The notes beneath the pieces are model-generated. The model did no database searches and was not told the origin of the DNA. It saw only the letters and a list, made by a program, of their open reading frames with translations. A stretch of 64,000 bases of DNA, from positions 133,596 through 197,595 of the forward strand of contig CAVWRW010000002.1 in the NCBI GenBank assembly GCA_963757475.1. The letters are read 5' to 3'. Made by a program: the position numbers and the translations under genes. Below are positions 1 through 64,000 of this stretch, piece after piece. The first letter of the stretch is position 1, and each line of letters opens with the position of its first letter. The stretch comes from Candidatus Dormiibacterota bacterium (lineage in GTDB: Bacteria; Chloroflexota; Dormibacteria; Aeolococcales; Aeolococcaceae).

Positions 1-513
1 GACGACATTGCCGTAGCGAACGCACGAGAGGCGCACATCGTTCGGGCCGGCGTACACGTTCGCCTGCACGAACAGCTTCTCAGCGCACAACTTCGTGGCG
101 CCGTACAGGCTTGCCGGGCTCACCGCCTTGTCGGTGCTCAGCGCGACCGCACGCGGAATTCCAGCCTCGATGCACGCCTCGGCGACGTTCTGGGTGCCGA
201 GGATATTGGTCTGGACTGCCTCGAACGGGTTGTATTCGCAGGCCGGCACCTGCTTCATCGCCGCAGCGTGGATGACGATGTCCGCACCCGCCACAGCGCG
301 CCGCATGCGATCGCGATCCCGGACGTCACCGATCAGGAATCGGAGCCTGTCGTCGTCGAAGGAGCGCTGCATCTCGGACTGCTTGAGCTCGTCCCGGCTG
401 AAGATACGGATCGTTTTGGGCTTCCAGTGATCGAGCGCGGTGCGCGCGAAGTGGTGACCGAAGGAGCCGGTGCCGCCGGTCAGCAGGATGGTGCGCCCCT
501 CGAAGTAGTTCAA
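1..513 (-). CDS. pseB: UDP-N-acetylglucosamine 4,6-dehydratase (PseB/CapD-like extended SDR), 5' part; runs off the window edge
   Basis: Not in the ORF track. Manual translation from TTG at 513 (GAGGA upstream): LNYFEGRTILLTGGTGSFG...IFSRDELKQ...HAAAMKQVPACEYNPFEAVQTN...STDKAV...YGATK...VRYGNVV, the PseB-family motif set. Confidence 0.88.
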   Translation of the reverse strand, partial: MNYFEGRTILLTGGTGSFGHHFARTALDHWKPKTIRIFSRDELKQSEMQRSFDDDRLRFLIGDVRDRDRMRRAVAGADIVIHAAAMKQVPACEYNPFEAVQTNILGTQNVAEACIEAGIPRAVALSTDKAVSPASLYGATKLCAEKLFVQANVYAGPNDVRLSCVRYGNVV

Positions 514-738
514 AGTCGATCCTCATTGTCAGCCATGGATTCGCGGGTAGCCTACGGGAGGTCCGGGCAGTTGCGTCGGTCGTCAGCCCGGCCGAATGGC
601 GGAGCCAGCCTCGAACTGATGCCTGGATGTCTATCGGCTCTCGCCAACACCGCAGTAGGGTAACGGAACGCGCGGTAGGAGAAATCCCTGACCGCGAGGC
701 TCGCGCATCCACCCGGCAGCCGTAATACTGTGCGTCGC

Positions 739-2715
739 ATGGGGAATGGGCTGCCGGCGGCGCCGTCCGAATATCGCACCGTCACGACGCTCGTTCCTCG
801 AATCGCCCTCGGCACCGTGGCCATTCTGGTTGCGGGAACGATCGCGACTGACAACAACAGCAATGACGCAGCGAACGTCAACAAGCCGATCTACCTCGGT
901 GTTCTCGTCATGGCCTTCGCCGTCACGGTCATCTTTCTCCGGAGCCACCATTCGCCACGGATCGACTCCGCCGTGGCCTTGCTTGCATCGTGTGGCCTCG
1001 TCTGGGGCATCTGGACGATCGAACGGCCGCAGCTGCTCCATGACGGCATCTGGGAAGGATTCGGCAATCACGTCGCGATAGCGGCACTCGTCCTGTTGCT
1101 GCTGTTCGGCACCGTCGTGCAGCCCCAGCGGTTTACCAGGCCGATCCGAGTCGTCCTGGGACTGGTTGTGGCAATCTGCTGTCTCTGCGACGTGCTCGGC
1201 GCGATCCGGACCTTTGACTTCATGACCTTTGTCAGCAACAACCAGAATGAGATCAACGACATGCTCGGGCCGGTCGCCGGGAGGATCCCGGACGCGACAT
1301 TCATCCCGCAATACACCACGCTCTACGGCTGGCTGTTCTGGCCCCTGAAATCGCTCCTCTCGACAGCGCGCTCGTCGGGGCGATGTCCATATTCCTGACG
1401 CTCATGGGCCTCGGGGACCGTCCTGCTCGCAGTGAGCATCGTGAAACGGGCGCTCGGGTCGAAGGGATATCTGCTCGCACTTGCGCTGGTCGTTCCCCTC
1501 ACGTACGTGACTTCTCACCAGCTCGGTGCGACGAGCTCGATCGCCAGCTTGTTTCAGGAGCTCCCGATCCGGCTGTTCTCGGGGTTTCTCGTCATGGCGA
1601 TCGGCCTGACCGATCTTGTGCTTCTTTACCGCGGACGTGTGCGAGCCGGGGCGCCTGATTGCTCATCGGTCTCGTGTGCGGAGGTGATGTGGAACTCGCA
1701 GGACTTCGGGCTCGCAGCGTCCGTCGTCTATGGATTGATGATCCTGTTCGGCGCCACGGCGCGGGTCCGGAAGCGCGGTCGGGCTGCATGGCTCGCTGGG
1801 ATTGATCCTCGGCGTCGCTTCATATCCGATCTTTCTGCTTGCCATCGGCTCGCCGCTTGAGCCTGAGCTTCGTCGGCGCGTTCATCAAGCTGTTCGGATC
1901 AGGACTGGGCACGGCCCCGATGCAGGTGCCCGGCCCGGTGCTGGTCGTGATGCCGATCGTCATCTGCTCGGCGGCCGCCGGGTGGGTCTTGATGAGAGCC
2001 CGCAGTCGAGAAGGGATGCCGTTGCGGATCCCGTCGTTGATCAGGCGACGGTCACGCTCACCTTCGCGGGAACGTGGTCTCTCCTTGGCCTCGTGTACTA
2101 CGTCAATCGTGCGTACGCGGCAGGTCAGTTGCAGACGATGCTTCTGCCGTGTGCCGTCTGCATCGGAGCCTTGCTCTCCATCGCGATGCACTCGGACGAG
2201 GTGCGTGCCATCTGGCAGGAGAAGGCTGGGCTTGACGACGGCCCGGTTGTCCGCAAAGCTGAAGATGATTCCGGTCGGCATCCTCGTCTGCCTTTGCTTC
2301 TCCTCCGCGCTGCTGACCCCAGATCCTGTGTCCGCGGCGCGGAGCCTCATCAACCCTCCGTCCGCAGATGGGTTCGCCAATTCCGACTTCCCGCGATCAT
2401 CCAGGCCGATCCATGCTGCGCAGGAATACACCGCGGGCAAGCCCGGCGAGCTGACGTACCTTGGGCGAGAACTTCAACTATGTGTCACTCGTCACGAACG
2501 TTCCGAGTAATGCAGTCATCTTCCCGTACCCGTTTCCGTTCGCCGCACCGGAGGGTGTGACGCAGATCGACTGTCAGTACCTCAGCGCGCACCATTCAAC
2601 ATGGATGGTCCTTTCGCCCGAAGCTGTGCAAGGCTTCGGGACCAGCGCCTGCGGGATCTATCGTCCGGTACCGGTGACCGGTGTCGCGTTTGGCCAGCTT
2701 CAAGAGTTGCAGTGA
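739..2715 (+). CDS. Large polytopic membrane protein, possibly a GT-C-fold glycosyltransferase (several frameshifts)
   Basis: Consecutive hydrophobic ORF pieces 730..1398, 1432..1860, 1802..2560/1839..2510 and 2461..2715 join into about 650 aa with many TM segments and a soluble C-terminus. It lies in a glycan locus; no diagnostic motif recognised. Confidence 0.5.
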
Positions 2716-2763
2716 CGGCATGTATAGGTCGCGCCGCGGGCCGGCCTGGCGCAGGAAGCGCCG

Positions 2764-3453
2764 TCAGACGGTACTCACCTCTGCGCGCGTCGCCATCACG
2801 GTGTAGCCCAGGCAATCTTCGCCCCAGTCACTGCCGAGGCTCCAGTGTCCTACCAGCGCCGCAGTTGCTGCCACTGGAGTGAGCGGAGCCCGCATGCCGC
2901 CAAGAGGGGCGATCAGTGCAAGCACTTTCTGTGCTGCAACGGTGAGCGGATTGCCGCGACTATAGATGCGTATGTTCGAGAAGTCGGACTTGCGCAGCAG
3001 GTACGTGATGGCGGAGGGGGTGAATCGCCAGTAGTCGAATGGGACAAAGTGCCATCGAGCCGCGAAGGGCACCGTCATCAGGAGCCGTCCTCCTGGGCGC
3101 AGACAGCGTCGGACCTCGTCGAGGAGCTCCGTGGGTTGCAGAACGTGCTCGAGGACCTCGGTGCAGAGCGCCAGATCGAAGGAGCTGTCGGGAACGGGCC
3201 ATGGATAGCCATGCACGTACAGCGTGTCGTCGCGCGCATATCCGAATCGCTCATCCGCCTCGGCGATATCGAGCCCCTGATAGCTTTTCGCTTTCGCGAG
3301 CAGCGTTCGATATGGCTGCTCGCCACATCCAACGTCGAGGACGTCTCCGGTCTCCCTCGCGAGCAGAGGACGGAGATCTCTCCAGATCGACGCCAGCTGC
3401 AGGTCGCCCATACGCCGCAAGAGGCCGGATTGCGCAGTGCGGGAGGACGCCAC
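2764..3453 (-). CDS. Class I SAM-dependent methyltransferase (Methyltransf_11)
   Basis: VLDVGCGEQPY motif I; FDLALCTEVLEHV; LRPGGRLLMTVPF. Confidence 0.88.
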   Translation of the reverse strand: MASSRTAQSGLLRRMGDLQLASIWRDLRPLLARETGDVLDVGCGEQPYRTLLAKAKSYQGLDIAEADERFGYARDDTLYVHGYPWPVPDSSFDLALCTEVLEHVLQPTELLDEVRRCLRPGGRLLMTVPFAARWHFVPFDYWRFTPSAITYLLRKSDFSNIRIYSRGNPLTVAAQKVLALIAPLGGMRAPLTPVAATAALVGHWSLGSDWGEDCLGYTVMATRAEVSTV

Positions 3454-3589
3454 GACTCCGTTTCGCGGAGCGCGACGTTGCGGCGTCTCACGACGAACCG
3501 TCGCTCGGTGATTGCATCATCAGGCGCATAGCGTAGCAATCTCCCCATTCGATCGAATCCCATTTCAGGGCACCAAACGAGGGGATATC

Positions 3590-4581
3590 ATGTGCGCGAT
3601 GGCCGAATTGCCCGAGGGACGGCGCCGGAAGCTCAGCGCGATCATCGCGTGCTATCGCGATGCACCCGCAATACCGATCATGTACGACCGACCTCGTGGC
3701 CGTGTTCACAAAGCTCGGCGTCGACTACGAGATCATCTTTGTCAATGACGCCAGTCCGGACGATGCCGAAGCGGTCCTCACGCAACTCTGCGAGCGTGAC
3801 GCTCATGTTGTTGCAGTCACGCACAGCCGGAATTTTGGCTCGCAGAGCGCCTTCACAGCGGCATGCGCGTCTGCACCGGCGATGCCGTCGTGTTGCTCGA
3901 CGGCGACCTACAGGATCCACCCGAGCTCATCGAAGCGTTCTACGCGAAGTGGCTGGAAGGCTATGACGTGGTATACGGAGCTCGTGTGGCACGTGAAGCG
4001 AATCGGTTTCTGCGGGTCTCGTACAAAATCTTCTACCGCCTCTTTCGCGCGGCGTCGTACGTGCCGGTGCCACTTGACGCAGGTGACTTCTCGCTCATGG
4101 ATCGTCGCGTGGTGGATGCGCTCAACAGCCTTCCGGAGACCAATCGTTTCTTGAGAGGCTTGCGCGCGTGGGTGGGGTTTCGCCAGATCGGTGTGCCCTA
4201 TCGCCGGCCGGAGCGCATGTTCGGCAAGACCACCAACTCACTTCTGCGCAATATCGGTTGGGCGCGCAAGGCGATCTTCTCGTTCTCCTACATTCCGCTC
4301 GAGCTGATCACTGTGGTCGGCGTGCTGACGACGATCGCCGCATTCATCGCGATCATCATCGAGATCGTCGTTCGCATCGTGAGCCCCGCATCGGCGCCGA
4401 CCGGTCTGACATCGATCATCGTGCTCGTGCTCTTCATCGGAGGCATCCAGTTGCTCTGTCTGAGCGTGATCGGATCGTATCTGGCGCACATCTATGAGGA
4501 AGTGAAGCGCCGGCCGCCCTATATCGTCCGGACATCCGCAACGCACCGTCGGCTCCGGATATGCCGGGGCAAGCAATCTGA
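3590..4581 (+). CDS. GT2 polyprenyl-phosphate glycosyltransferase (GtrB/DPM1-like), frameshifted; end approximate
   Basis: IIFVNDASPD, HSRNFG, VLLDGDLQDPPE, GDFSLMDRRVV, two C-terminal TM helices and IYEEVKRRPPYIV across ORFs 3660..4154 and 3863..4675. Confidence 0.88.
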
Positions 4582-4594
4582 GCCGCGGAGGGTC

Positions 4595-5568
4595 AGCCAT
4601 CCGCTGTCTCGTAAGCGGTGCCGCCGGTTTCGTCGGCGCCAACCTGGTGCGCCGGCTGGTCGCAGACGGCCATGAAGTGTTCGGCATTCTGCAGCCCACG
4701 ACGACATGTGGCGTTTGGACGGCTTCGACGAGATGCGCCGAATCGAAGGCGATATCGCGCGCGAAGTGGACGTCGACCGTGCTTTCGGCGTTGCGCGGCC
4801 GGACTGGGTATTCCACCTTGCCGCGCACGGGGCATATTCATTTCAGAACGAACGTGATCGCGATGGCGCAGAGCAACGTTGTCGGGATGGCCACGATACT
4901 CACGGCTGCCGAGCGTCACGGCTGCGCTGTCGCTTATCAATACCGGCACATCATCCGAATACGGCGAACGCGATCACGCGCCAAGAGAGGATGAGCCACC
5001 GAGCCCGAACAGTGACTACGCGGCCACAAAAGCCGCGGCAACATGGTTGTGCATGAGGGCGCGGCGGCGCGGGGTGCCGGTCACGACGCTGCGACTGTAT
5101 TCGGCATACGGCCCGTTCGAAGAGGAGCGACGGCTTGTTCCGACGTTGCTCAGAGCTGCGCTGGCTGGCAAGTGGCCGCCGCTCGCGGATGCAACAGTGG
5201 TCCGCGACTACGTGTACGTCGAAGACGTGATCGATGCGTACATCGCCGCCGCCTCGTCACCGGCGCTCGAGTTCCGATCTACAACGTCGCCTCGGGAATC
5301 CAGACATCCCTTGCTGATATCGTTGCCACAGTTGCCGGGATTTTGCCGATACACGGTGGAGCCCGTGTGGGGCGGGTATCCGAAACGCGCGTGGGACACA
5401 CAGGTCTGGGTCGGCGATCCGGACTTGATCCGCGCCGAATTGGGATGGCAGGCGACCACGAAACTCAAGCGAAGGGCTGACGCGCACGGCCGACTGGCTG
5501 GCAGTTCACCTTTGGACGCCGACGGCCCCGCGGGAACGGCTCGCCCACCTACGGCCGCTCGGCGATGA
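4595..5568 (+). CDS. NAD-dependent epimerase/dehydratase (frameshifted; ends approximate)
   Basis: LVSGAAGFVGANL Rossmann motif near 4610, VFHLAAHG, GTSSEYG, YAATK catalytic motif, LRLYSAYGP, RDYVYVEDV. Confidence 0.85.
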
Positions 5569-6484
5569 GATAGAGGTTGCCGAGAGGGACGGCGAGCGAA
5601 ATCTGCCAACTCGGCTTCTGCTCAGCGTCCGAGCGCAGCGCCTTGGCACGTGCCGGTATCGGCGTCAGATGCACGATGTAGCTGACGCTGTATGTGTTGT
5701 TGACGCGGCCCTGTTCGCGGACCTTGAAGCCACCCGCCGAAAGATGCGGCGCATCGTCGTGGGGCTGTACAGATACGTGTGCTCGATGTCGATGATCGGA
5801 CTCCGTTCACCCATGACGTGCGCCGATACCGACTCCACATTGTGGTTGAGGCACAGGATCATGCCGCCGGGTCGAAGTGCGGCCCAGCACGCTTCGAGGA
5901 CAAGCGCTGGATGGGGAACGTGGTCGAAGACCTGGAACAGGCAGACCGCATCGAACCCCGTCGGCGAAGAGCCCGCGCCGCATCACGTCGCAGACGATGC
6001 GGTCACGCACATCGCGGGGAGGCGCCGGCGATCGCTGCTTCACTTGGCTCGACACCCCGCACGTCGGTGTATCCCTGCTGCAATGCCTGCTCGAGGAAGA
6101 AGCCGTCACCGCATCCGATCTCGAGCAGCGATTGCTGCCGGCCGCCAATCCGGCGTAGCTTCGAGAGATAGCGACCATACGTTGCCTTGAGGTTGGCCGT
6201 CTCGGATTCGTAGTCGAAGGTGCTCTTCGCGTACAGGTGACTCAAGGTCGCTTCATCCAGCACGGGGTCCGAGCGCACCAGACCCGCAACGACTGCAGCG
6301 CACCATCCGGTAGTGCACCCGATCCGGCACCCTGCGAGCCGAGAAACGAGCCGGAGTGATGTCGTCGATCCCGAAGTTGGCGGGATAGAACTCATTCGCC
6401 GGTGTACCCGGACCGCAGATAGCACAGTCCGTCGCGACGAACGTGATGCCGGAGGATCGCCGTTTCCTCGCTCGTGACAGGCAC
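5549..6484 (-). CDS. Class I SAM methyltransferase with N-terminal Cys motifs (sugar methyltransferase-like), frameshifted
   Basis: Joined frames give CAICG...CSRCGLVRSDP...LLEIGCGDGFFL...VRGVEPS...FDAVCLFQVFDHV...LRPGG...GNLYLIAERP*. Confidence 0.75.
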
Positions 6485-6527
6485 CGACGAATTATGGTCC
6501 AGCGTCGCGGGTCGGGCGCAACCGGAT

Positions 6528-7449
6528 CTATGCTGGGATCAGAGCCGTCTGCCGCACCAACGCCATCAACGCGTCGACGTCAAGGCCGTTTCGTCGCCGG
6601 AGAAACTCCTCTGACCCTGAGCGTCTCACCGGGTTGGTCGCTGATGCCACGGCGGATCAAGCGCGTGCCGAGGCCGTGTTCCGCGATCGTTTCCGCTACC
6701 AATGATCCGACGCCGCCGACCGGCCGGTGGTCCTCGATCGTGATGCACGCGCGCGCCGAGGCGAGCAGTGCAACCAGGTCGTCGGTCGGCGCGGGTGCGA
6801 CCGACGCGACGACGGCGACGGCCACGTGGGTCCCTTCGGCTTGCAGGCGCCGCTGTACTGCAAGTGCCACGCCGGTCATCGAGCCGATTGCGATGATGAC
6901 GACGTCGCCGTCACCGATCACTTCGAGACGGCTCCAGCGGAATCGGCCCTGCAACTCCGGGTGAACAGCGGTCTCCTTTGCAAGACGAAGGTACATCGGC
7001 TGCGGTCGCGAGTAGTGATCCCTGAGAGCGCGGTCCACCTGCGCATCGTCGGCCGGCGCGATGATGCCGACGTTCGGCTGCACTCGCATCAACGCGATGT
7101 CCTCCAATGCGTGGTGCGTGAAGCCCGCCGAACCGTATGCGAAACCACCGCCGATTCCCACGATGCGAACCGGGAGATGGTGCAGCACGGCGCCATTGCG
7201 GAACTGCTCGTAGCCTCGCATCGAGGCGAACGTTGCGATGGAATAGCAGAACGGGATGAGTCCCTCGCTGGCCATTCCCGCCGCGAGCGAGAGCATGTTC
7301 GCCTCGGCAACACCGACGTTGAAGAAGCGCGTCGGATGGCGCTGCGCGAATGGCTCGAGCACCATGAAGCCGAGGTCCGCCGTGAGCAGCACAACGCGAT
7401 CGTCCGCATCGGCAATCTCGGTGAGTGTCGATACGAACTGCTTCCTCAT
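6528..7449 (-). CDS. Transketolase-like protein, C-terminal (pyrimidine-binding) subunit
   Basis: LLTADLGF, RFFNVGVAEANM, YGSAGFTHHALED, TIEDHRPVGGVG. One indel near the 3' end; the corrected frame stops at 6528. Confidence 0.9.
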
Positions 7450-8228
7450 CCGATCTCTCGCAACGCGAGCGCGTATTGCTCGTCATCCACGGGGAGGTAG
7501 TGCCACTTGACCTGACGCTCCATGAAGCTCACGCCTTTACCGGCAACGGTGTCCGCGATCACAAAGCGTGGCGATTCTTCGCTGCGGACCTCCAGCACGC
7601 GCGCCAGCTCGGCGACGTTGTGCCCGTCGACGCGACTGCACTCCCAGCCGAGACTCTGCACCGCGGACGCGATTCCGCCAAGGTCGATCACGTCCCTGGT
7701 CGGCGCCAGCGCCTGCTGTCCGTTGTTGTCGAGGATCAGGCAGAGAGTGTCGAGTTTGTGATGACCCGCAAACATGAGCGCTTCCCACACCGAACCCTCG
7801 TTGAGCTCAGCGTCGCTGATCAGCACAAACACCCGGCCACGCCTGCCGGCCATGCGTCTCGCCAGCGCAACACCCGCACCGAGCGACGGCCCATGGCCAA
7901 GTGAACCGGTGGAAAACGTGATGCCTGGCAACGCATGCTCCGGGTGAACGCCCAGCTGACTGTCGTCGGCGCAGTAGGTGTCCAGCTGCTGCTGATCGAT
8001 GATCCCCAATTGCTCGAAGACGCAGTAGAGCGCGAGCGCGGCGTGTCCCTTCGACAGGATGAAGACATCCTCGTCGGTATTGAGGACAAGCGAGAATAAC
8101 GAGACGAGGATGTCGGCGATCGACAGCGCCGATCCGATATGACCGACATGGGCTCGTTTCGACTGATTGATGATCGAGCGACGTACCTGCACGGCACTGA
8201 GCGCCCGAGCGATGTCGCCGTCAGACAT
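7446..8228 (-). CDS. Transketolase-like protein, N-terminal ThDP-binding subunit
   Basis: GHIGSALS, FILSKGHA, LGVHPE, STGSLGHG, ThDP motif SDAELNEG...LDNN, TVAGKGVSFME. ATGA overlap with the C-terminal subunit. Confidence 0.9.
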   Translation of the reverse strand: MSDGDIARALSAVQVRRSIINQSKRAHVGHIGSALSIADILVSLFSLVLNTDEDVFILSKGHAALALYCVFEQLGIIDQQQLDTYCADDSQLGVHPEHALPGITFSTGSLGHGPSLGAGVALARRMAGRRGRVFVLISDAELNEGSVWEALMFAGHHKLDTLCLILDNNGQQALAPTRDVIDLGGIASAVQSLGWECSRVDGHNVAELARVLEVRSEESPRFVIADTVAGKGVSFMERQVKWHYLPVDDEQYALALREIG

Positions 8229-8345
8229 CACAACCCCATCGTTGACGGTTGTCCCTGTGACACTGTCCAAGGCCGTACGAGTGTAGCCCTCGTGTGAGCG
8301 GGAGTGGTGCTCGACAACCTGCACCCCCCGAGGCACGATAGGTAC

Positions 8346-9866
8346 ATGTCTGACACGACGTCGCTGGTGCCGCTACCGGGAAGCACCCGTTCCGTCCCCG
8401 TCCACCAGGAGACCGGCGCATACGATGCCGGCGCGTCCGCAACGGTCACCGTGTACGTCCGAAGCAACAGCGGCGACCCTTCGCCTGGTCGCCTCACCCG
8501 AGAGGATTTCGCCGCGGCGCACGGGGCGGCGCCAGGGGACATCGACGCCGTGCGCCGGTTCGCTGAAGGCCGCGGTCTGACCGTCGGGCGGGTCGACAGC
8601 GGACGGCGAAGCGTCGAGCTCGCCGGAAGGCTCGAGACCCTCGCCGCGGCGTTCGGCACGACGCTCTCCCTCTATCGAGACGACTCCGGCCTCGAATACC
8701 GAGGCAGGACGGGTCAGCTCTTCCTGCCTTCGGAGCTCGATGGGATCGTCACCGGCGTCTTCGGCCTGGACGAACGACCGCAGGCACGGCCGCAATTCCG
8801 CCCTCGGGCAAACGCGACGTCGCAGTACACGCCGCCGCAGGTCGCCGCCGCATATGCGTTCCCCGCCGGACTCACCGGCAAAGGCGAGTGCATCGCGTTG
8901 ATCGAGCTCGGCGGCGGGTTCCGGACCACGGATCTCTCCGCGTACTTCTCGATGCTCGGCATCGCGCCGCCGTCTGTGGTCGCCGTGCCTGTGGACGGTG
9001 GCGACAACGCTCCCGGGACCCCTGACGGGCCCGACGGCGAGGTGATGCTCGATATCGAGGTGGCGGGCAGCATCGCTCCGCAGGCCACGATCGCCGTCTA
9101 CTTCGCCCCCAACACCGATCAGGGATTCATCGACGCCGTCACGACGGCAATCCACGACACCGATCACCGCCCGTCAGTCGTCTCGATCAGCTGGGGGAGC
9201 GCGGAGAGCACGTGGACCCAGCAGGCCATGAGCCAGATGGAGCAGGCATTTATCGCGGCCGCAGCGATGGGCGTGACCGTGACCGTCGCAGCCGGCGACA
9301 ACGGTTCCTCGGACGGTGCGACCGACGGTCTGCAGCACGCCGACTTCCCCGCTTCAGCGCCGCACGCGCTCGGCTGCGGCGGCACGCGTCTACAGATCGT
9401 CAACGGAGCCATCGACGCCGAGACGGTGTGGAATGACGGGCCTGGTCAGGGCGCCGGCGGCGGTGGCATCAGCGACGTCTTTCCGGTCCCGGACTATCAG
9501 CAGCACGCGTCGATACCGCCGTCCGCCAACCCGGGTGGACATGTCGGCCGTGGCGTTCCGGACGTCTGCGGTGATGCCGACCCGGACACCGGGTACACCG
9601 TGCGGGTTGACGGCGAGACGATCCCGATCGGCGGCACGAGCGCCGTGGCCCCGCTCTGGGCCGGGCTCATCGCCCTGCTGAATCAGGGTCTGGGAAAGCC
9701 AGTCGGCTTCCTCCACCCATTCCTGTACACCGCTGCCGGCAAAGGCCTCCGCGACGCCGTGTCAGGCTCCAACGGCGCCTACGCCGCCGGCCCGGGCTGG
9801 GATGCATGCACCGGGCTCGGTTCGCCGGACGGAGCCGAACTCCTCAAGGGGCTGAGTGCCGGCTAG
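8346..9866 (+). CDS. S53 (sedolisin/kumamolisin-like) peptidase with pro-domain
   Basis: Catalytic EVMLDIE, oxyanion AAGD, nucleophile GGTSAVAP, Ca site GWDACTGLGSP; N-terminal activation domain. Confidence 0.93.
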   Translation: MSDTTSLVPLPGSTRSVPVHQETGAYDAGASATVTVYVRSNSGDPSPGRLTREDFAAAHGAAPGDIDAVRRFAEGRGLTVGRVDSGRRSVELAGRLETLAAAFGTTLSLYRDDSGLEYRGRTGQLFLPSELDGIVTGVFGLDERPQARPQFRPRANATSQYTPPQVAAAYAFPAGLTGKGECIALIELGGGFRTTDLSAYFSMLGIAPPSVVAVPVDGGDNAPGTPDGPDGEVMLDIEVAGSIAPQATIAVYFAPNTDQGFIDAVTTAIHDTDHRPSVVSISWGSAESTWTQQAMSQMEQAFIAAAAMGVTVTVAAGDNGSSDGATDGLQHADFPASAPHALGCGGTRLQIVNGAIDAETVWNDGPGQGAGGGGISDVFPVPDYQQHASIPPSANPGGHVGRGVPDVCGDADPDTGYTVRVDGETIPIGGTSAVAPLWAGLIALLNQGLGKPVGFLHPFLYTAAGKGLRDAVSGSNGAYAAGPGWDACTGLGSPDGAELLKGLSAG

Positions 9867-9935
9867 GAGCATCACGGCAGGTTTCGACGGCACGACACGT
9901 CGCTCGTCAATGGAGCCGTCGGGCGTTAAGTCCGA

Positions 9936-10011
9936 TGGTGGAGCGGAGGGGATTCGAACCCCTGACCTCTGCCGTGCGAGGGCAGCGCTCTCCCAGCTGA
10001 GCTACCGCCCC
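9936..10011 (-). tRNA. tRNA-Ala(CGC)
   Basis: 76-nt cloverleaf GGGGCGGTAGCTCAGCTGGGAGAGCG-CTGCC-CTCGCAC-GGCAG...TTCGAAT...CCGCTCCACCA; G3:U70 pair; encoded CCA. Confidence 0.97.
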
Positions 10012-10080
10012 GAGACGTGGGTCACACCGAGGCGTTTCGCAGTATAGAGCCGGTGCTCGGAGCCCCTTAGCGCGAGCCGC

Positions 10081-10461
10081 TCAGGGGGAGACGGTGCGGC
10101 TGGCGAAAAAGGTCTTCACCGCATCGGCCAGCGCCGGGAGGTTGAAGGGCTTGGGGAGCATCCCGTCGGCGCCTGCGAGGCGGGCCTGCTCGGCCTCCTC
10201 GGAGAGGGCGCTGAACATGAGCACTGGGGTCTGCGAGGTGGCGGCGTTCGCCCGGATCCTGCGACAGGCCTCGATGCCGTCAATGCCCGGCATCATGATG
10301 TCGAGGATGATGAGATCGGGCAGGTCGGTCGTGGCAGTACGAACCGCCGCCTCACCGTCCGAAACCGTCGACATCTCGTAGCCCTCGAGCGCGAGGTAGC
10401 GGGAGACGACGGAGAGCACGCGTGGGTCGTCGTCGGCGAGCAAGACGCGCGGCCGGGACAT
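10081..10461 (-). CDS. Single-domain response regulator (receiver only)
   Basis: VLLADDD, LIILDIMMPGIDG (phospho-Asp), FSA, LPKPF; no output domain. Confidence 0.92.
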   Translation of the reverse strand: MSRPRVLLADDDPRVLSVVSRYLALEGYEMSTVSDGEAAVRTATTDLPDLIILDIMMPGIDGIEACRRIRANAATSQTPVLMFSALSEEAEQARLAGADGMLPKPFNLPALADAVKTFFASRTVSP

Positions 10462-10603
10462 TGGCTCCATGGTACGGAGGCGCTTCGGAAACGGGGACCT
10501 CGCGTCCATTCCTTTACAGGCGAGTCGACACCCGATTCGACCGATGAGTCCGATCCCGGCGCCGCGGTCCGCCCTTCCTCGGTGGCTATACTCGCCCGCA
10601 GGC

Positions 10604-11560
10604 ATGTCGAGTACCCCGGCGTCCCTGGTTCTCTTCGGGATCGCTGTCGGCGCATACACGCTGGCTGTGGTGGCATTCGTGCTCCATCTGGCGTTCCGCA
10701 AGCGCTGGCTCGGGGACGCCGGGATGGCTCTGGTCCTGATCGGCTGGCCGATCCATTTCGCGTCGATCTTCACCCGCGCGCTCGAGGCCGGCCACTGGCC
10801 GCTCGGCAACATGTACGAATACTCGACCGGGATTGCGTTCGTCATCGTCACGGTCTGCGTGATCCTGATGGTGCGGGCTCGGATGCGGCTGATCGGGCTG
10901 CCCGCGATGATCGTCACGGTTGCCCTCATGGGCGTCGCCTACATGCTGTACGTGCCGCCCGGACAGCTCGTCCCGGCCCTGCACAGCTACTGGCTGACCA
11001 TCCACGTCACGTCGATGGCGACGTCGTCGGCGATCCTCAGCTTCTCGTTCTTCTTCGGCATGGCGTACCTCGCCAAGCGGTGGGCGGACAACCGCGTGGT
11101 GGCGTTCGCACCGGCAGCTGTCCCCGCCAGTGTCAGCAGCGGGGGTGTCGCGACGATGACCATGGGCGGCGGCGGATCAGGAGCCGGCGTCAGTTCCGGC
11201 GGCGGTATTCGCAGGCCGCTGGCGACCTGGCTGCAGCGCGCCCTGCCCAGGGCGGGGTTGCTGGACAGCTGGAGCTACCGGTTCGTGATGATCGGTTTTC
11301 CGATCTGGACGTTCGGGGTCATCTGCGGTGCCATCTGGGGCGAGCATGCCTGGGGCCGGTACTGGGGATGGGATCCGAAGGAGACGTTCGCGTTCATCAC
11401 GTGGGTCGTCTTCGCCATCTACCTGCACGCGCGAGTCACCTACGGCTGGAAGGAGAAGCGCGCGGCGATCATCACCGCGTTCGGGTTCGTCGCGATCCTC
11501 TTCACGCTGTACGCCGTGAACCTCTGGATCGCCGGTCTGCACTCGTACGCTCGCGCCTGA
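10604..11560 (+). CDS. ccsB: Cytochrome c biogenesis protein CcsB/CcsA (system II heme lyase subunit)
   Basis: WWD motif WGRYWGWDPKE, LHSYWLTIHV, GHWPLGNMYEY, C-terminal GLHSY. Confidence 0.93.
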   Translation: MSSTPASLVLFGIAVGAYTLAVVAFVLHLAFRKRWLGDAGMALVLIGWPIHFASIFTRALEAGHWPLGNMYEYSTGIAFVIVTVCVILMVRARMRLIGLPAMIVTVALMGVAYMLYVPPGQLVPALHSYWLTIHVTSMATSSAILSFSFFFGMAYLAKRWADNRVVAFAPAAVPASVSSGGVATMTMGGGGSGAGVSSGGGIRRPLATWLQRALPRAGLLDSWSYRFVMIGFPIWTFGVICGAIWGEHAWGRYWGWDPKETFAFITWVVFAIYLHARVTYGWKEKRAAIITAFGFVAILFTLYAVNLWIAGLHSYARA

Positions 11561-11703
11561 GCCTACCTTCGCGCGATCCGCGCGCAGTGTCCGACGCATT
11601 GGTCGCAGTCCCTGACTGCGTCTGCGCAAACGCTCCAGGGCGTGTCATCACGATTGGCCCTGGAGCGCTGCGCGCATCGAAGCGGACGAGAGCAGCATCG
11701 CGG

Positions 11704-11796
11704 CTAACCGCGACGCTGCCACCTCGTCTTCTTCAGCATCTTCTTATGCTTGTGCTTGCGCATTTTCTTGCGCCGCTTCTTGATGACGGAACCCAT
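11704..11796 (-). CDS. Small ribosomal protein bS22 (AURKAIP1/COX24 domain), 30 aa
   Basis: Below the ORF-track cut-off. Translation MGSVIKKRRKKMRKHKHKKMLKKTRWQRRG* matches the actinobacterial bS22 pattern MGSVIKKRRKRM.KKKH.K. Confidence 0.9.
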   Translation of the reverse strand: MGSVIKKRRKKMRKHKHKKMLKKTRWQRRG

Positions 11797-11806
11797 CTGG
11801 CCTCGA

Positions 11807-12306
11807 CTATAGCGGTCTGAGGCGATCGAACGCCGCGCGCAGGTTCGCTGCAGTGTTCTCGAGGTGCTCGGGCAGGACCTTCACGTCGGCGAGCACAGGC
11901 ATGAAGTTTGTGTCCCCGCCCCAGCGCGGGACGACGTGCATGTGGATGTGCTCGACGCTCGCGCCCGCCGCCGCACCCTGGTTGATCCCGATGTTGAAGC
12001 CGCCCGGATGCATCGCGGCGGTCAGCGCGCGGATCGCTCGCTGCGTCGCCGCGAAGACCGCCGCACCCTCGTCGGGCGTCGAGTGAGACGAGGTCGGGTG
12101 CGTGGCGGACTGGCACGACCATCACGTGGCCGCTGCTGTACGGGTAGCGGTTCAGCAGGGTGAAGGTGAGCTCGTCGCGATCCACGACCAGGGAATGCTC
12201 CGAGGCTTCTTCCTTGGGCGGCATCGCAGAGAAAGCAGGCTGAGCCCGAGGAACTGGGTCCGCTCGAAACGTACGCCATTCGCCAGGGTGCCCAGAGCTG
12301 CCTCAC
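11807..12306 (-). CDS. HIT family hydrolase (Ap4A phosphorylase/FHIT-like), frameshifted
   Basis: LWAPWRMAYV, CFLC, LNRYPYSSGHVMVVP, GFNIGINQG, HIHMHVVPRWGGDTNFM. Confidence 0.9.
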
Positions 12307-12315
12307 GAGACGACG

Positions 12316-13554
12316 TTAGCCGACCGCCGCCGCCGTCGGTCGCGTGGCGATCGGGGCGCCAGGCGCGCGGGTGAGCAGTCCTGGTCGCCAGGCCGCGAGG
12401 CAGGCAATCACCGCGGCAGCGATGAGCGTCCAGGCCGCCAGCGGACCGGGCGGGAACGCGGCGCGGTCGATGAGATCGACGACCGCCGCGGCAGCTGATC
12501 ACCGTCCAGATACCGATCACCGCGAGCCGGCGCTCATCGGCGAGCGCGATCGCCCAGATGAGCACCGGGGCGAGCATCACGAGGTCCTGTGCGTACGCGT
12601 GTGGCGCCCCGAGCAACGACAGGACTGCCGCCGCGATCAGCGCACGGTCGAAGCGCCCGGGGTGGCGCCGAGCCAGGTCGCCGAGCGCCCAGGCGATGGC
12701 GCAGGCGACAGCCGTCCCGCAGAGGCCGATGACCTCGCTCGCCGTCCCGTTGCCTGCGATCGATCCTGGGATGGCGATGAAGCTCAGCATCCGCCCGAGG
12801 TCCCATGCCCCGCCCTGCGCGGTAGCGAGGCCGGCGAAGGCCACCACGCCGGCCGTGCCGACCACCGCCACGCTCGTCACCGCGAGTGCGGCGAGGCCGG
12901 TGATCGCGCCGAGGATGACCCGCCGCCGGCGCCACCCGATGAGGAACGCTGCCAGGCCGAGGGCGAGGTGGGGTTTCGCGACGCCGGCCGCGAGGACCAG
13001 GATCACCGCGCCGCGCGCCTCGTGGCCGTGGCGCCAGTCCCGATATGCGAGCGCGAGCCCGAGCGCCGTCAGCGATGACCACTGCCCCTGGAGGAGCAGC
13101 GTCCAGGTACCGAACGATCCCATCGCCACCATCCCGGCAGCGACGCGCCACGCCGCTTCCAGTCGTCGATCGCCATGGCGCGCTGCGGACGGCGATGACG
13201 ACGGCGAGTGCGAGGATGAGCAACGACAACGCCGTCCAAAGCCGGTACGCCGCAGTCAGGCTCAGGAAGGTGACCGGGGCGACGAGGGCGGCTGCAGGCG
13301 GCCCGTCGACGAAGGGCACCTTGCCGTTGTGGACCGGCGCGATCAGCTGGTCACGGAGCGCTGTCTGCGTCGCCAGGTTGTAGACGGCTGCGCCGCCATC
13401 CGTGGCGCAGGAGAAGGCCCGCGACGTACGAGGACGTGAAATCGGAGCGATCGATGTCCGCGGTCGGCAGGCGCACCCAGATGAGCACGTATGCGAGGAG
13501 GAGGGCAGCCGCGACCGCAATGACGAGGCGAGCCTGCCTGGCGTGCGCACCCAC
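12316..13554 (-). CDS. Glycosyltransferase family 87 (DUF2029) membrane protein, frameshifted
   Basis: SDFTSSY, PFVDGPPAAAL, LLLQGQWS, AGVAKPHLAL, APHAYAQDL; multiple TM helices. Confidence 0.8.
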
Positions 13555-13628
13555 GCCCCGACGCTACCAGCCGGACACCCACTCCAGAATGGCATGCGAC
13601 CGGAGCGTGACCTGCCCGTTGAGCGGGC

Positions 13629-14070
13629 TCAGAGCAGCGTGAGGGTCACTGCGACGTTGCCGCGGACGGCGTTGGAGTAGGGGCACCGCTGTTCGGCCTC
13701 GTCGATAAGCGCCTTGGCCTGGTCTCGATCGGTGATGGACGGGAGCGATGATCAGCAACTCCACCGCCAAGCCAAGACGCCCGGCCTCGATCAGTCCGAT
13801 GCCGACACGCGCGGTGACAACGGAATCCAGCACATCAAGGCCCTTGCGTCGCGCGATGCCGATCATCGCGTTCTGCCAGCACGCGGCGTAGCCGAGCGCG
13901 AAGAGCTGCTCGGGGTTGGTTCCCGGGCCGCCGTCCCCGCCCATCTCAGTCGGAGCGCTGAAGTCGACAGTGAGCCTGCCATCCGATGTCGCGCCATGGC
14001 CGCGACGCCCGCCTGTGACGGTGGCTTCGGCCGTGTAGAGCACGCGGAGCGGGACTGCACTGTCGCTCAT
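13629..14070 (-). CDS. ohr: Organic hydroperoxide resistance protein (Ohr/OsmC family), one indel
   Basis: LYTAEATVTGGR, GTNPEQLFALGYAAC, and in the shifted frame CPYSNAVRGNV; both catalytic Cys present. Confidence 0.92.
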
Positions 14071-15138
14071 GACACCTCCAGCGGCGAGTTCGTCAGGCGG
14101 TGGTTTCCTCGATCTTGATCTTGGTGCGCACCTCGTCGGAGAAATGGCACGACGCCAGATGCCCGTCGGGCTTGATCTCGAGAGGGGGAACCACGTCCGC
14201 GCAGACGCCGGGGACGCGCGCGATCGGGCAACGCGTGTGAAAGAGGCAGCCCGACGGCGGGTTCAGCGGGGATGGGATCTCGCCGGACAGCTCGACGAGC
14301 CGCCGCTTCGAACTCGATGCGTGGATCCGGTACTGGGATCGAGGAGAGCAACGCCCGCGTGTACGGGTGATCCTGCGAACTCGTAGAGGTCCTCGCTCGG
14401 CGCGACCTCGCAGATCCTGCCGAGGTACATGACCATGACACGGTTGCTGATGTGCCGCACCACGGAAAGATCGTGCGCGATGAAGAGATATGTGAGGTTG
14501 AACTCGCGCTGCAGATCCTCGAGCAGGTTGATGATCTGCGCCTGGATGGAGACGTCGAGTGCCGATACGGGCTCGTCGCAGATGATGACTTTCGGATTGA
14601 GCGCGAGTGCTCGCGCGATGCCGATGCGCTGCCGCTGACCGCCGCTGAACTCGTGCGGATAGCGGTTGTTGAAATAGGGGTTGAGGCCAACTGTGCGCAG
14701 CAATTCCTGGACGCGCGCGTCCTTTGCCTTGCCGCTGATCATCTTGAAGTTGACGAGTGGCTCGGCGATGATGTCGCCGACCGTCATGCGCGGATCAAGC
14801 GACGCGTACGGATCCTGAAAGATCATCTGCAGCTGCTTGCGCTGCTGCCGCAACTTCTCGCCGCTCAGCTTTGTGATGTCGACGCCGTCGAGGATCACCT
14901 GACCTGACGTGACTGGAATCAGCTGGCTGATGAGCCTGCCGAGAGTCGACTTGCCGCATCCCGACTCACCGACGAGCCCCACCGTCTCGCCCGCCATGAT
15001 GTCGAACGTCACACCGTCAACGGCCTTGACCGATCCGTTGCCGCCGGCGCTGAAGTGCTTGACGACGTCGACGACACGGAGCAGCGGCTCGGCGGATGGT
15101 GCAGGCCTCGGAACGACGTGGACGATCGTGTCAGTCAC
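14067..15138 (-). CDS. oppF: Oligopeptide ABC transporter ATPase OppF (frameshift near 14370)
   Basis: [47 protein letters not shown]. Confidence 0.93.
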
Positions 15139-16237
15139 TGACCGACTCCGCGACTGACGCGGTCACCTCTTGCGGAGGCAACGTCTGCCGTCTCTTGGGA
15201 TGCACGCCACTCGCCGCTCCCGGGCTCGTGTCCTTGATGTCTGCAGCCCCCATCTCGGCATACGCGGTCTTCATCGTCACCCAGCATGCCGCCTGCTGCA
15301 TCGGCGCAACCTCCTCGGTGGGTGGCGACTCACTGAAGCAGCGCTCGATGCGGAACGGGCAGCGCGGATTGAACTTGCAGCCCGCCGGGAGGTCGATGAG
15401 ATCGGGCGGCAGTCCCTCGATCGAGAGCAGGCGCTCGCGCCGGCTCGCGTCGATGCGCGGGACCGAGCGCAGCAGCGACCACGTGTAGGGGTGCTGCGGC
15501 GACTCGAAGATCTGCTCCACGGTGCCCTCCTCGACGATCTCGCCCGCGTACATGACGAGGACGCGCTTGCAGAGGCCGGCGACGACGCCGAGGTTGTGGG
15601 TGATGAGAACGATCGCTGCCCCCGTTTGCTCGTTGAGGTCACGCAGGAGCTCGAGGATCTGCGCCTGCACCGTGACGTCGAGCGCGGTGGTCGGCTCATC
15701 GGCGATGAGCAGGTCCGGCTTGTTGGACAGCCCCATGGCGATCATGGCCCGCTGCCGCATGCCACCACTGAACTGATGCGGGAAGTCGCGCACCCGGCGC
15801 TCCGGGTCCGAGACACGCACCTGCTTGAGCAGGTCGATGGTCCGCGCATCGATCTGGTCGTCGGCGATCTTGTTGTGCGCGTGCATCGCCTCTTCGATCT
15901 GGTAGCCCACGCGCAGGACCGGATTCATCGAGCTGAGCGGGTCCTGGAAGATCATCGCGATGTCGCGACCCCGGATGTTGCGCAACTCCTCCTTGGTCAG
16001 CTTGAGGAGATCGCGACCCTTGAACATGATCTCGCCGCTGACGACCTTGCCGGGGCGTTGCACGAGTCCGAGGACCGACATCGCCGTCACGCTCTTGCCG
16101 CAACCGGATTCGCCAACGATGCCGAGGGTTTCCCCCGGGGCCACGTTGAAGCTGACCCCGCGCACCGCCTTCACCTCACCGTCGTCGGTGAAGAAGTGCG
16201 TGCTCAGGTTGCGGACGTCGAGTATTGGGTCCGTCAC
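15131..16237 (-). CDS. oppD: Oligopeptide ABC transporter ATPase OppD
   Basis: [41 protein letters not shown]. Confidence 0.95.
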
Positions 16238-17139
16238 CGCCGTTGGCGCGGATCGAAGGCATCTCGCAGACCGTCACCGAGGAAGTTGAACGCGAGCAGC
16301 GTGATGGAGAGCGCGATGGCGGGCCAGAGCATCATGTATGGCTCCAAGGGGAGCGCAGCATACCCCTCGGACGCAATGGAACCCCAGGATGCCAGCGGCG
16401 ACGGGATGCCAAGGCCGAGATAGCTCAGGAAGGCCTCGGTGAGGATCGCGATCGGGATGACGAAGGTCGCCTGGACGATGATCGGCCCGAGTGAGTTGGG
16501 CAGGATATGGCCGAAGAGGATCTTGCCCGCCTTCGCGCCGCTTGCCCGGGCAGCCTCGATGAACTCACGCTCGCGGATGCTGAATGCCTGCCCTCGAACG
16601 AGACGTGCCATGTCCATCCAGACCGTCGCCGATATCGCGAGCATGATGTTGCCGAGGCCGCGCCCCAGGACGAGGTACAACACGATCGCGACGAGGATGC
16701 CGGGGATCCCGTAGAAGATGTTGATGAACACACTGATGACCGTGTCCACCCATCCGCGGAAGTAGCCGGCGATCAAGCCGACGACGACGCCGACGGTCAG
16801 CACCACTGCCGATGTGCCGACGCCGACGATGAGCGAGATCTGCGCTCCCTGCATCATCCGGCTGAGCAGGTCGCGCCCGAGGTCGTCGGTGCCGAGGGGA
16901 TGCGCCGCTGACGGACCGAGGAACGTCAGGGTGTTCGGCAGGATCGACGCCGGGTTGTACGGAGTCCAGAAGACAGCGACGATCGCCACGAGAACGAGCA
17001 ACATGAGGTAGATGAGCGCGGCGAGCGCGAGGCGGTTGCGCCGCAGGCGGCGGAAGCCGTCACGCCAGAGGCCGACCTGAGCACGCGCAATCGTGCCGCC
17101 CGCGTATTCCTGTTCAAAGACGGTTTCGATCGTAGCCAT
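16234..17139 (-). CDS. oppC: Oligopeptide ABC transporter permease OppC
   Basis: HPLGTDDLGRD, EFIEAARASGA (EAA loop), HILPN, EAFLSYLGLG, LGDGLRDAFDPR. Confidence 0.95.
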   Translation of the reverse strand: MATIETVFEQEYAGGTIARAQVGLWRDGFRRLRRNRLALAALIYLMLLVLVAIVAVFWTPYNPASILPNTLTFLGPSAAHPLGTDDLGRDLLSRMMQGAQISLIVGVGTSAVVLTVGVVVGLIAGYFRGWVDTVISVFINIFYGIPGILVAIVLYLVLGRGLGNIMLAISATVWMDMARLVRGQAFSIREREFIEAARASGAKAGKILFGHILPNSLGPIIVQATFVIPIAILTEAFLSYLGLGIPSPLASWGSIASEGYAALPLEPYMMLWPAIALSITLLAFNFLGDGLRDAFDPRQRR

Positions 17140-18094
17140 CAGTATCTAATCCTCGGATCAACGACGGTGTACAGAAGGTCGACGACGAGGTTGGCGATGC
17201 CGATGAGCAGCGCGTACACGGTGAACACCGCCACGGTGACGTTGTAGTCCGCCCCGAGGATGCTCTCGACGAATTCCTTGCCCAGCCCCGGAATGCCAAA
17301 GATGTTCTCGATGATGACGCTGCCTGTGATGATGCTGATCACCAGCGGGCCGAGGATGCTGATAACCGGGATGAGCGCATTGCGCAAGGCATGGCGGATG
17401 GTGACGACGCGCGTCTTGAGCCCCTTGGCTCTGGCCGTGCGTATGTAGTCCTGCTGCAGCACCTCGAGCATCGCAGCGCGCGTGATCCTCGTTACCTGCC
17501 CGGAGGTGTAGAAGCCGAGGATGATCGCCGGCAACGACAACTCCACCAACGTCCCGTACGTGCCGGTCCATATGGCGGGTACGAGATGACGCCGTTGGTG
17601 AGGTTGGGGAGGAAGTAGCTGAAGATGAGGACGCCGAGTCCGGCGAAGACGAAGCTCGGCACGCTGTACCCGACCACGGCGATCGAGGTGAGCGTGTAGT
17701 CCACCCAGGAGTTCTGGCGCATTGCGGCAATAACGCCGAAGACGGTGCCCAGACCGATGGTGATAAGCAGTGCGGTGCCCCCGAGCTCGGCGCTGACACT
17801 CAGCTCACGCATCACGAGCGGCGTGATCGGCAAACCACGGATCTGGAAGGACACGCCGAGGTCGCCATGAATGGCGTTGGTGAGGAAGCTCCAGTACTGC
17901 ACGAGGATGGGCCGGTCCAGCCCGTACTCGTGGAGGAGCAGTTGCAGCGCCTGCCCATGCACACGCTGGCTCTCGAAGGCGTTGCCCGGCAGGCTGTGGA
18001 CGGTGACGAAGACCAGGAAGGAGACGGCGACGAGCGTGAAGATGATCAGCGCCAGTCGCTGCGCGATGTAGATGAGTGTTCCGCGGGTCAGCAT
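17139..18094 (-). CDS. oppB: Oligopeptide ABC transporter permease OppB (frameshift near 17550)
   Basis: YGLDRPILVQY, GDLGVS, DYIRTARAKGL, HALRNALIP, VDPRIRY. Confidence 0.93.
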
Positions 18095-18128
18095 CTACCT
18101 TGAACCTCTCATATATCGAAAGGCGGAA

Positions 18129-18153
18129 GGCGCCCGGCTCGGTGCCGGGCGCC
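18129..18153 (-). terminator. GC-rich stem-loop between oppA and oppB (mRNA stabiliser or partial terminator)
   Basis: Perfect 10-bp stem GGCGCCCGGC/GCCGGGCGCC with a 5-nt loop just after the oppA stop; only a weak U-rich tail on the minus strand. Confidence 0.55.
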
Positions 18154-18182
18154 CTCTCATTCGGTTCTAGTGGCGTTGCTCT

Positions 18183-19983
18183 CTAGTGCGAGAGGATCTT
18201 GATCTCATTCCAGTAGTGGTCGAAGGCGGTGTTCGAACCGGCTCCCTTCACGTACGACTGGATGAGGAAGTTGCCCACGGAGTAGTACAGCGGGATGTAG
18301 ACGACGTCCTGCTGCAGGATCTGCCCGAGCTGGTTGTACAGCGGGAGCGCTGTCGTCAGCGGCTCTGCGTCGGCCTGCTTGAGGACGCTGTCGTAGGTGG
18401 GGTCATCGAACCCGCTGGTGTTCGCGCCCGCGGAGGTGGCGTAGACGCCCCAGAGGTTGTCGTACCAGTCCTGCGGGTGGTTGTAGTCGAACTGCCAGCC
18501 GTCACGCGACATCACGTACTTGCCCGTGAGCCGGTTGTTGATGAAGATCGACGCATCCGACACCGAGTTCAGGTTGACCTTGATGCCCAGGTTGGTCTGC
18601 CACTGACTTCTGCAGGTACTCGGCGACGCTCTCGTTGAGGCTGCCGGCGTTGTACGAGTAGGTGAGGTTCTTGGTCAGCGCGCCGGTCGGGTCGTACTGG
18701 TGGAGCAGCGACTTGGCCTGGGTCGCGTCGAACTTGGCGAGCGGGTCGCTGTTCGGTCCGCCGTTGCCGACGAGGCCGCTGGTGATCAGACCGCCGGTCG
18801 CCGCCGAGCAGATGAGGTTGTGGCACACCGTCGTGGCCAGGCCCTGCTTGTCGATCGCGAGGTCGAACGCGAGGCGGAGGCCCTTCGCAGCGGCCGATTC
18901 GCCGACGAACGGTCCACCCGTGGACGGGTAACCGATGTTGAAGCTCAGCCAGGTCGTGCGGCCCTTCGGCTGGGTCAGCAGGTGCGGCTTCTCGCGCGAG
19001 TTGGCCTGGATCGCCAGGATGTTCGCCAGCGGGACGATCCGCTGTCACCACCGTAGCCGACGATGTCGTAGCCCTTCTGGAAGAAGGCATCGACGGTTGT
19101 CGGTGCCGTCGAGGGGTCCTTGATGTCGATGTTGATCGTCTTCAACGTCGGCTTCGGAGAACCCCACCAGTTCGGCACCTGCGGTGAACGTCATCGACTG
19201 CTTGGGGGTGTATGCGGTGAGCTTGTACGCGCCGGTGCCAACGAGGTTGGCGGGCGTCTGCCACCAGTTGACGGGATCAACACCCGGTGCTTCGATGACC
19301 TTCTGGTCGACGATCGCGCCGACGGTGCCCTCGAGGGTCCATGCGGTGAGGCACCAGCCGCAACCGGCCGAGAGCTTGATCTGGACGGTCTCAGGATCGG
19401 TGGCTGTGAGGCCGCTCATCATGAATGCGGAGTTGCCTGCCTTCAGCTGGGTCTCGATGTTCGCCTGGAAGGTGGTGGGCGTGCCCGAGGACGGCGGGGA
19501 GCCGGCCGCGGTCTGCACTGCGCTGTAGCCCTGTGATCGCGCTCAGGATGGACGAATACGCGCCGTGGAGTGCGACCGCACGGTTCCACGAGTAGCAGCA
19601 CGTCCTTCGAGGTGACCGCGTCACCGTTGGAGAACTTGGCCGCGGGATTCAGGTGAATCGTGTAGGTCATACCGTCCGAGGAGATCCCGCCGTTGGCCTG
19701 CGTCGGCACGGTCGAGGCGATATCCGGAACGATGTTGAGGTTGTCGTCGAACCGCCAGAGGTTGTCGAACACGTTCTGCATGAGCTCGGTGTCGACCTCG
19801 GCGTCCATCTCGCCGGGATCCCACGTGCCGGGGTCCTGGAAGACGGGGAACTTCAGCACCTGTGACGACGCCAGCGCGCCGCCTGACGATGTCGTCGGTG
19901 CTCGTGCTACCGCACGCTGCGGCGGTGAGCAGGCCAAGCACTCCCAGGCCAATCCCACCAATGGTCAATTTGTTCGGTCGCAA
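18183..19983 (-). CDS. oppA: Oligopeptide ABC substrate-binding lipoprotein OppA (family 5 SBP), several frameshifts
   Basis: TTG start 19983 with GGGAGG; lipobox LTAAC; DGMTYTIHLNPAAKFSNGDAVT; VGTGAY; DGWQFDYNHP; IPLYY. Confidence 0.88.
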
Positions 19984-20184
19984 ATGCAGATCCTCCCGTT
20001 TTGTGGCTGATCGCCGCCCTGGCCCAGGGTTTCCTTCCCCCGAACCAAGTCTCAGATTGTGAGACGTGGGCCGGATCATATCGACTTGATCCACCCCATG
20101 CGGTTCAAGCGGAGCCGAAACTCACCCTGATGGGTGAAAGTAGCTTCGGAATTCGTCACGTTGGGGGATGCCGCAGCGCTCTGC

Positions 20185-20260
<76 letters not shown>

Positions 20261-20462
20261 GCCGACCATGGTACCGGCCGGAAGGACGACGTCGCGACCG
20301 TCACGTCGCCGACACCCGGTGCTCGCGCCGAGCGGACGATTGCAGTCCAATGAATACGGCAATTGCATCCGCGCAGCCGCGGTGTCGGACAATGCTTGCG
20401 AGTGGTGCGATGGCGATTTGATCGCTGCGATTGCGCCAATGGCCCGTCACTCGGGAGGCCTC

Positions 20463-20962
20463 ATGCCTGATACTGCCGATCGCGATCTCGCCTCGGGGAC
20501 TGCATCGCCGATCGTGCAGGCGGCCGAGCGCTTGTATCGCGCATCGAGGCGCTCGTCGGTCAGGTGGCTGAGTTGAAGGCTGACAACGCTGCATTGCGAC
20601 GTGAGGTCCGTGCGGCGGTTGCATTGCTCGAACGAGCCGGCGATGCCGCCGACGCCCGTGCGCGGTCCGCGAAACGAGCATCCGCTCCGGCGCTCCGCCA
20701 CGCGAAGGGCCGCCGTCGTGGCAAGGGGCCGAAAGGCCGGGCGACCCCCGCTTCGGTGACGCCGGACATCGTCCTGGCCACCATCGGCAAGCTCGGGTCG
20801 GCGACCGCTTCGGAGATCGCCCGGGAGTTGAGCGTGCTGGGTGACCCTGTCTCCGGTCGCGCCGTACGCTGGCTGGCCGAGCGGGCCGGCGCAGCGACGA
20901 CAACGGGCGAGGACGGTCAGTTGCGATACCGGCTTCCAGCGTCGCCGCCTCGTCCCTACTGA
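20463..20962 (+). CDS. Hypothetical protein: N-terminal coiled coil, basic linker, HTH-like C-terminus (one indel near 20538)
   Basis: GGAGG before ATG 20463; restoring one base joins MPDTADRDL...AERLY to RIEALVGQVAELKADNAALRREV (ORF 20564..20962). Confidence 0.6.
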
Positions 20963-21026
20963 GCGCGGGCTTGTCCTGAGCATCGAACGCGGCGATCGTC
21001 GGCGGCCGTGATATACACTTCCGTGT

Positions 21027-21602
21027 ATGTCGTCATACACCAACAAACTGCTTGGCATTGGTCTGCGTCGGATAGCGCTCGGGCTCGCCGGCGCGCTCGC
21101 GCTGTCGGGCGCTGTCGGGTGGTTCGTTGTGAACCAGACGGCTGCGCAGGCTCCGGTCCCGGTGGGCGAGACGGTCGATCCGCCTGCACCACCCACAGTG
21201 CTCGTCTTCGTCAGCGGCGCGGTCGAGCACCCGGGGCTCTATGAGCTGAGCCCGGACGCCCGGGTCGCGGACGCCCTTGCCGCTGCCGGCGGCATCACGA
21301 CGCTCGCCGATCCCGGACACCTTCCCAACATGGCCGAGCGCGTGCACGACGGCCGCCAGGTCAACGTGCCGTTCCTGGGGAGCGGCACCACTGCGGCGAA
21401 GCTCGACATCAACAGCGCGGCGGTGGACGAGCTCGACACCGTCCCCGCGATGCCTCCGGGGCTCGCCGGCGAGATCGTCGCCTATCGAGAAGAATGGGGA
21501 CCGTTCACCTCGATGAGCCAGCTCCACAGCGATCTCGGCGTCGACTCCGCGACGGTCACGGGCCTGGAGCACTATCTCCGCGTCGTGCTGCCCACCCAGT
21601 GA
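21027..21602 (+). CDS. comEA: ComEA-type DNA receptor (TM anchor, SLBB, helix-hairpin-helix)
   Basis: VFVSGAVEHPGLYEL...RVADALAAAGG (SLBB); LDINSAAVDELDTVP...IVAYREEWGPF (HhH); upstream of comEC. Confidence 0.88.
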   Translation: MSSYTNKLLGIGLRRIALGLAGALALSGAVGWFVVNQTAAQAPVPVGETVDPPAPPTVLVFVSGAVEHPGLYELSPDARVADALAAAGGITTLADPGHLPNMAERVHDGRQVNVPFLGSGTTAAKLDINSAAVDELDTVPAMPPGLAGEIVAYREEWGPFTSMSQLHSDLGVDSATVTGLEHYLRVVLPTQ

Positions 21603-23881
21603 GCCTGCGCGCAGGCTCTCGCGCCGGCCGAGCCGCGACGTGGATATGGGGTGGTTTCGCGGTGGGATGCGGGGCCGGGTTCGTGGGGTCGGTCACGCTC
21701 GGCATCGGTGCTGCCGCTCGGCGTCGGCGCGGCAGGCGGGGGGCGCTCGCGGCGGCGGCCAGGCGCCGGATGCGCGCTGCCGATGGCGGTTGTGTGGCGC
21801 TGATGCTCGGTCTGTTCCGCAGCTCGCTTGCCGTCGTCGCGCCGGGTCCTCGACGGTCAACGGCAACTTCGGAGCACGGCCGGTGGTGCTCACGGGCGTC
21901 GTCCGGAGCGCGGATCCGGGAGCGGGATCGGAGGCGATCGTCGGTGTCTCGCATCTCTCCGACACGGACACCGATCGCGCCGTGTCAGGCGGTGTACTCG
22001 TCAGCGGACCGTTGATCCCCGCGCTCTCACCCGGCGATGAGGTGGAGATCGACGCCTCGGGGCTTCGTGGGCTGGACCGGCGTCCGGGTCCCAATGCCGC
22101 GGACACGCTCGAGCGCGAGGGAGTCGAGGGAAGTGGCGATATCGCCGCAGGTGTTCGTCGCTTGCCGGCGCTGGTCCTTCGCTCGCTTCGGTGATCGTAT
22201 GGGTCCAGGGCCGTCTCATCGGCGCGGTGGATGCGGAACTCCCCGAACCGGCTGCCGCGCTGCTCCTGGGTATCGCGTTCGGCATCCATCAGCCGCTGAG
22301 CGCCGACGTCCGCGCGCCGCTGCAGAACGCCGGCCTCATCCATGTCGTTGTGGTGTCGGGCCTGAAGATCGTTCTCATCATCGGGCTGCTGAGCGCGGTG
22401 GCCCGCGTCCTCGAGTGGTCGCGGCGGCGGACCCTGCTCATCGCGGTTCCGGTCATCGCCGGCTACGTGCTGATCAGCGGCGCGGGACCGGCGGCGATAC
22501 GCAGCGCGCTCATGGCAGGCGCAGCAATGCTCGCCGCAAGCCGGCGGAAGGCGAACCGACCCCGTGCCATGCTCGCGCTCGTGGCGTCGCTGATGCTCGG
22601 TCTCTCCCCGGCGTTGGCTGAGGATCCCGGGTTTCAGCTCTCGTTTCTCGGGACTGCGGGGATTCTCTTGCTCGCGACTCCGATCGCTGCCAGGCTGCCG
22701 GGTCCTCGGCTGTTCGTCGAGCCGTTTGCGCTGACGGTGGCAGCGCAGGTCGCGACGCTGCCGATCATGGCCGGAACGTTCGGTGTCATCGCTCTCGGCG
22801 GTCCGGTCGCCAACGCTCTGGTCCTGCCGTTGCTGCCTGCGATGATCGTCGCGGGTGGGCTCGGCGCCACCCTGAGCGCGCTCCATCCGGGGCTTGGCTG
22901 GATCCTCCTTCAACTCGCGAGCCTCGGAACCTCGCTGACGACGACCGTCGCGCGAGTCGTCAGCGCCATACCCGGAGCCGCCATCCAGATCGGCAGCTGG
23001 CCGGAGGCCTGGTCGATTGCGGAAGCGTGCGGCCTGTTCGCCGCGCTGGCGGTGCTCGCGACCACAACGCGCCGCACCCGCCAGCTGCGCGCGTGAACGT
23101 TCGGATGCTCGCGGCCGTCCTGGCCGGCGCCATGACGGCGGCGGCTGCGTGGGCAGTGGCATCGCGTCCGGACGGACTCCTGCATGTGAGTGTCCTCAGC
23201 ACCGGATCATCGACGGCCGTCCTGGTGCACACGAAGGACGGCAGCACCGTGCTCGTTGACGGCGGCGCGTCACCGACGCTGCTGCTCGCGGCTCTGGGCG
23301 GGAGATGAGCCCGGCGACGAGTCACATCGACATGGTGGTGATCACCGGTGGACAGCAAGCGGCGGTGGATGGCCTGAACGGCCTGCCCGGTCATTACTCC
23401 GTCGGAACGGTGATGACCACGGGGGGACTGACACGCCGGAGCCAACGCGGTGGTGGCAACGCTGGCCGGCGCCGGTGCGAACGTCCTGGATGCGGACGGT
23501 GCGGCCTGGTCGTTCGGCGGAGTCGACCTGGCGCTGCCTCGGCTTTACGACGCTTGCGACGGCGGCGGCGATGTGCGTTCTTGTCATCGACGACCCAGTG
23601 GGACACGCGCTGGTGCTCGGCGACACCGGAACGGCGGACCAGGAGGAACTCTGCGCCGTCTATGGAAGTCAGCTCGCCGCCGACCTCGTGGTGACGCCGC
23701 CAGGGCGGCGCGATCTCGTCGGTGCTGCTCGCCACTGCGCGACCGTCGGAGCTGGCCGTCCCGCTCGCGCAAGGGGCGCACGGTACGGCTGCACCGCCGG
23801 GCTACCCAACGGACCGAACCGGGGTCGACGGCGACCTCGACTACACCGGGAGTGCCCATGGGCTCGGTGGAGACCAGCTGA
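21599..23881 (+). CDS. comEC: ComEC/Rec2 DNA uptake channel with degenerate C-terminal MBL domain (multiple frameshifts)
   Basis: Competence-domain motifs AGLIHVVVVSGL, PAAIRSALM, GFQLSFLGT, ANALVLP; then PDGLLHV...VLVDGG and IDMVVIT of the MBL fold. Confidence 0.82.
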
Positions 23882-23903
23882 GGGCGGCTGCGATACTGGC
23901 TCC

Positions 23904-24914
23904 GTGCCCGCGACCACGCCGCTCAACCCGCTGACGCTGATCCACGGTGACGAGGCATACCTCGTCGATCAATCGGTGCGCGCGTGGCGCGAGCGCGCGA
24001 AGCCGCCGCAGCTCGATGTCGAGGTATTCGACGCACCCGGTCGCCTCGACGGGCTGCGCAGCGCGGTCGCCGAGATGCCGCTCTTCGACCCGGAACGCGC
24101 CCTGCTCGTCCGCGATCCCCCGCAGCTCACCGGCGCCGCGAAACGAGGCGGAGCGGATCCGCCGGAGCGCCTCGCGGCGATCCTGGCCGAGCGAGCTCCG
24201 ACGACACTCCTCTGCCTCGTCGCCCACGCCAAGGTGCCGGACAGGAATCCCGTTCTCGCAGCGGTCAGGCAGCTGGGTGGCGCCATCACCTTTCACGCCG
24301 CCAGGAAAGGCCGGGAGCTTCGAACGTGGGTCGAAGCGGAGATCGCCGCACGCGGGCTGCGTCTCGGATCGGGATCCGTCGAGCATCTCGTTCGATTCGC
24401 GGGCCCCGATCTGGGAACGATCGCGTCGGAGCTCGACAAGCTCGTCGCGTTCGCGGCCGGCCGGCCCCTGTCAGTCCGGGACGTCCGGCTGGCCGTGGCC
24501 GGCGACGAGGAAAGCGGCCTCTACGACACGCTCGGGGATCTGCTGGGGGCAACCCCGGCGAAGGGCGCCGACTCGATCGACCGTCTCCTCTCGGAAGGAC
24601 GCGCCGGCCCATACCTGCTCGCGATCCTTGCCGGGCAGATTCGCGATCTCCTGCTCGTACAGGCGTACTTGCAGACCCATGGATCCGCGTCGGGTCTTGC
24701 TTCGGCGATCGGCAAACCGGACTGGATGGTCGAGCGCCTCGTCCGTCAAGCGCGACAGGTGCCCGCGGTTGTCGCCGCAGGATGGCTCGGCGCGCTCCAC
24801 GAAGCGGATCGAAAGCTCAAGATCGGTGAGATTTCCGACACGGATGGCGTGCGCCTCGTGGTCCTGCGGGCTGCCGCCGACCTGACCGAGGCGCGAGCGC
24901 GCCGGGCCGGCTAG
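23904..24914 (+). CDS. holA: DNA polymerase III delta subunit
   Basis: LIHGDEAYLVDQ, EMPLFDPERALLV, GPDLGTIASELDKL, LHEADRKLKIG; comEC-holA-rpsT synteny. Confidence 0.88.
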   Translation: MPATTPLNPLTLIHGDEAYLVDQSVRAWRERAKPPQLDVEVFDAPGRLDGLRSAVAEMPLFDPERALLVRDPPQLTGAAKRGGADPPERLAAILAERAPTTLLCLVAHAKVPDRNPVLAAVRQLGGAITFHAARKGRELRTWVEAEIAARGLRLGSGSVEHLVRFAGPDLGTIASELDKLVAFAAGRPLSVRDVRLAVAGDEESGLYDTLGDLLGATPAKGADSIDRLLSEGRAGPYLLAILAGQIRDLLLVQAYLQTHGSASGLASAIGKPDWMVERLVRQARQVPAVVAAGWLGALHEADRKLKIGEISDTDGVRLVVLRAAADLTEARARRAG

Positions 24915-24932
24915 CGAGCCAGGCCCACAGAC

Positions 24933-25427
24933 CTATTTGGTCTTGGTGGTTTTGGCGGGAGACTTGGCCGCAGCCGTCGGCTTGGGCACTGCCGCCTTTG
25001 CAGTGGTGGCCTTCGCGGCGCTTGCCTTGGGAGCCGGAGCCTTGCCTGCCGGCTTCGCCGCGGACTTCGCTGCCGCGGCTCTCGCGGGCTGCTTCGCGCT
25101 CCGACCCTTGGCGCCGCCAGCCGCGGCGGAGCGAGCCGCGGCTCCTTCGGACCCCTCGGCCACGGTGGCGAGGCGAGCGGCCATCGACGCCAGCCGTGAT
25201 TTGCGGCGGCGCACGTTGTTGCGATGCAGGATGCCCTTCTCGGCGGCGCGGTCGAGCGCCTTGATCGCCGCGTGCAACTCGGCTTCGCCGGTCGCACTGC
25301 CCTCTTCGAGCAGCGCGTGACGCGCCTTGATCACCTTGGTGCGGACAGCGGATTTGACGGCGCGATTGCGCACGTGTTTGCGTTCGCTGGACCGGATGCG
25401 CTTGCGCGCGGATCGGGAGTTGGCCAT
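24933..25427 (-). CDS. rpsT: 30S ribosomal protein bS20 with long Ala/Lys/Pro-rich C-terminal extension
   Basis: MANSRSARKRIR...RNRAVKSAVRT...LDRAAEKGILHRN..RRKSRL core (about 86 aa) plus about 78 aa low-complexity tail. Confidence 0.95.
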   Translation of the reverse strand: MANSRSARKRIRSSERKHVRNRAVKSAVRTKVIKARHALLEEGSATGEAELHAAIKALDRAAEKGILHRNNVRRRKSRLASMAARLATVAEGSEGAAARSAAAGGAKGRSAKQPARAAAAKSAAKPAGKAPAPKASAAKATTAKAAVPKPTAAAKSPAKTTKTK

Positions 25428-25523
25428 GCTCGCTCTTCTACGTCACTCAATCTAGGTCTGGGGCGCGCCGCCCGGGCGGCATACCAGCCAGGGACGCACG
25501 AAGTCCGCAGTATATCAGCGTCC

Positions 25524-26408
25524 GTGTCCCACCTCTCCTCGCGGGTCGTCCCCGCATACGCAAAGCTGAATCTCTCACTGACCGTTGTCGGGCGCCGAGC
25601 GGACGGATACCACGACATCGACAGCATCCTGGTCCCGATCGACTGGCACGACCTGGTCGGGGTCGGCATCACGCTCGCCGCGACGAGCCATGTCCACCTC
25701 GAGGTCACCGGACCCGCGGCTGCCGGGGTGCCGGCCGGCGACTCGAACCTCACGGTCCGCGCCGCTCACGCGCTGGAGGAGCTGGCTGGGCGTCCGCTCG
25801 ACATACGGATCTGGCTCGACAAGGCCGTTCCCCACGGTGCGGGGCTCGGGGGCGGCTCCGCCGACGCAGCGGCGGTGCTTCGAGCCGGCGTCGCAGCGCT
25901 GGCGGCGTTCGCGATCGCCACAGACATAGGGCGGCTCGCGGGGGCTGCGCTCGGGATCGGCAGCGATGTGCCGGCCCTGCTCGATCCTCCGCCCATCGTG
26001 TCCGCGGCCGTGGGGAGCGGCTCGAGCGCGTGCCGACCCCGGCGCTCCACCTGGTCGTCGTGTCGACGGTGCCGAGCTCGACTCCTGCGACCTACGGGGC
26101 ACTCCTACCGGTCGAGATCCGCGACGACGGACGGACAGCAGCGCTTGCGGCACTGCTCGCAACCGGTCAGGCACCAACGCCGAGCGTCATGGGGAGCGCA
26201 TTGGAATCCGCAGCGTCGCGCGCCGATCCAGACGTCGCCAGCTGCATTGCAGCAGGTCAGGACGGCCGCTCCTGAGATCGGATGGCATCTCACCGGGAGC
26301 GGTGGTGCCGTGTTCACCACAACGGCTGGCAGGGTCGAGGCCGAGCGTCTCGCGGCACGATTGCGCGGTGCGGGCTTCAACGCTCGCGCCTGCCGCACCA
26401 TCGGCTGA
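25524..26408 (+). CDS. ispE: 4-diphosphocytidyl-2-C-methyl-D-erythritol kinase (frameshifted)
   Basis: PAYAKLNLSL, DGYHDIDS, GHMP motif KAVPHGAGLGGGSADAAA, IGSDVPALL, HLTGSGGAVF. Confidence 0.9.
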   Translation: MSHLSSRVVPAYAKLNLSLTVVGRRADGYHDIDSILVPIDWHDLVGVGITLAATSHVHLEVTGPAAAGVPAGDSNLTVRAAHALEELAGRPLDIRIWLDKAVPHGAGLGGGSADAAAVLRAGVAALAAFAIATDIGRLAGAALGIGSDVPALLDPPPIVSAAVGSGSSACRPRRSTWSSCRRCRARLLRPTGHSYRSRSATTDGQQRLRHCSQPVRHQRRASWGAHWNPQRRAPIQTSPAALQQVRTAAPEIGWHLTGSGGAVFTTTAGRVEAERLAARLRGAGFNARACRTIG

Positions 26409-26463
26409 ACCGCTCGGCACTACAATCCGATGCTCAGTGGCTGTCGCAGACGCGCCCTCCGCC

Positions 26464-27315
26464 TTGCCGCTGACACCCGAAACCTGCGACCACCCCGCGC
26501 CGGTCACGGGGGTCATGGCCCACGAGTTCGCCCACTACGAAGGTGCGGTCGGGCCGGAGGGCCTGCGCCGGACGGTCACGTACTACGGACCGATCGTCGG
26601 CGGGTTGCCGATCCAGGCCTGGCACTGCGAGCAGTGCGGTCTGCTGCGGCTGACCTATCCCGACGGTCGCACCGAAGAGCGTCGACTCTTCCCCGGTCCG
26701 CAGCCGGGACTGCTCGCGGCGGCGAGCCCCGTCGCCCCGGAGCGCGTGCACTACGGGATGCAGGCTCGGGTATCGGGTCTGAGCGGTCAGCCGGCGTTCA
26801 TCGAGCAACTGTCCGGGGGCGCCCCGACGATGCGGACCTTCACCCTCCCGACGGTCACGCTGCCGGTCTGGGACGCAATCACGTGGCTGACAGTGCTCGG
26901 GATGACCGCTGTCGTGCTCGGTCTCGCCCTTGCCGGATTGTTCGCAACCTTTTCCTACAGCACCCCGAGCGTCGAACTCCCCTTGGTGCTCGTCATCGTC
27001 GGCATCTTCCTCGGCATCCTGTTGCTCCGCTTGATCGTCGCGGCGATCCGCCACTTCGCGCCTGCAGAGCCGCTGACTCCGAGCCTTGCGGTGTTGCTGC
27101 GCGCCAAGCCGGAGCTCGACTCGCTGACCAAGACCGTGGTCTTCCTCCTCGGCGTCTGCGTCACAGGCCTTTTCTTCACGGCGGTGCTCGCGACATACAC
27201 GTACTCGACGCCGGGTGCGCTGCTCCCTGTGCTGTTCATCAGCCTCGCCAGCGCGATCGTCGCCATCGTGATCAAGCTCGTCGACGTCTCCGTGCGTCAC
27301 TTCAGCGGCAAGTAG
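26464..27315 (+). CDS. Hypothetical membrane protein: Cys/His-rich N-terminus plus duplicated TM hairpin (start uncertain)
   Basis: C-terminal part of ORF 25966..27315; four hydrophobic helices; HCEQC motif; gapless 63-aa internal repeat. Confidence 0.65.
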   Translation: MPLTPETCDHPAPVTGVMAHEFAHYEGAVGPEGLRRTVTYYGPIVGGLPIQAWHCEQCGLLRLTYPDGRTEERRLFPGPQPGLLAAASPVAPERVHYGMQARVSGLSGQPAFIEQLSGGAPTMRTFTLPTVTLPVWDAITWLTVLGMTAVVLGLALAGLFATFSYSTPSVELPLVLVIVGIFLGILLLRLIVAAIRHFAPAEPLTPSLAVLLRAKPELDSLTKTVVFLLGVCVTGLFFTAVLATYTYSTPGALLPVLFISLASAIVAIVIKLVDVSVRHFSGK

Positions 27316-27334
27316 CAGGCCTATAACCGGCTTC

Positions 27335-28765
27335 ATGCCGCTCAAAGCGCCCCCCGATCAGGACATCGTCATCGTTGGTGCGACGGGCGATCTCGCACAG
27401 CGCAAGCTCCTTCCCGCGCTGTACAACCTGCAACTCCAGAAGCTGCTTCCCGACGGGTGCAGCATCATCGGCGCCGCGCCGTTCGACTGGAATGACCAGC
27501 GCTTCCGCGACCTCGCGGAATCGTCCGTCAAGCAGTTCTCGCGGACGCCGTTGCAGAAGACCGCGTTCAACGCCTTCGCGTCGCGGCTGCACTTCGTCCC
27601 GCTCCCGGCAGACGGCAACCTGTCGGCGCTTCGCCAGGTGGCAACGCGCGACCGGCGGATCGCATACCTCGCAGTGCCGCCGTCGGCGTTCACATCGCTC
27701 ATCGACGGGATCAAGACTGCGGGACTGGCGAAAGGGACGTCGATCATCATCGAGAAACCCTTTGGGCACGACCGAGCTTCGGCCCGCGAGCTCAACAAGA
27801 CGCTCCACGATGTGGTGCCTGAAGAGCGGATCTTCCGCATCGATCACTACATGGGCAAGGAGACGGTGCAGAACCTCCTCGTCTTTCGGTTCGGCAACTC
27901 GTTCTTCGAGCGCGTGTGGACTCGTGATGCGATTGCCCGGGTCGAGATCACCGTCGCCGAGTCCCTCGGCGTCGAGCAACGCGGCAAGCTCTATGAAGAG
28001 ATCGGCGCCATCCGCGACATCGTCCAGAACCACATGTTCCAGGTGCTCGCGCTCGTCGCGATGGACCCGCCGCTGTCATTCGACGCGGAGGCGATTCGCA
28101 ACGAGAAGGTGAAGGTGCTTCAGTCGATACAGCCGATCCATCCGCACGATGTCGTTCGCGGCCAGTACACCGCCGGGAAGATCGCGGGCGAGGCCGTCGC
28201 GGCATACCGCGATGAGCCCGGGGTGTCGCCGAAGTCCACCACGGAGACGTACGCCGCGCTGCGGCTGCACCTCGAGTTGTGGCGCTGGTCGGGCGTTCCC
28301 TTCCTGCTCAGGACCGGCAAGCGACTGCCGACGCGGGACACGCGTGTCGTCATCACCTTCCGCGACGTGCCGCTCCATCTCTTCAAGACCGCGGGCGTGC
28401 ACTCGTTGCATCGCAACCGTCTCGTGGTGCGCATTCAACCGGACGAGGGGATCGCGCTGAGCTTCGTTGCCAAGCAACCCGGACCGGAAGTGACCGCACA
28501 GTCCGTCGACATGAACTTCAACTACGGCGATTCATTCAAGACGTCCCCGCCCGAGGCGTATGAGCGTCTGCTCCACGATGCCTTCGAGGGTGATCACACG
28601 CTCTTCATCCGCGAGGACGAGGTCGATTTCGGATGGGCCGCCGTCGAACCGGTGATCGACGCACCGCCGCCGATCACCTTCTACCCCGCGGGTTCGTGGG
28701 GACCGGATGACGCCGCGCGCATCGCAAGCCCGAGCCGTTGGGACGATTCGGTCCAGGTGGTATGA
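27335..28765 (+). CDS. zwf: Glucose-6-phosphate 1-dehydrogenase
   Basis: GATGDLAQRKL, IEKPFG, RIDHYMGKE, RDIVQNH, PFLLRTGKRL, PEAYERLL. Confidence 0.96.
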   Translation: MPLKAPPDQDIVIVGATGDLAQRKLLPALYNLQLQKLLPDGCSIIGAAPFDWNDQRFRDLAESSVKQFSRTPLQKTAFNAFASRLHFVPLPADGNLSALRQVATRDRRIAYLAVPPSAFTSLIDGIKTAGLAKGTSIIIEKPFGHDRASARELNKTLHDVVPEERIFRIDHYMGKETVQNLLVFRFGNSFFERVWTRDAIARVEITVAESLGVEQRGKLYEEIGAIRDIVQNHMFQVLALVAMDPPLSFDAEAIRNEKVKVLQSIQPIHPHDVVRGQYTAGKIAGEAVAAYRDEPGVSPKSTTETYAALRLHLELWRWSGVPFLLRTGKRLPTRDTRVVITFRDVPLHLFKTAGVHSLHRNRLVVRIQPDEGIALSFVAKQPGPEVTAQSVDMNFNYGDSFKTSPPEAYERLLHDAFEGDHTLFIREDEVDFGWAAVEPVIDAPPPITFYPAGSWGPDDAARIASPSRWDDSVQVV

Positions 28766-29752
28766 AAGCAACACTGGTCGGCGTCGATCTGGGCGGCACG
28801 AGCATTCGGGCGGCGGTCGCAACTGGCGACGTCACGCACGGTAACCCGGTACACCGTGACACGCCGTCGCGAGACGGTCCGGCTGCGGTCCTCGACGCTG
28901 TCGCCGAATGCGCTCGACAGGCTGCGGGAGGTGCGCCGATCGACGGCCTGGCGATTGGCATCCCCGGTCCGCTCGATCCGCACGCGGGCGTGGTGCACGA
29001 CACTCCGAACATGGCGGGCTGGAACGAGGTGCCTGCAGCGAAGATGCTCTCGGACCGCGTCGGTTGTCCGGTGGTCATCTGTCACGACGCCGCCGCCGCC
29101 GGCTATGCAGAGCTCAAGGCCGGCGCCGGCCGCGGGGCACGTCATCTCCTCTTCATCACTGTGAGCACCGGCATCGGCGGCGCGCTGTTCATCAACGGAG
29201 ATCTGTATGACGGGGCAACGGGATCCGCGGGCGAGGTCGGGCACACGCCGATCAGCGACAACGGACCGCCGTGCGGACAGGGCCATCCGGGCTGCCTCGA
29301 GGGGATGTCATCGGGCACTGCCGTAGCGACGCGCGCGCATGCGGAGCTGGCCGCCGGTGCGGTGTCGTCCCTTCGCGGCATGGATCCCGCGATGATCGAC
29401 GCGCGTGCGATCAACGCGGCCGCGATTGAAGGCGACGAGCTCTCGCTCCGCCTCTTCCACGACGCCGGGCACGCGCTCGGTCGCGCGATCGGCGGTTTCA
29501 TCAACGTCCTCGCACCGGACGCCATCGTCATCGGCGGTGGGCTCATCCACGCCGGCGATCTTCTGCTCGCGCCGGCGCGTCACGCGGTGACGCAGATTGC
29601 ATTCGCGATACCCGCAAGCAGATGCAAGATCGTGACCGCCGCGCTCGGCACGGACGCCGGCCTGATCGGTGCGGTCGCCTGGGCTGTCCGCAGCTTCAGC
29701 GGCATCCGGCGGGTATGGGCGGGGAAGCTCCTGGCCGCGTGGAGGCGGCTGA
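28762..29752 (+). CDS. glk: ROK family sugar kinase (glucokinase)
   Basis: GVDLGGT, GIPGP, TVSTGIGG, GEVGH, CGQGHPGCLE, GTDAGLIGA. The true stop is probably the TGA overlapping the next ATG. Confidence 0.85.
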
Positions 29753-30637
29753 TGAGCAGCGCCATCGTCATGCGCGGCTTGAGCAAGGACTACGGCTCCG
29801 GGCATGGACTCTTCGATCTCGACCTCGAGGTGGACAAAGGCGAAGTGTTCGGTTTCCTGGGACCAAACGGCGCAGGCAAGACGACGACGATCCGTCTGCT
29901 CATGGGCGTCATCCATGCCACCAGCGGCAGCGCGAGCATCTTCGGCCTCGACTGCGACAGGGAGTCGGTCGCGGTGAAGCGCGAAGTCGGCTACCTGCCC
30001 GGCGACCTGCCGCAGTTCGGGGGCATGCGCGCCAGCGAGGTTGTTGCCTACCTCGGCGCCATGCGCGGCGCCGTCGACGAAAGCCGCGTCAAGGAGCTTG
30101 CCGAGCGGCTCCAACTCGACCTCGGCCGGCGCTTTCGCGAGTATCTCGCGCGGCAACAAGCAGAAGCTCGGCCTCGTGCTCGCGTTCATGCATCGTCCGC
30201 GTCTGCTCATCCTCGATGAACCGACAGGTGGGCTCGATCCCTTGAACCAGCAGACGTTTCACCAGCTCGTCGGGGAGGTGAGGGCCGAGGGCACCACGGT
30301 GTTCCTCTCGTCGCACGTGCTCTCCGAGGTGGAGGAGACCTGTTCACGTGTCGGCATCATCCGTGAGGGCAGGCTCGTCTCCGACATGTCGATGGACAAG
30401 GTGCACGACATGCGCTTTCACGAGGTCGTGATCGAGTTCGGCAGCGACGTGCCCGAGGCGGCGGTGCGCGCGGCCGCCGGCGTCGAGGACGTCGCCGTCA
30501 ACGGTCGCCGGCTCACGTGCACGGTGCACGGCGGATTCGATGCGTTGCTCGCCGCCATTCGCGGCAGCACTGTCACCGATTTTGTGAGCCGCGAACCGAG
30601 CCTCGAGTTGATCTTCCTCACCTACTACCGCAAGTGA
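29752..30637 (+). CDS. ABC exporter ATP-binding protein (frameshift near 30147)
   Basis: GGAGG-N6-ATG; GPNGAGKTT, SRGNKQK, LILDEPTGGLDP, FLSSHVLSEVE. Confidence 0.9.
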
Positions 30638-32274
30638 TGCCCGCCCGTCTGCTGCTGCGCCTGCATCGAATCGGCGCGGTCGCGATGGCGTACTTCTCCA
30701 TCTTCTACGTGCTCGTCAACAGCGCGGTGTATCCGCTGATCGCGGGGAAGACGCGCCTTGCGCAGGAAGCATTCGGTGTCGAGATCACGTCGCTCGGCGC
30801 GCAATTCGCATGGCTGCTGCCGGTGCCCATCCGTCCGGACACCGCAGCGGGATACCTGCAGTGGCGCGGCTACGGTGTGTTCGCGATCGTCTTCGCTGCC
30901 TGGGCAGTCATGAGCGCGTGTGGCGCGGTGCGCCGCGACGAGGACCGTGGGATGGTGGAGACGTGGCTTGCGACGGGCATCTCGCGGATGCGGCTGCTGG
31001 CGACGCGCGCACTGTTCTTTGCTCTGTTGAGCGCAGCGCTGGTCGTCGTCGCCGGATTCTCGGGCTGGCTCGGGATGTCTCATCGCGGGGTCGCCGGCTC
31101 CGGTTGCGGGGCTCGTGGGGGAGAACGCAGCACTCTGGGGGCTGACCCTCGCCTGTTTCGCGATCGGACTCCTGGTTGCGCAGATCGCGCCGGATTTCCG
31201 TTCTGCGGCAGGGATTGCCGCCGGCGGATCATCGTCGTCATGTTCGCCATCGACAGCATCGGGCGCACGAGCATCAACCGCTCGCCGCTCACCGACATCT
31301 CGGTGTTCTTCCTCTTCAACCGTTCGAAGTCGTTCGCCCCGGGCGGCACGTTCGATCCCGTTGCAACCGTTGCGCTGCTGGTTGTCGCGGTGATCGTCGC
31401 GGTCGTTGCCGCACTCGCCTTCTGGTGCCGCGATATCGGTGCCGGCCTCGTCCGGTTGCGACCGCGCGCCGAAGTCCAGACCCGCACTGTCGCTCGCAAC
31501 CCGCTGCTCCGCGTACCGGTGGTGCGCGGTCTCTGGATCCGGCGGGTTGGCTCCGTCCTCTGGATCATCGGCGTTGCCGCCGGGGCGGCCCTGGTGGTCG
31601 ACATCATCAACCTGACGGCGACGTTCTTCCAGAAGACGCCGAGTCTCGCGCCATACCTCCGCGACCTCTCCGGCAACATCCACACTGTGCTGCTCGCGTT
31701 GATCTGGTTCAGCATCGTTCAGGGCGTGCTCGCCATTCTCTCGCATCACGTCCGTCTCGCGCTGGGCGGCGGATGACGCGAGCGGCGTGCTGGAGATGCA
31801 GCTTGCCGAGCCCGTGCCGCGCTGGCGCGTCCTGGTCGAACGTATCGCGGAGCTGATCGTCCTGCTCGTCGCCATCTCGTTCGTCTCGACCGCGGTGATC
31901 CTTGCGCTTGCCCCGGCCAGGGACTGACCATCGACGTCGGAAAGATGCTCGTGGCGACCGCGCTGCTGATCCCGTTCGCGCTCACCTTCGCCGCGTTCGG
32001 GGCGCTCCTCGCAGGCTGGCGTCCGCGAGCGGCTGTCGTGGTGCTGTCGACGGTCACGGCGATCTCATACCTGCTCTTTCAGCTCGCCCCGCTCTTCAAG
32101 TGGCCTGTCTGGGTGGAGAACCTGTCAGTGTTCCAGCTGTATGGCACGCCATTGATCACTGCGGTGTCCGTCGGTGGGCTCATTGCGATGCTCGGCATCG
32201 TCGTCGTGGGCTTCGGGTTTGCGGGCGTCGACGCTGGACGCGGCGTGACATCGCCGCATAGGAGGTTGGCGTGA
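30637..32274 (+). CDS. ABC-2-type exporter permease, two-repeat (antibiotic-exporter-like), frameshifted
   Basis: About 12 hydrophobic segments over ORFs 30517..31776, 31115..31393 and 31945..32274; repeated xxED/xxDD...G..E motif; RDIGAGL. Confidence 0.7.
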
Positions 32275-33098
32275 GCGATGCCCAGGTGGGCGATTCCCGG
32301 ATGAAGGATGCGATCCGCTGCGATGTGGTCGCTCGGCGACTACGGCGCGCTCGCCGTCGCATCTGGAGCCGCACGCCATCGAGCTGGCGCAGCGAAGCCG
32401 CCTGCAACCGGGCAGCGAGGTGCTCGACGTCGCTGCGGGCAACGGCAATTTCGCCATCGCCGCTGCCCGCCTCGGCGCGACGGTCGTGGCAACCGACCTG
32501 ACCCCCGCGATGGTCGAGCTCGGCAAGGCCCGCAGCCGCGAACAAGGCATGGCGATCGAGTGGCTCGAGGCCGACGCCGAGGGGCTGCCGTTTCCCGACG
32601 CGCGCTTCGACGTCGTCGCATCGGTGTTCGGTGCGATGTTCGCCCCGGACCCCGACGCGTTGCGCGGAGCTGTTCCGGGTCACCAAGCCCGGCGGTCTCG
32701 TGGCGATGGCGAACTATGGCCCGAAAGGCTTCCTCCCAGCGATTCACCGCGCTGATGGTCGCGTACGGCTCCGGCGCCGCCGCCGGGCATGCCGTCGCCG
32801 TTCGACTGGGGTGAGACCGATGTGCTGCACAAGCGGTTCAAGGGACTGACGGCGAAGATCGAGGTGTATCCGCAGGCGCTCACCTTCGAGTTCGATTCGC
32901 CAGACGCCGGATGGGAGTTCTGGGAGCGGACCAACCCACCGCTCGTCGGCGTTGAAGATGATGCTCGAGTCCTGAACAGTTCGCAGAGCTCCGCGAGGAG
33001 GGCAAGCGAAGCTGTTCGGCGAGATGAACCAGTCAGCCGGTGGCAGCCGGCTCACGCTCGAGTCGGACTATCTCCAGGTGCTCGCCCGCAAGGCCTGA
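32271..33098 (+). CDS. Class I SAM methyltransferase (frameshifted)
   Basis: MWSLGDY, VLDVAAGNGN, ADAEGLPFPDARFDVVASVFGAMFAP, SPFDWG, SDYLQVLARKA*. Confidence 0.85.
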
Positions 33099-34659
33099 TC
33101 GCTCGCGCGCCGCGATGATCGCGTACTCGAACGCGTCGGCAAGCGCGCTCCATGAGGCCTCGATGATGTTCGTGCTGCAGCCGACGGTGCTCCAGCGTCG
33201 ATGGTGGTCGCCGCTCTCCACGAGCACGCGCACGCCGGCGGCGGTGCCATCGCGTCCGTCGAGCACGCGCACCTTGTAGTCGAAGAGCTGCGTCGCTCCG
33301 ATCTCCGGATAGCCGGCGACAGCGCCTTGCGCAACGCCGCGTCGAGCGCATTGACAGGGCCGTTTCCCTCGGCGGCGGTGTGCACCACGGCGTCGCCGAC
33401 CTGCACCTTGATCGTCGCCTCGCAGACCAGCGAGCGGCCTTCGCGCTGCTCGACGAGCGCGATGTAGTCGATGAGCGTGAACGGCGCGACGTTGCCGCGC
33501 GCGCGGTGGACGAGCAGTTCGAAAGATGCCTCCGCACCCTCGAACGAATGGCCGCTGTGCTCGAGGCGTTTGACCTCGTCCGCGACGCGCCGGGCGAGCG
33601 CCTGGTCCTGGGTGAGGTCGACGCCGAATGCCGCCGCCTTCTCCAGCACGGTGCCGCGTCCGGACTGCTGCGTGATCACAGAGTGCCGCTGATTGCCGAC
33701 GCGCGCCGGGTCGATGTGCTGATACGCGTATGACGCCTTGCTCATCGCGTCGATGTGCTGGCCGCCCTTGTGCGTGAACGCGGCCTGACCGATATACGGT
33801 GCGGAGAGCGGCGGCGAGATGTTGGCGATCTCCGCAACGTCACGCGCGACCTCCGTGAGTCGCGCCAGCTGCTCGTCGTCGATGACGCGAATGCCCATCT
33901 TGAGCTGCAGGTTGGGGATGAGCGTGCAGAGGTTCGCGTTGCCGGTGCGCTCGCCGTAGCCGTTGATGCAGCCCTGCACCTGCACGGCGCCGGCGCGTAC
34001 CGCGGCGAGCGTGTTCGCGACGGCGCACCCGGAGTCGTCATGGCAGTGGATGCCGGCGATACTGCCGAAGCGCGCGGTGATGTCGCGGACGACCGACTCC
34101 ACCTGGTCGGGGAGCGTCCCGCCGTCGCGTGTCGCACAGCGTCACGCGTTCGGCGCCGGCACTGACCGCGGCATCGAGGCAGCGCAGTGCGTAGTCCGGG
34201 TCGCTGCGTGGCCGTCGAAGAAATGCTCCGCGTCGAACACGACCCGCCGTCCCTGCGTCGACGAGCCAGCGCACCGAATCGGCGATCATCGCGAGGTTCT
34301 CGTCCGTCGTCGTGCGCAGGACGTCGACGACCTGCCGGTCCCAGGTCTTGCCGACCAGCGTGATCATCGGCGCCATCGAGTCGAGCAGCGTGCGTAGCTG
34401 CGAGGTCGTCCTGCGGTCGCATGCCCGGTCGCCGGGTGGCGCCGAATGCGGCGAGCGTCGCGTTGCGCAGGGGGTGCATGCGCATCGCGGCAAAGAACTC
34501 GGTGTCGGTGGGATTCGCGCCGGGCCAGCCGCCCTCGACCACCGTGACCCCGAGTGTGTCGAGATGCTCGGCGATGCGCAGCTTGTCGGACACCGAGAAG
34601 TTGATGCCGACTCCCTGCGCGCCGTCGCGCAGCGTCGTGTCGTAGATCTCGAGGCTCAC
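33033..34659 (-). CDS. cimA: Citramalate synthase, bacterial type (frameshifted)
   Basis: YDTTLRDGAQG, EGGWPGANPTD, GIHCHDDSGCAVAN, GCINGYGERTGNANL, AFTHKGGQH, WSTVGCSTNIIEASW. Confidence 0.85.
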
Positions 34660-35750
34660 GAGGCGGCTCCGATGACGCGGCGAGCGCGCGCATCGCCTCG
34701 CGTGACACTGCGTCAGCGACGGCATCGTGCTCGCGTTGCCGCCGAGGTCCGGCGGTGAGCACGTCCTCGCTGATGCAGACATCGACGGCGGCCTCGATGG
34801 CGGCGGCGAGATCGTCGCGATGCAGCGAGTGACGGAGCATCATCGCCACCGAGAGGATGGCGCCGTACGGGTTGGCGACGCCCCTGCCCGCGAGGCTCGG
34901 TGCGCTGCCATGGATCGGCTCGTACAGTCCCTGGTCGGTGGCGCCGAGGCTGGCGGACGGCAGCAGCCCGAGCGAGCCGGCGAGCACGGCGGCCTCGTCG
35001 CTGAGGATGTCGCCGAAGAGGTTCTCGGCGACGATCACGTCGACGGTCGCCGGCTCGCGAACCAGGCGCATGGCGAAGGAGTCGACGAGCTCGTGTGTCA
35101 GCGTCACGGTCGGGTACTCGGGGGCGAGCGCGCTGACCACCTCGCGCCAGAGCTGGCTCGTGATGAGCACGTTGGCCTTGTCGATCGAGATGAGCTCGCC
35201 GCGCCGGCCGCCGCAAGCGCGAACGCGACGCGCGCGACTCGCTCGATCTCCGCGGCGCTGTACACGATGCTGTCGCGCGCGATCTCGGCTGGGCCGGTGC
35301 CGGTGCGGCCGCGTGGCTGCCCGAAGTACGCGCCGCCCGGTGAGCTCGCGCACCACGATGAGGTCGGTGCCCTTGACGACGTCGCGGCGCAGCGGCGTGC
35401 GTCGGCGAGATGCGGATGCACGCGAACCGGCCGGACATTGGCGAACACGTCGAGCTCGCTGGCGCAGCTTGAGCAGCCCCGCCTCGCAGCGGTGCTCGCC
35501 GCGCAGGTGGTCCCATGCGGGTCCGCCGACGGCGCCGAGCAGCACGGCGTCCGCGTCGCGGCAGGCGTCGAGCGTCTCGTCGGGCAGCGGCGTGCCGTAC
35601 TCGTCGATGGCGCGGCCGCCGATGACGTGCACGTCGATGTTGATCTCCGCATCAGCGGCGGTGCACACGCCGGCGAGCACGCTGAGCGCGGCGTTGACCA
35701 CCTCGGGGCCGATCCCGTCGCCGGGGAGGACGACGACGTTCGCCGTCAGG
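34656..35750 (-). CDS. leuB: 3-isopropylmalate dehydrogenase (frameshifted; start unclear)
   Basis: VLPGDGIGPEV, AVLLGAVGGP, VRELTG, DKANVL, ENLFGDILSDEA, YEPIHGSAP. Confidence 0.93.
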
Positions 35751-36362
35751 CCCGGAGACCCGGTGCGGCTGAGATCAGGCATCCACGCCGGCCGCTGCGC
35801 CTCGAACGCGGTGATCGCCTCCTCGTGCTCGAGCGTCGAGGAGATGTCGTCGAGGCCCTCGAGCAGACGCTTGCGCACGAACGGGTCGAGGTGGAAGCCA
35901 AAGCGCAGGTCGCCGCACGTCACCGTCTCGGTGACGAGGTCGACCGCGACCGTGATGCCGGGCTGCTCGGTCGCGAGGTCGATCAGGGCGCGAACCTCGT
36001 GCTCCGGCAACGGCACCGGCAAGCCCGCTGCCGAGCGCGTTGGTGCTGAAGATGTCGCCGAACGACTCGGAGATCACGGCGCGGATGCCGTGGTCGGCAA
36101 GCGCCCACACCGCGTGCTCTCGCGACGAGCCGCAGCCGAAGTTGCGACCGGTGACGAGCACGGTTCCCGCTCGTATGCCTGCTGGTTGAGCACGAAGTCC
36201 GACGCGGGCACCGGCGTCGCGCCGCCAGTCGTTGAACAGGAACTCGCCGTAGCCGTTGCGCTCGATGCGCTTCAGGAACTGCTTGGGGATGATCTGATCG
36301 GTGTCGACGTCGGAGCGATCGAGCGGGACGAGGACACCCTCCTCGCGCTGAAACGGCTTCAT
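35751..36362 (-). CDS. leuD: 3-isopropylmalate dehydratase small subunit (frameshifted; reads in frame into leuB as given)
   Basis: [36 protein letters not shown]...FEAQRPAW. Confidence 0.93.
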
Positions 36363-37785
36363 GCGCGTGCACCGCGGCGTCGAGTTGCCGGACGTCGACG
36401 AAGTGACCTTCGACTGCTGCCGCCGCGGCCATCACCGGCGAGACGAGATGCGTGCGCCCGCCGCGGCCCTGCCGGCCTTCGAAGTTGCGGTTGCTCGTGC
36501 TCGCGCATCGTTCGCCGGGCTGGAGGATGTCGGGGTTCATGCCGAGGCACATCGAGCATCCCGGGTTGCGCCATTCCGCGCCTGCGTTGCGGAAGATCGC
36601 GTCCAGTCCTTCGGTCTCCGCCTGCAGCTTCACCTGCGCCGAACCCGGGACGACGAGCATGCGCAGGCCGGCATGCACGCGCCGTCCGTCCAGCACGGCG
36701 CGGCAGCGCGCAGATCCTCGATGCGGCCGTTTGTGCAGGAGCCGAGGAAGACGGTGTCGAGCGCGATGTCGGCGATCGGCGTGCCCGGCTCGAGTCCCAT
36801 GTACGCAAGCGCGCGCGTCGCCAACTCGCGCTCGGCTGCATCGGCGAACGACTCGGGGTCCGGCACGTGTCCGCTCACGGGAACCGACTGCGCAGGCGTC
36901 GTTCCCCACGTCACGGTCGGCTCGAGCGTGGCCGCATCGATGGTCACCGAGCGGTCGTAGCGCGCGCCGGGGTCGCTGCGCAGCTCGCTCCACGCGGCGA
37001 CCGCGGCATCCCACTGCTCGCCGCGCGGCGCGTAGGGGCGGTTCGCGATGTACGCGATCGTGACGTCGTCCGGCGCGATCATCCCCGCGCGGCCGCCGCC
37101 TTCGATCGTGAGGTTGCAGAGGGTCATGCGCTGCTCCATCGAGAAGCCGCGCACCACGGGACCGGTGTACTCGACGACGTGGCCCGCGGCGCCGGCGGTG
37201 CCGATGGCGTTCAGGACGCCGAGCGCCGTGTCCTTGGCCGTGACACCGGGCGGCAGCGCTCCCTCGATGCGCACCTCCATCGTCAGCGGCCGCGCCTGGC
37301 GCAGGCACTGGGTGGCGAGCACGTGCTCGACCTCCGAGGTGCCGATGCCGAGCGCGAAGGCGCCGAAGGCGCCGTGCGTCGCGGTGTGCGAGTCGCCGCA
37401 GACGATGACGCTCCCGGGGAGTGTGAGGCCGAGCTCCGGGCCGATGACGTGCACGATCCCCTGCCAGCGGTGGCCGGCGCCGAAGCAGGCGATGCCCGAC
37501 TCGTCGCAGTTGCGGCGCAGCGTGTCCATCTGCGCGACGCTCATCTCGTCGGCACCGCCGAATTGCCCGTCGGTGCCCGTGGTCGGCACGTTGTGGTCCA
37601 TCGTGGCAACAACGAGCCCGGGGCGGCGAACGGGCCGGCCCTCCATGCGAAGGCCTTCGAAGGCCTGTGGCGAGGTGACCTCGTGGACGAGGTGCAGGTC
37701 GACGTAGAGGAGCGCGGGCTCGCCGTCGCTCTCCGCGACAACGTGCGCGTCCCAGATCTTGTCGAAGAGGGTGCGTGGGCGTCAT
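36359..37785 (-). CDS. leuC: 3-isopropylmalate dehydratase large subunit (frameshifted)
   Basis: [70 protein letters not shown]. Confidence 0.95.
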
Positions 37786-39350
37786 TCGGCGACAGCGACC
37801 GCCACGCTGCCAGCTGCTTCGGGGTGATGCGCGGGCCGGCGGCGACACGCGCGGTGAGCCGGTTCAGCGCGTGCACGTATGCCTTCGCGGCGGCGACGAG
37901 GATGTCGGTGTCGGCGCCGTGGCCTGCGCTGAGCGACGCCATTCTTGGCGGAGACGGACGGTCACCTCACCGACAGCATCCATGCCTTCGGTGATCGCCT
38001 GGATCGCGAACTCCTCGAGCTCGGCGTTGCATCTGCACAAGTGAGTTCGATCGCCCGATACGCGGCATCGACCGGACCGTCGCCGGTCGACACGGCCTCG
38101 CGGCTGACCCCGTCGCTGAGGAGCATGCGCACCGTTGCAGTCGGTCGCATGTTCGTCCCGCAGCTCACCTGGAGATGCTCGAGGCGGAAGGTCTCCTCGC
38201 CGCCCTGCCGCTCGTCGGCGACGATCGCCTCGAGGTCGCGGTCGGTCACGTCGCGCTTGCGGTCCGCGAGGCTCTTGAAACGCACAAATGCGCGCTGCAA
38301 CTCTTCACCGTCGAGGCGGTAGCCGAGCTGCTCGAGGCGATCGCGCAGCGCGTGGCGCCCGCTCAGCTTGCCGAGCACGAGCGTCGATCCGGCGCCGACC
38401 TGACCGGGCTCCATGATCTCGAACGTCCGACGGTCCTTGAGCATGCCGTCCTGGTGAATGCCCGAGTGGTGCGCGAACGCGTTGGCGCCGACAACGGACT
38501 TGTTCGGCTGCACGAGCATGCCGGTGAGCTGCGAGACGAGCCGCGAGGTTCGATACAGCTGCGAATGGTCGAGCTGCGTGGTGACGCCGTACACCTCCGG
38601 GTGCAGCGCCGTCGCCATCGCGACCTCCTCGAGCGCGGCGTTGCCCGCGCGCTCGCCGATACCGTTGACGCACGTCTCGATCTGGCGCGCTCCGCCGAGC
38701 ACGCTGACGAGCGAGTTGGCTGTGGCGAGGCCGAGGTCGTTGTGGCAGTGGACCGAGAGCACGACGTCGCGCAGCGCGGGCACCTGCTCGTACATCCAGC
38801 CGATCAGCTCGCGCCATTCGTCCGGCGTCGCGTATCCCACGGTGTCCGGGAAGGTTGATCGTGTTCGCTCCGGCCTCGATGCATCCGTTGACGACCTCGG
38901 CGAGGTACTCACGCTCGGTGCGACTCGAGTCCATGGGTGAGAACTCGACGTCGTCTCGGAAGGACTTCGCCAGCGCTGCCATCTCCACCGCGTGGTCGTA
39001 GACCTGGCGCTGTGTCATGTGCAGCTGGCCTTCGCGATGGATCGGCGAGGTGCCGATGAACGTGTGGATGCGCGCGCGAGCAGCCGGTTCGAGCGCAGCC
39101 GCGCACGCGCGCACATCGGCTTCGAAACAGCGCGAGAGTCCGGCGATGATCGGCCCTTCAACCTGCTCGGCGATCGCCTTGACAGCCGCGAAGTCACCAG
39201 GGGAACTGTGCGGGAAGCCCGCTTCGATCACGTCGACACGAAGCCGTGCCAGCTGATGCGCGATCTGCAGCTTGTCCTCCGCGTTGAGCGCAACCCCCGG
39301 GGACTGCTCACCGTCACGGAGCGTTGTGTCGAGGATGACGAGGCTCTCGG

Positions 39351-39354
<4 letters not shown>
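37782..39354 (-). CDS. leuA: 2-isopropylmalate synthase (frameshifted)
   Basis: [57 protein letters not shown]. Confidence 0.93.
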
Positions 39355-40406
<1,052 letters not shown>

Positions 40407-40431
40407 GAAAGGTCGCCTCCTCTGGGGTGCT

Positions 40432-41013
40432 TCACACGGTGCCGGTGGTATCGCCCGCCACGCCGGGCACGCTCGCTGCCGCCGGCTGGTCGTCGCCGTC
40501 GAGGGCGAAGTCCATCAGCCGGATCCGGGCCTGATCGCCGCGAACAAGCGCAACGACACCGCTGCGCGCCAGTTCCTTGATGCCGTACGGACGCATCAAC
40601 TCGATGAAGTTGTCGATCTTCTCGGCGCTGCCGGTGACCTCGATGATGACCGAGCTCGCCGCGACGTCCACGACGCGGCCCCGGAAGATGTCGACGAGGT
40701 TGAGGATCTCCGTGCGCTCGCCTTGCGGGGCATGCATCCTGATCAGCACGAGCTCGTGCGCGACGTTGCGAAGTCCGGTGATGTCATCGATGGTGATGAC
40801 ATCGATGAGCTTCGCCAGCTGTTTTGTGGCCTGCTCGGCTTGCTGGCGGCCGACGTGCACGGTGATCGTCATGCGCGAGACCGAGTCATCGTCGGTGGGT
40901 CCCACCGACAGGGAGTCGATGTTGAAGCCGCGCCGCCGGATCATCGAGGCGACGCGCTGGAGCACACCCGGCTTGTTGTCGACGAGGACCGAGAGCAGAC
41001 GGCTCTGAGTCAT
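40432..41013 (-). CDS. ilvN: Acetolactate synthase small (ACT) subunit
   Basis: [33 protein letters not shown]. Confidence 0.95.
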
Positions 41014-42775
41014 CAACTCGCCTCGACGAAGTCGAGCATGCCCAGGCCGAGCGGCACGATCGGATACACGTTGGCGTTGGGATCGATGTTGAAGTTGAGC
41101 AGCACCGGTCCCTTGTGCGCGATCGCTTCGTCAAGGAGACGCGGCACGTCCTCGATACGATCGGTGGACATCGCCTTCATGCCGAATGCGTCGCCGAGCT
41201 TGACGAAGTCGGGCGTGAACGTCAGGTCCACAGCAGATCGGACGCCGTCGTAGAAGTCGTCCTGGAACTGGCGGACCATGCCGAGCGACGAGTTGTTCAA
41301 GATGATGACGTTGACGTCGATGTTGTTCTCGACCATCGTCGCCATCTCCTGCATGTTCATCACGAAGCCGCCTTCGCCGGTGACGCAGAACACCGTCTTG
41401 TGCGGGTTGGCGAGCTTCGCGCCCATCGACGCCGGGAACGCGTACCCCATGTCCCGGTGCCGCCGGAGTTGAGGAACAGTCCGGGCTTTCGATAGCTGAA
41501 CCAGAGCGCGGCCCAGATCTGGTTCTGGCCGACGTCGGCGAGCACGATCGCCTCGTCCTCGCAACGCGCATACATCGCCTCGAGCACTTCCTGCGGTTGG
41601 AGGAGCCCGTTGTGGTTCGTGTATCGCACCGGATGCTCTTCCTTCCACTGGTCGATCTGCGTCAGCCACTGGTGCTCGCGCTTCGGCTCCACGAGCAGGT
41701 TGAGCTCGCGGAGCGCGACCTTGGCGTCAGCGACGACGCTGACGTGTGGGACGACGTTCTTGCCGATCTCGGCAGGGTCGATGTCGATGTGGACGAGGTG
41801 CTCGACGCGCGGGGCGAAGGAGTCGAGACGCGTGGTGACGCGGTCATCGCAGCGCATCCCGATCATGATCAGCACGTCCGCGTCGCACACCGCCTTGTTC
41901 GTAAAGCCGGCGCCCATGAACCCGACCATCTGCAGTGCCATCGGATCGGTGACGGGGAAGGCCCCGGTGCCGAGCAGCGTCCAGCCCACTGGGATGTGCG
42001 CCTGATGCGCCAGCTCGAGCAACTCCTCCTCGGCACCGGCGATGAGCACGCCGCGTCCCGCTAGGATCACGGGACGCTTGGCGCCCTCGATCAGCTGTGC
42101 GATACGCCGGATTTTCGCGGGATCGGGGAGTGGCGGAGCGGGGTAGGAGCGCCGTCGCACCGGACCCTCCGGATAGTTGAATGGGGTCTTCGCCGCCTGG
42201 AGGTCCTTGGGAAAGTCGATGAGCACCGGTCCGGGCCGGCCGGTCCGTGCGATGTGGAACGCCTCCTTGATCGTCGGGGCGATGTCCTCAACGCGGGTGA
42301 TCAAGTAGGAGTGCTTGACGACCGACATCGTCGAACCGATCACATCGGACTCCTGGAAGCTGTCGGTGCCGATGGCGGTGCTTGGCACCTGCCCGGTGAT
42401 GGCGACCACCGGCACGGAATCCATGTACGCGGTCGCAAGTCCCGTCACGAGGTTGAGCGCGCCGGGGCCGCTCGTCGCAAAGACCACCCCGACCGATCCG
42501 CGCTTGCTGCGCGCGTAGCCGTCGGCGGCGTGGGCGCCGCCCTGCTCGTGCCGGACGAGGATGTGATGCAGCTCGGGGTAGTCGGGCAAGTACCGGTACA
42601 GCCAGAGGTTGGCTCCGCCGGGATACCCGAAGATGGTGTCGACACCCTCGCGGATGAGCGACTCGAGGGCGACCTGGGCGCCGGTGAGCAGGCGCGCGGG
42701 TTCCGTCGCGCGCTCCGACAGCGGTGTTGCGGCCGCGACCGCCCCCGAGCGACGATCCGTTCGGGCGCTGATCAC
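41013..42775 (-). CDS. ilvB: Acetolactate synthase large subunit (frameshift near 41460)
   Basis: IFGYPGGA, RHEQGG, TGQV, FQESD, GRPGPVLID, DVGQNQ, GEGGFVMN, GMVRQFQ. Confidence 0.95.
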
Positions 42776-42972
42776 TGGTAGTAGCGGCTGAGCGATCGGC
42801 GCACGAATTCGTCGCTCTCATCGTGAGCTCGCGTCGTGCCTGGTGCATGTCGCTCCGCGCGCACGGCTTCGAAGCGCTCGGCGGGAGTGCCATCCTCATG
42901 CGCTCGCATGTCCATGCGTGGTGGTGTCCCCATCCCGTCGTAGGGGGTGGGTGCCTGTCCCGATCCGGCCAT
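42772..42972 (-). CDS. Hypothetical 66-aa protein, first ORF after the attenuator
   Basis: AAGGAGG (42980-42986) 7 nt before the ATG; its TGA overlaps the ilvB GTG. Confidence 0.55.
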   Translation of the reverse strand: MAGSGQAPTPYDGMGTPPRMDMRAHEDGTPAERFEAVRAERHAPGTTRAHDESDEFVRRSLSRYYQ

Positions 42973-43003
42973 GACGAAGCCTCCTTGTGGTGATGCCGGT
43001 GAA

Positions 43004-43037
43004 CAAAAAAAGGCCCCCTCCTGGGAGGGGGCCTTTT
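43004..43037 (-). terminator. Intrinsic terminator of the ilv-leu attenuator
   Basis: Minus strand AGGCCCCCTC-CCAG-GAGGGGGCCT followed by a U7 tract. Confidence 0.9.
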
Positions 43038-43061
43038 GCTTCTTTCCGGCTGGTGCTGGGT

Positions 43062-43157
43062 TTACCTGCGCACGCGCCTGGTCTGAAGCCTGATGGCCCC
43101 GCTCCTAATCAGGAGCAGGCCAACCAGCAGAACCAGGACGGACGCGTACGACGACAT
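43062..43157 (-). CDS. Branched-chain amino acid attenuator leader peptide, 31 aa
   Basis: MSSYASVLVLLVGLLLIRSGAIRLQTRRVRR*; 10 of codons 7-17 are Leu/Val/Ile; directly upstream of the terminator. Confidence 0.85.
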   Translation of the reverse strand: MSSYASVLVLLVGLLLIRSGAIRLQTRRVRR

Positions 43158-43165
43158 TGCCGCGA

Positions 43166-43195
43166 AGGATAAGGCCTGATCGTTCGCCACGTCAA
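43166..43195 (-). promoter_or_regulatory. Sigma70-type promoter of the ilv-leu operon
   Basis: TTGACG (43190-43195), 18-nt spacer, TATCCT (43166-43171), 8 nt before the leader ATG. Confidence 0.7.
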
Positions 43196-43221
43196 CACAC
43201 GGAGTTGTGACGGCCGCGCCG

Positions 43222-43227
43222 TATGCT
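43222..43227 (+). promoter_or_regulatory. -10 element for probably leaderless ilvD
   Basis: TATGCT 7 nt before ATG 43235; no Shine-Dalgarno. Confidence 0.55.
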
Positions 43228-43234
43228 TCCGCGA

Positions 43235-44916
43235 ATGACTGACGCGCGTGCGACTCGCCGCAGCGCCGTGATGCTGCATGGACCGGATCGCGCGCCCGCG
43301 CGCGCGATGCTCCGCGCGATCGGATTCAGCCGCGAGGATCTCGAGCGTCCGATCATCGGTGTCGGTCATTGCTGGATCGAGACGATGCCGTGCAACTGGA
43401 ATCACCGAGCGCTCGCCGAACGTGTGAAAGCAGGAGTCCGAGCAGCTGGTGGCACGCCGATGGAGTTCAACACCATCGCGGTGAGCGACGGCGTGACGAT
43501 GGGGACGCAGGGGATGAAGGCGTCACTTGTGTCTCGTGAGGTCATCGCCGACTTCGATCGAGCTCGTGACGCGCGGTCACAGCTTCGACGGTCTTGTCCT
43601 CATCGTCGGATGTGACAAGACGATTCCGGCAGCCGCGATGGCGCTGTGCCGGATGGACATTCCCGGGCTCATCCTCTACGGCGGGACGATCCAGCCGGGG
43701 CGGCTCCACGATCGCGACCTCACCGTCCAGGACGTGTTCGAGGCCGTCGGTGCGTACAACGCGGGTCGGATTGACTCCGATGAGCTGCGCGCCGTCGAGG
43801 AGCACGCGTGTCCGGGGGCTGGTGCATGCGCTGGGCAGTACACCGCGAACACGATGAGCAACGCGCTCGAGTTCCTCGGCCTTTCACCTCCCGGTGCCAA
43901 CGCAGTGCCTGCGACGCATCCCGACAAGCCAGCCGTCGCCGAGGCTGCAGGGCGCCTCGCGGTCCAGCTCGTCGAACAGGGCGTCAACCCGCGCTCCATC
44001 GTGAGCCGAGCAGCGATCGAGAATGCCGTCGCCTCCTTCTCGGCAAGCGGCGGCTCGACGAATGCGGTCCTGCATCTGCTCGCCATCGCCGCAGAGGCGG
44101 ACGTGCCGATGACCATCGACGAGGTGGACGCCATCTGCGCGAAGACGCCGATCCTCGCCGACCTGCGGCCGGCTGGTCGCTTCGTCGCGACGGACGTCTT
44201 CGCGGCGGGTGGGCTCGGTGTGCTCATGCAGCGGCTCCTCGAGCTCGGGCTCCTGCACGGCGACGCGCCGACCGTGGATGGACGGACGCTGGCCGAGGTC
44301 GCCGCGGCAGCCGTGGCGACACCCGGGCAGGAGGTGTTCCGCGACGCCGACGATCCGCTGCGTTCGCACGGCGGGATCGCGGTGCTCCGCGGGCAACCTC
44401 GCCGCCGACGGCTGCGTCGTGAAGCTCGCCGGCAATGACCGCGAGTCGCATCGCGGTCCGGCGCGCGTGTTCGACTCGGAGGAGGACGCGTTTGCCGCTG
44501 TTCGCGACGGGAAGATCCAGGCCGGTGACGTCGTCGTGATTCGCTACGAGGGCCCGGTCGGTGGTCCCGGCATGCGCGAGATGCTCGGCGTCACCGGGGC
44601 GATCGTCGGCGCGGGCCTCAGCGATTCGGTCGCGCTGATCACCGATGGACGATTCTCAGGGGCGACCCACGGGTTCATGGTGGCTCACATGGCACCCGAG
44701 GCTGCGCTCGGCGGTGGGCTCGCTGCCGTTCGCGACGGTGATGTCATCAATATCGATGTGGTCGCGCGACGGGTCGACGTCGAACTCGACGAAGCAGCGA
44801 TCGCGGAGCGTCTCGCCACGTGGGCGCCACCAGCCGCGCGTTTCGCCACCGGAGTCTTCGCGAAATATGCGGCGTCTGTGTCGAACGCCAGCCGCGGCGC
44901 AGTTACCGGACGCTGA
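43235..44916 (+). CDS. ilvD: Dihydroxy-acid dehydratase (frameshifted)
   Basis: [70 protein letters not shown]. Confidence 0.96.
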
Positions 44917-45463
44917 CCCCGACCTTCCCGACGGCGCCGCGCAGCCCGGTGCATCCCACGCAGCCGATGCAACCGACACAGTCGGTACACGCGACACACG
45001 CGATGCAGCGAGTGCATCGCAGGCACGCGATCGTCAGGATGCAGCGACGGATGGCGGCACTGAAGATGGTTGCGACGCTGCCGGTGACGGCGACGCTGGC
45101 CGCCGTCAGTGCGCTGCCTGCGACCGCGACGCTCAACGACGTCGCGGCGCTGCCCGCAACCGCCGCGGAGGCCGACGTCATGGTCGAACCGGCGACCGCC
45201 GTCGAGTCGCTGGTGACGACCGAGCCGGCGACCGCCGCCGAGCGCCGGGTACCGACGCTGCCGGCGACGGCGGTGCTGTTGACGGTGAGCGCACTGCCGG
45301 CGACCGCGTTGCTCGACCGAGTGTTCACTGACCCGGCAACGGTGTCCCACTCGTCGCCGTCGTGTGCCAGTTCCTGGCGCATCGCCACAATCCGCGCCAC
45401 CGCCGTGGCTGCGATGACGACGAAGCCGGCGCCGATCGCGACCCGCTTTGCCTGGAAGTGCAT
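44903..45463 (-). CDS. Hypothetical membrane-anchored repeat protein (8 x 12-aa VAGSxxTxxSxA plus Cys-every-third tail)
   Basis: ORF track 186 aa; N-terminal hydrophobic helix; clear periodicity. Confidence 0.7.
45053..45340 (-). repeat. Degenerate 36-bp coding tandem repeat, 8 units
   Basis: Recurring GT(C/T)GC(C/A/G)GG(C/G/T)(AG/TC) every 36 nt; encodes the VAGS repeats. Confidence 0.8.
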
Positions 45464-45563
45464 GACCGAGCCAGTCTATGCCGAGTTTGCCGTGGCGTGA
45501 TCGTCGGCCCCGAGTGGCCGCGTCTTGCCGGACTTTGAGGCGCCCGTTAGAGCAGATCAGCCC

Positions 45564-47132
45564 CTATGCCCGCCTCGACGGGAACCTGTCCGCCGTGTCG
45601 GTTTCCAGGTCGAGTCCCACCGGCTCATCCTTGGCCGGTACGCCGTGCGCCTTGGTGCGCAGCGGCACCTCCTTGATGAGGAGTGTCAGCAGGAACGCGA
45701 TCACGAGGATCGGCACTGCCGCGAGGAAGACGACGTGCAGCGACTGCGAAACCGAGTCGATCAGTCCCGTGTGAATTGCCGGTGGCAGGTGCGCGAGGGA
45801 AGCGGGATTGCCTTCGAGCGACGCGGGATTGATGCCGCCCTTGAGTGCGCTTGCGGGCAGGTTCTTGCGCAGATTCGTCGCGAGCTGATTGCTGAAGATC
45901 GCGCCGAAGATCGCGACACCGAACGACGCGCCCATCGATCGAAGGAACGTCGCCGAGCTGGTGCCGACGCCGAGGTCACGCTGCTCGACGGCGTTCTGCA
46001 CGGCAATCACCAGCACCTGCATGACACAGCCGAGGCCGGCGCCGAGCACGACCATGTAGAGCGACAGGAAGAGGCGCGGCGTCTGCGGATCGATCGTTGA
46101 AAGAAGGAAGACGCCCACGGCTGCCAGCGCGGTGCCGACGACCGGGAAGATCTTGTACCGCCCCCTGCGACTGATGAACTGACCGCTGAAGATCGACGCG
46201 ACGAGGAGTCCGGCCATCAACGGAAGGATGTTGAGTTCCGAGCTCGTCGCACTTGCGCCGTCGACGAGCTGGAGGAAGACGGGAAGGAACGTGATCGCGC
46301 CGAACATGGCGAAACCGATGACGAAGCCCACTCCGCTCGCGACGTTGAAGACCTGAATGCGGAAGAGGCGGAATGGAAGGATCGGCTCCGAGACCCGACG
46401 TTCGACCACGACAAAGCCTGCAAGCATCACGACGCCGATGACCGCGAGCCCGATCGTTTGCCACGAGCCCCAGGCGTACGTGGTGCCGCCGAGCGTGGTC
46501 ATGAGGATGAGCGCGGACGCGCCCGCTGCAAGGAAGAACGCGCCGAGCCAGTCGATGCTGTGCGAGATCCGGCGCGTCTGCGTCTTGAGCACGGTCGCCG
46601 TTACGAAGAGCGCGATAGCCGCTATGGGAACGTTGATGTAGAAGATCCAGCGCCACGACACGTCGTCGGTCAGGAATCCACCGAGCACCGGCCCGGCGAC
46701 GCTCGCCAGCGCGAAGACGCCTCCCATGAATCCCTGGTACTTGCCCCGCTCCCGCGGGGGAACGACGTCGCCGATGATCGCCTGCGCTCCGACCATGAGG
46801 CCGCCGGCGCCGATGCCCTGGATCGCCCGAAACGCGATGAGCTCGAGCATGTTCTGGGAAAGACCGGAGAGCATCGAGCCGACGATGAAGATGACGATTG
46901 CCAGCTGGAACAAGGACTTGCGTCCGTAGAGGTCTCCGAGCTTGCCGTAGAGCGGGGTCGACACGGTCGATGCCAGCAGGTACGACGTGACCACCCATGA
47001 GAGCTGGTTGAGGCCGCCGAGGTCGCCGACGATGGTGGGGAGGGAGGTGGCGACAATCGTCTGGTCGAGCGCTGCGAGCAGCATGCCGAGCATGAGGGCA
47101 CCGAGCACCGCGTAGATCTGGCGCTGGGTCAT
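45564..47132 (-). CDS. MFS drug/H+ antiporter (DHA2, EmrB/QacA family)
   Basis: LAALDQTIV, WVVTSYLL, GKLGDLYGRK, FRAIQGIGAG, WRWIFYINVP; about 14 TM. Confidence 0.93.
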   Translation of the reverse strand: MTQRQIYAVLGALMLGMLLAALDQTIVATSLPTIVGDLGGLNQLSWVVTSYLLASTVSTPLYGKLGDLYGRKSLFQLAIVIFIVGSMLSGLSQNMLELIAFRAIQGIGAGGLMVGAQAIIGDVVPPRERGKYQGFMGGVFALASVAGPVLGGFLTDDVSWRWIFYINVPIAAIALFVTATVLKTQTRRISHSIDWLGAFFLAAGASALILMTTLGGTTYAWGSWQTIGLAVIGVVMLAGFVVVERRVSEPILPFRLFRIQVFNVASGVGFVIGFAMFGAITFLPVFLQLVDGASATSSELNILPLMAGLLVASIFSGQFISRRGRYKIFPVVGTALAAVGVFLLSTIDPQTPRLFLSLYMVVLGAGLGCVMQVLVIAVQNAVEQRDLGVGTSSATFLRSMGASFGVAIFGAIFSNQLATNLRKNLPASALKGGINPASLEGNPASLAHLPPAIHTGLIDSVSQSLHVVFLAAVPILVIAFLLTLLIKEVPLRTKAHGVPAKDEPVGLDLETDTADRFPSRRA

Positions 47133-47610
47133 GCGGTTGCCCTCCGGAGCAATGGTTGGGTGCCCTCGTCGGCCGCCGATGCGACGCGTTCCGTGAGCAC
47201 GACGTACGTGCGCAACTCCTCGTCGCTCAATGTGCTGAACAGCTCCTGGGATGCGCGCCGCAGCCCGGTCTTGAATCGCGCCGCGAGCTCCCGGGCTCGC
47301 TCAGTCGGGACGACATGCTGCACGCGTCGATCCTGCAGATCGCGAACCCGGGTGACGAGCTGGCGTCGCTCGAGGCGGTCGACGAGTTGCGTGGCGCCGC
47401 TGAGGCCGATTCCCTGTGCCGCGGCGACGTCCCGCATCGTCATGCCGTCGCCGAGCAGCAGACGGCGCACCACCTCCATCTGATGGACGGTGATCGTCCC
47501 GACCTCGGCGAACTCGCTCTGCAGGCTCGGGGACACACTTCGAGGAAACGGCGCCGCAGATCGGCCTGGGCAGTTTCGAGCCGCTCCAGCAGCTCAGCGC
47601 GTTGCTTCAT
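47129..47610 (-). CDS. MarR family regulator (one indel near 47537)
   Basis: TMRDVAAAQGIGLSGATQLVDRLERRQLVTRVRDLQDRR; an upstream ATG at 47610 gives MKQRAELLERLE. Confidence 0.88.
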
Positions 47611-47617
47611 GCCACTG

Positions 47618-47638
47618 ATTATACATCACATGAAGTAT
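47618..47638 (-). promoter_or_regulatory. TATAAT -10 box with overlapping imperfect palindrome (candidate MarR operator)
   Basis: TATAAT 47618-47623, 7 nt before ATG; ATACATCACATGAAGTAT (47621-47638) matches its reverse complement at 14/18. Confidence 0.65.
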
Positions 47639-47763
47639 TTTGCGCCACCCTCAGCGAGCGAGTTTCCGACTGGACGGATGCCGGCTGGGATCGGCTATAA
47701 GTCGTGTTCGAGATTGACGGCTCTGACGGCGTCGTCGGAGATTGATGCGCGGGAGGCAGCGCC

Positions 47764-47886
47764 ATGGCAAACCCGATCGTTCACTTCGAGATCATCGGCA
47801 AGGACGCCAATGTCACGACGCTGGCGATGTTCGCGGATCCGGACGGCAACGTCATCGGACTCACCACGGGCACGAGCTCGTCGTAG
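47764..47886 (+). pseudogene. Internally deleted VOC/glyoxalase remnant, or a 40-aa mini-protein
   Basis: GGGAGG-N7-ATG; MANPIVHFEIIGKDA (VOC N-terminus) joined almost directly to LAMFADPDGNVIGL (VOC C-terminus). Confidence 0.65.
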
Positions 47887-47914
47887 TGCCGCCGCTGCGT
47901 GCGCGGCGCGCCCG

Positions 47915-49374
<1,460 letters not shown>

Positions 49375-49378
<4 letters not shown>

Positions 49379-49923
49379 CCCCCGGTGATCTCCTTGTAGA
49401 AGAACGTCGTCGCGCACGGCCGTCCGTCGGGGAAGAGCGCGAATCCCGGAACAACGCCAACGCGTGTCCACCCAAGGCGGGTGTAGAGACGCTCGGCATC
49501 ACCCCCGGTGACGGTGTCGAGGACGAGCAGCGTCTTGCCCACCGCGCGCGCCTCGGTTTCGGCACGCTCCATGAGCGAGCGCGCGATTCCCTTTCTGCGC
49601 GCGGCGCGGCTCACGAGCAGCTTTGCGATCTCGGCGCGGTGTGGCTGATTCGGCGGCAGCGCAACGACCAACTGGACGCTGCCGACGATGACACCGTCGA
49701 GAAACGCGACGAGCAGCAGGCGGCGACCCTGCTCGACCGCGGTGATCATGCCGTCGAATGCCTGGCGGGCCGCTTCGTGGGAAAACGGCGCCATGTAGTT
49801 GACCGACGCACCGCCGGCGACACAGTCGGCGAGCACAGCCGCGAGTTCGTCGACATGCGTGCGTCCCTCCGCACCGTGCAGGAGGCGAATCTCGACGCGT
49901 CCGGACGCCGGCATCTCCATCAT
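49375..49923 (-). CDS. GNAT acetyltransferase (tabtoxin-resistance acetyltransferase-like)
   Basis: DCVAGGASVNY, PNQPHRAEIAKLLV, RRKGIARSLM, LVLDTVTG, LYTRLGW. Confidence 0.88.
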
Positions 49924-49994
49924 TTCCGGAAAGGTGGACACCGTCGAGAGCATGCCAGCACAGGTGGTGCAGCCGCAGTGCGAGACTCCGCCGC

Positions 49995-50715
49995 ATGGAC
50001 GTCGACCAGGAGATCGCGAGGGTCCGGAGTGAGGGCGAAGCCCTTGCGCACGCCGCAGAAGCAGGACCATTCGACGCCCCTGTCCCGGGATGTCCCGGGT
50101 GGGACGTCGAGGCATTGCTGCGACACATCGGCGATGTGCACCGCTGGGCCGCAACGATCGTCGGTGAGCGGATTCCCGAGCGTCTGCAACGCGATTTCGC
50201 AGGACCCGCCGACCCTGACGCGTTGCTCGTCTGGTATCTCGAGGGGTGCGTCGCGCTGGTCGACGTGCTCGAAGCCGCATCGCCGGACGAACTCGTACTG
50301 GTTCTGGGGACCCGCGCCCAACGCATTGGCCTTCTGGGCACGCCGACAGGCGAACGAGACGACCATCCACCGCTGCGACGCCGAGTCGGCGCGCGGTCAG
50401 ATCACGCCGTTGACGACGGTCGACGCAGTCGATGCACTCGATGAATGGATTGGCCTGGCAACGCGCCGCGCCAAAGCACCCGAGGGCGAGGGCCGGATCC
50501 TTCGGCTCGCACCGCTGGACGCGAACGCGACATGGAGCGTGATCCTCGGCGATCGAGTCGAGGTGACGAGCGACCGTGGGCGCGGCCATTGCGAGCTTCG
50601 CGGCCCGGCGTCGGACCTCTACCTCTGGTCGATGAACCGGCGTGGCACCGATGGGCTGACCGTTACCGGCGACGAGACGTTGCTCGACATATGGGCGGAC
50701 AACATCAAATTCTGA
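49995..50715 (+). CDS. Maleylpyruvate isomerase family (MDMPI, DinB superfamily) enzyme, one indel
   Basis: VPGCPGWDV..LLRHIGDVHRW; WARRQANETTIHRCDA; ASDLYLWSMNR. Confidence 0.85.
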
Positions 50716-51311
50716 TGGGCAGCGAGTCAAGCGAGGCGCCGAGTTCCGGGGAAATCCGTATGCGAGCCGTCACCATCGGCGAGCCTGTACGCCTGGATGG
50801 GGTCATCGCGCTCAGTGCGTATGACCCGCAATGGCCGGTGCAGTACGAGATCGAGGCGGAGCGGGTGCGCGCTGTGCTGGGACCTCGCGCGTTGCGCGTT
50901 GAGCATGTCGGATCGACGTCCGTGCCGGGGCTCATCGCAAAACCGATCATCGACATGCTGCTCGTCGTCGCCGACTCGTCGGCTGAGGCCGACTACGTAC
51001 CGCCGATGGAAGACGCCGGCTACACGCTGCGGATTCGTGAGCCGGACTGGTACGAGCACCGGCTCTTCAAAGGCCCGACCGCGAACATCAATTTGCACGT
51101 CTTCTCCGCCGGCTGTCCGGAGATCCCCCGGATGATCGACTTCCGCAACCACCTTCGTGCTGACAGCGATGACCGCGAGCTCTATCAGCGGACCAAGCAG
51201 GAGCTTGCCGCGCGCCAGTGGCACTACGTGCAGGAATACGCCGACGCCAAAACTGAGGTCATCGAGGCGATCGTGGCGAGGGCTAGCCGGCCTGCGTCCG
51301 CCGCTCAGTGA
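50715..51311 (+). CDS. GrpB (UPF0157) family protein
   Basis: YDPQWP, EHVGSTSVPGLIAKPIID, NLHV, FRNHLR, YQRTK, YADAKT. Confidence 0.9.
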   Translation: MGSESSEAPSSGEIRMRAVTIGEPVRLDGVIALSAYDPQWPVQYEIEAERVRAVLGPRALRVEHVGSTSVPGLIAKPIIDMLLVVADSSAEADYVPPMEDAGYTLRIREPDWYEHRLFKGPTANINLHVFSAGCPEIPRMIDFRNHLRADSDDRELYQRTKQELAARQWHYVQEYADAKTEVIEAIVARASRPASAAQ

Positions 51312-52194
51312 CTGCCTGGATCTCCTCGAGCCCGTAGAGGAAATGCGCCCGGCGCACCTCATCGAGCGCCGCCTCGTCGACCGCGCTGCGCTGCGGCGCC
51401 GCGACGCCCGGTCCGGCCGATTCCGCGGAACGCGCGACCAGTTGCGCGTCGGCGGCGTCGACGCCGCCGCCCATGGGCATGTAGCCGAGGCCGTCGTCGT
51501 CCGCCGCCTTCATCATCCAGCGCGCGACGGCCGCGCCGATCGGCGCGAGCACTTCCTGGTCGAGCCAGCGCAGATCGGCCTCGGTCGGCTCGCTCAGCTC
51601 GCGGTTCCAGGGCGGCGGGACGACGTTGACGTCGTGGCCGTTGACCTGGATGTGGATCTCCGTCGGTCGTGCTTCATCGGAGCTGATGCAGACGCGCAAG
51701 GAGATGTTGGTGGGCGAGAGCGTCTTCCACTGCTTCTCCCAGACGCGGCTGTGCGCGACGGGGTTGAACTTGCGCCGGACCGGCTCGGCGACGAGCATCT
51801 CGCCATGCAGCGCGCAGTACACGTTGAGCGTCGCGATGACCTCGTCTGCCGCCGCCGACGAGATCCACTGCAGGATCGGGACTGTCCGGCTGTCGATATC
51901 CGGATGCGACGCAGCGCCGAACTCCCATTCCAGGGCCTGCATCGCATGTGCGTGGAGCGCGCAGTAGATCTGCCCTTCGACGACGTTGCGGTCGGCAGGG
52001 CACCACGCCGTCTTGCAGCGCCGGCCCCGCCGATCGACGTAACTGCACGGCATGCCCGCAAGCGACGAGCAGCGCAACGCCGAGCAGGCCTGATTGCCGG
52101 CGACCGTCTCGGGGTTGCGCCCCGCGGTGCTGAGCGAGCGAAAAGCGACGTCGCCCGGGGAAGGGTGCGATGTGCCTTTTCGCGACCCGATCAT
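51283..52194 (-). CDS. Hypothetical protein with a Cys/His zinc-finger-like motif
   Basis: 303-aa ORF; CSALRC...CSYVDRRGRRCKTAWC...YCALH; no family recognised. Confidence 0.6.
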   Translation of the reverse strand: MIGSRKGTSHPSPGDVAFRSLSTAGRNPETVAGNQACSALRCSSLAGMPCSYVDRRGRRCKTAWCPADRNVVEGQIYCALHAHAMQALEWEFGAASHPDIDSRTVPILQWISSAAADEVIATLNVYCALHGEMLVAEPVRRKFNPVAHSRVWEKQWKTLSPTNISLRVCISSDEARPTEIHIQVNGHDVNVVPPPWNRELSEPTEADLRWLDQEVLAPIGAAVARWMMKAADDDGLGYMPMGGGVDAADAQLVARSAESAGPGVAAPQRSAVDEAALDEVRRAHFLYGLEEIQAVTERRTQAG

Positions 52195-52345
52195 GGTGTG
52201 AACCTACTGCGTGATGGCTCGGCCCGCTTCGTACGCCAATGCTATGCGGCGGCAATCCTTCCTTATGACAAGCGCGTAACAACCGGAGTAGCGCCGTTGT
52301 CCGGTCGTCGGATCCGCAGTGGCCCGGTCCGACATGCCTGTCACA

Positions 52346-53575
52346 TCAGGGGTCGTCATCTGGCAGGGGTATCGGAGCTTCAGCGTGCTCGTGAGCGTGG
52401 TCGTGGTCGTGCTCCGCCGATGCGGTCTCGCGGGTGGACCGGCGTTTGGCGGTCAGCTTGCGAATCCGAACGAACTCGGCGGATGGCTCGCGGTGCGGCG
52501 GACGCTCCGGTGGCTGCAGTCGCGGAGGCAGGTTGCGCCGGGGGCCGCCCCAGAGCACAGGGGGAGCATTGACCGCGTCAGCGAGGCGATATGCCACCGA
52601 TTCGTAGTTGACGCGCCAGCCGCGGAAGTGAATCCACGAGCTCTCCGCGTCGCGCTCCATCGGCCACCCGGCGTTGGTGAGGTGCTCGAGCGCGTCCTGG
52701 AAGTTCTCCTCGGTGAGCTGGATTGGATCCTCGGGCAGCGGGTCGTTGTTGAACGTCAGCCCCACAACGCGGGCAAGGTCGCGCAGGCACACATAGCCCA
52801 TGCGCAGGAACGCCCGAGCCTCCGACGGCGCCTCGAGCGGCCGTGTGGCCTGCTGGATCGCGGCGGCGTCGAGCACCGCCAGCAACGCGATGACCCACGA
52901 GCGGTAGGGGTGCGGCGAACGGAACCAGAGCAGCACCGGGTAGGACGAGTGGGTCTCTGCGACGTCGGCAGCCCACGCTTCCCACTGCTGGTAGAGGAGG
53001 CCCAGGTTGTGGACGTTGTCGACCAATTCACTCCGAGCAAGGAGCTCCGGGCCCCACGCCGGCGAACCCGCACGGCTGTCGAGCATCGTCACGAGCAGCT
53101 CGCGGCGGTTGAACGCTCCGTACAGGACAGGGAGATAGGCGATCTGCAGCGCGACGATGGTGAGCCCAGCGGCCGCCGCGCAGAAGACGATGAGTCGCGG
53201 CGCAACGCCGGGCTCCGAATCGAAGCCGAGGGTGAAGATGGACGAGCCGCTCACCGTGAGCGCGTGCGCGAACCCGCCGCTGTGCATGAACGGCCAGAGC
53301 ATGAGCGCGAAGCCAATGAGCAGCGCGGTCAACCACGTCGCCAGGATCACGATCAGATAGAGCGGTGCCTGGAGCGCAAGAAACCGGTCGCGCGCCTCGT
53401 AGGTGTCGAGTGTATGGGAGATGCGCGAGAAGATCTGGATCATGCTGCGTCCGACGAGGAGTTGGATCTTCGACGATCCGAGTCGCGGCAAGACCAGCGA
53501 GGTGACAACGCTCATCAGCGTGGAGAGCACGATGACCAGCCCCACCACGGCTGCGATCCACTCGATGACCGTCAT
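52346..53575 (-). CDS. Membrane protein with an ion-channel-like pore segment
   Basis: TM-pore-TM arrangement with ALTVSGSSIFTLGFD; long soluble C-terminus. Confidence 0.6.
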   Translation of the reverse strand: MTVIEWIAAVVGLVIVLSTLMSVVTSLVLPRLGSSKIQLLVGRSMIQIFSRISHTLDTYEARDRFLALQAPLYLIVILATWLTALLIGFALMLWPFMHSGGFAHALTVSGSSIFTLGFDSEPGVAPRLIVFCAAAAGLTIVALQIAYLPVLYGAFNRRELLVTMLDSRAGSPAWGPELLARSELVDNVHNLGLLYQQWEAWAADVAETHSSYPVLLWFRSPHPYRSWVIALLAVLDAAAIQQATRPLEAPSEARAFLRMGYVCLRDLARVVGLTFNNDPLPEDPIQLTEENFQDALEHLTNAGWPMERDAESSWIHFRGWRVNYESVAYRLADAVNAPPVLWGGPRRNLPPRLQPPERPPHREPSAEFVRIRKLTAKRRSTRETASAEHDHDHAHEHAEAPIPLPDDDP

Positions 53576-53649
53576 CCGCGCATCATCGCCGAACGCCCGC
53601 CTCGCGAGGAGGCAGGCGCCGGCTGTCGCTGATGCCTAAGACGAGGCGG

Positions 53650-54348
53650 CTACCACTCCACCCAATCGCCGGGGGCGGTCCGCCACACGGAGGTCTCGGG
53701 CGCACCGGCGAAGACCGGTCCGAAATGCTCGAAGCCGAGCGAGAGGTCGTAGTACTCGTTCATCCGGTCGGCGTCCATCCAGGTGTCGACACCGATGATC
53801 TCGTTGGTTGCCGCCTCACCGGGGTTCGGGAGTCGCAACCAGGTGGTATGGCTCACGATTCCATACGAACGCGCGGTGTTGATCGTCGTCCCCGCATAGT
53901 CGGTGAATGCCTTAGCCGCATCGTCGACGGACGTGACGGAGACCTGGATGAGTCCGACGGCGGTAGTGGTGCGACCGGCAGGCACGGGGAGGGAGAAGCC
54001 ACCGAATCCGTGCAGCAGCGACCAGACGATCCCGTCGCGAATCGAGAACAGCTGCCCGGCCGCCTCCTGGACATGCGGGTTCGCGAAGAAATTGCCGAGC
54101 CCGGAGAGGCTGTTCCAGCGATCGATGAACAACAGCTGTCCAGCGATCTCCTTGTTGATGGGCGCGAACACGTTGTGGCTCAGGTCGCCGAGCGCGCGAG
54201 CACCGGCGGCACTTTCGGGTGCCCCCGCGGTCGCGTTGTGGACCGTGCGCGCTTCCTCGAGCGTCGGTGCGTTCGCTGCGCCACGCACGGTAAGCAGGTA
54301 CGTGGTCGCGCCCGCGTCGGGCGGGTATGTCGCGGCGTCGTCGGGCAT
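53650..54348 (-). CDS. Hypothetical protein, probable duplicated dimeric alpha+beta barrel (ABM/EthD-like)
   Basis: AAGGAG-N7-ATG 54348; two similar halves (SHNVF...LLFIDRWNS and SHTTW...IIGVDTWMD). Confidence 0.55.
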   Translation of the reverse strand: MPDDAATYPPDAGATTYLLTVRGAANAPTLEEARTVHNATAGAPESAAGARALGDLSHNVFAPINKEIAGQLLFIDRWNSLSGLGNFFANPHVQEAAGQLFSIRDGIVWSLLHGFGGFSLPVPAGRTTTAVGLIQVSVTSVDDAAKAFTDYAGTTINTARSYGIVSHTTWLRLPNPGEAATNEIIGVDTWMDADRMNEYYDLSLGFEHFGPVFAGAPETSVWRTAPGDWVEW

Positions 54349-54397
54349 TTCCATTCTCCTCTTGGTCTGTCTGGACCTACTCAGACGACGAACCGAA

Positions 54398-54415
54398 GGT
54401 GTCGATATCGACACC
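54398..54415. promoter_or_regulatory. Perfect 18-bp palindrome in a divergent intergenic region
   Basis: GGTGTCGATATCGACACC, followed closely by TAGGAT (-10-like) on the plus strand. Confidence 0.6.
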
Positions 54416-54474
54416 GGTAGGATTCCGATGTGGGATCCGCACAACGTTAGCGCCATGAACCGGAGGAGGAACCA

Positions 54475-54945
54475 ATGCAGCGAGACGAGCTGATGCGTCG
54501 CTACGAAGAAGGCCCCGAACGCCTCGCAGCGGCGGTTCGAGATCTGTTGGACGCGGAGCTCGACTACCGCCCAGCCGATGACGGATGGTCGGCGCGCGAG
54601 GTCGTGCATCACACCGCCGACAGTGAGCTCACGTCGGCGATACGGCTGCGCAAGCTGCTTGCCGAGGATCACGCGCGCATCGAGGGATACGACGAGATGG
54701 AGTTCTCGCGGCGGCTGCACTATCGCGAACGTCCGATCGCGAGCTCTCTCGCCGCCGTGCGCGCGGCTCGCGAATCATCCGCGACGATCCTGGCGTGTCT
54801 CAGCGACGGCGAGTGGGAACGCGCCGGGGTTCACAGCGAGAGTGGCCCCTACTCGGTCACCACATGGCTTGAGATCTACGCGGCGCACTGCCACGACCAT
54901 GCCGATCAGATCGACCGCGCGGTCGATGAGTCGAGGCGAAAGTAG
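54475..54945 (+). CDS. DinB family protein (thiol S-transferase superfamily)
   Basis: WSAREVVHHTADSE and AAHCHDH metal triad; strong GGAGG. Confidence 0.88.
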   Translation: MQRDELMRRYEEGPERLAAAVRDLLDAELDYRPADDGWSAREVVHHTADSELTSAIRLRKLLAEDHARIEGYDEMEFSRRLHYRERPIASSLAAVRAARESSATILACLSDGEWERAGVHSESGPYSVTTWLEIYAAHCHDHADQIDRAVDESRRK

Positions 54946-54959
54946 GCTGCCCGCGGCCC

Positions 54960-55274
54960 TCAGCTGATGTCGGTGATATAGGCCCCGACGAGCGTCGCCT
55001 TCTGCTGGTTGACGCCGCCGTCGCGGCGCGTCTCATGACCGTCCTGGAAGTGCGCAAACGCGGCGGTTGACGAGATCGGATTCACCTCGTCGTCGCCGTG
55101 GTCATGAAACGACACATGGACGAAAGACCCGTCCTCGAGGCGAAGGACGATGTAGCTGACGTTGTCCGGCTTGTTCGCCTCGAGTTCGGCGAAGACACCT
55201 TCCACCCGGTGCTGATTCTCGTCAGCAGCGTCGGTGGACTTCGTTGCGTATTGGGTGACCAGTCGCTTCTGCAT
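54960..55274 (-). CDS. Small ABM-like hypothetical protein
   Basis: QYATK...DENQHRVEGVFAEL...YIVLRLEDGSFVH...AFAHFQ; about 104 aa. Confidence 0.6.
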   Translation of the reverse strand: MQKRLVTQYATKSTDAADENQHRVEGVFAELEANKPDNVSYIVLRLEDGSFVHVSFHDHGDDEVNPISSTAAFAHFQDGHETRRDGGVNQQKATLVGAYITDIS

Positions 55275-55322
55275 CGGGGCCTCGTTTTTGTTGTCCGTGA
55301 GCGCTGCCGATAGACTACGCGC

Positions 55323-55718
55323 ATGGAGATGAAGATCGAACTCGTCGCGATCCCGGTAACCGACGTCGACCGTGCCAAGGCGTTCTATGTCGAGCAGGTT
55401 GGCTTCAATGCCGATCACGACATCCCCGTCCGTGAGGGCCTACGCTTCGTGCAGTTGACCCCACCGGGATCGGCCTGCTCCATCGTCATGGGCAACGGGA
55501 TCACGGAGATGCCGCCGGGCTCCCAGAAAGGCATCCAGATGGTGGTCGCGAACGCCGAAGCCGCACGGCAGGAGCTCATCGGCCGCGGCGTCGCTGCGAG
55601 CGACGTCGATGTTCAGCCGTGGGGAAGCTTCGTGACGTTCAGCGACCCCGACGGCAACACCTGGTCGCTCCAGGAGCTCCCCGCCTGGTCGGGGCAGCAG
55701 CCGCCGGCCAGCACGTAG
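55323..55718 (+). CDS. VOC/glyoxalase family protein
   Basis: IPVTDVDRAKAFY, FVQLTPPGSACSI, FSDPDGNTWSLQE. Confidence 0.9.
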   Translation: MEMKIELVAIPVTDVDRAKAFYVEQVGFNADHDIPVREGLRFVQLTPPGSACSIVMGNGITEMPPGSQKGIQMVVANAEAARQELIGRGVAASDVDVQPWGSFVTFSDPDGNTWSLQELPAWSGQQPPAST

Positions 55719-55740
55719 TCAGGCGGCTACCGCCGACCCT

Positions 55741-56529
55741 TTAGAAGGGCACCGGCGTGGCGAGCAGCCCCTTGCCGGCCGCACGACCCGAGACGGTCCA
55801 GCAGAACTCGAGCGCGTCCATCTCGATCTGTTCCCCGTCAGTGCCGGACTCCCAACGCCCACCGGCGTCCCCAGTGAGCGTGAGGCTGAACGGCTTGCCG
55901 TGGCGTCGCGCCCACTCGGCGACGACCGCCGCGACGATCCGTCCGTCGTGCGCAGCGGTGATCACGACCTCGCGTCCCGTCGCGCGCGAGATATCGATGC
56001 GATGGACCCAGGGGTCGCGCGTGAAGATCGTGTCGACGAGGAATCCATACGTCCACCGCTCAGCCTCGAACGGTGGGTCCTGCTTCATGAGCTTGAGCTT
56101 GCGCATGAGGGCGGGCGTGCGCTTGCGCGAGCGCACGGCGCGCGGCGCGCTTTCGACAAGGCGTTCGACGAGTTGCGCGGTGGTCATGTCCGCGCGTTCG
56201 CGCACCTGAGTCGCGTTCATCGCGTCGATCATGGCGCCGCCGCTGCGCTTTCGAGCGCTGCGAAAGTCGTGCACGAACTGGCGAAACGACGCCTGCGCTT
56301 CGGCCATGCCGACAACGTGCGCAACCAGCTGGTGCACGTTCCACGGCGCGCATACGGTGGGCTGCTGCCAGTCGTCGATGGTCAACTGCGTAAGGAGCTC
56401 AATCATCCGAGTGAACTCCGTGCTGGCGAGACCCATCGCCTCGGCGTGGCCCAGGGTGGGGATGGCGACGACATCGACGCTCGCTGCGTTGGCCGGCGTC
56501 AGGATCGCGATCGGGAGTGCTGTCGTCAT
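55741..56529 (-). CDS. Maleylpyruvate isomerase family (MDMPI) enzyme
   Basis: WQQPTVCAPWNVHQLVAHV; RDPWVHRIDI. Confidence 0.85.
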   Translation of the reverse strand: MTTALPIAILTPANAASVDVVAIPTLGHAEAMGLASTEFTRMIELLTQLTIDDWQQPTVCAPWNVHQLVAHVVGMAEAQASFRQFVHDFRSARKRSGGAMIDAMNATQVRERADMTTAQLVERLVESAPRAVRSRKRTPALMRKLKLMKQDPPFEAERWTYGFLVDTIFTRDPWVHRIDISRATGREVVITAAHDGRIVAAVVAEWARRHGKPFSLTLTGDAGGRWESGTDGEQIEMDALEFCWTVSGRAAGKGLLATPVPF

Positions 56530-57164
56530 CGGTCTTTCCTTTTAGATTTGCTGTTCGGTGTCGTCGTCGCTGTCGATCGCGCGAGCAGCGTGTGTTCGAG
56601 ATACATGTCTGTCACGTCGTCGATGAGGCGCAGCCAGCGATCCCCCGTGGGATCGTTGGCGATCTGCTGCGCCGCGAGGCCGCTGACGATCGCGGTCCAC
56701 GTGTCGAACGCGGCTTGGGTTACCACGCCGGCCTTCGCCATACGGACGCGCATCTCATCGAGCGCCTGGACGGCAACGGCGAACGCCTCTGCCGACGGCT
56801 CGAAGTTTGGGATGGTGCGCTGGAAGAGCAGCTGATAGCGCTGCACGTCCTCCATGCTGAATTCGATGAAGGCCCGCGCACCTTGCCGCAAGATTGCTCT
56901 GGGATCGGTGGGCCAGTCCTGCGCAGCAAGGCGTTGGAGCAACTGGCGATTGCCCTGGGCGAACATCGCATCGTAGATCGCGCTCTTGGATGCGAAGTAC
57001 CAGTAGAGCGATGGCGGCCGCATGCCGATCCGCTGCGCGACATCGCGGAGGCTGAGCCCCGCCAGGCCCTCGGAGCGCGCGACGTCCCAAGCGGCCTCGA
57101 GGATTTCCGCGGTCACCGCCTCACGGCGTTCGGCACGTCTATCGCGAATTGGTGCAGCTACCAT
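56526..57164 (-). CDS. TetR/AcrR family regulator
   Basis: ILEAAWDV..EGLAGLSLRDVAQRIGMRPPSLYWYFASK. Confidence 0.92.
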   Translation of the reverse strand: MVAAPIRDRRAERREAVTAEILEAAWDVARSEGLAGLSLRDVAQRIGMRPPSLYWYFASKSAIYDAMFAQGNRQLLQRLAAQDWPTDPRAILRQGARAFIEFSMEDVQRYQLLFQRTIPNFEPSAEAFAVAVQALDEMRVRMAKAGVVTQAAFDTWTAIVSGLAAQQIANDPTGDRWLRLIDDVTDMYLEHTLLARSTATTTPNSKSKRKDR

Positions 57165-57175
57165 CGTTCGAATTA

Positions 57176-57190
57176 TCTCACAGCGTTAGA
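57176..57190. promoter_or_regulatory. Imperfect palindrome next to the tetR -10 box (candidate operator)
   Basis: TCTCACAGCGTTAGA, about 10/15 self-complementary, adjacent to GATAAT located 7 nt before the ATG. Confidence 0.35.
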
Positions 57191-57242
57191 GAGAATGCAA
57201 GGCCGCGAACCGGCGCCGTGACCTTGGTCGCCGCCGGTCGCG

Positions 57243-59187
57243 TTAGTCCGAGACTTTCAGAACAGGTTTGTCGCCTGCGAGAACCGACGGCGGTGCAGGG
57301 CGGCTTGGGGCGGTGATCGCGCGAAGGCGAGAGCGGACGCGTACCCGGGCGCCGTTCATGACGGCCGGTCCGGCGACGGCACGCATGACGCAGTTCCTCC
57401 CCGATGCCTTGGCCTGATACATCGCCTTGTCTGCCGCGGCTACGAGGGATATCGCGTCGATCGCATCCGCCGGGATGGAGGCGATGCCGAGCGATGCCGT
57501 GACCATCGGTGAACCGCCGACGCCGGCGAACCGTTGGGCGATCACGGCTCGAAGCCGTTCGGCGACAACGGCTGCCGCATCACCGTCGGTCTCGCGGAGG
57601 ATCACGCAGAACTCTTCGCCACCGTAGCGGTACGCCGTGTCGGTCTCCCGCAGCGAAGCCTTGAAAGCGCTTTGGAATTCGGAGAGGACCTCATCGCCTG
57701 CTTGATGGCCGTGGAGGTCGTTGACGCTCTTGAAGTGATCGACGTCGAGCATGATGAACGCGAGCGGGCGGCTGTATCGCGTGCTCCGTGCAACCTCGGC
57801 GTCGAGGTCGACCTCGAGCCGGCGCCGGTTCGGCAGGCGTGTCAGCACGTCGGTATGACTCAGTTCGTCGGCGCGCTCGTGGAATCTCGCAGCCTCGACG
57901 GCGGACGCAGCCTGGCCTGTGAGGCTGTGCACGACGTCGAGCTTGCTCGCGTCGATTGCGACAGGGTTTTTCGATGTCAGTTCGAGGACGCCGACGATGC
58001 GAGCCCCGACGATCATCGGGAGCGCGATGACCGCGACTGGCGTGTCTGCGGCGTACTCGGTCGCAAGTGATCCGGCACTGCTGGTCGCGAGCGTTCGACC
58101 GAACTGCCCAGCCCTGCCCACGATACCTTCGCCCAACTGGACGGTCTCGCGATCCTCGAGCGGACCCGCATGGTCGGCCAAGTCATGGACGATGGTGAGT
58201 TCGCGCCTCGCCTCGTCGATGAGCCACATCCGAGCGGCATCGAAGCCGCCGATCGTGAGCGCTGCCTTGCTCACAGCGTCGGCAACGTAGCGGAGGCTGA
58301 GGCTGCCCGAAATCTCACGACCGACGCTGACGATCACTCCCAGGCGCTCCGCCTGCGATCGCGAAGTCAGCCTCCATCGCAGTGATCCGGAACCGCTCTC
58401 CAGCGATCGTATCGGTCATCCGCCCAAGCTCTTCAGCCACCTCGCGGAGCTCTGGAGGTCCTGACGACGTGGGGCGGGCGCTGAGGTCACCCGCGCCGAC
58501 GCGACGCATCGTCATCACCAGATCGTCGATCGGCTCAACGACAGCGGCGCGAAGACGGCGATGCTGCCTGCGCGCGACCACGATGGTGATGACGAGCGAC
58601 ATCGTGACGAGGCCGAGCGTGGCAACGACGATCGCGTGCTCCACGTCCTGCACGGTCGCGATGTCCGCGTCGACGTCAGTGCTCACCAGGTTATTGGTGG
58701 TGCGATACGCATCGAACAGCGCCTTACCCTGTAAGAGAAATGCATCGACCGCAGTGGCGCCGGTTTCTGCCTTACCGGACGCGAGCGCCGGCATCGCCCA
58801 CTCGCTGATCCAGCGTTGTTGGGCGATGCGCATGGCGATCATCGGAGCGGTGAGCGAAGGCATCGCAGCGAGGTCAACCGAGCCGGCATTCCCCCGTTCG
58901 ATCTCCGACCGTCCGAGGTAATACGGTGCAAGGAAGATCTGGTTGCCGGAGTCGAGGTAACCACGGAGACCTGTCTCCTCATCGAGCATCCCGTCGTTCG
59001 CTCCGTCGATGGCGTCCCGACCGGCAAGGAGCGAAGCGATCGACGGCTCGAAATATCCGAGGACTGCAGCGAAGCAGGTCCCTGTCAGCACCAGCGTTGC
59101 GGCGATCAGGATCGCGACGGCTCTGAAGGCGCGACCCAACCTCTGCGACAGGCTGGGGTCCAGGGCTTGGTTAGCCCGCACCTTCAT
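57243..59187 (-). CDS. Diguanylate cyclase: TM-CHASE3-like-TM-HAMP-GAF-GGDEF (frameshift near 58350)
   Basis: DEETGLRGY (CHASE3-like), HAMP ending ELGRM, GAF, DVDHFKSVND..GH..GD, I-site RETD, active-site YGGEEF. Confidence 0.88.
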
Positions 59188-59286
59188 CGACCAAGCGTGT
59201 GTCGACTGCCGGCGCGGGAACCGCTGTCGCGCAACTCCGTGACCAAGTTGGTCGCGCTGTGGCCGCCCGCGTGACGGGCCCGCTGA

Positions 59287-59776
59287 CTAAGCCCGCTCAG
59301 GGATCGGTGGCTCGCGGTGGAGGATGGGCGAGGCGTTGATGATCGAAGTCGTCGTCTCTCCGAAGGCCAGGAATCTGTCGAGGAGCCCAGTGAGCTCATC
59401 GATCGAGCGCAGATGGAGCCTGAGGTAGAAGCAGTCCTCGCCCGTGATGCGGTGGCACTCACCGACCTCAGGAATCTGCAGCGCCAGCTCGGGGATCCGT
59501 TGCAACTGTCCCGGGGCGGGTTTCACGCGAACGATCGCGGTCAACTGATAGCCGAGGGCGCGCGGATCGATGACGGCGCGATATCCGGTGATGACTCCCG
59601 CCTCTTCGAGTTCGTGCCACGCGCTCGGAGACCGCCGGCGAAGAGAGGTTCACGCGCCTGCCGAGCTCGGCGAGCGGAAGCCTGCCATCCGTCACAAGCT
59701 CGCCGATGATTTTGCGGTCAGTTTGGTCTAGATTGATGGGAAGCGATCGTGCAGAGCGTGTTGAGCCGAGTTTCAT
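59287..59776 (-). CDS. Lrp/AsnC family regulator (frameshifted)
   Basis: LDQTDRKIIGEL..DGR...ELGRRVNLSSPAV.ERV; ECHRITGEDCF. Confidence 0.9.
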
Positions 59777-59845
59777 AAGGTGAATGCAGCCTAATGCCGA
59801 TGATCACCTATGTCAATCGATTCTCCACTGCGATAGGGTGTGAAC

Positions 59846-60844
59846 GTGCCCCGAACGCTGCTGCATCGACCCGCGCGCTGCACCAGCGCGAGCGTGCCTC
59901 CGCAGGCGTACTTCGTTGGCAGTGCTGTCTTTCACTACCTCGGTCCGTCGTTTGCCGTGCTCCTGTTCGCGCGAGTCGACGAGCTCGGAGTCGCGTGGCT
60001 GCGCATCGCTGCCGCCGCAATCGTCTTCGCGGTGTGGCGGCGGCCTTGGAGAGGATTCTTCGCGCTTGATCGTAATGGGCGAGGACTGATCGTCGCCCTC
60101 GGCGCGGCGTTCGCGGTGATGAACGTGTGCTTCTACGAGTCGATCGATCGGCTTCCGCTCGCAACCGTCGCAGCGATCGAGTTCATGGGACCGATCGTTC
60201 TTGCGGTGATCGCTGCTCGCATCGGCCGCAACTTCGCTGCTGTTGCGCTCGCCACCACAGGTGTGTACCTGCTGACGCACACGCGCTTCGCTGGTGACCC
60301 AATCGGCTTGGCATTTGCGTTTGCCAATGCAGCGCTGTTCGCCATGTACATCATCCTCGCGCACAAGGTCTCGCGGCGTGAGGCAATGGGTGGTATCGAC
60401 GGTCTCGCGGCGGCGATGATGTTCGGGCTGGTCGTCGTCACTCCGATCGGCCTGTTGAGCGCTGCGCACGCTTTCGGCGATCCGGTCGCCATCACAGCAG
60501 GCTTCGGAGTTGGTGTGTCCTCGTCGGTGATTCCGTATGTGTTCGATCAGCTCGCCATGGCACGCTTGCCGAGGTCGACGTATGCGTTGTTTGTCGCGCT
60601 CCTACCCGCAACTGCGGCGATCGTCGGCGTCATCGTCCTGCGTCAATTGCCGACACCGGTGGATCTAGCCGGCATCGTGTTGGTGATGCTCGCAGTCGCG
60701 CTGCACAAGAACGAATCCGGGCACGCTGTGGAGGTCGTCAACAGTACCGCGGAACAGCGCTCCCTTCCACAGCCTGCCGAGGTCGGCGCTGTGGCGATCG
60801 GGACGCCGAACGCAATCTCGCGGGTCGGCCGGCGAGACCGCTGA
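59846..60844 (+). CDS. EamA/RhtA-type drug/metabolite exporter
   Basis: WLRIAAAA, FYESIDRLPL, IEFMGP, SSVIPY..D.LAM; 10 TM. Confidence 0.88.
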   Translation: MPRTLLHRPARCTSASVPPQAYFVGSAVFHYLGPSFAVLLFARVDELGVAWLRIAAAAIVFAVWRRPWRGFFALDRNGRGLIVALGAAFAVMNVCFYESIDRLPLATVAAIEFMGPIVLAVIAARIGRNFAAVALATTGVYLLTHTRFAGDPIGLAFAFANAALFAMYIILAHKVSRREAMGGIDGLAAAMMFGLVVVTPIGLLSAAHAFGDPVAITAGFGVGVSSSVIPYVFDQLAMARLPRSTYALFVALLPATAAIVGVIVLRQLPTPVDLAGIVLVMLAVALHKNESGHAVEVVNSTAEQRSLPQPAEVGAVAIGTPNAISRVGRRDR

Positions 60845-61815
60845 TGCGCTCTGTGCGTCTGGGATCCTCCGGGCTCCAGGTTTCTCGCATCTGCCTGGGG
60901 ATGATGAGCTTTGGCGATACCTCGCGGCGCCAGTGGCATCTGAACGAGGAGGCGGCAGAGCCCGTTGTTCGCGAGGCGATCGAGGCGGGCGTGACCTTCT
61001 TCGACACCGCCGATATGTACGACCTCGGTGCGAGTGAGGTCGTCACTGGTCGTCTCCTCTCCAAGGTGTTCCAGCGACGTGAGGATTATGCCCTCGCCAC
61101 CAAGGTCTACTACCCGATGGGGTCGGGACAGAACGATCGCGGTCTGTCCAGGAAGCATCTGCTCTCAGCCATCGACGCCTCCCTCACACGGCTGGGGACG
61201 GACTATGTTGACCTCTATCAGATTCATCGCTGGGATGAGGAGACGCCCATCGAGGAAACGATGTCGGCGTTGCACGACATCGTGCGTGCGGGCAAGGCTC
61301 GATACATCGGTGCATCCAGCATGTACGCGTGGCAATTCGCGAAGGCGCAGCGTGTCGCTGCTGCCGCCGGCGAGACACAGTTCATCTCGATGCAGAACCA
61401 CTACAACCTCGTCTACCGCGAGGAGGAGCGCGAGATGATCCCGATGTGCCGGGATTCAGGCGTGGGGATCAATCCGTATAGTCCCTTGGCCCGCGGCCTT
61501 CTGACCCGTCGCACCTCAGACGCCGCTGGCACGGTACGAGCGGGCAGCGATCCGCTCGCCAAGAGCATGTACGGCACGCACGACCTCGCGGTTGTTGACG
61601 CCGTCCAGGCGGTCGCCGACGAGCGCGGCGTGGCGATGGCGCAGATCGCGCTCGCGTGGGTGCTTGGCAAGCCTGGCGTGTGCGCGCCGATTGTCGGAGC
61701 GACAAAGGCAGAGCACGTGCGCGACGCCGTTGCGGCAGAGGAACTAACCCTGCGCGACGATGAGGTCGCCCGGCTGGAGGCGCCGTATCGGCCGCACGCC
61801 GTGCTGGGTCACTGA
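60844..61815 (+). CDS. Aldo/keto reductase
   Basis: FFDTADMY, LATKV, DYVDLYQIH, QNHYNL, PYSPLARG. Confidence 0.95.
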   Translation: MRSVRLGSSGLQVSRICLGMMSFGDTSRRQWHLNEEAAEPVVREAIEAGVTFFDTADMYDLGASEVVTGRLLSKVFQRREDYALATKVYYPMGSGQNDRGLSRKHLLSAIDASLTRLGTDYVDLYQIHRWDEETPIEETMSALHDIVRAGKARYIGASSMYAWQFAKAQRVAAAAGETQFISMQNHYNLVYREEEREMIPMCRDSGVGINPYSPLARGLLTRRTSDAAGTVRAGSDPLAKSMYGTHDLAVVDAVQAVADERGVAMAQIALAWVLGKPGVCAPIVGATKAEHVRDAVAAEELTLRDDEVARLEAPYRPHAVLGH

Positions 61816-61893
61816 CGGAAGGTCAGGCCGCCCTCACTGTTGATAACGACGCGTCGGTCGCGCACACCGCAACGTACGTCTACGCGTGGCCCC

Positions 61894-62904
61894 TCACGCA
61901 GCAGGCTGTGCCGCCGCGAACCGTCCGACCTCTCCACTGCCGAATTCGCTGAACCACATGGTGCCATCGGACGCAGACACCAGATCCTCGGGTTGTGCGA
62001 GCGGCGTGTCGACCTTATAGCGGACCACATCACCCCGCGACGTGACGCGATCGATGGTGCCGGCTCCCTGCTCAGCAATCCACACCGTGCCCGTGTTGTC
62101 GAGCGCGACGCCCGTTGGTTGATTGAACGTGGTTGGCAGCAGCGTGATGTGCCCGCTCGTATCGATGTGACCCGCACGGCCGCCCTGTTCCTCGACGAAC
62201 CACAGGTCGTTGCCGGTCCCGTCGACGATGCGCAGGACACCGACGCCGGCCGACAGCGCGTACTGCGCCACGACCCCGGTCGGCGTCACGCGCGCGATGC
62301 CGTTGCTCTCGGCAACCCAGAGGTTGCCGTCGGGCCCTTCGACGAGGCCCACAGGTGCCGAGCCACCGCCGAGGTCCGCAGCCTTTGTCACTGCGCCGGT
62401 GGTGCTGACACGGTCGAGCACATTGGTGCCGTTCTCAGTGACCCACAACGAGTTGAGCGGTCCAACACAGATGCCGAGCGGCGTGCTGCCCGCCTCGAGC
62501 GGCACGCGCAGCAACGCACCGTCACTCGCGATGCGATCGACCTCATTCGCGTCACGATCGGTGAACCACATTGATCCGTCGGGTGCGCGGACGATGCCGA
62601 GCCCCGGCGCACCCGGTCGCGGCAACTTGATCTCGCTGACCTGACCGCTCGATGTGACCCGGGCGACGGCGTCACCACCCTCCTCGGTGGTCCACAACGT
62701 GCCTTGCGAGTCGAGTGCCACGCCGGTCGGGGATGCGTTCTTCGTGGGCAGTGTCACGTATGTCGCGTGCAGACCGTGCGGTGCTGCGCTTGGCGCGGGA
62801 CTCGACGACGCCGGCGTCGTCGATGATCCGCAGGCGGCGAGCACAGCGGTTGCAACCAACGTCACTGTTGCGACGACCCCACGGGGAGCGCTATGCCGCG
62901 CCAC
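61894..62904 (-). CDS. Vgb (virginiamycin B lyase)-like beta-propeller lipoprotein
   Basis: Lipobox LAAC; about 7 repeats of P.G...PDG.(L/M)WF(T/V)E. Confidence 0.75.
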   Translation of the reverse strand: MARHSAPRGVVATVTLVATAVLAACGSSTTPASSSPAPSAAPHGLHATYVTLPTKNASPTGVALDSQGTLWTTEEGGDAVARVTSSGQVSEIKLPRPGAPGLGIVRAPDGSMWFTDRDANEVDRIASDGALLRVPLEAGSTPLGICVGPLNSLWVTENGTNVLDRVSTTGAVTKAADLGGGSAPVGLVEGPDGNLWVAESNGIARVTPTGVVAQYALSAGVGVLRIVDGTGNDLWFVEEQGGRAGHIDTSGHITLLPTTFNQPTGVALDNTGTVWIAEQGAGTIDRVTSRGDVVRYKVDTPLAQPEDLVSASDGTMWFSEFGSGEVGRFAAAQPAA

Positions 62905-63251
62905 GCAATGCGCCCTTGCGAGTCATCCAGGTCAGCGTCATGATGTCGAGCCTGCCGGCGACAACTGCGGGGTCCTCGCGTGCGAGACGTTTTGCCTCAT
63001 CGAGCGGCACGCAGATACACGCACAGTCCTCGCCAGGATTCATCGGGCTGATCGACGAAACGGTCCCGCCGCCAGCATGAGCCCGCGCTGGCGCATCGCC
63101 TCGAGATGACCGAGATGTCTTGCGCTGGAGCGCCGCACCCTCGTCGGTGTCGTCGTACTCGGCGGCGCGCGGTCCGCGGATCAACATCACCAGTGCGTAC
63201 TCGTCGAACTCGGTCGGCGGGTCGGCTTCGGGCCTCGGACGGAGTGGTCAT
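62891..63251 (-). CDS. YCII-related protein (frameshifted)
   Basis: Joined frames: EFDEYALVML...HLGHL...MLAAGPF...EAKRLAREDPAVVAGRL. Confidence 0.72.
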
Positions 63252-63721
63252 CGAACGGTTGCGGCCGCATTGGCCGTAGGTCTGCGCAGCTTGATGCGGC
63301 GTGGCCGCCGCGTGAGTTCGCCGCCGCAGTTCATGCATTTGTATCCGAGTGCATCGCCGCACCGCTCGCAGTACGTGCACTCGTAGCTGCAGATGAAGGC
63401 GATGCCGTTTGGCGTCAGCAGCACGTGGCACTTCTCACACTCGCGTCGCATTTCCAAGCCCAGGAACTCCTTCAACAGAACGGTGAGATCCGGCAATTCC
63501 GGTTCAAGACGAAAGCCGTCGCCGGCCACCGACTTGACGAGGCCGGCGGTCCGCAGACTGGTGAGGTGCTCGTGCACGGTCGACTTGGCCAGTCCCAGCT
63601 CACCGCTGATCTGGCCCACCGACGCCGACCCCGCCGCGAGGCGACGCAGGATGCGCAGCCGCGTGCCATCGCCCAACGCTCGGTACAGACCGATCAGTCG
63701 CTGGTCCGGCGCGGTCGCCAT
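63248..63721 (-). CDS. ArsR/SmtB HTH fused to a DUF1272-like 8-Cys domain
   Basis: ALGDGTRLRIL...LAKSTVHEHL..LR.AGLV, then LEMRRECEKC...ICSYECTYCERC...CMNCGGELTRRP. Confidence 0.85.
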   Translation of the reverse strand: MATAPDQRLIGLYRALGDGTRLRILRRLAAGSASVGQISGELGLAKSTVHEHLTSLRTAGLVKSVAGDGFRLEPELPDLTVLLKEFLGLEMRRECEKCHVLLTPNGIAFICSYECTYCERCGDALGYKCMNCGGELTRRPRRIKLRRPTANAAATVR

Positions 63722-63728
63722 GAGCGGC

Positions 63729-63761
63729 ATTCTAGCGAAATCGTTCGGCGTTCACCGAACG
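63729..63761 (-). promoter_or_regulatory. TAGAAT -10 box plus inverted repeat CGTTCGG-N6-CCGAACG (candidate ArsR operator)
   Basis: -10 at 63729-63734, 7 nt before ATG 63721; inverted repeat at 63742-63761. Confidence 0.6.
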
Positions 63762-63801
63762 GCGCGGGTCAGCGTCCAGTGCCACCAGATGGCGTGCAAA
63801 G

Positions 63802-64000
63802 TCAAGTGGTCAGATAGCGTTCCAGGGTCGGTGCGACCCACGCTGCGACGGTAGCGGGGGCTGCGGACGCGAGCGGCTCTACGCGAAGCAGATATCGCGC
63901 CACCGCGAGTCCGACGAGTTGGCTGCCCACCAGCGTCGCGCGCAGGGGGGCGTCGGCGGTATCGAGCACCATCGCGACTCGGCCGATCAGCGCTTCGCTG
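63802..64000 (-). CDS. C-terminal part of a TetR family regulator (runs off the window edge)
   Basis: Manual translation RATLVGSQLVGLAVARYLLRVEPLAS...WVAPTLERYLTT*, typical of an actinobacterial TetR C-terminal domain. Confidence 0.75.
   Translation of the reverse strand, partial: SEALIGRVAMVLDTADAPLRATLVGSQLVGLAVARYLLRVEPLASAAPATVAAWVAPTLERYLTT

Follow-up and report, generated by a model that had tools for sequence, protein, structure and literature searches.

Leader-peptide attenuation is a textbook form of transcriptional control, described mostly in Proteobacteria and Actinomycetota. In the enterobacterial attenuators of the ilvBN (ivbL), ilvGMEDA (ilvL) and leu (leuL) operons, rare codons are found within the run of regulatory codons. 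In Bacillus subtilis, the ilv-leu operon is preceded by a T-box leader.

[quoted passage not shown] A near-leaderless ilvB leader peptide, such as the one put forward in a preliminary description of the locus studied here, thus has a precedent. Mutation of the IlvL start codon or of its Val codons alters regulation (PMC11857589, citing Morbach 2000; PMC10272879). The view that Firmicutes use T-boxes, also part of the preliminary description, is too simple, since the Staphylococcus aureus ilv-leu operon has a Leu-rich attenuator peptide (PMC5794164). [quoted passage not shown] In Streptomyces coelicolor, mutating the regulatory codons of a similar-looking ilvB leader brought no response (PMC1262725), so that the appearance of an attenuator alone can mislead.

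In this work, we analyzed a putative attenuator located in a 64,000-nucleotide stretch of DNA (the window) from a Candidatus Dormibacterota MAG, which is 62% complete and carries indel errors in genes near the locus. Dormibacterota, also called AD3, are an uncultured phylum-level soil lineage, and we know of nothing published on their gene regulation. The preliminary description had stated that no attenuator was described in this lineage; this holds, as our literature search returned no paper joining Dormibacteria to ilvB or to leader-peptide attenuation.

The ilvB leader and the operon downstream of it

The features of the locus are collected in Table 1. The preliminary description had listed a TTGACG-N18-TATCCT promoter, an ATG 8 nt past the -10 element without a Shine-Dalgarno (SD) sequence, a 31-aa ORF with VLVLLVGLLLI at codons 7-17, a strong terminator with a U7 tract, and an antiterminator able to form 10 bp with one bulge to the terminator 5' arm. 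All of these elements were found where they had been placed, on the minus strand, the promoter by means of a consensus scan.

Table 1. Features of the ilvB leader and of the operon that follows it (positions in the window).
Feature	Position	Strand	Remarks
-35 hexamer TTGACG	43190..43195	-	Consensus scan
-10 hexamer TATCCT	43166..43171	-	Consensus scan; 18-nt spacer from the -35
Leader ORF, 31 codons + TAA, near-leaderless or leaderless	43062..43157	-	Begins 8 nt 3' of the -10
Regulatory codon run, codons 7-17 (V L V L L V G L L L I)	43107..43139	-	Also segment 1
Predicted anti-antiterminator hairpin (1:2)	43068..43152	-	MFE folds; -48.7 kcal/mol
Conserved core of the anti-antiterminator, GGCCUGCUCCU / AGGAGCGGGGCC	43121-43094	-	RNAalifold
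Segment 2, GGAGCGGGGCC	43095..43105	-	Antiterminator 5' strand, shared with the anti-antiterminator
Segment 3, GGCCCCCUCC	43024..43033	-	Terminator 5' arm and antiterminator 3' strand
Intrinsic terminator (segments 3:4) with U7	43005..43037	-	Stem 43037-43008; U7 43011-43005
66-aa ORF with SD AAGGAGG	42772..42986	-	First cistron past the attenuator
Operon ilvB, ilvN, ilvC, leuA, leuC, leuD, leuB, cimA	33068..42775	-	

TTGACG-N18-TATCCT is the sole promoter-like site between positions 42500 and 43700 (0.1 expected from shuffled sequences), and no second site of this kind was detected over the 11.8-kb operon region. TTGAC is kept at the -35 place in all the leader-bearing upstream regions examined, and the -10 place is occupied in the relatives by TATCCT, TATTCT, TATGCT, TAGGCT, TAGGGT or CATACT. 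[quoted passage not shown] Ten of the 11 consecutive codons of the run specify Leu, Val or Ile (6 Leu, 3 Val and 1 Ile, besides 1 Gly), with GTT used twice and ATT once. A peak of TANNNT 6-10 nt 5' of start codons can be observed genome-wide (56 of 631 ORFs).

The genes downstream match the control target that had been claimed, ilvBNC-leuACDB-cimA: ilvB, ilvN, ilvC, leuA, leuC, leuD and cimA by their NCBIfam matches, and leuB by its ORF translation alone. They are close-packed or overlapping, with no strong terminator or promoter-like site inside the operon, and ilvB is split by a 1-nt deletion at ~41451 that causes a frameshift. The 66-aa ORF lies between the terminator and ilvB, and its stop codon overlaps the ilvB GTG (42775) in the sequence GTGA. 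Homologues of this small ORF are found in the Dormibacteria loci with a readable region, behind an attenuator or a T-box alike. Neither the 66-aa ORF nor the leader peptide matched a family in Pfam or NCBIfam.

Of the 25 genomes of the genus, 24 contain the element as one exact copy, always adjoining ilvB; two copies are present where ilvB is duplicated. At the gathering score, Rfam 15 yields nothing in the window except two tRNAs; the best sub-threshold matches are Phe_leader (25 bits) and Thr_leader (24.7 bits), for a cut-off of 55. A crude scan of the genome (62% complete) for terminators behind short ORFs rich in a single amino acid gave the ilvB leader as the only credible attenuator and shows no sign of a general use of leader peptides in this lineage. 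The other candidates of the scan were discarded as a Flp-pilin-like gene and one false match inside a membrane-protein gene.

Terminator, antiterminator and anti-antiterminator

The terminator has the sequence AAAAGGCCCCCTCC-CAGG-GGAGGGGGCCTTTT, with 13 pairs and a folding energy of -25.4 kcal/mol, and it is the sole strong terminator between 31500 and 43300. Across the relatives, the terminator, located 3' of the leader ORF and 5' of the first structural gene, is 97.9% paired and shows six covarying pairs. A bidirectional terminator that serves a convergent gene was ruled out, because no plus-strand gene ends at the site.

Segment 2 (43105-43095) and segment 3 (43033-43024) form 10 bp with one bulged C, at -22.3 kcal/mol, as the preliminary description had proposed. 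Segment 3 finds its best partner in segment 2: none of the 1049 other 16-nt windows of the 4.3-kb locus is as good, the next one reaching -18.0. When the same ranking was made at six loci, the terminator arm had segment 2 as its best partner in four, and at the remaining two segment 2 ranked within the top 2%. Over 37 sequences, the antiterminator shows 99.2% pairing, and its column pair 98/173 changes from G:C to A:U in seven sequences that belong to two clades. This change follows the antiterminator partner, since the terminator gets only a U:G at that position.

In both the MFE fold and the RNAalifold consensus, codons 13-16 of the leader ORF pair with segment 2, and RNAalifold recovers the core of this 1:2 pairing and the terminator unguided. 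The inner helix of the anti-antiterminator is 85% paired across the 37 sequences and its outer helices 68-83%. For the 60 nt that separate segments 2 and 3, candidate helices were only 72-76% paired in the MAFFT alignment and were dropped. The whole leader folds far more stably than its shuffled versions (z = -4.97). Without the 3' arm of the terminator it is no more stable than shuffles (z = -1.38), and the anti-antiterminator hairpin is thus unexceptional by energy alone.

The arrangement of these structures also bears on the idea that the leader ORF is translated but that control acts mainly on the translation or the mRNA stability of the 66-aa ORF and ilvB, by re-initiation or by unmasking of AAGGAGG. 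The strong SD of the small ORF starts just 18 nt past the U-tract, ilvB is coupled to this ORF through the overlapping GTGA, and leader genes near structural genes were proposed to boost re-initiation (PMC4833913). However, the leader stop codon is located 90 nt 5' of the small ORF ATG, the SD lies outside every predicted conserved helix, and the 13-bp terminator with its U7, of canonical form, is conserved and shows covariation. We therefore regard such control as a highly improbable main function.

Conservation of the leader and signs of its translation

Following the suggestion that orthologous ilvB leaders be aligned, we collected 50 distinct leaders of the same design from Dormibacteria, all of them from MAGs of uncultured organisms. 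They fall into a first type (f1, 39 leaders, of which 37 are included in alignment A1) and a second, divergent type (f2, 11 leaders). The two types have in common the promoter, a start codon 8-11 nt past the -10 element, a Leu/Val/Ile run, a G-rich segment 2 and the terminator. The f1 ORFs start with ATG or GTG and are 29-32 codons long, and those of f2 have 27 codons. Over the 50 leaders, ATG, GTG and TTG interchange as start codon without leaving the distance of 8-11 nt from the -10 element. Insertions and deletions in the ORF comprise whole codons only, and the position of the stop is fixed, the stop codon itself being TAA, TAG or TGA.

The positional entropies at codon positions 1, 2 and 3 are 0.45, 0.15 and 0.75 within the run, versus 0.47, 0.52 and 0.50 in the rest of the ORF. 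Within the run, position 2 is thus nearly invariant (U) and position 3 the most variable. This periodicity, absent from the remainder, indicates that selection on Leu/Val/Ile codon identity is restricted to the run, in which positions -4 to -2 are Leu in 37 of 37 aligned sequences. Rare codons occupy regulatory positions in this genus, namely GTT, GTA and ATT; in the genome analyzed here, GTT and ATT make up ~7% of the Val and Ile codons, respectively. GTA and ATT are present in 11 of 11 f2 leaders and CTA in 10 of 11, while in the ilvB genes of the same type CTA accounts for 0.5% of the Leu codons and GTA for 0.9% of the Val codons. Moreover, the leader of a second MAG has 0 differences over ~190 nt, though 83 positions differ over 2.3 kb.

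The antiterminator of the f2 leaders is supported by the complementarity found in every sequence (-13 to -28 kcal/mol) together with the local-window control. When 10 pairs in one fixed register were considered, the f2 sequences showed 82.6% pairing and no compensatory changes.

The conserved start position, the whole-codon indels, the fixed stop and the periodicity of the run, together with the genome-wide leaderless signal, suggest that the leader ORF is translated. These features also weigh on two other readings of the locus. According to the first one, the choice between the two folds would be made independently of translation, by a protein, a tRNA or a small molecule such as ppGpp that stabilises one of them, and the ORF would be a by-product of the constraints on the RNA. 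The alternative terminator and antiterminator folds are indeed conserved, ppGpp riboswitches and T-boxes are both known before ilvB genes (PMC10272879), and the S. coelicolor ilvB leader was indifferent to codon mutations (PMC1262725). However, no Rfam family was found at threshold. A start codon held 8-11 nt past the -10 element in 50 leaders despite ATG/GTG/TTG variation, whole-codon indels with a fixed stop, a nearly invariant U at codon position 2 beside a free position 3 in the run, and rare codons within the run would all be unexpected without translation. These features weaken such a switch, which we consider very unlikely.

In the second reading, the 31 codons would constitute an ordinary gene, with a terminator of its own, that encodes a small hydrophobic membrane peptide. 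The operon would then be expressed by constitutive read-through or from a promoter elsewhere, and segments 2 and 3 would be complementary only incidentally. The f1 peptide, of fairly conserved sequence, does resemble a single membrane helix with R/K residues behind it, and a Flp-pilin-like small hydrophobic ORF with a terminator exists elsewhere in the genome. Nevertheless, the C-terminal half of the ORF has no codon periodicity, and hence no constraint at the peptide level, and the f2 leaders keep the RNA design with charged residues and a hydrophobic run of just 5-7 residues. A membrane-protein gene was rejected on these two grounds. Against it also stand the covariation of the antiterminator with the terminator arm, the single-copy element always directly 5' of the ilvB operon, the T-box that takes its place in relatives and the lack of a further promoter-like site 5' of ilvB, so that this reading appears very improbable.

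Predicted effect of a stalled ribosome

Masked and unmasked folding, likewise suggested beforehand, was used to predict how a ribosome on the leader ORF would affect the choice of fold. With no mask, the RNA adopts the anti-antiterminator fold with 0 antiterminator pairs. When the mask is placed with its A site at codons 7-16, 6-10 antiterminator pairs are predicted, and all 10 form at codons 11-14, where the predicted fold flips to the full antiterminator. With the A site at codons 17-18, the number of pairs is again 0. As for the energies in context, the antiterminator and terminator folds differ by 0.1-2.2 kcal/mol when the ribosome occupies codon 9 or 14, and at codon 12 the terminator fold is better by 8.5 kcal/mol. 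For a ribosome at the stop codon, 6 of the 10 antiterminator pairs are still predicted in the truncated transcript, and termination under amino acid sufficiency would consequently hinge on kinetics or on ribosome release.

The folding model thus points to the Leu and Val codons 11-14 as the well-placed regulatory codons, and Leu and Val are likely to be sensed. The single ATT (Ile) codon is located 2 nt 5' of the antiterminator strand; a ribosome stalled there would cover this strand (0 pairs), which makes sensing of Ile doubtful in this genus. The proposal that one leader integrates Leu, Val and Ile accordingly stands, in the model, for the first two amino acids and is not borne out for Ile in this genus.

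Proposed mode of regulation

On the basis of sequence comparison and modelled folds, the element is most probably a ribosome-mediated (leader-peptide) transcription attenuator of the operon formed by the small ORF and ilvBNC-leuACDB-cimA (probability about 0.85 in our estimate). The central claim of the preliminary description, that of a complete attenuator of this kind, is supported by the conservation of the leader, the signs of translation, the covariation and the switch induced by the mask.

The site of transcription initiation, the translation of the leader ORF, the response to starvation and the amino acids sensed are parts of the scheme that we infer as follows. Transcription would start 0-2 nt before the AUG at 43157, and the 31-codon ORF would be translated without an SD sequence. 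When charged Leu and Val tRNAs are abundant, the ribosome would pass V-L-V-L-L-V-G-L-L-L-I and reach the stop codon at 43064. Behind the ribosome, or if translation does not take place, segment 1 (codons 13-16, GGCCUGCUCCU) would pair with segment 2 (AGGAGCGGGGCC), the terminator and its U7 would form, and transcription would stop short of the small ORF and ilvB. A shortage of charged tRNA-Leu or tRNA-Val would halt the ribosome with the A site around codons 10-15, where it covers segment 1 and leaves segment 2 free. The latter would then pair with the newly transcribed GGCCCCCUCC, preventing the terminator, and RNA polymerase would enter the operon.

T-box leaders at the same position in relatives

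In sister Dormibacteria and in other Chloroflexota, the place of the leader is taken by a T-box ahead of the same genes, which marks this position in the operon as a site of tRNA-charging control. The T-box specifier is CUC (Leu), as deduced by alignment for one locus (L069) and by eye for three others (L065, L067 and L068). No match to the T-box family (RF00230) was obtained in the window or in the rest of its genome as assembled. The genomes with the leader form one clade of the ilvB tree (97% SH-aLRT), whose sister group is made up of the Dormibacteria with a T-box; T-boxes are likewise present in Chloroflexota further away.

We lean slightly towards the view that a leaderless attenuator replaced an ancestral Leu-specific T-box at this position within Dormibacteria, and that the signal was thereby widened from Leu to Leu and Val. 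Both the direction of this exchange and a single origin are presumed here, and the divergent f2 type would show that the attenuator diversified after such a swap. If this view is right, the locus would record a natural exchange, open to dating, of one known way of reading tRNA charging for the other.

Comparison with known systems

The Dormibacteria leader extends leader-peptide attenuation to Dormibacterota by a well-supported case, and it suggests that attenuators driven by leaderless translation are not confined to Actinomycetota. The understanding of attenuation itself is unchanged by it. For annotators, it adds a recognisable element that the Rfam models do not detect; the leader differs in this respect from the leaders for which Rfam models exist.

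By analogy, the attenuator appears closest in design to that of C. glutamicum IlvL. Both precede ilvBNC and encode a leader peptide rich in Ile, Val and Leu, and both have anti-antiterminator, antiterminator and terminator hairpins. In C. glutamicum, the start codon lies near the 5' end of the transcript and the peptide is made without a ribosome-binding site, as would also be the case here. The differences are that IlvL has 15 codons versus 31 here, that the stop codon of the Dormibacteria leader is located 27 nt past the antiterminator strand, and that the operon is longer, including leuACDB and cimA, and opens with a conserved 66-aa ORF. Moreover, C. glutamicum belongs to Actinomycetota, whereas the present organisms are Dormibacteria of the Chloroflexota, known from sequence alone. 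When the C. glutamicum ilvB-II motif and the Dormibacteria leader were compared by eye, both the peptides (MTIIRLVVVTARRLP versus MSSYASVLVLLVGLLLIRSG...) and the RNAs appeared unrelated. The likeness is treated here as functional and not as homology.

With the enterobacterial ivbL, ilvL and leuL leaders, the element shares clustered Leu/Val/Ile codons, the 1:2, 2:3 and 3:4 pairings and an intrinsic terminator. The enterobacterial leaders differ in having an SD sequence and a 5' UTR, whereas the present one is leaderless, and the ilv and leu genes are separate in their operons. [quoted passage not shown]

The T-box leader (RF00230) occupies the same site before the 66-aa ORF and ilvB in Dormibacteria, and it likewise has tRNA charging as its signal and the choice between terminator and antiterminator as its output. 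It differs in that the T-box reads uncharged tRNA directly, by RNA-RNA contacts and without translation. Because the T-box is found at the same place in relatives, the ilvB locus offers a clean natural comparison of two tRNA-charging sensors.

Elements of the ilvB leader

The leader upstream of ilvB is a real, conserved and operon-specific cis-regulatory element, and with a probability of roughly 85% it works as a ribosome-mediated attenuator sensing Leu and Val, all of whose functional steps we infer. The promoter, the 8-nt gap between the -10 box and the ATG, the 31-codon ORF with its Val/Leu/Ile run, the U7 terminator and the antiterminator of the preliminary description were all found again at their positions, so that the earlier observation is correct in every detail (see table). 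The ATG has no Shine-Dalgarno sequence, and the promoter is the only promoter-like site both within 42500-43700, where 0.1 would be expected, and across the whole of 31500-43300. The predicted pairing of segment 2 with segment 3 has 10 bp and a single bulged C, at -22.3 kcal/mol, and none of the 1049 other 16-nt windows in the 4.3-kb locus was as good a partner for the terminator arm as segment 2.

Features of the leader and of related loci (window coordinates, except for the T-boxes)
Feature	Position	Strand	Basis or remark
Promoter, -35 TTGACG / 18-nt spacer / -10 TATCCT	43195-43190 / 43171-43166	minus	promoter scan
Leader ORF MSSYASVLVLLVGLLLIRSGAIRLQTRRVRR, 31 codons	ATG 43157, TAA 43064-43062	minus	sequence
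Codons 7-17, V L V L L V G L L L I	43139-43107	minus	sequence
Longer MFE hairpin	43152-43068	minus	-48.7 kcal/mol
Antiterminator strand GGAGCGGGGCC (segment 2)	43105-43095	minus	complementary to terminator arm
Terminator, 13 bp + U7	43037-43005	minus	-25.4 kcal/mol
Terminator 5' arm GGCCCCCUCC (segment 3)	43033-43024	minus	partner of GGAGCGGGGCC
Strong Shine-Dalgarno AAGGAGG	42986-42980	minus	downstream of terminator
66-aa ORF with its Shine-Dalgarno	42772-42986	minus	ORF stop overlaps ilvB GTG at 42775
T-boxes in L061, L063, L064, L065, L067, L068 and L069 (Dormibacteria ilvB loci)	~760-1210 in each locus		full-length

The genes following the 66-aa ORF (ilvB, ilvN, ilvC, leuA, leuC, leuD, leuB and cimA) are closely packed, all except leuB have NCBIfam matches, and a scan of 31500-43300 found no strong internal terminator in the operon. 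The sequence comes from a 62% complete metagenome-assembled genome (MAG) of Candidatus Dormibacterota (AD3; Chloroflexota class Dormibacteria). In this assembly ilvB is interrupted by the loss of 1 nt at ~41451 (GGGAC-ATGG, versus GGGACCATGG in a 96%-identical MAG), and several genes of the leuA, leuC, leuB, cimA and ilvD region are likewise broken across frames; the assembly therefore has indel errors, and the breaks are most likely long-read assembly errors and not pseudogenes. The leader is letter-for-letter identical in the second MAG, the pair differing at 83 positions over 2.3 kb.

The 66-aa ORF matched no family in Pfam or NCBIfam. It belongs to a family of hydrophilic proteins of 61-67 aa that precede ilvB in most Dormibacteria loci in which this region is readable, whether the element upstream is a leader-peptide attenuator or a T-box, and their conservation is confined to the C-terminal ~12 residues, [DE]-[FIV]-[VLF]-[RQ]-x-[SA]-[LIM]-x-R-x-[YF]. 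Two of the genomes with f2 leaders (L115, ~300-560; L116, ~345-610) carry an extra Cys-rich, zinc-ribbon-like ORF (CxxC...CxxC) between the terminator and the small ORF.

Conservation of the leader peptide

The ilvB upstream regions of 40 relatives and 80 named loci were compared, and two types of leaders can be observed: f1, with 39 distinct leaders from the genus of the window and other Dormibacteria genera including Ca. Aeolococcus, and f2, with 11 leaders from a second family within the same order. All of them share TTGAC, a -10 box and a start codon 8-11 nt downstream (ATG or GTG in f1, TTG or GTG in f2), followed by the Leu/Val/Ile codon run, which was thus kept in the alignment that had been proposed as a check; the run closes with ...L-L-I or V-L-V-L-L-I, and 3' of it lie a G-rich segment and a GC-rich terminator with a U-tract. 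The ORF has 27 codons in every f2 leader and 29-32 in f1, where the differences are whole codons only and the stop codon occupies one alignment column despite TAA/TAG/TGA variation.

For the aligned f1 leaders, the nucleotide entropies at the three codon positions are 0.45/0.15/0.75 over the 11 codons before segment 2, the second-position U common to Leu, Val and Ile codons being fixed in the run and the third position free, and 0.47/0.52/0.50 in the 15 codons past it. This periodicity fits a leader peptide selected solely for the identity of its regulatory codons, and speaks against a functional small protein. In 11/11 f2 leaders the positions of GTA and ATT are fixed, as is that of CTA in 10/11. 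The reference ORFs were picked for high GC3, which somewhat overstates the rarity of GTT and ATT (~7% of Val and Ile codons) and GTA (1.6%) in the window's genome, and of CTA (0.5% of Leu codons) and GTA (0.9% of Val codons) in f2 ilvB genes.

RNA structure and simulated ribosome switch

Covarying stems, another proposed check, are present in f1. In its alignment (A1, 37 sequences), pairing reaches 97.9% in the terminator, where six pairs covary, and 99.2% in the antiterminator. At one antiterminator pair, G:C has become A:U in seven sequences, with two G:U intermediates, and these fall into two distinct clades on the ilvB tree; the equivalent terminator position changes just from C:G to U:G, and the change therefore tracks the antiterminator partner. 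Unguided RNAalifold returned the terminator and a 10-bp hairpin of codons 13-16 (GGCCUGCUCCU) with segment 2, while the outer helices of the longer MFE hairpin are less conserved (68-83% paired). In every f2 leader, segment 2 is complementary to the terminator arm of that leader, at -13 to -28 kcal/mol, in a register that varies between genera, and no compensatory change was found in the f2 antiterminator when counted in a single fixed register.

Columns 39-52 of the f2 alignment (A2) hold a 5-bp hairpin just 5' of and partly inside the regulatory codons CTA GTA, with 100% pairing and covariation at two pairs (GGACC/GAGCC/GGGCC against GGUCC/GGCUC/GGCCC), which may be a pause or anti-antiterminator element particular to this family.

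The switch was simulated by masking 28 nt around the A-site codon and folding the transcript up to segment 3. Without a ribosome, segment 2 was held in the anti-antiterminator hairpin (its pairing with segment 1, within the codon run) and 0/10 antiterminator pairs formed, whereas masking was predicted to give 6/10 at codons 7-10, 10/10 at codons 11-14, 6/10 at codon 15 and 5/10 at codon 16. At codons 17 (the sole Ile) and 18, the ribosome covers segment 2 and 0/10 pairs form. The well-placed sensing codons are thus predicted to be Leu and Val; the proposal that one leader integrates all three amino acids is unsupported for Ile in this genus. In some other genera, Ile falls within the effective part of the run.

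With the full-length transcript, the antiterminator fold lies within 0.1-2.2 kcal/mol of the terminator fold for a ribosome at codon 9 or 14, and the terminator is favoured by 8.5 kcal/mol at codon 12, so that synthesis order would need to be in favour of the antiterminator, which is the usual case in attenuators. A ribosome at the stop codon still leaves 6/10 antiterminator pairs predicted; efficient termination would then need ribosome release or re-formation of the anti-antiterminator hairpin.

Probable leaderless initiation, and specificity

In this genome, TANNNT shows a sharp peak 6-10 nt upstream of the first start codon of long ORFs (56 of 631, compared with 1-2 per position as background). 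The divergent ilvD (plus strand) carries a -10-like TATGCT separated by 7 nt from the ATG at 43235, in a stretch (43222-43237) conserved in relatives, and its mRNA is probably leaderless. On both grounds, leaderless initiation appears to be common in this organism. Between the ilvD and leader promoters, a conserved imperfect palindrome, CCGTCACAACTCCGTGTGTTGACG (43190-43213), overlaps the -35 box and could be a regulator binding site.

The core motif occurs exactly once in 24 of the 25 genomes of the genus, always adjoining ilvB, and is doubled where ilvB is duplicated. A crude scan of the window's 62% complete MAG found no other leader-peptide attenuators. On contig C11 of this genome (~105331-105450, plus strand), a 39-aa ORF, MVEYALILVLIAIVVIVILQVVGK..., with a Shine-Dalgarno sequence and its own terminator, looks like a Flp-type pilin.

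Relation to T-boxes

In seven Dormibacteria loci, this position ahead of the small ORF and ilvB is taken by a full-length T-box. At 64-91 bits (E 1e-12 to 1e-19), these T-boxes fall short of Rfam's gathering score, 93, and would therefore escape standard annotation. CUC (Leu) stands at the specifier position in the L069 alignment, and the same letters were read in three further loci; these T-boxes are apparently Leu-specific. Other Chloroflexota ilvB loci yielded three T-boxes above the cut-off and a fourth at 64 bits. In the ilvB tree, the sequences with leaders form a clade (97% SH-aLRT) whose sister group is the Dormibacteria with T-boxes, and the simplest reading, whose direction we infer, is that the leader-peptide attenuator replaced a T-box.

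Comparison with known systems

No Rfam family matches the leader, the best being Phe_leader (25 bits) and Thr_leader (24.7 bits) versus cut-offs of 55. The literature search found no paper joining Dormibacter* to ilvB or to leader-peptide attenuation, in agreement with the preliminary description, which knew of no attenuator in this lineage. The lineage itself is unstudied; the kind of attenuator is already known, and its main appeal here comes from its leaderless layout and from what looks like an exchange with a T-box. In Rhodothermales MAG loci (L083, L106 and L107), short ORFs upstream of ilvB, ending ...VVLLLPGLIIITV or ...VVFVLPGLVIITI, are probably leader peptides of a distinct class, enriched in branched-chain amino acids, in that lineage. 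S. aureus has a Leu-rich attenuator peptide (PMC5794164), and candidate ilvB leaders have been described in Actinomycetota besides C. glutamicum, the results for S. coelicolor being ambiguous (PMC1262725). By design, the closest known counterpart is the ilvBNC attenuator of C. glutamicum: according to PMC11857589 and PMC10272879, its Ile/Val/Leu leader is 15 aa long, the transcript begins 1 nt from the start codon, there are three hairpins, and the attenuator has mutational proof.

Follow-up and report, generated by a model that had tools for sequence, protein, structure and literature searches.

The window, by which we mean the whole 64,000-nt stretch of DNA analysed here, comes from a Candidatus Dormiibacterota bacterium (GTDB lineage Bacteria; Chloroflexota; Dormibacteria; Aeolococcales; Aeolococcaceae). 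It covers positions 133,596 to 197,595 of the forward strand of contig CAVWRW010000002.1 in assembly GCA_963757475.1, a metagenome-assembled genome (MAG) of 2.54 Mb. Within it, three overlapping genes are found on the reverse strand. The first (63248-63730) encodes a 160-aa protein in which an ArsR/SmtB-type winged-helix repressor (Pfam HTH_5) is joined to a DUF1272 domain. It is followed by a YCII-family gene (62891-63251), which comparison with relatives showed to be frameshifted in this assembly, and by a gene (61894-62904) for a 336-aa seven-blade beta-propeller lipoprotein, predicted to be exported and belonging to the Pfam Vgb_lyase family (PF24684, E 1.5e-66). Both gene overlaps described in the initial annotation are there: the ATGA shared by the fusion gene and the YCII gene lies at 63248-63251, and the Vgb-family gene starts with a GTG at 62904, giving a 14-nt overlap up to the TAG at 62891-62893. 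Upstream of the fusion gene, on the same strand, are a -10-like hexamer, TAGAAT (63729-63734), and a probable operator, a perfect 7-6-7 inverted repeat (63742-63761). Rfam gave no match anywhere in the region.

The three-gene operon of regulator, YCII and propeller is intact in two related loci, L093 and L095. In intact relatives the regulator gene is followed by YCII with the ATGA overlap and then by the Vgb-family propeller lipoprotein gene with an overlap of 14-26 nt. The YCII gene adjoins the fusion gene in 8 of the 10 genomic contexts, and a Vgb-family gene lies downstream of the fusion gene in seven of them. A more distant clade differs: there the same predicted operator region is flanked by a divergently transcribed YCII.

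The ArsR-DUF1272 regulator

According to the initial annotation, the ArsR domain runs into a DUF1272-like domain without a stop, and we find one continuous 160-aa ORF in which both Pfam domains are matched. HTH_5 covers the DNA-binding core (residues 21-67, positions 63530-63670; E 1e-12, 48 bits against a cut-off of 22). The DUF1272 match (PF06906) covers residues 92-145 (63296-63457; E 5e-19, 68.5-71.1 bits against a cut-off of 25.3) and extends over profile positions 2-57 of 57, which places the domain within the family. The protein probably starts at the ATG at 63721, giving 157 aa, rather than at the ATG at 63730, giving 160 aa.

The N-terminal part has the winged-helix alpha1-alpha5 topology of the ArsR/SmtB family (CzrA, SmtB, HlyU, BigR, NolR), as seen with HTH_5, the AF2 model and Foldseek alike. 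In the model, residues 10-19, 22-32, 38-45 and 49-61 are helical, residues 65-75 form a wing and a last helix spans 80-90, with alpha1 and alpha5 predicted to form the dimer interface. Foldseek matched residues 10-90 to CzrA, HlyU, SmtB and BigR with a probability of 1.0, a target-normalised TM of 0.65-0.73 and 26-34% identity. With 51.9 bits, the whole protein fell narrowly short of the 55-bit cut-off of the NCBIfam HTH_metalloreg model.

Unlike the characterised family members, the fusion protein has none of the recognised ArsR inducer sites, whether at alpha3 (CxC), alpha3N, alpha5 (Asp/His/Glu) or alpha4C or as a BigR/HlyU-type Cys pair. Cys is absent from residues 1-97, in agreement with the earlier remark that an alpha3 Cys site is not apparent. 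By direct reading, helix alpha5 (residues 80-90, PDLTVLLKEFL) has no His/Asp/Glu metal cluster, and the only His residues, 53 and 55, lie within the recognition helix. The protein also differs from the family in adding a 57-residue, eight-Cys DUF1272 after alpha5, and literature searches returned no characterised ArsR/SmtB member bearing this domain. A comparable layout occurs in MsvR of methanogens, in which an ArsR-type wHTH is followed by a Cys-bearing C-terminal V4R domain and DNA binding is redox-sensitive (PMC3729527). Both proteins thus have an ArsR-type DNA-binding domain and then a Cys-containing C-terminal domain proposed for redox sensing, and the fusion protein has a weak NCBIfam match to MsvR over the HTH only (E 2.4e-6). 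However, MsvR is archaeal, V4R is unrelated to DUF1272, and the homology ends at the HTH.

The ArsR-DUF1272 fusion recurs in soil bacteria. A search for the architecture elsewhere, which the initial annotation had proposed, yielded 19 homologous protein clusters of 60-91% identity, drawn from JGI, ENA, NCBI and Logan assemblies, and 10 loci. The assembly does carry frameshift errors, and an indel might in principle have joined an ArsR gene to a separate DUF1272 gene. This explanation is effectively refuted by the continuous ORF in all 19 clusters and 10 loci, which come from independent projects and assemblers. The fusion homologues share an invariant junction, LKEFLGLEMR, and keep every one of the eight Cys; the junction is constant as protein although the underlying codons differ among relatives. 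Apparent further cases of ArsR plus DUF1272 in Pseudomonas and Pseudescherichia (L065, L074) were spurious long tblastn ranges; stops intervene, and DUF1272 stands alone there.

It had also been suggested that an internal start could yield the free Cys domain. The AAGGAG followed by TTG GAA ATG is present as described, but the idea of a start there finds no support in conservation. The AAGGAG consists of Lys-Glu codons, and the clade at 67-69% identity reads CTC AAG or AAA GAG ... CTC GAG ATG; because the codons differ, the TTG is not kept in that clade, and neither is the Shine-Dalgarno-like hexamer in locus L004. For the close clade such a start is conceivable.

The predicted operator and promoter

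The inverted repeat noted earlier in the promoter was confirmed as CGTTCGG-TGAACG-CCGAACG. The sequence CGTTCGG-N6-CCGAACG stands immediately before the fusion gene in 10/10 related loci, where the arms are constant, the spacer is variable, and the distance to the -10-like hexamer is fixed. The 2.54 Mb genome holds one perfect copy. Arms retained in every locus, a variable spacer and a single genomic copy are together strong evidence for an autoregulatory operator, and the regulator probably represses the three-gene operon to which it belongs. The proposal of an autoregulated operon is thus strongly suggested by the conservation of the predicted operator, and a palindromic site at its own promoter, here a predicted one, is a trait the regulator would share with the ArsR/SmtB family. 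A one-mismatch operator-like site was also seen at C11:6840, where it appears to fall within coding or antisense sequence.

The TAGAAT hexamer lies 7 nt before the second ATG of the fusion gene (63719-63721). In the six closest loci an equivalent hexamer (TAGAAT, TAAACT, TACACT or TACAAT) likewise lies 7 nt 5' of the start codon, a spacing that suggests a leaderless or near-leaderless transcript. A sigma-70 consensus scan of the promoter region found no full promoter, and the -10 element was therefore read by eye.

The YCII and propeller genes

The overlapping YCII gene of the initial annotation holds up in part: the ATGA overlap exists, but an intact ORF does not, and the frame opened by the ATGA yields a nonsense translation that ends at 62997. 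Neither of the single-frame ORFs in the window matches the YCII family (PF03795) in Pfam, while a frame-corrected read-through scores 26.1 bits against a threshold of 24; intact orthologues score 32.7-40.5 bits. Relative to four related loci (L001, L091, L093 and L095), where the orthologues are 118-119 aa long, intact and ATGA-coupled, the gene in the window lacks 2 nt near 63231-63233 and carries one additional base near each of 63118, 63057 and 63013.

These breaks are most probably assembly errors. The rpoB gene of the same assembly is split over three frames, which makes such errors the likeliest cause. We consider it unlikely, though worth weighing, that YCII is a true pseudogene in an operon that is decaying in this lineage. 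Within the operon block, all four frame-breaking indels relative to L093 fall inside YCII, with none in the 483-nt regulator gene or the 1011-nt propeller gene. In relatives the propeller gene itself looks genuinely decayed, with a 5' deletion of ~560 nt in L001 and 38 nt missing in L091. Both the YCII and the propeller genes are gone from the P0004 clade, and the unit is present in only 3 of the 25 genomes of the genus. Against decay, rpoB is an essential gene, the window contains a gene for an Opp binding protein that likewise looks fragmented, and four indels are many for natural decay at a substitution divergence of about 7%. As a point of caution, frameshift errors such as those in this MAG can mimic pseudogenes or fusions.

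The propeller protein begins with MARHSAPRGVVATVTLVATAVLAAC-G and contains the lipobox L-A-A-C, with Cys25 encoded at 62830-62832. It fits the pattern that we used for lipoproteins, a signal peptide followed by [LVI][ASTVI][GAS]C, and the lipobox is kept in nine propeller orthologues as LAAC, LAGC, VSAC, MASC or MAAC. Judged from its sequence, the propeller is a conserved exported lipoprotein.

The operon had also been read as a stress or antibiotic-response unit. An antibiotic response is not supported, and an antibiotic-induced operon for resistance by a streptogramin B (virginiamycin B) lyase seems very improbable. The propeller does share its seven blades and its Pfam Vgb_lyase membership with Vgb (PDB 2z2n, 2z2p), of which 2z2n is its best sequence match in the PDB (E 7e-44), and JGI labels the orthologues 'virginiamycin B lyase'. 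In Vgb, His228, Glu268 and His270 are reportedly the catalytic and Mg-binding residues. Their identities were confirmed in 2z2n, and in a global alignment they correspond to T264, Q304 and E306 of the propeller, whose orthologues carry the same QPTG and QPED motifs. With the NCBIfam models for Vgb(A) and Vgb(B), whose cut-off is 600 bits, the propeller scored 158.7 and 170.1. A lyase role is unsupported, because the catalytic His/Glu/His is missing and the scores are far below the Vgb equivalog cut-offs; in addition, the conserved lipoprotein signal would place the propeller outside the cytoplasm. Taken as resistance-gene calls, the 'virginiamycin B lyase' labels on this lipoprotein are probably mistaken.

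DUF1272 and its role in the regulator

The eight Cys that had been counted in the DUF1272-like part lie at positions 98, 101, 114, 118, 121, 124, 132 and 135, with the spacing C-x2-C-x12-C-x3-C-x2-C-x2-C-x7-C-x2-C, and are followed by a conserved RPRR tail. In 88 DUF1272 sequences from many phyla, 14 columns are invariant, all eight Cys included, and the basic tail, RP(R/K)R, is invariant or nearly so. The domain is represented by 1553 clusters across many phyla and is mostly solitary, as stated in the initial annotation: among the best 150 of the 1553 representatives, the majority are 57-130 aa long. In contrast to most members of PF06906, which stand alone, the domain here forms the C-terminal part of a transcription factor. 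Elsewhere it is found in tandem, at the C-terminus of DNA-binding domains of three types (ArsR, Trans_reg_C, which is OmpR-type, and LytTR), at the N-terminus of LytS-type histidine kinases, and fused to enzymes (SnoaL, ABM, 4HBT, Cupin_2, GDSL). Stand-alone copies showed no conserved neighbours: their 141 flanking ORFs, at about 75 loci, included only lineage-specific housekeeping genes (PGM, LepA, thiolase, TauE, SucC), which hint at no function. DUF1272 has no assigned function, the searchable literature contains one passing mention of it, and no solved structure related to it by sequence was found.

In Foldseek, the domain model (pLDDT 80.6) came closest to zinc fingers of the ZZ/RING type and to a ribosomal zinc ribbon, with TM values of 0.5-0.64 and weak E values of 0.009-0.3, all non-significant. 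The top match was the archaeal 30S ribosomal zinc-ribbon protein 9fhl_a (TM 0.64, E 0.009); others were the RING domains of TRIM, RAG1 and TRAF6 and a ZZ domain. The RING consensus is C-x2-C-x(9-39)-C-x(1-3)-[CH]-x(2-3)-C-x2-C-x(4-48)-C-x2-C, with which the Cys spacing of DUF1272 is compatible. In fold, the p62 ZZ domain and the C4C4/C3HC4 RING types were matched at TM 0.5-0.6 (weak E 0.04-0.3). DUF1272 nevertheless differs from the eukaryotic-type ZZ/RING cross-brace fingers in lacking any significant sequence or profile match to them: the RING and ZZ models of Pfam did not match even at E up to 10, and only weak matches to the DZR, RIM2a and HIT zinc fingers appeared.

The account that we somewhat favour as a whole combines an autorepressor carrying DUF1272 as its input module, an operon under its control, and assembly errors in YCII; in it, we infer DNA binding, repression, metal content, and the existence and nature of a signal. 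The protein would be a one-component transcription regulator with a complete winged-helix fold of the ArsR/SmtB type, alpha1 to alpha5, at its N-terminus; this fold lacks every canonical ArsR metal site. Directly after alpha5, DUF1272 would most likely coordinate a pair of metal ions (probably zinc) as a ZZ/RING-like cross-brace. The regulator, presumably dimeric, would bind the palindrome CGTTCGG-N6-CCGAACG, and since 5-6 nt separate the predicted operator from the -10 element of the putative leaderless promoter, binding would repress the regulator's own operon. As the proposed input module, DUF1272 could have its metal-thiolate centres modified or lost through a thiol-reactive oxidant, an electrophile or a change in metal supply; this might then disturb the adjacent alpha5 dimer helix and release the DNA.

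The suggestion that DUF1272 is a sensor module is borne out only partly. A regulatory or input role fits the fusions to DNA-binding domains and to LytS-type kinases, but the enzyme fusions fit a more general module; an input role in this regulator is plausible, and a metal, redox or electrophile signal is speculative. Many RING and ZZ domains are structural or interaction modules, and DUF1272 may likewise be a general zinc-dependent interaction module, because it is also fused to enzymes. It is a distinct though lesser possibility that the domain is constitutively loaded with metal and serves oligomerisation or protein-protein interaction, the regulator answering a small ligand or a partner such as YCII, or being a plain autorepressor. 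Its predicted fold resembles the dimerising RING of TRIM, RAG1 and TRAF6 and the peptide-binding ZZ, tandem proteins exist, and the eight Cys that are invariant across phyla are equally expected of a purely structural zinc site. With the promiscuous joining to unrelated enzymes and the lack of conserved neighbours around solitary copies, a generic structural or interaction role is equally compatible. What speaks for an input role instead is that DUF1272 has repeatedly been recruited to signalling proteins, at places where input domains usually sit, and that the ArsR fold already brings its own predicted dimer interface. We regard as improbable the further idea that DUF1272 is a nucleic-acid-binding zinc ribbon adding DNA or RNA contacts to the regulator. 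The best fold match is a ribosomal zinc ribbon, the basic tail is strongly conserved, and there is weak sequence similarity to zinc-ribbon RNA-binding proteins; however, all of these matches are non-significant, the membrane-kinase and enzyme fusions are hard to square with a nucleic-acid role, and a simple 20-bp palindrome suits a winged-helix dimer alone.

More broadly, and tentatively, DUF1272 could be a widespread, unrecognised prokaryotic cross-brace (ZZ/RING-like) metal-thiolate input domain that couples ArsR-, OmpR- and LytTR-type regulators, LytS-type kinases and small enzymes to cytoplasmic thiol, redox or metal status. If it is a sensor, it would be a new input module for ArsR, OmpR, LytTR and LytS signalling, and a ligand or signal, once shown, would annotate thousands of proteins. 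The ArsR fusion offers a ready assay, because a defined predicted operator goes with a regulator in which DUF1272 is the sole candidate for sensing; together with its 20-bp predicted operator, it would be the simplest system for proving the input role.

The fusion regulator and its recurrence

The gene at the head of the operon is a single open reading frame on the minus strand (63248-63730, 160 aa), in which an HTH_5/ArsR domain (residues 21-67, Pfam E 1.1e-12) leads without an intervening stop into DUF1272 (PF06906; residues 92-145, E 5.2e-19; score 68.5 bits, cut-off 25.3). The AF2 model (pLDDT 69) has the full ArsR topology, and Foldseek run against the PDB pairs its residues ~10-90 with CzrA, HlyU, SmtB, BigR and NolR (probability 1.0, target-normalised TM 0.65-0.73), which places DUF1272 directly C-terminal to the alpha5 dimerisation helix. 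The protein lacks every canonical inducer site of the ArsR family. Residues 1-97 contain no cysteine; all eight (98, 101, 114, 118, 121, 124, 132 and 135) lie in the C-terminal part, spaced C-x2-C-x12-C-x3-C-x2-C-x2-C-x7-C-x2-C. The sole plausible sensing part of the regulator is DUF1272, which would act by a mechanism that we infer.

Because the assembly containing the window is error-prone, it was important to establish whether the fusion recurs. A search covering 5.8 billion proteins returned 19 clusters with both an ArsR-type HTH and DUF1272 (60-91% identity), originating from JGI, ENA, NCBI and Logan assemblies and including one Candidatus Dormiibacterota MAG. When aligned, all share the junction LKEFLGLEMR and the eight cysteines without variation, while the junction codons vary between clades. 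Recurrence across independent assemblies with differing codons effectively rules out an artefact, and the fusion, as initially annotated, is real: it recurs, and it makes the protein an ArsR-family variant not described before and a putative autorepressor. The unit is accessory: within the genus 3 of 25 species genomes carry it, and in the sister family 0 of 16. A longer variant (P0126, also P0015, P0016 and P0018) carries an N-terminal extension of ~260 aa before ArsR and DUF1272, with no Pfam match in the extension.

An internal start releasing the free cysteine domain had also been proposed, from an AAGGAG ahead of a TTG codon. The hexamer is the Lys-Glu codons of the junction, and the distant clade encodes the same residues as CTC AAG or AAA GAG … CTC GAG ATG, so that neither the Shine-Dalgarno-like hexamer nor the TTG is maintained, and conservation lends this candidate no support.

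In the literature that we found, DUF1272 receives only passing mention, in one paper, and no ArsR regulator with a zinc-ribbon tail is described. The closest precedent in function is MsvR, whose DNA binding is redox-sensitive and whose ArsR-type wHTH is joined to a cysteine-bearing V4R domain (PMC3729527); here the wHTH is joined to DUF1272.

DUF1272 as a candidate input module

A profile built from 88 domain sequences retrieved 1553 representative DUF1272 clusters at 50% identity, 932 of them with E <=1e-10. Among the best 150 of the 1553, stand-alone proteins of 57-130 aa predominate, in keeping with the initial view that the domain usually stands alone; the neighbours of such genes are lineage-specific housekeeping genes only. 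Fourteen columns are invariant across phyla, including the eight cysteines, ICS-x-ECT-x-C and an Arg-Pro pair in the basic tail. No sequence relative was found in the PDB. The best match of a DUF1272-only AF2 model (pLDDT 80.6) is an archaeal ribosomal zinc ribbon (TM 0.64, E 0.009), followed by p62 ZZ domains and the RING domains of SIAH1, TRIM, RNF8, TRAF6 and PML (TM 0.5-0.6, E 0.04-0.3). The cysteine spacing is compatible with the RING consensus. A binuclear cross-brace finger is likely, though unproven.

In Pfam-confirmed architectures DUF1272 follows HTH_5, Trans_reg_C (Eremiobacterota) or LytTR, or stands ahead of a membrane region, His_kinase (PF06580) and HATPase_c (Terriglobia). In others it precedes SnoaL, ABM, GDSL, 4HBT (twice) or Cupin_2, and tandem copies occur in P0043 and P0044 (117-124 aa). 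That signalling proteins have recruited the domain repeatedly supports a role as an input module, and speaks against a constitutive zinc-dependent interaction module. The latter nevertheless fits equally well with the fusions to enzymes and with cysteines that are conserved universally.

Putative operator and promoter, and operon layout

The 7-6-7 inverted repeat noted in the promoter is present as a perfect CGTTCGG-TGAACG-CCGAACG (63742-63761), a putative operator. Its arms lie directly 5' of the fusion gene, with at most one mismatch per site, in all ten loci compared (the window, L093, L095, L091, L001, L086, L092, L003, L004 and L090), around differing spacers (TGAACG, TGAATG, TAAGCA, TGAAAG, TGAAGA, TGACTA, TAGTTG, TTAACT, TTGATG). 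The 2.54 Mb genome holds exactly one perfect copy and one with a single mismatch (CGTTCGAATGCTCCCGAACG, contig C11:6840-6859), the latter in a context that looked coding or antisense. Copies overlap at 18-nt spacing in the more distant clade, three in L004 (6061-6116) and two in L090 (1439-1476), suggesting that several dimers bind cooperatively. A sigma-70 consensus scan found no promoter. In the six closest loci a -10-like hexamer (TAGAAT, TAAACT, TACACT or TACAAT) lies 5-6 nt downstream of the repeat and 7 nt before the start codon, which in the window is the second ATG (63721). Read by eye, this arrangement would be a leaderless promoter with the repressor covering the -35 and spacer region.

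L093 and L095 have the operon intact: a regulator of 157-160 aa, YCII (118-119 aa, ATGA overlap) and a Vgb-family protein of 322-345 aa. The L093 regulator is 95% identical to that of the window, with TetR upstream in both; L095 and the window share a downstream aldo-keto reductase. The order is kept in L001 and L091, but the propeller gene has lost ~560 nt at its 5' end in L001 (6808-7254) and is split by a 38-nt deletion in L091 (2247-3159); in L086-L089 the regulator stands without YCII or propeller gene. Loss of the cargo genes is thus frequent, with regulator and operator persisting. Of the regulator's partners, YCII is the most constant, in 8 of 10 contexts, and the propeller comes second, in 7 of 10. 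In L003, L090 and L092, of the 67-69% clade, YCII is divergently transcribed from the operator region, and the propeller gene directly follows the regulator in L003 and L004. The TetR-family gene (TetR_C_16; window 63802-64000 and beyond, minus strand) precedes the regulator in the same orientation, ending 71 nt from it; it is an 89-aa fragment in L093 and elsewhere is not conserved beside the unit.

The propeller lipoprotein and the broken YCII gene

The propeller (61894-62904, minus strand) belongs to the Vgb_lyase family (Pfam E 1.5e-66), and Vgb is its best PDB match by sequence. Nine orthologues (52-90% identity) share its N-terminal organisation, a lipoprotein signal (…AVLAAC-G) ahead of a Ser/Pro-rich linker, which bears out the annotation as a Vgb-like lipoprotein. 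Against NCBIfam Vgb(A) and Vgb(B), however, it scores 159-170 bits where the cut-offs are 600, and Vgb H228, E268 and H270 align globally with T264, Q304 and E306. Together with the signal, these features point to a predicted exported lipoprotein rather than a cytoplasmic streptogramin lyase, and lend no support to the antibiotic-response role proposed for the operon.

The proposed ATGA overlap has its start codon, but an intact YCII gene does not follow: the frame reads nonsense to a stop at 62997, a second ORF (62891-63190) encodes just the N- and C-terminal ends of a YCII protein, and neither ORF has a Pfam match. L093, L095, L091 and L001 agree with one another in frame; relative to these four, the window lacks 2 nt at ~63231-63233 and carries one additional base at each of ~63118, ~63057 and ~63013. 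When the pieces are read through, the score of 26.1 bits reaches the YCII threshold of 24. All four frame-breaking differences from L093 in the operon block fall within YCII, with none in the regulator or propeller gene, and this alone would suggest a pseudogene. Real decay is nevertheless unlikely, as rpoB of the same assembly, outside the window at C11:60031-63275, is likewise broken into three ORFs of 501, 474 and 361 aa beside an intact rpoC (one 1462-aa frame). Essential genes cannot be pseudogenes, so the assembly must carry local clusters of indel errors, and assembly error is most probably what broke YCII. An Opp-type solute-binding protein gene (SBP_bac_5; 17492-19044, minus strand) also appears fragmented (ORFs of 201, 164 and 181 aa) beside intact permease and ATPase genes, and is probably another such cluster.

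Frameshifts also affect the long-read assemblies of the relatives: a CHASE3-HAMP-GAF-GGDEF gene, one 642-aa ORF in L091 (4236-6164), is split into 350 and 314 aa in L093 (6108-8091), and the window copy (~56.6-59.3 kb) differs from L093 by several single-base indels. In two cases, at ~63058 and ~58364, the window has an extra T before CG(N)CGATC (GTT[T]CGTCGATC and ACT[T]CGCGATCG), which may reflect systematic basecalling error beside a methylated motif.
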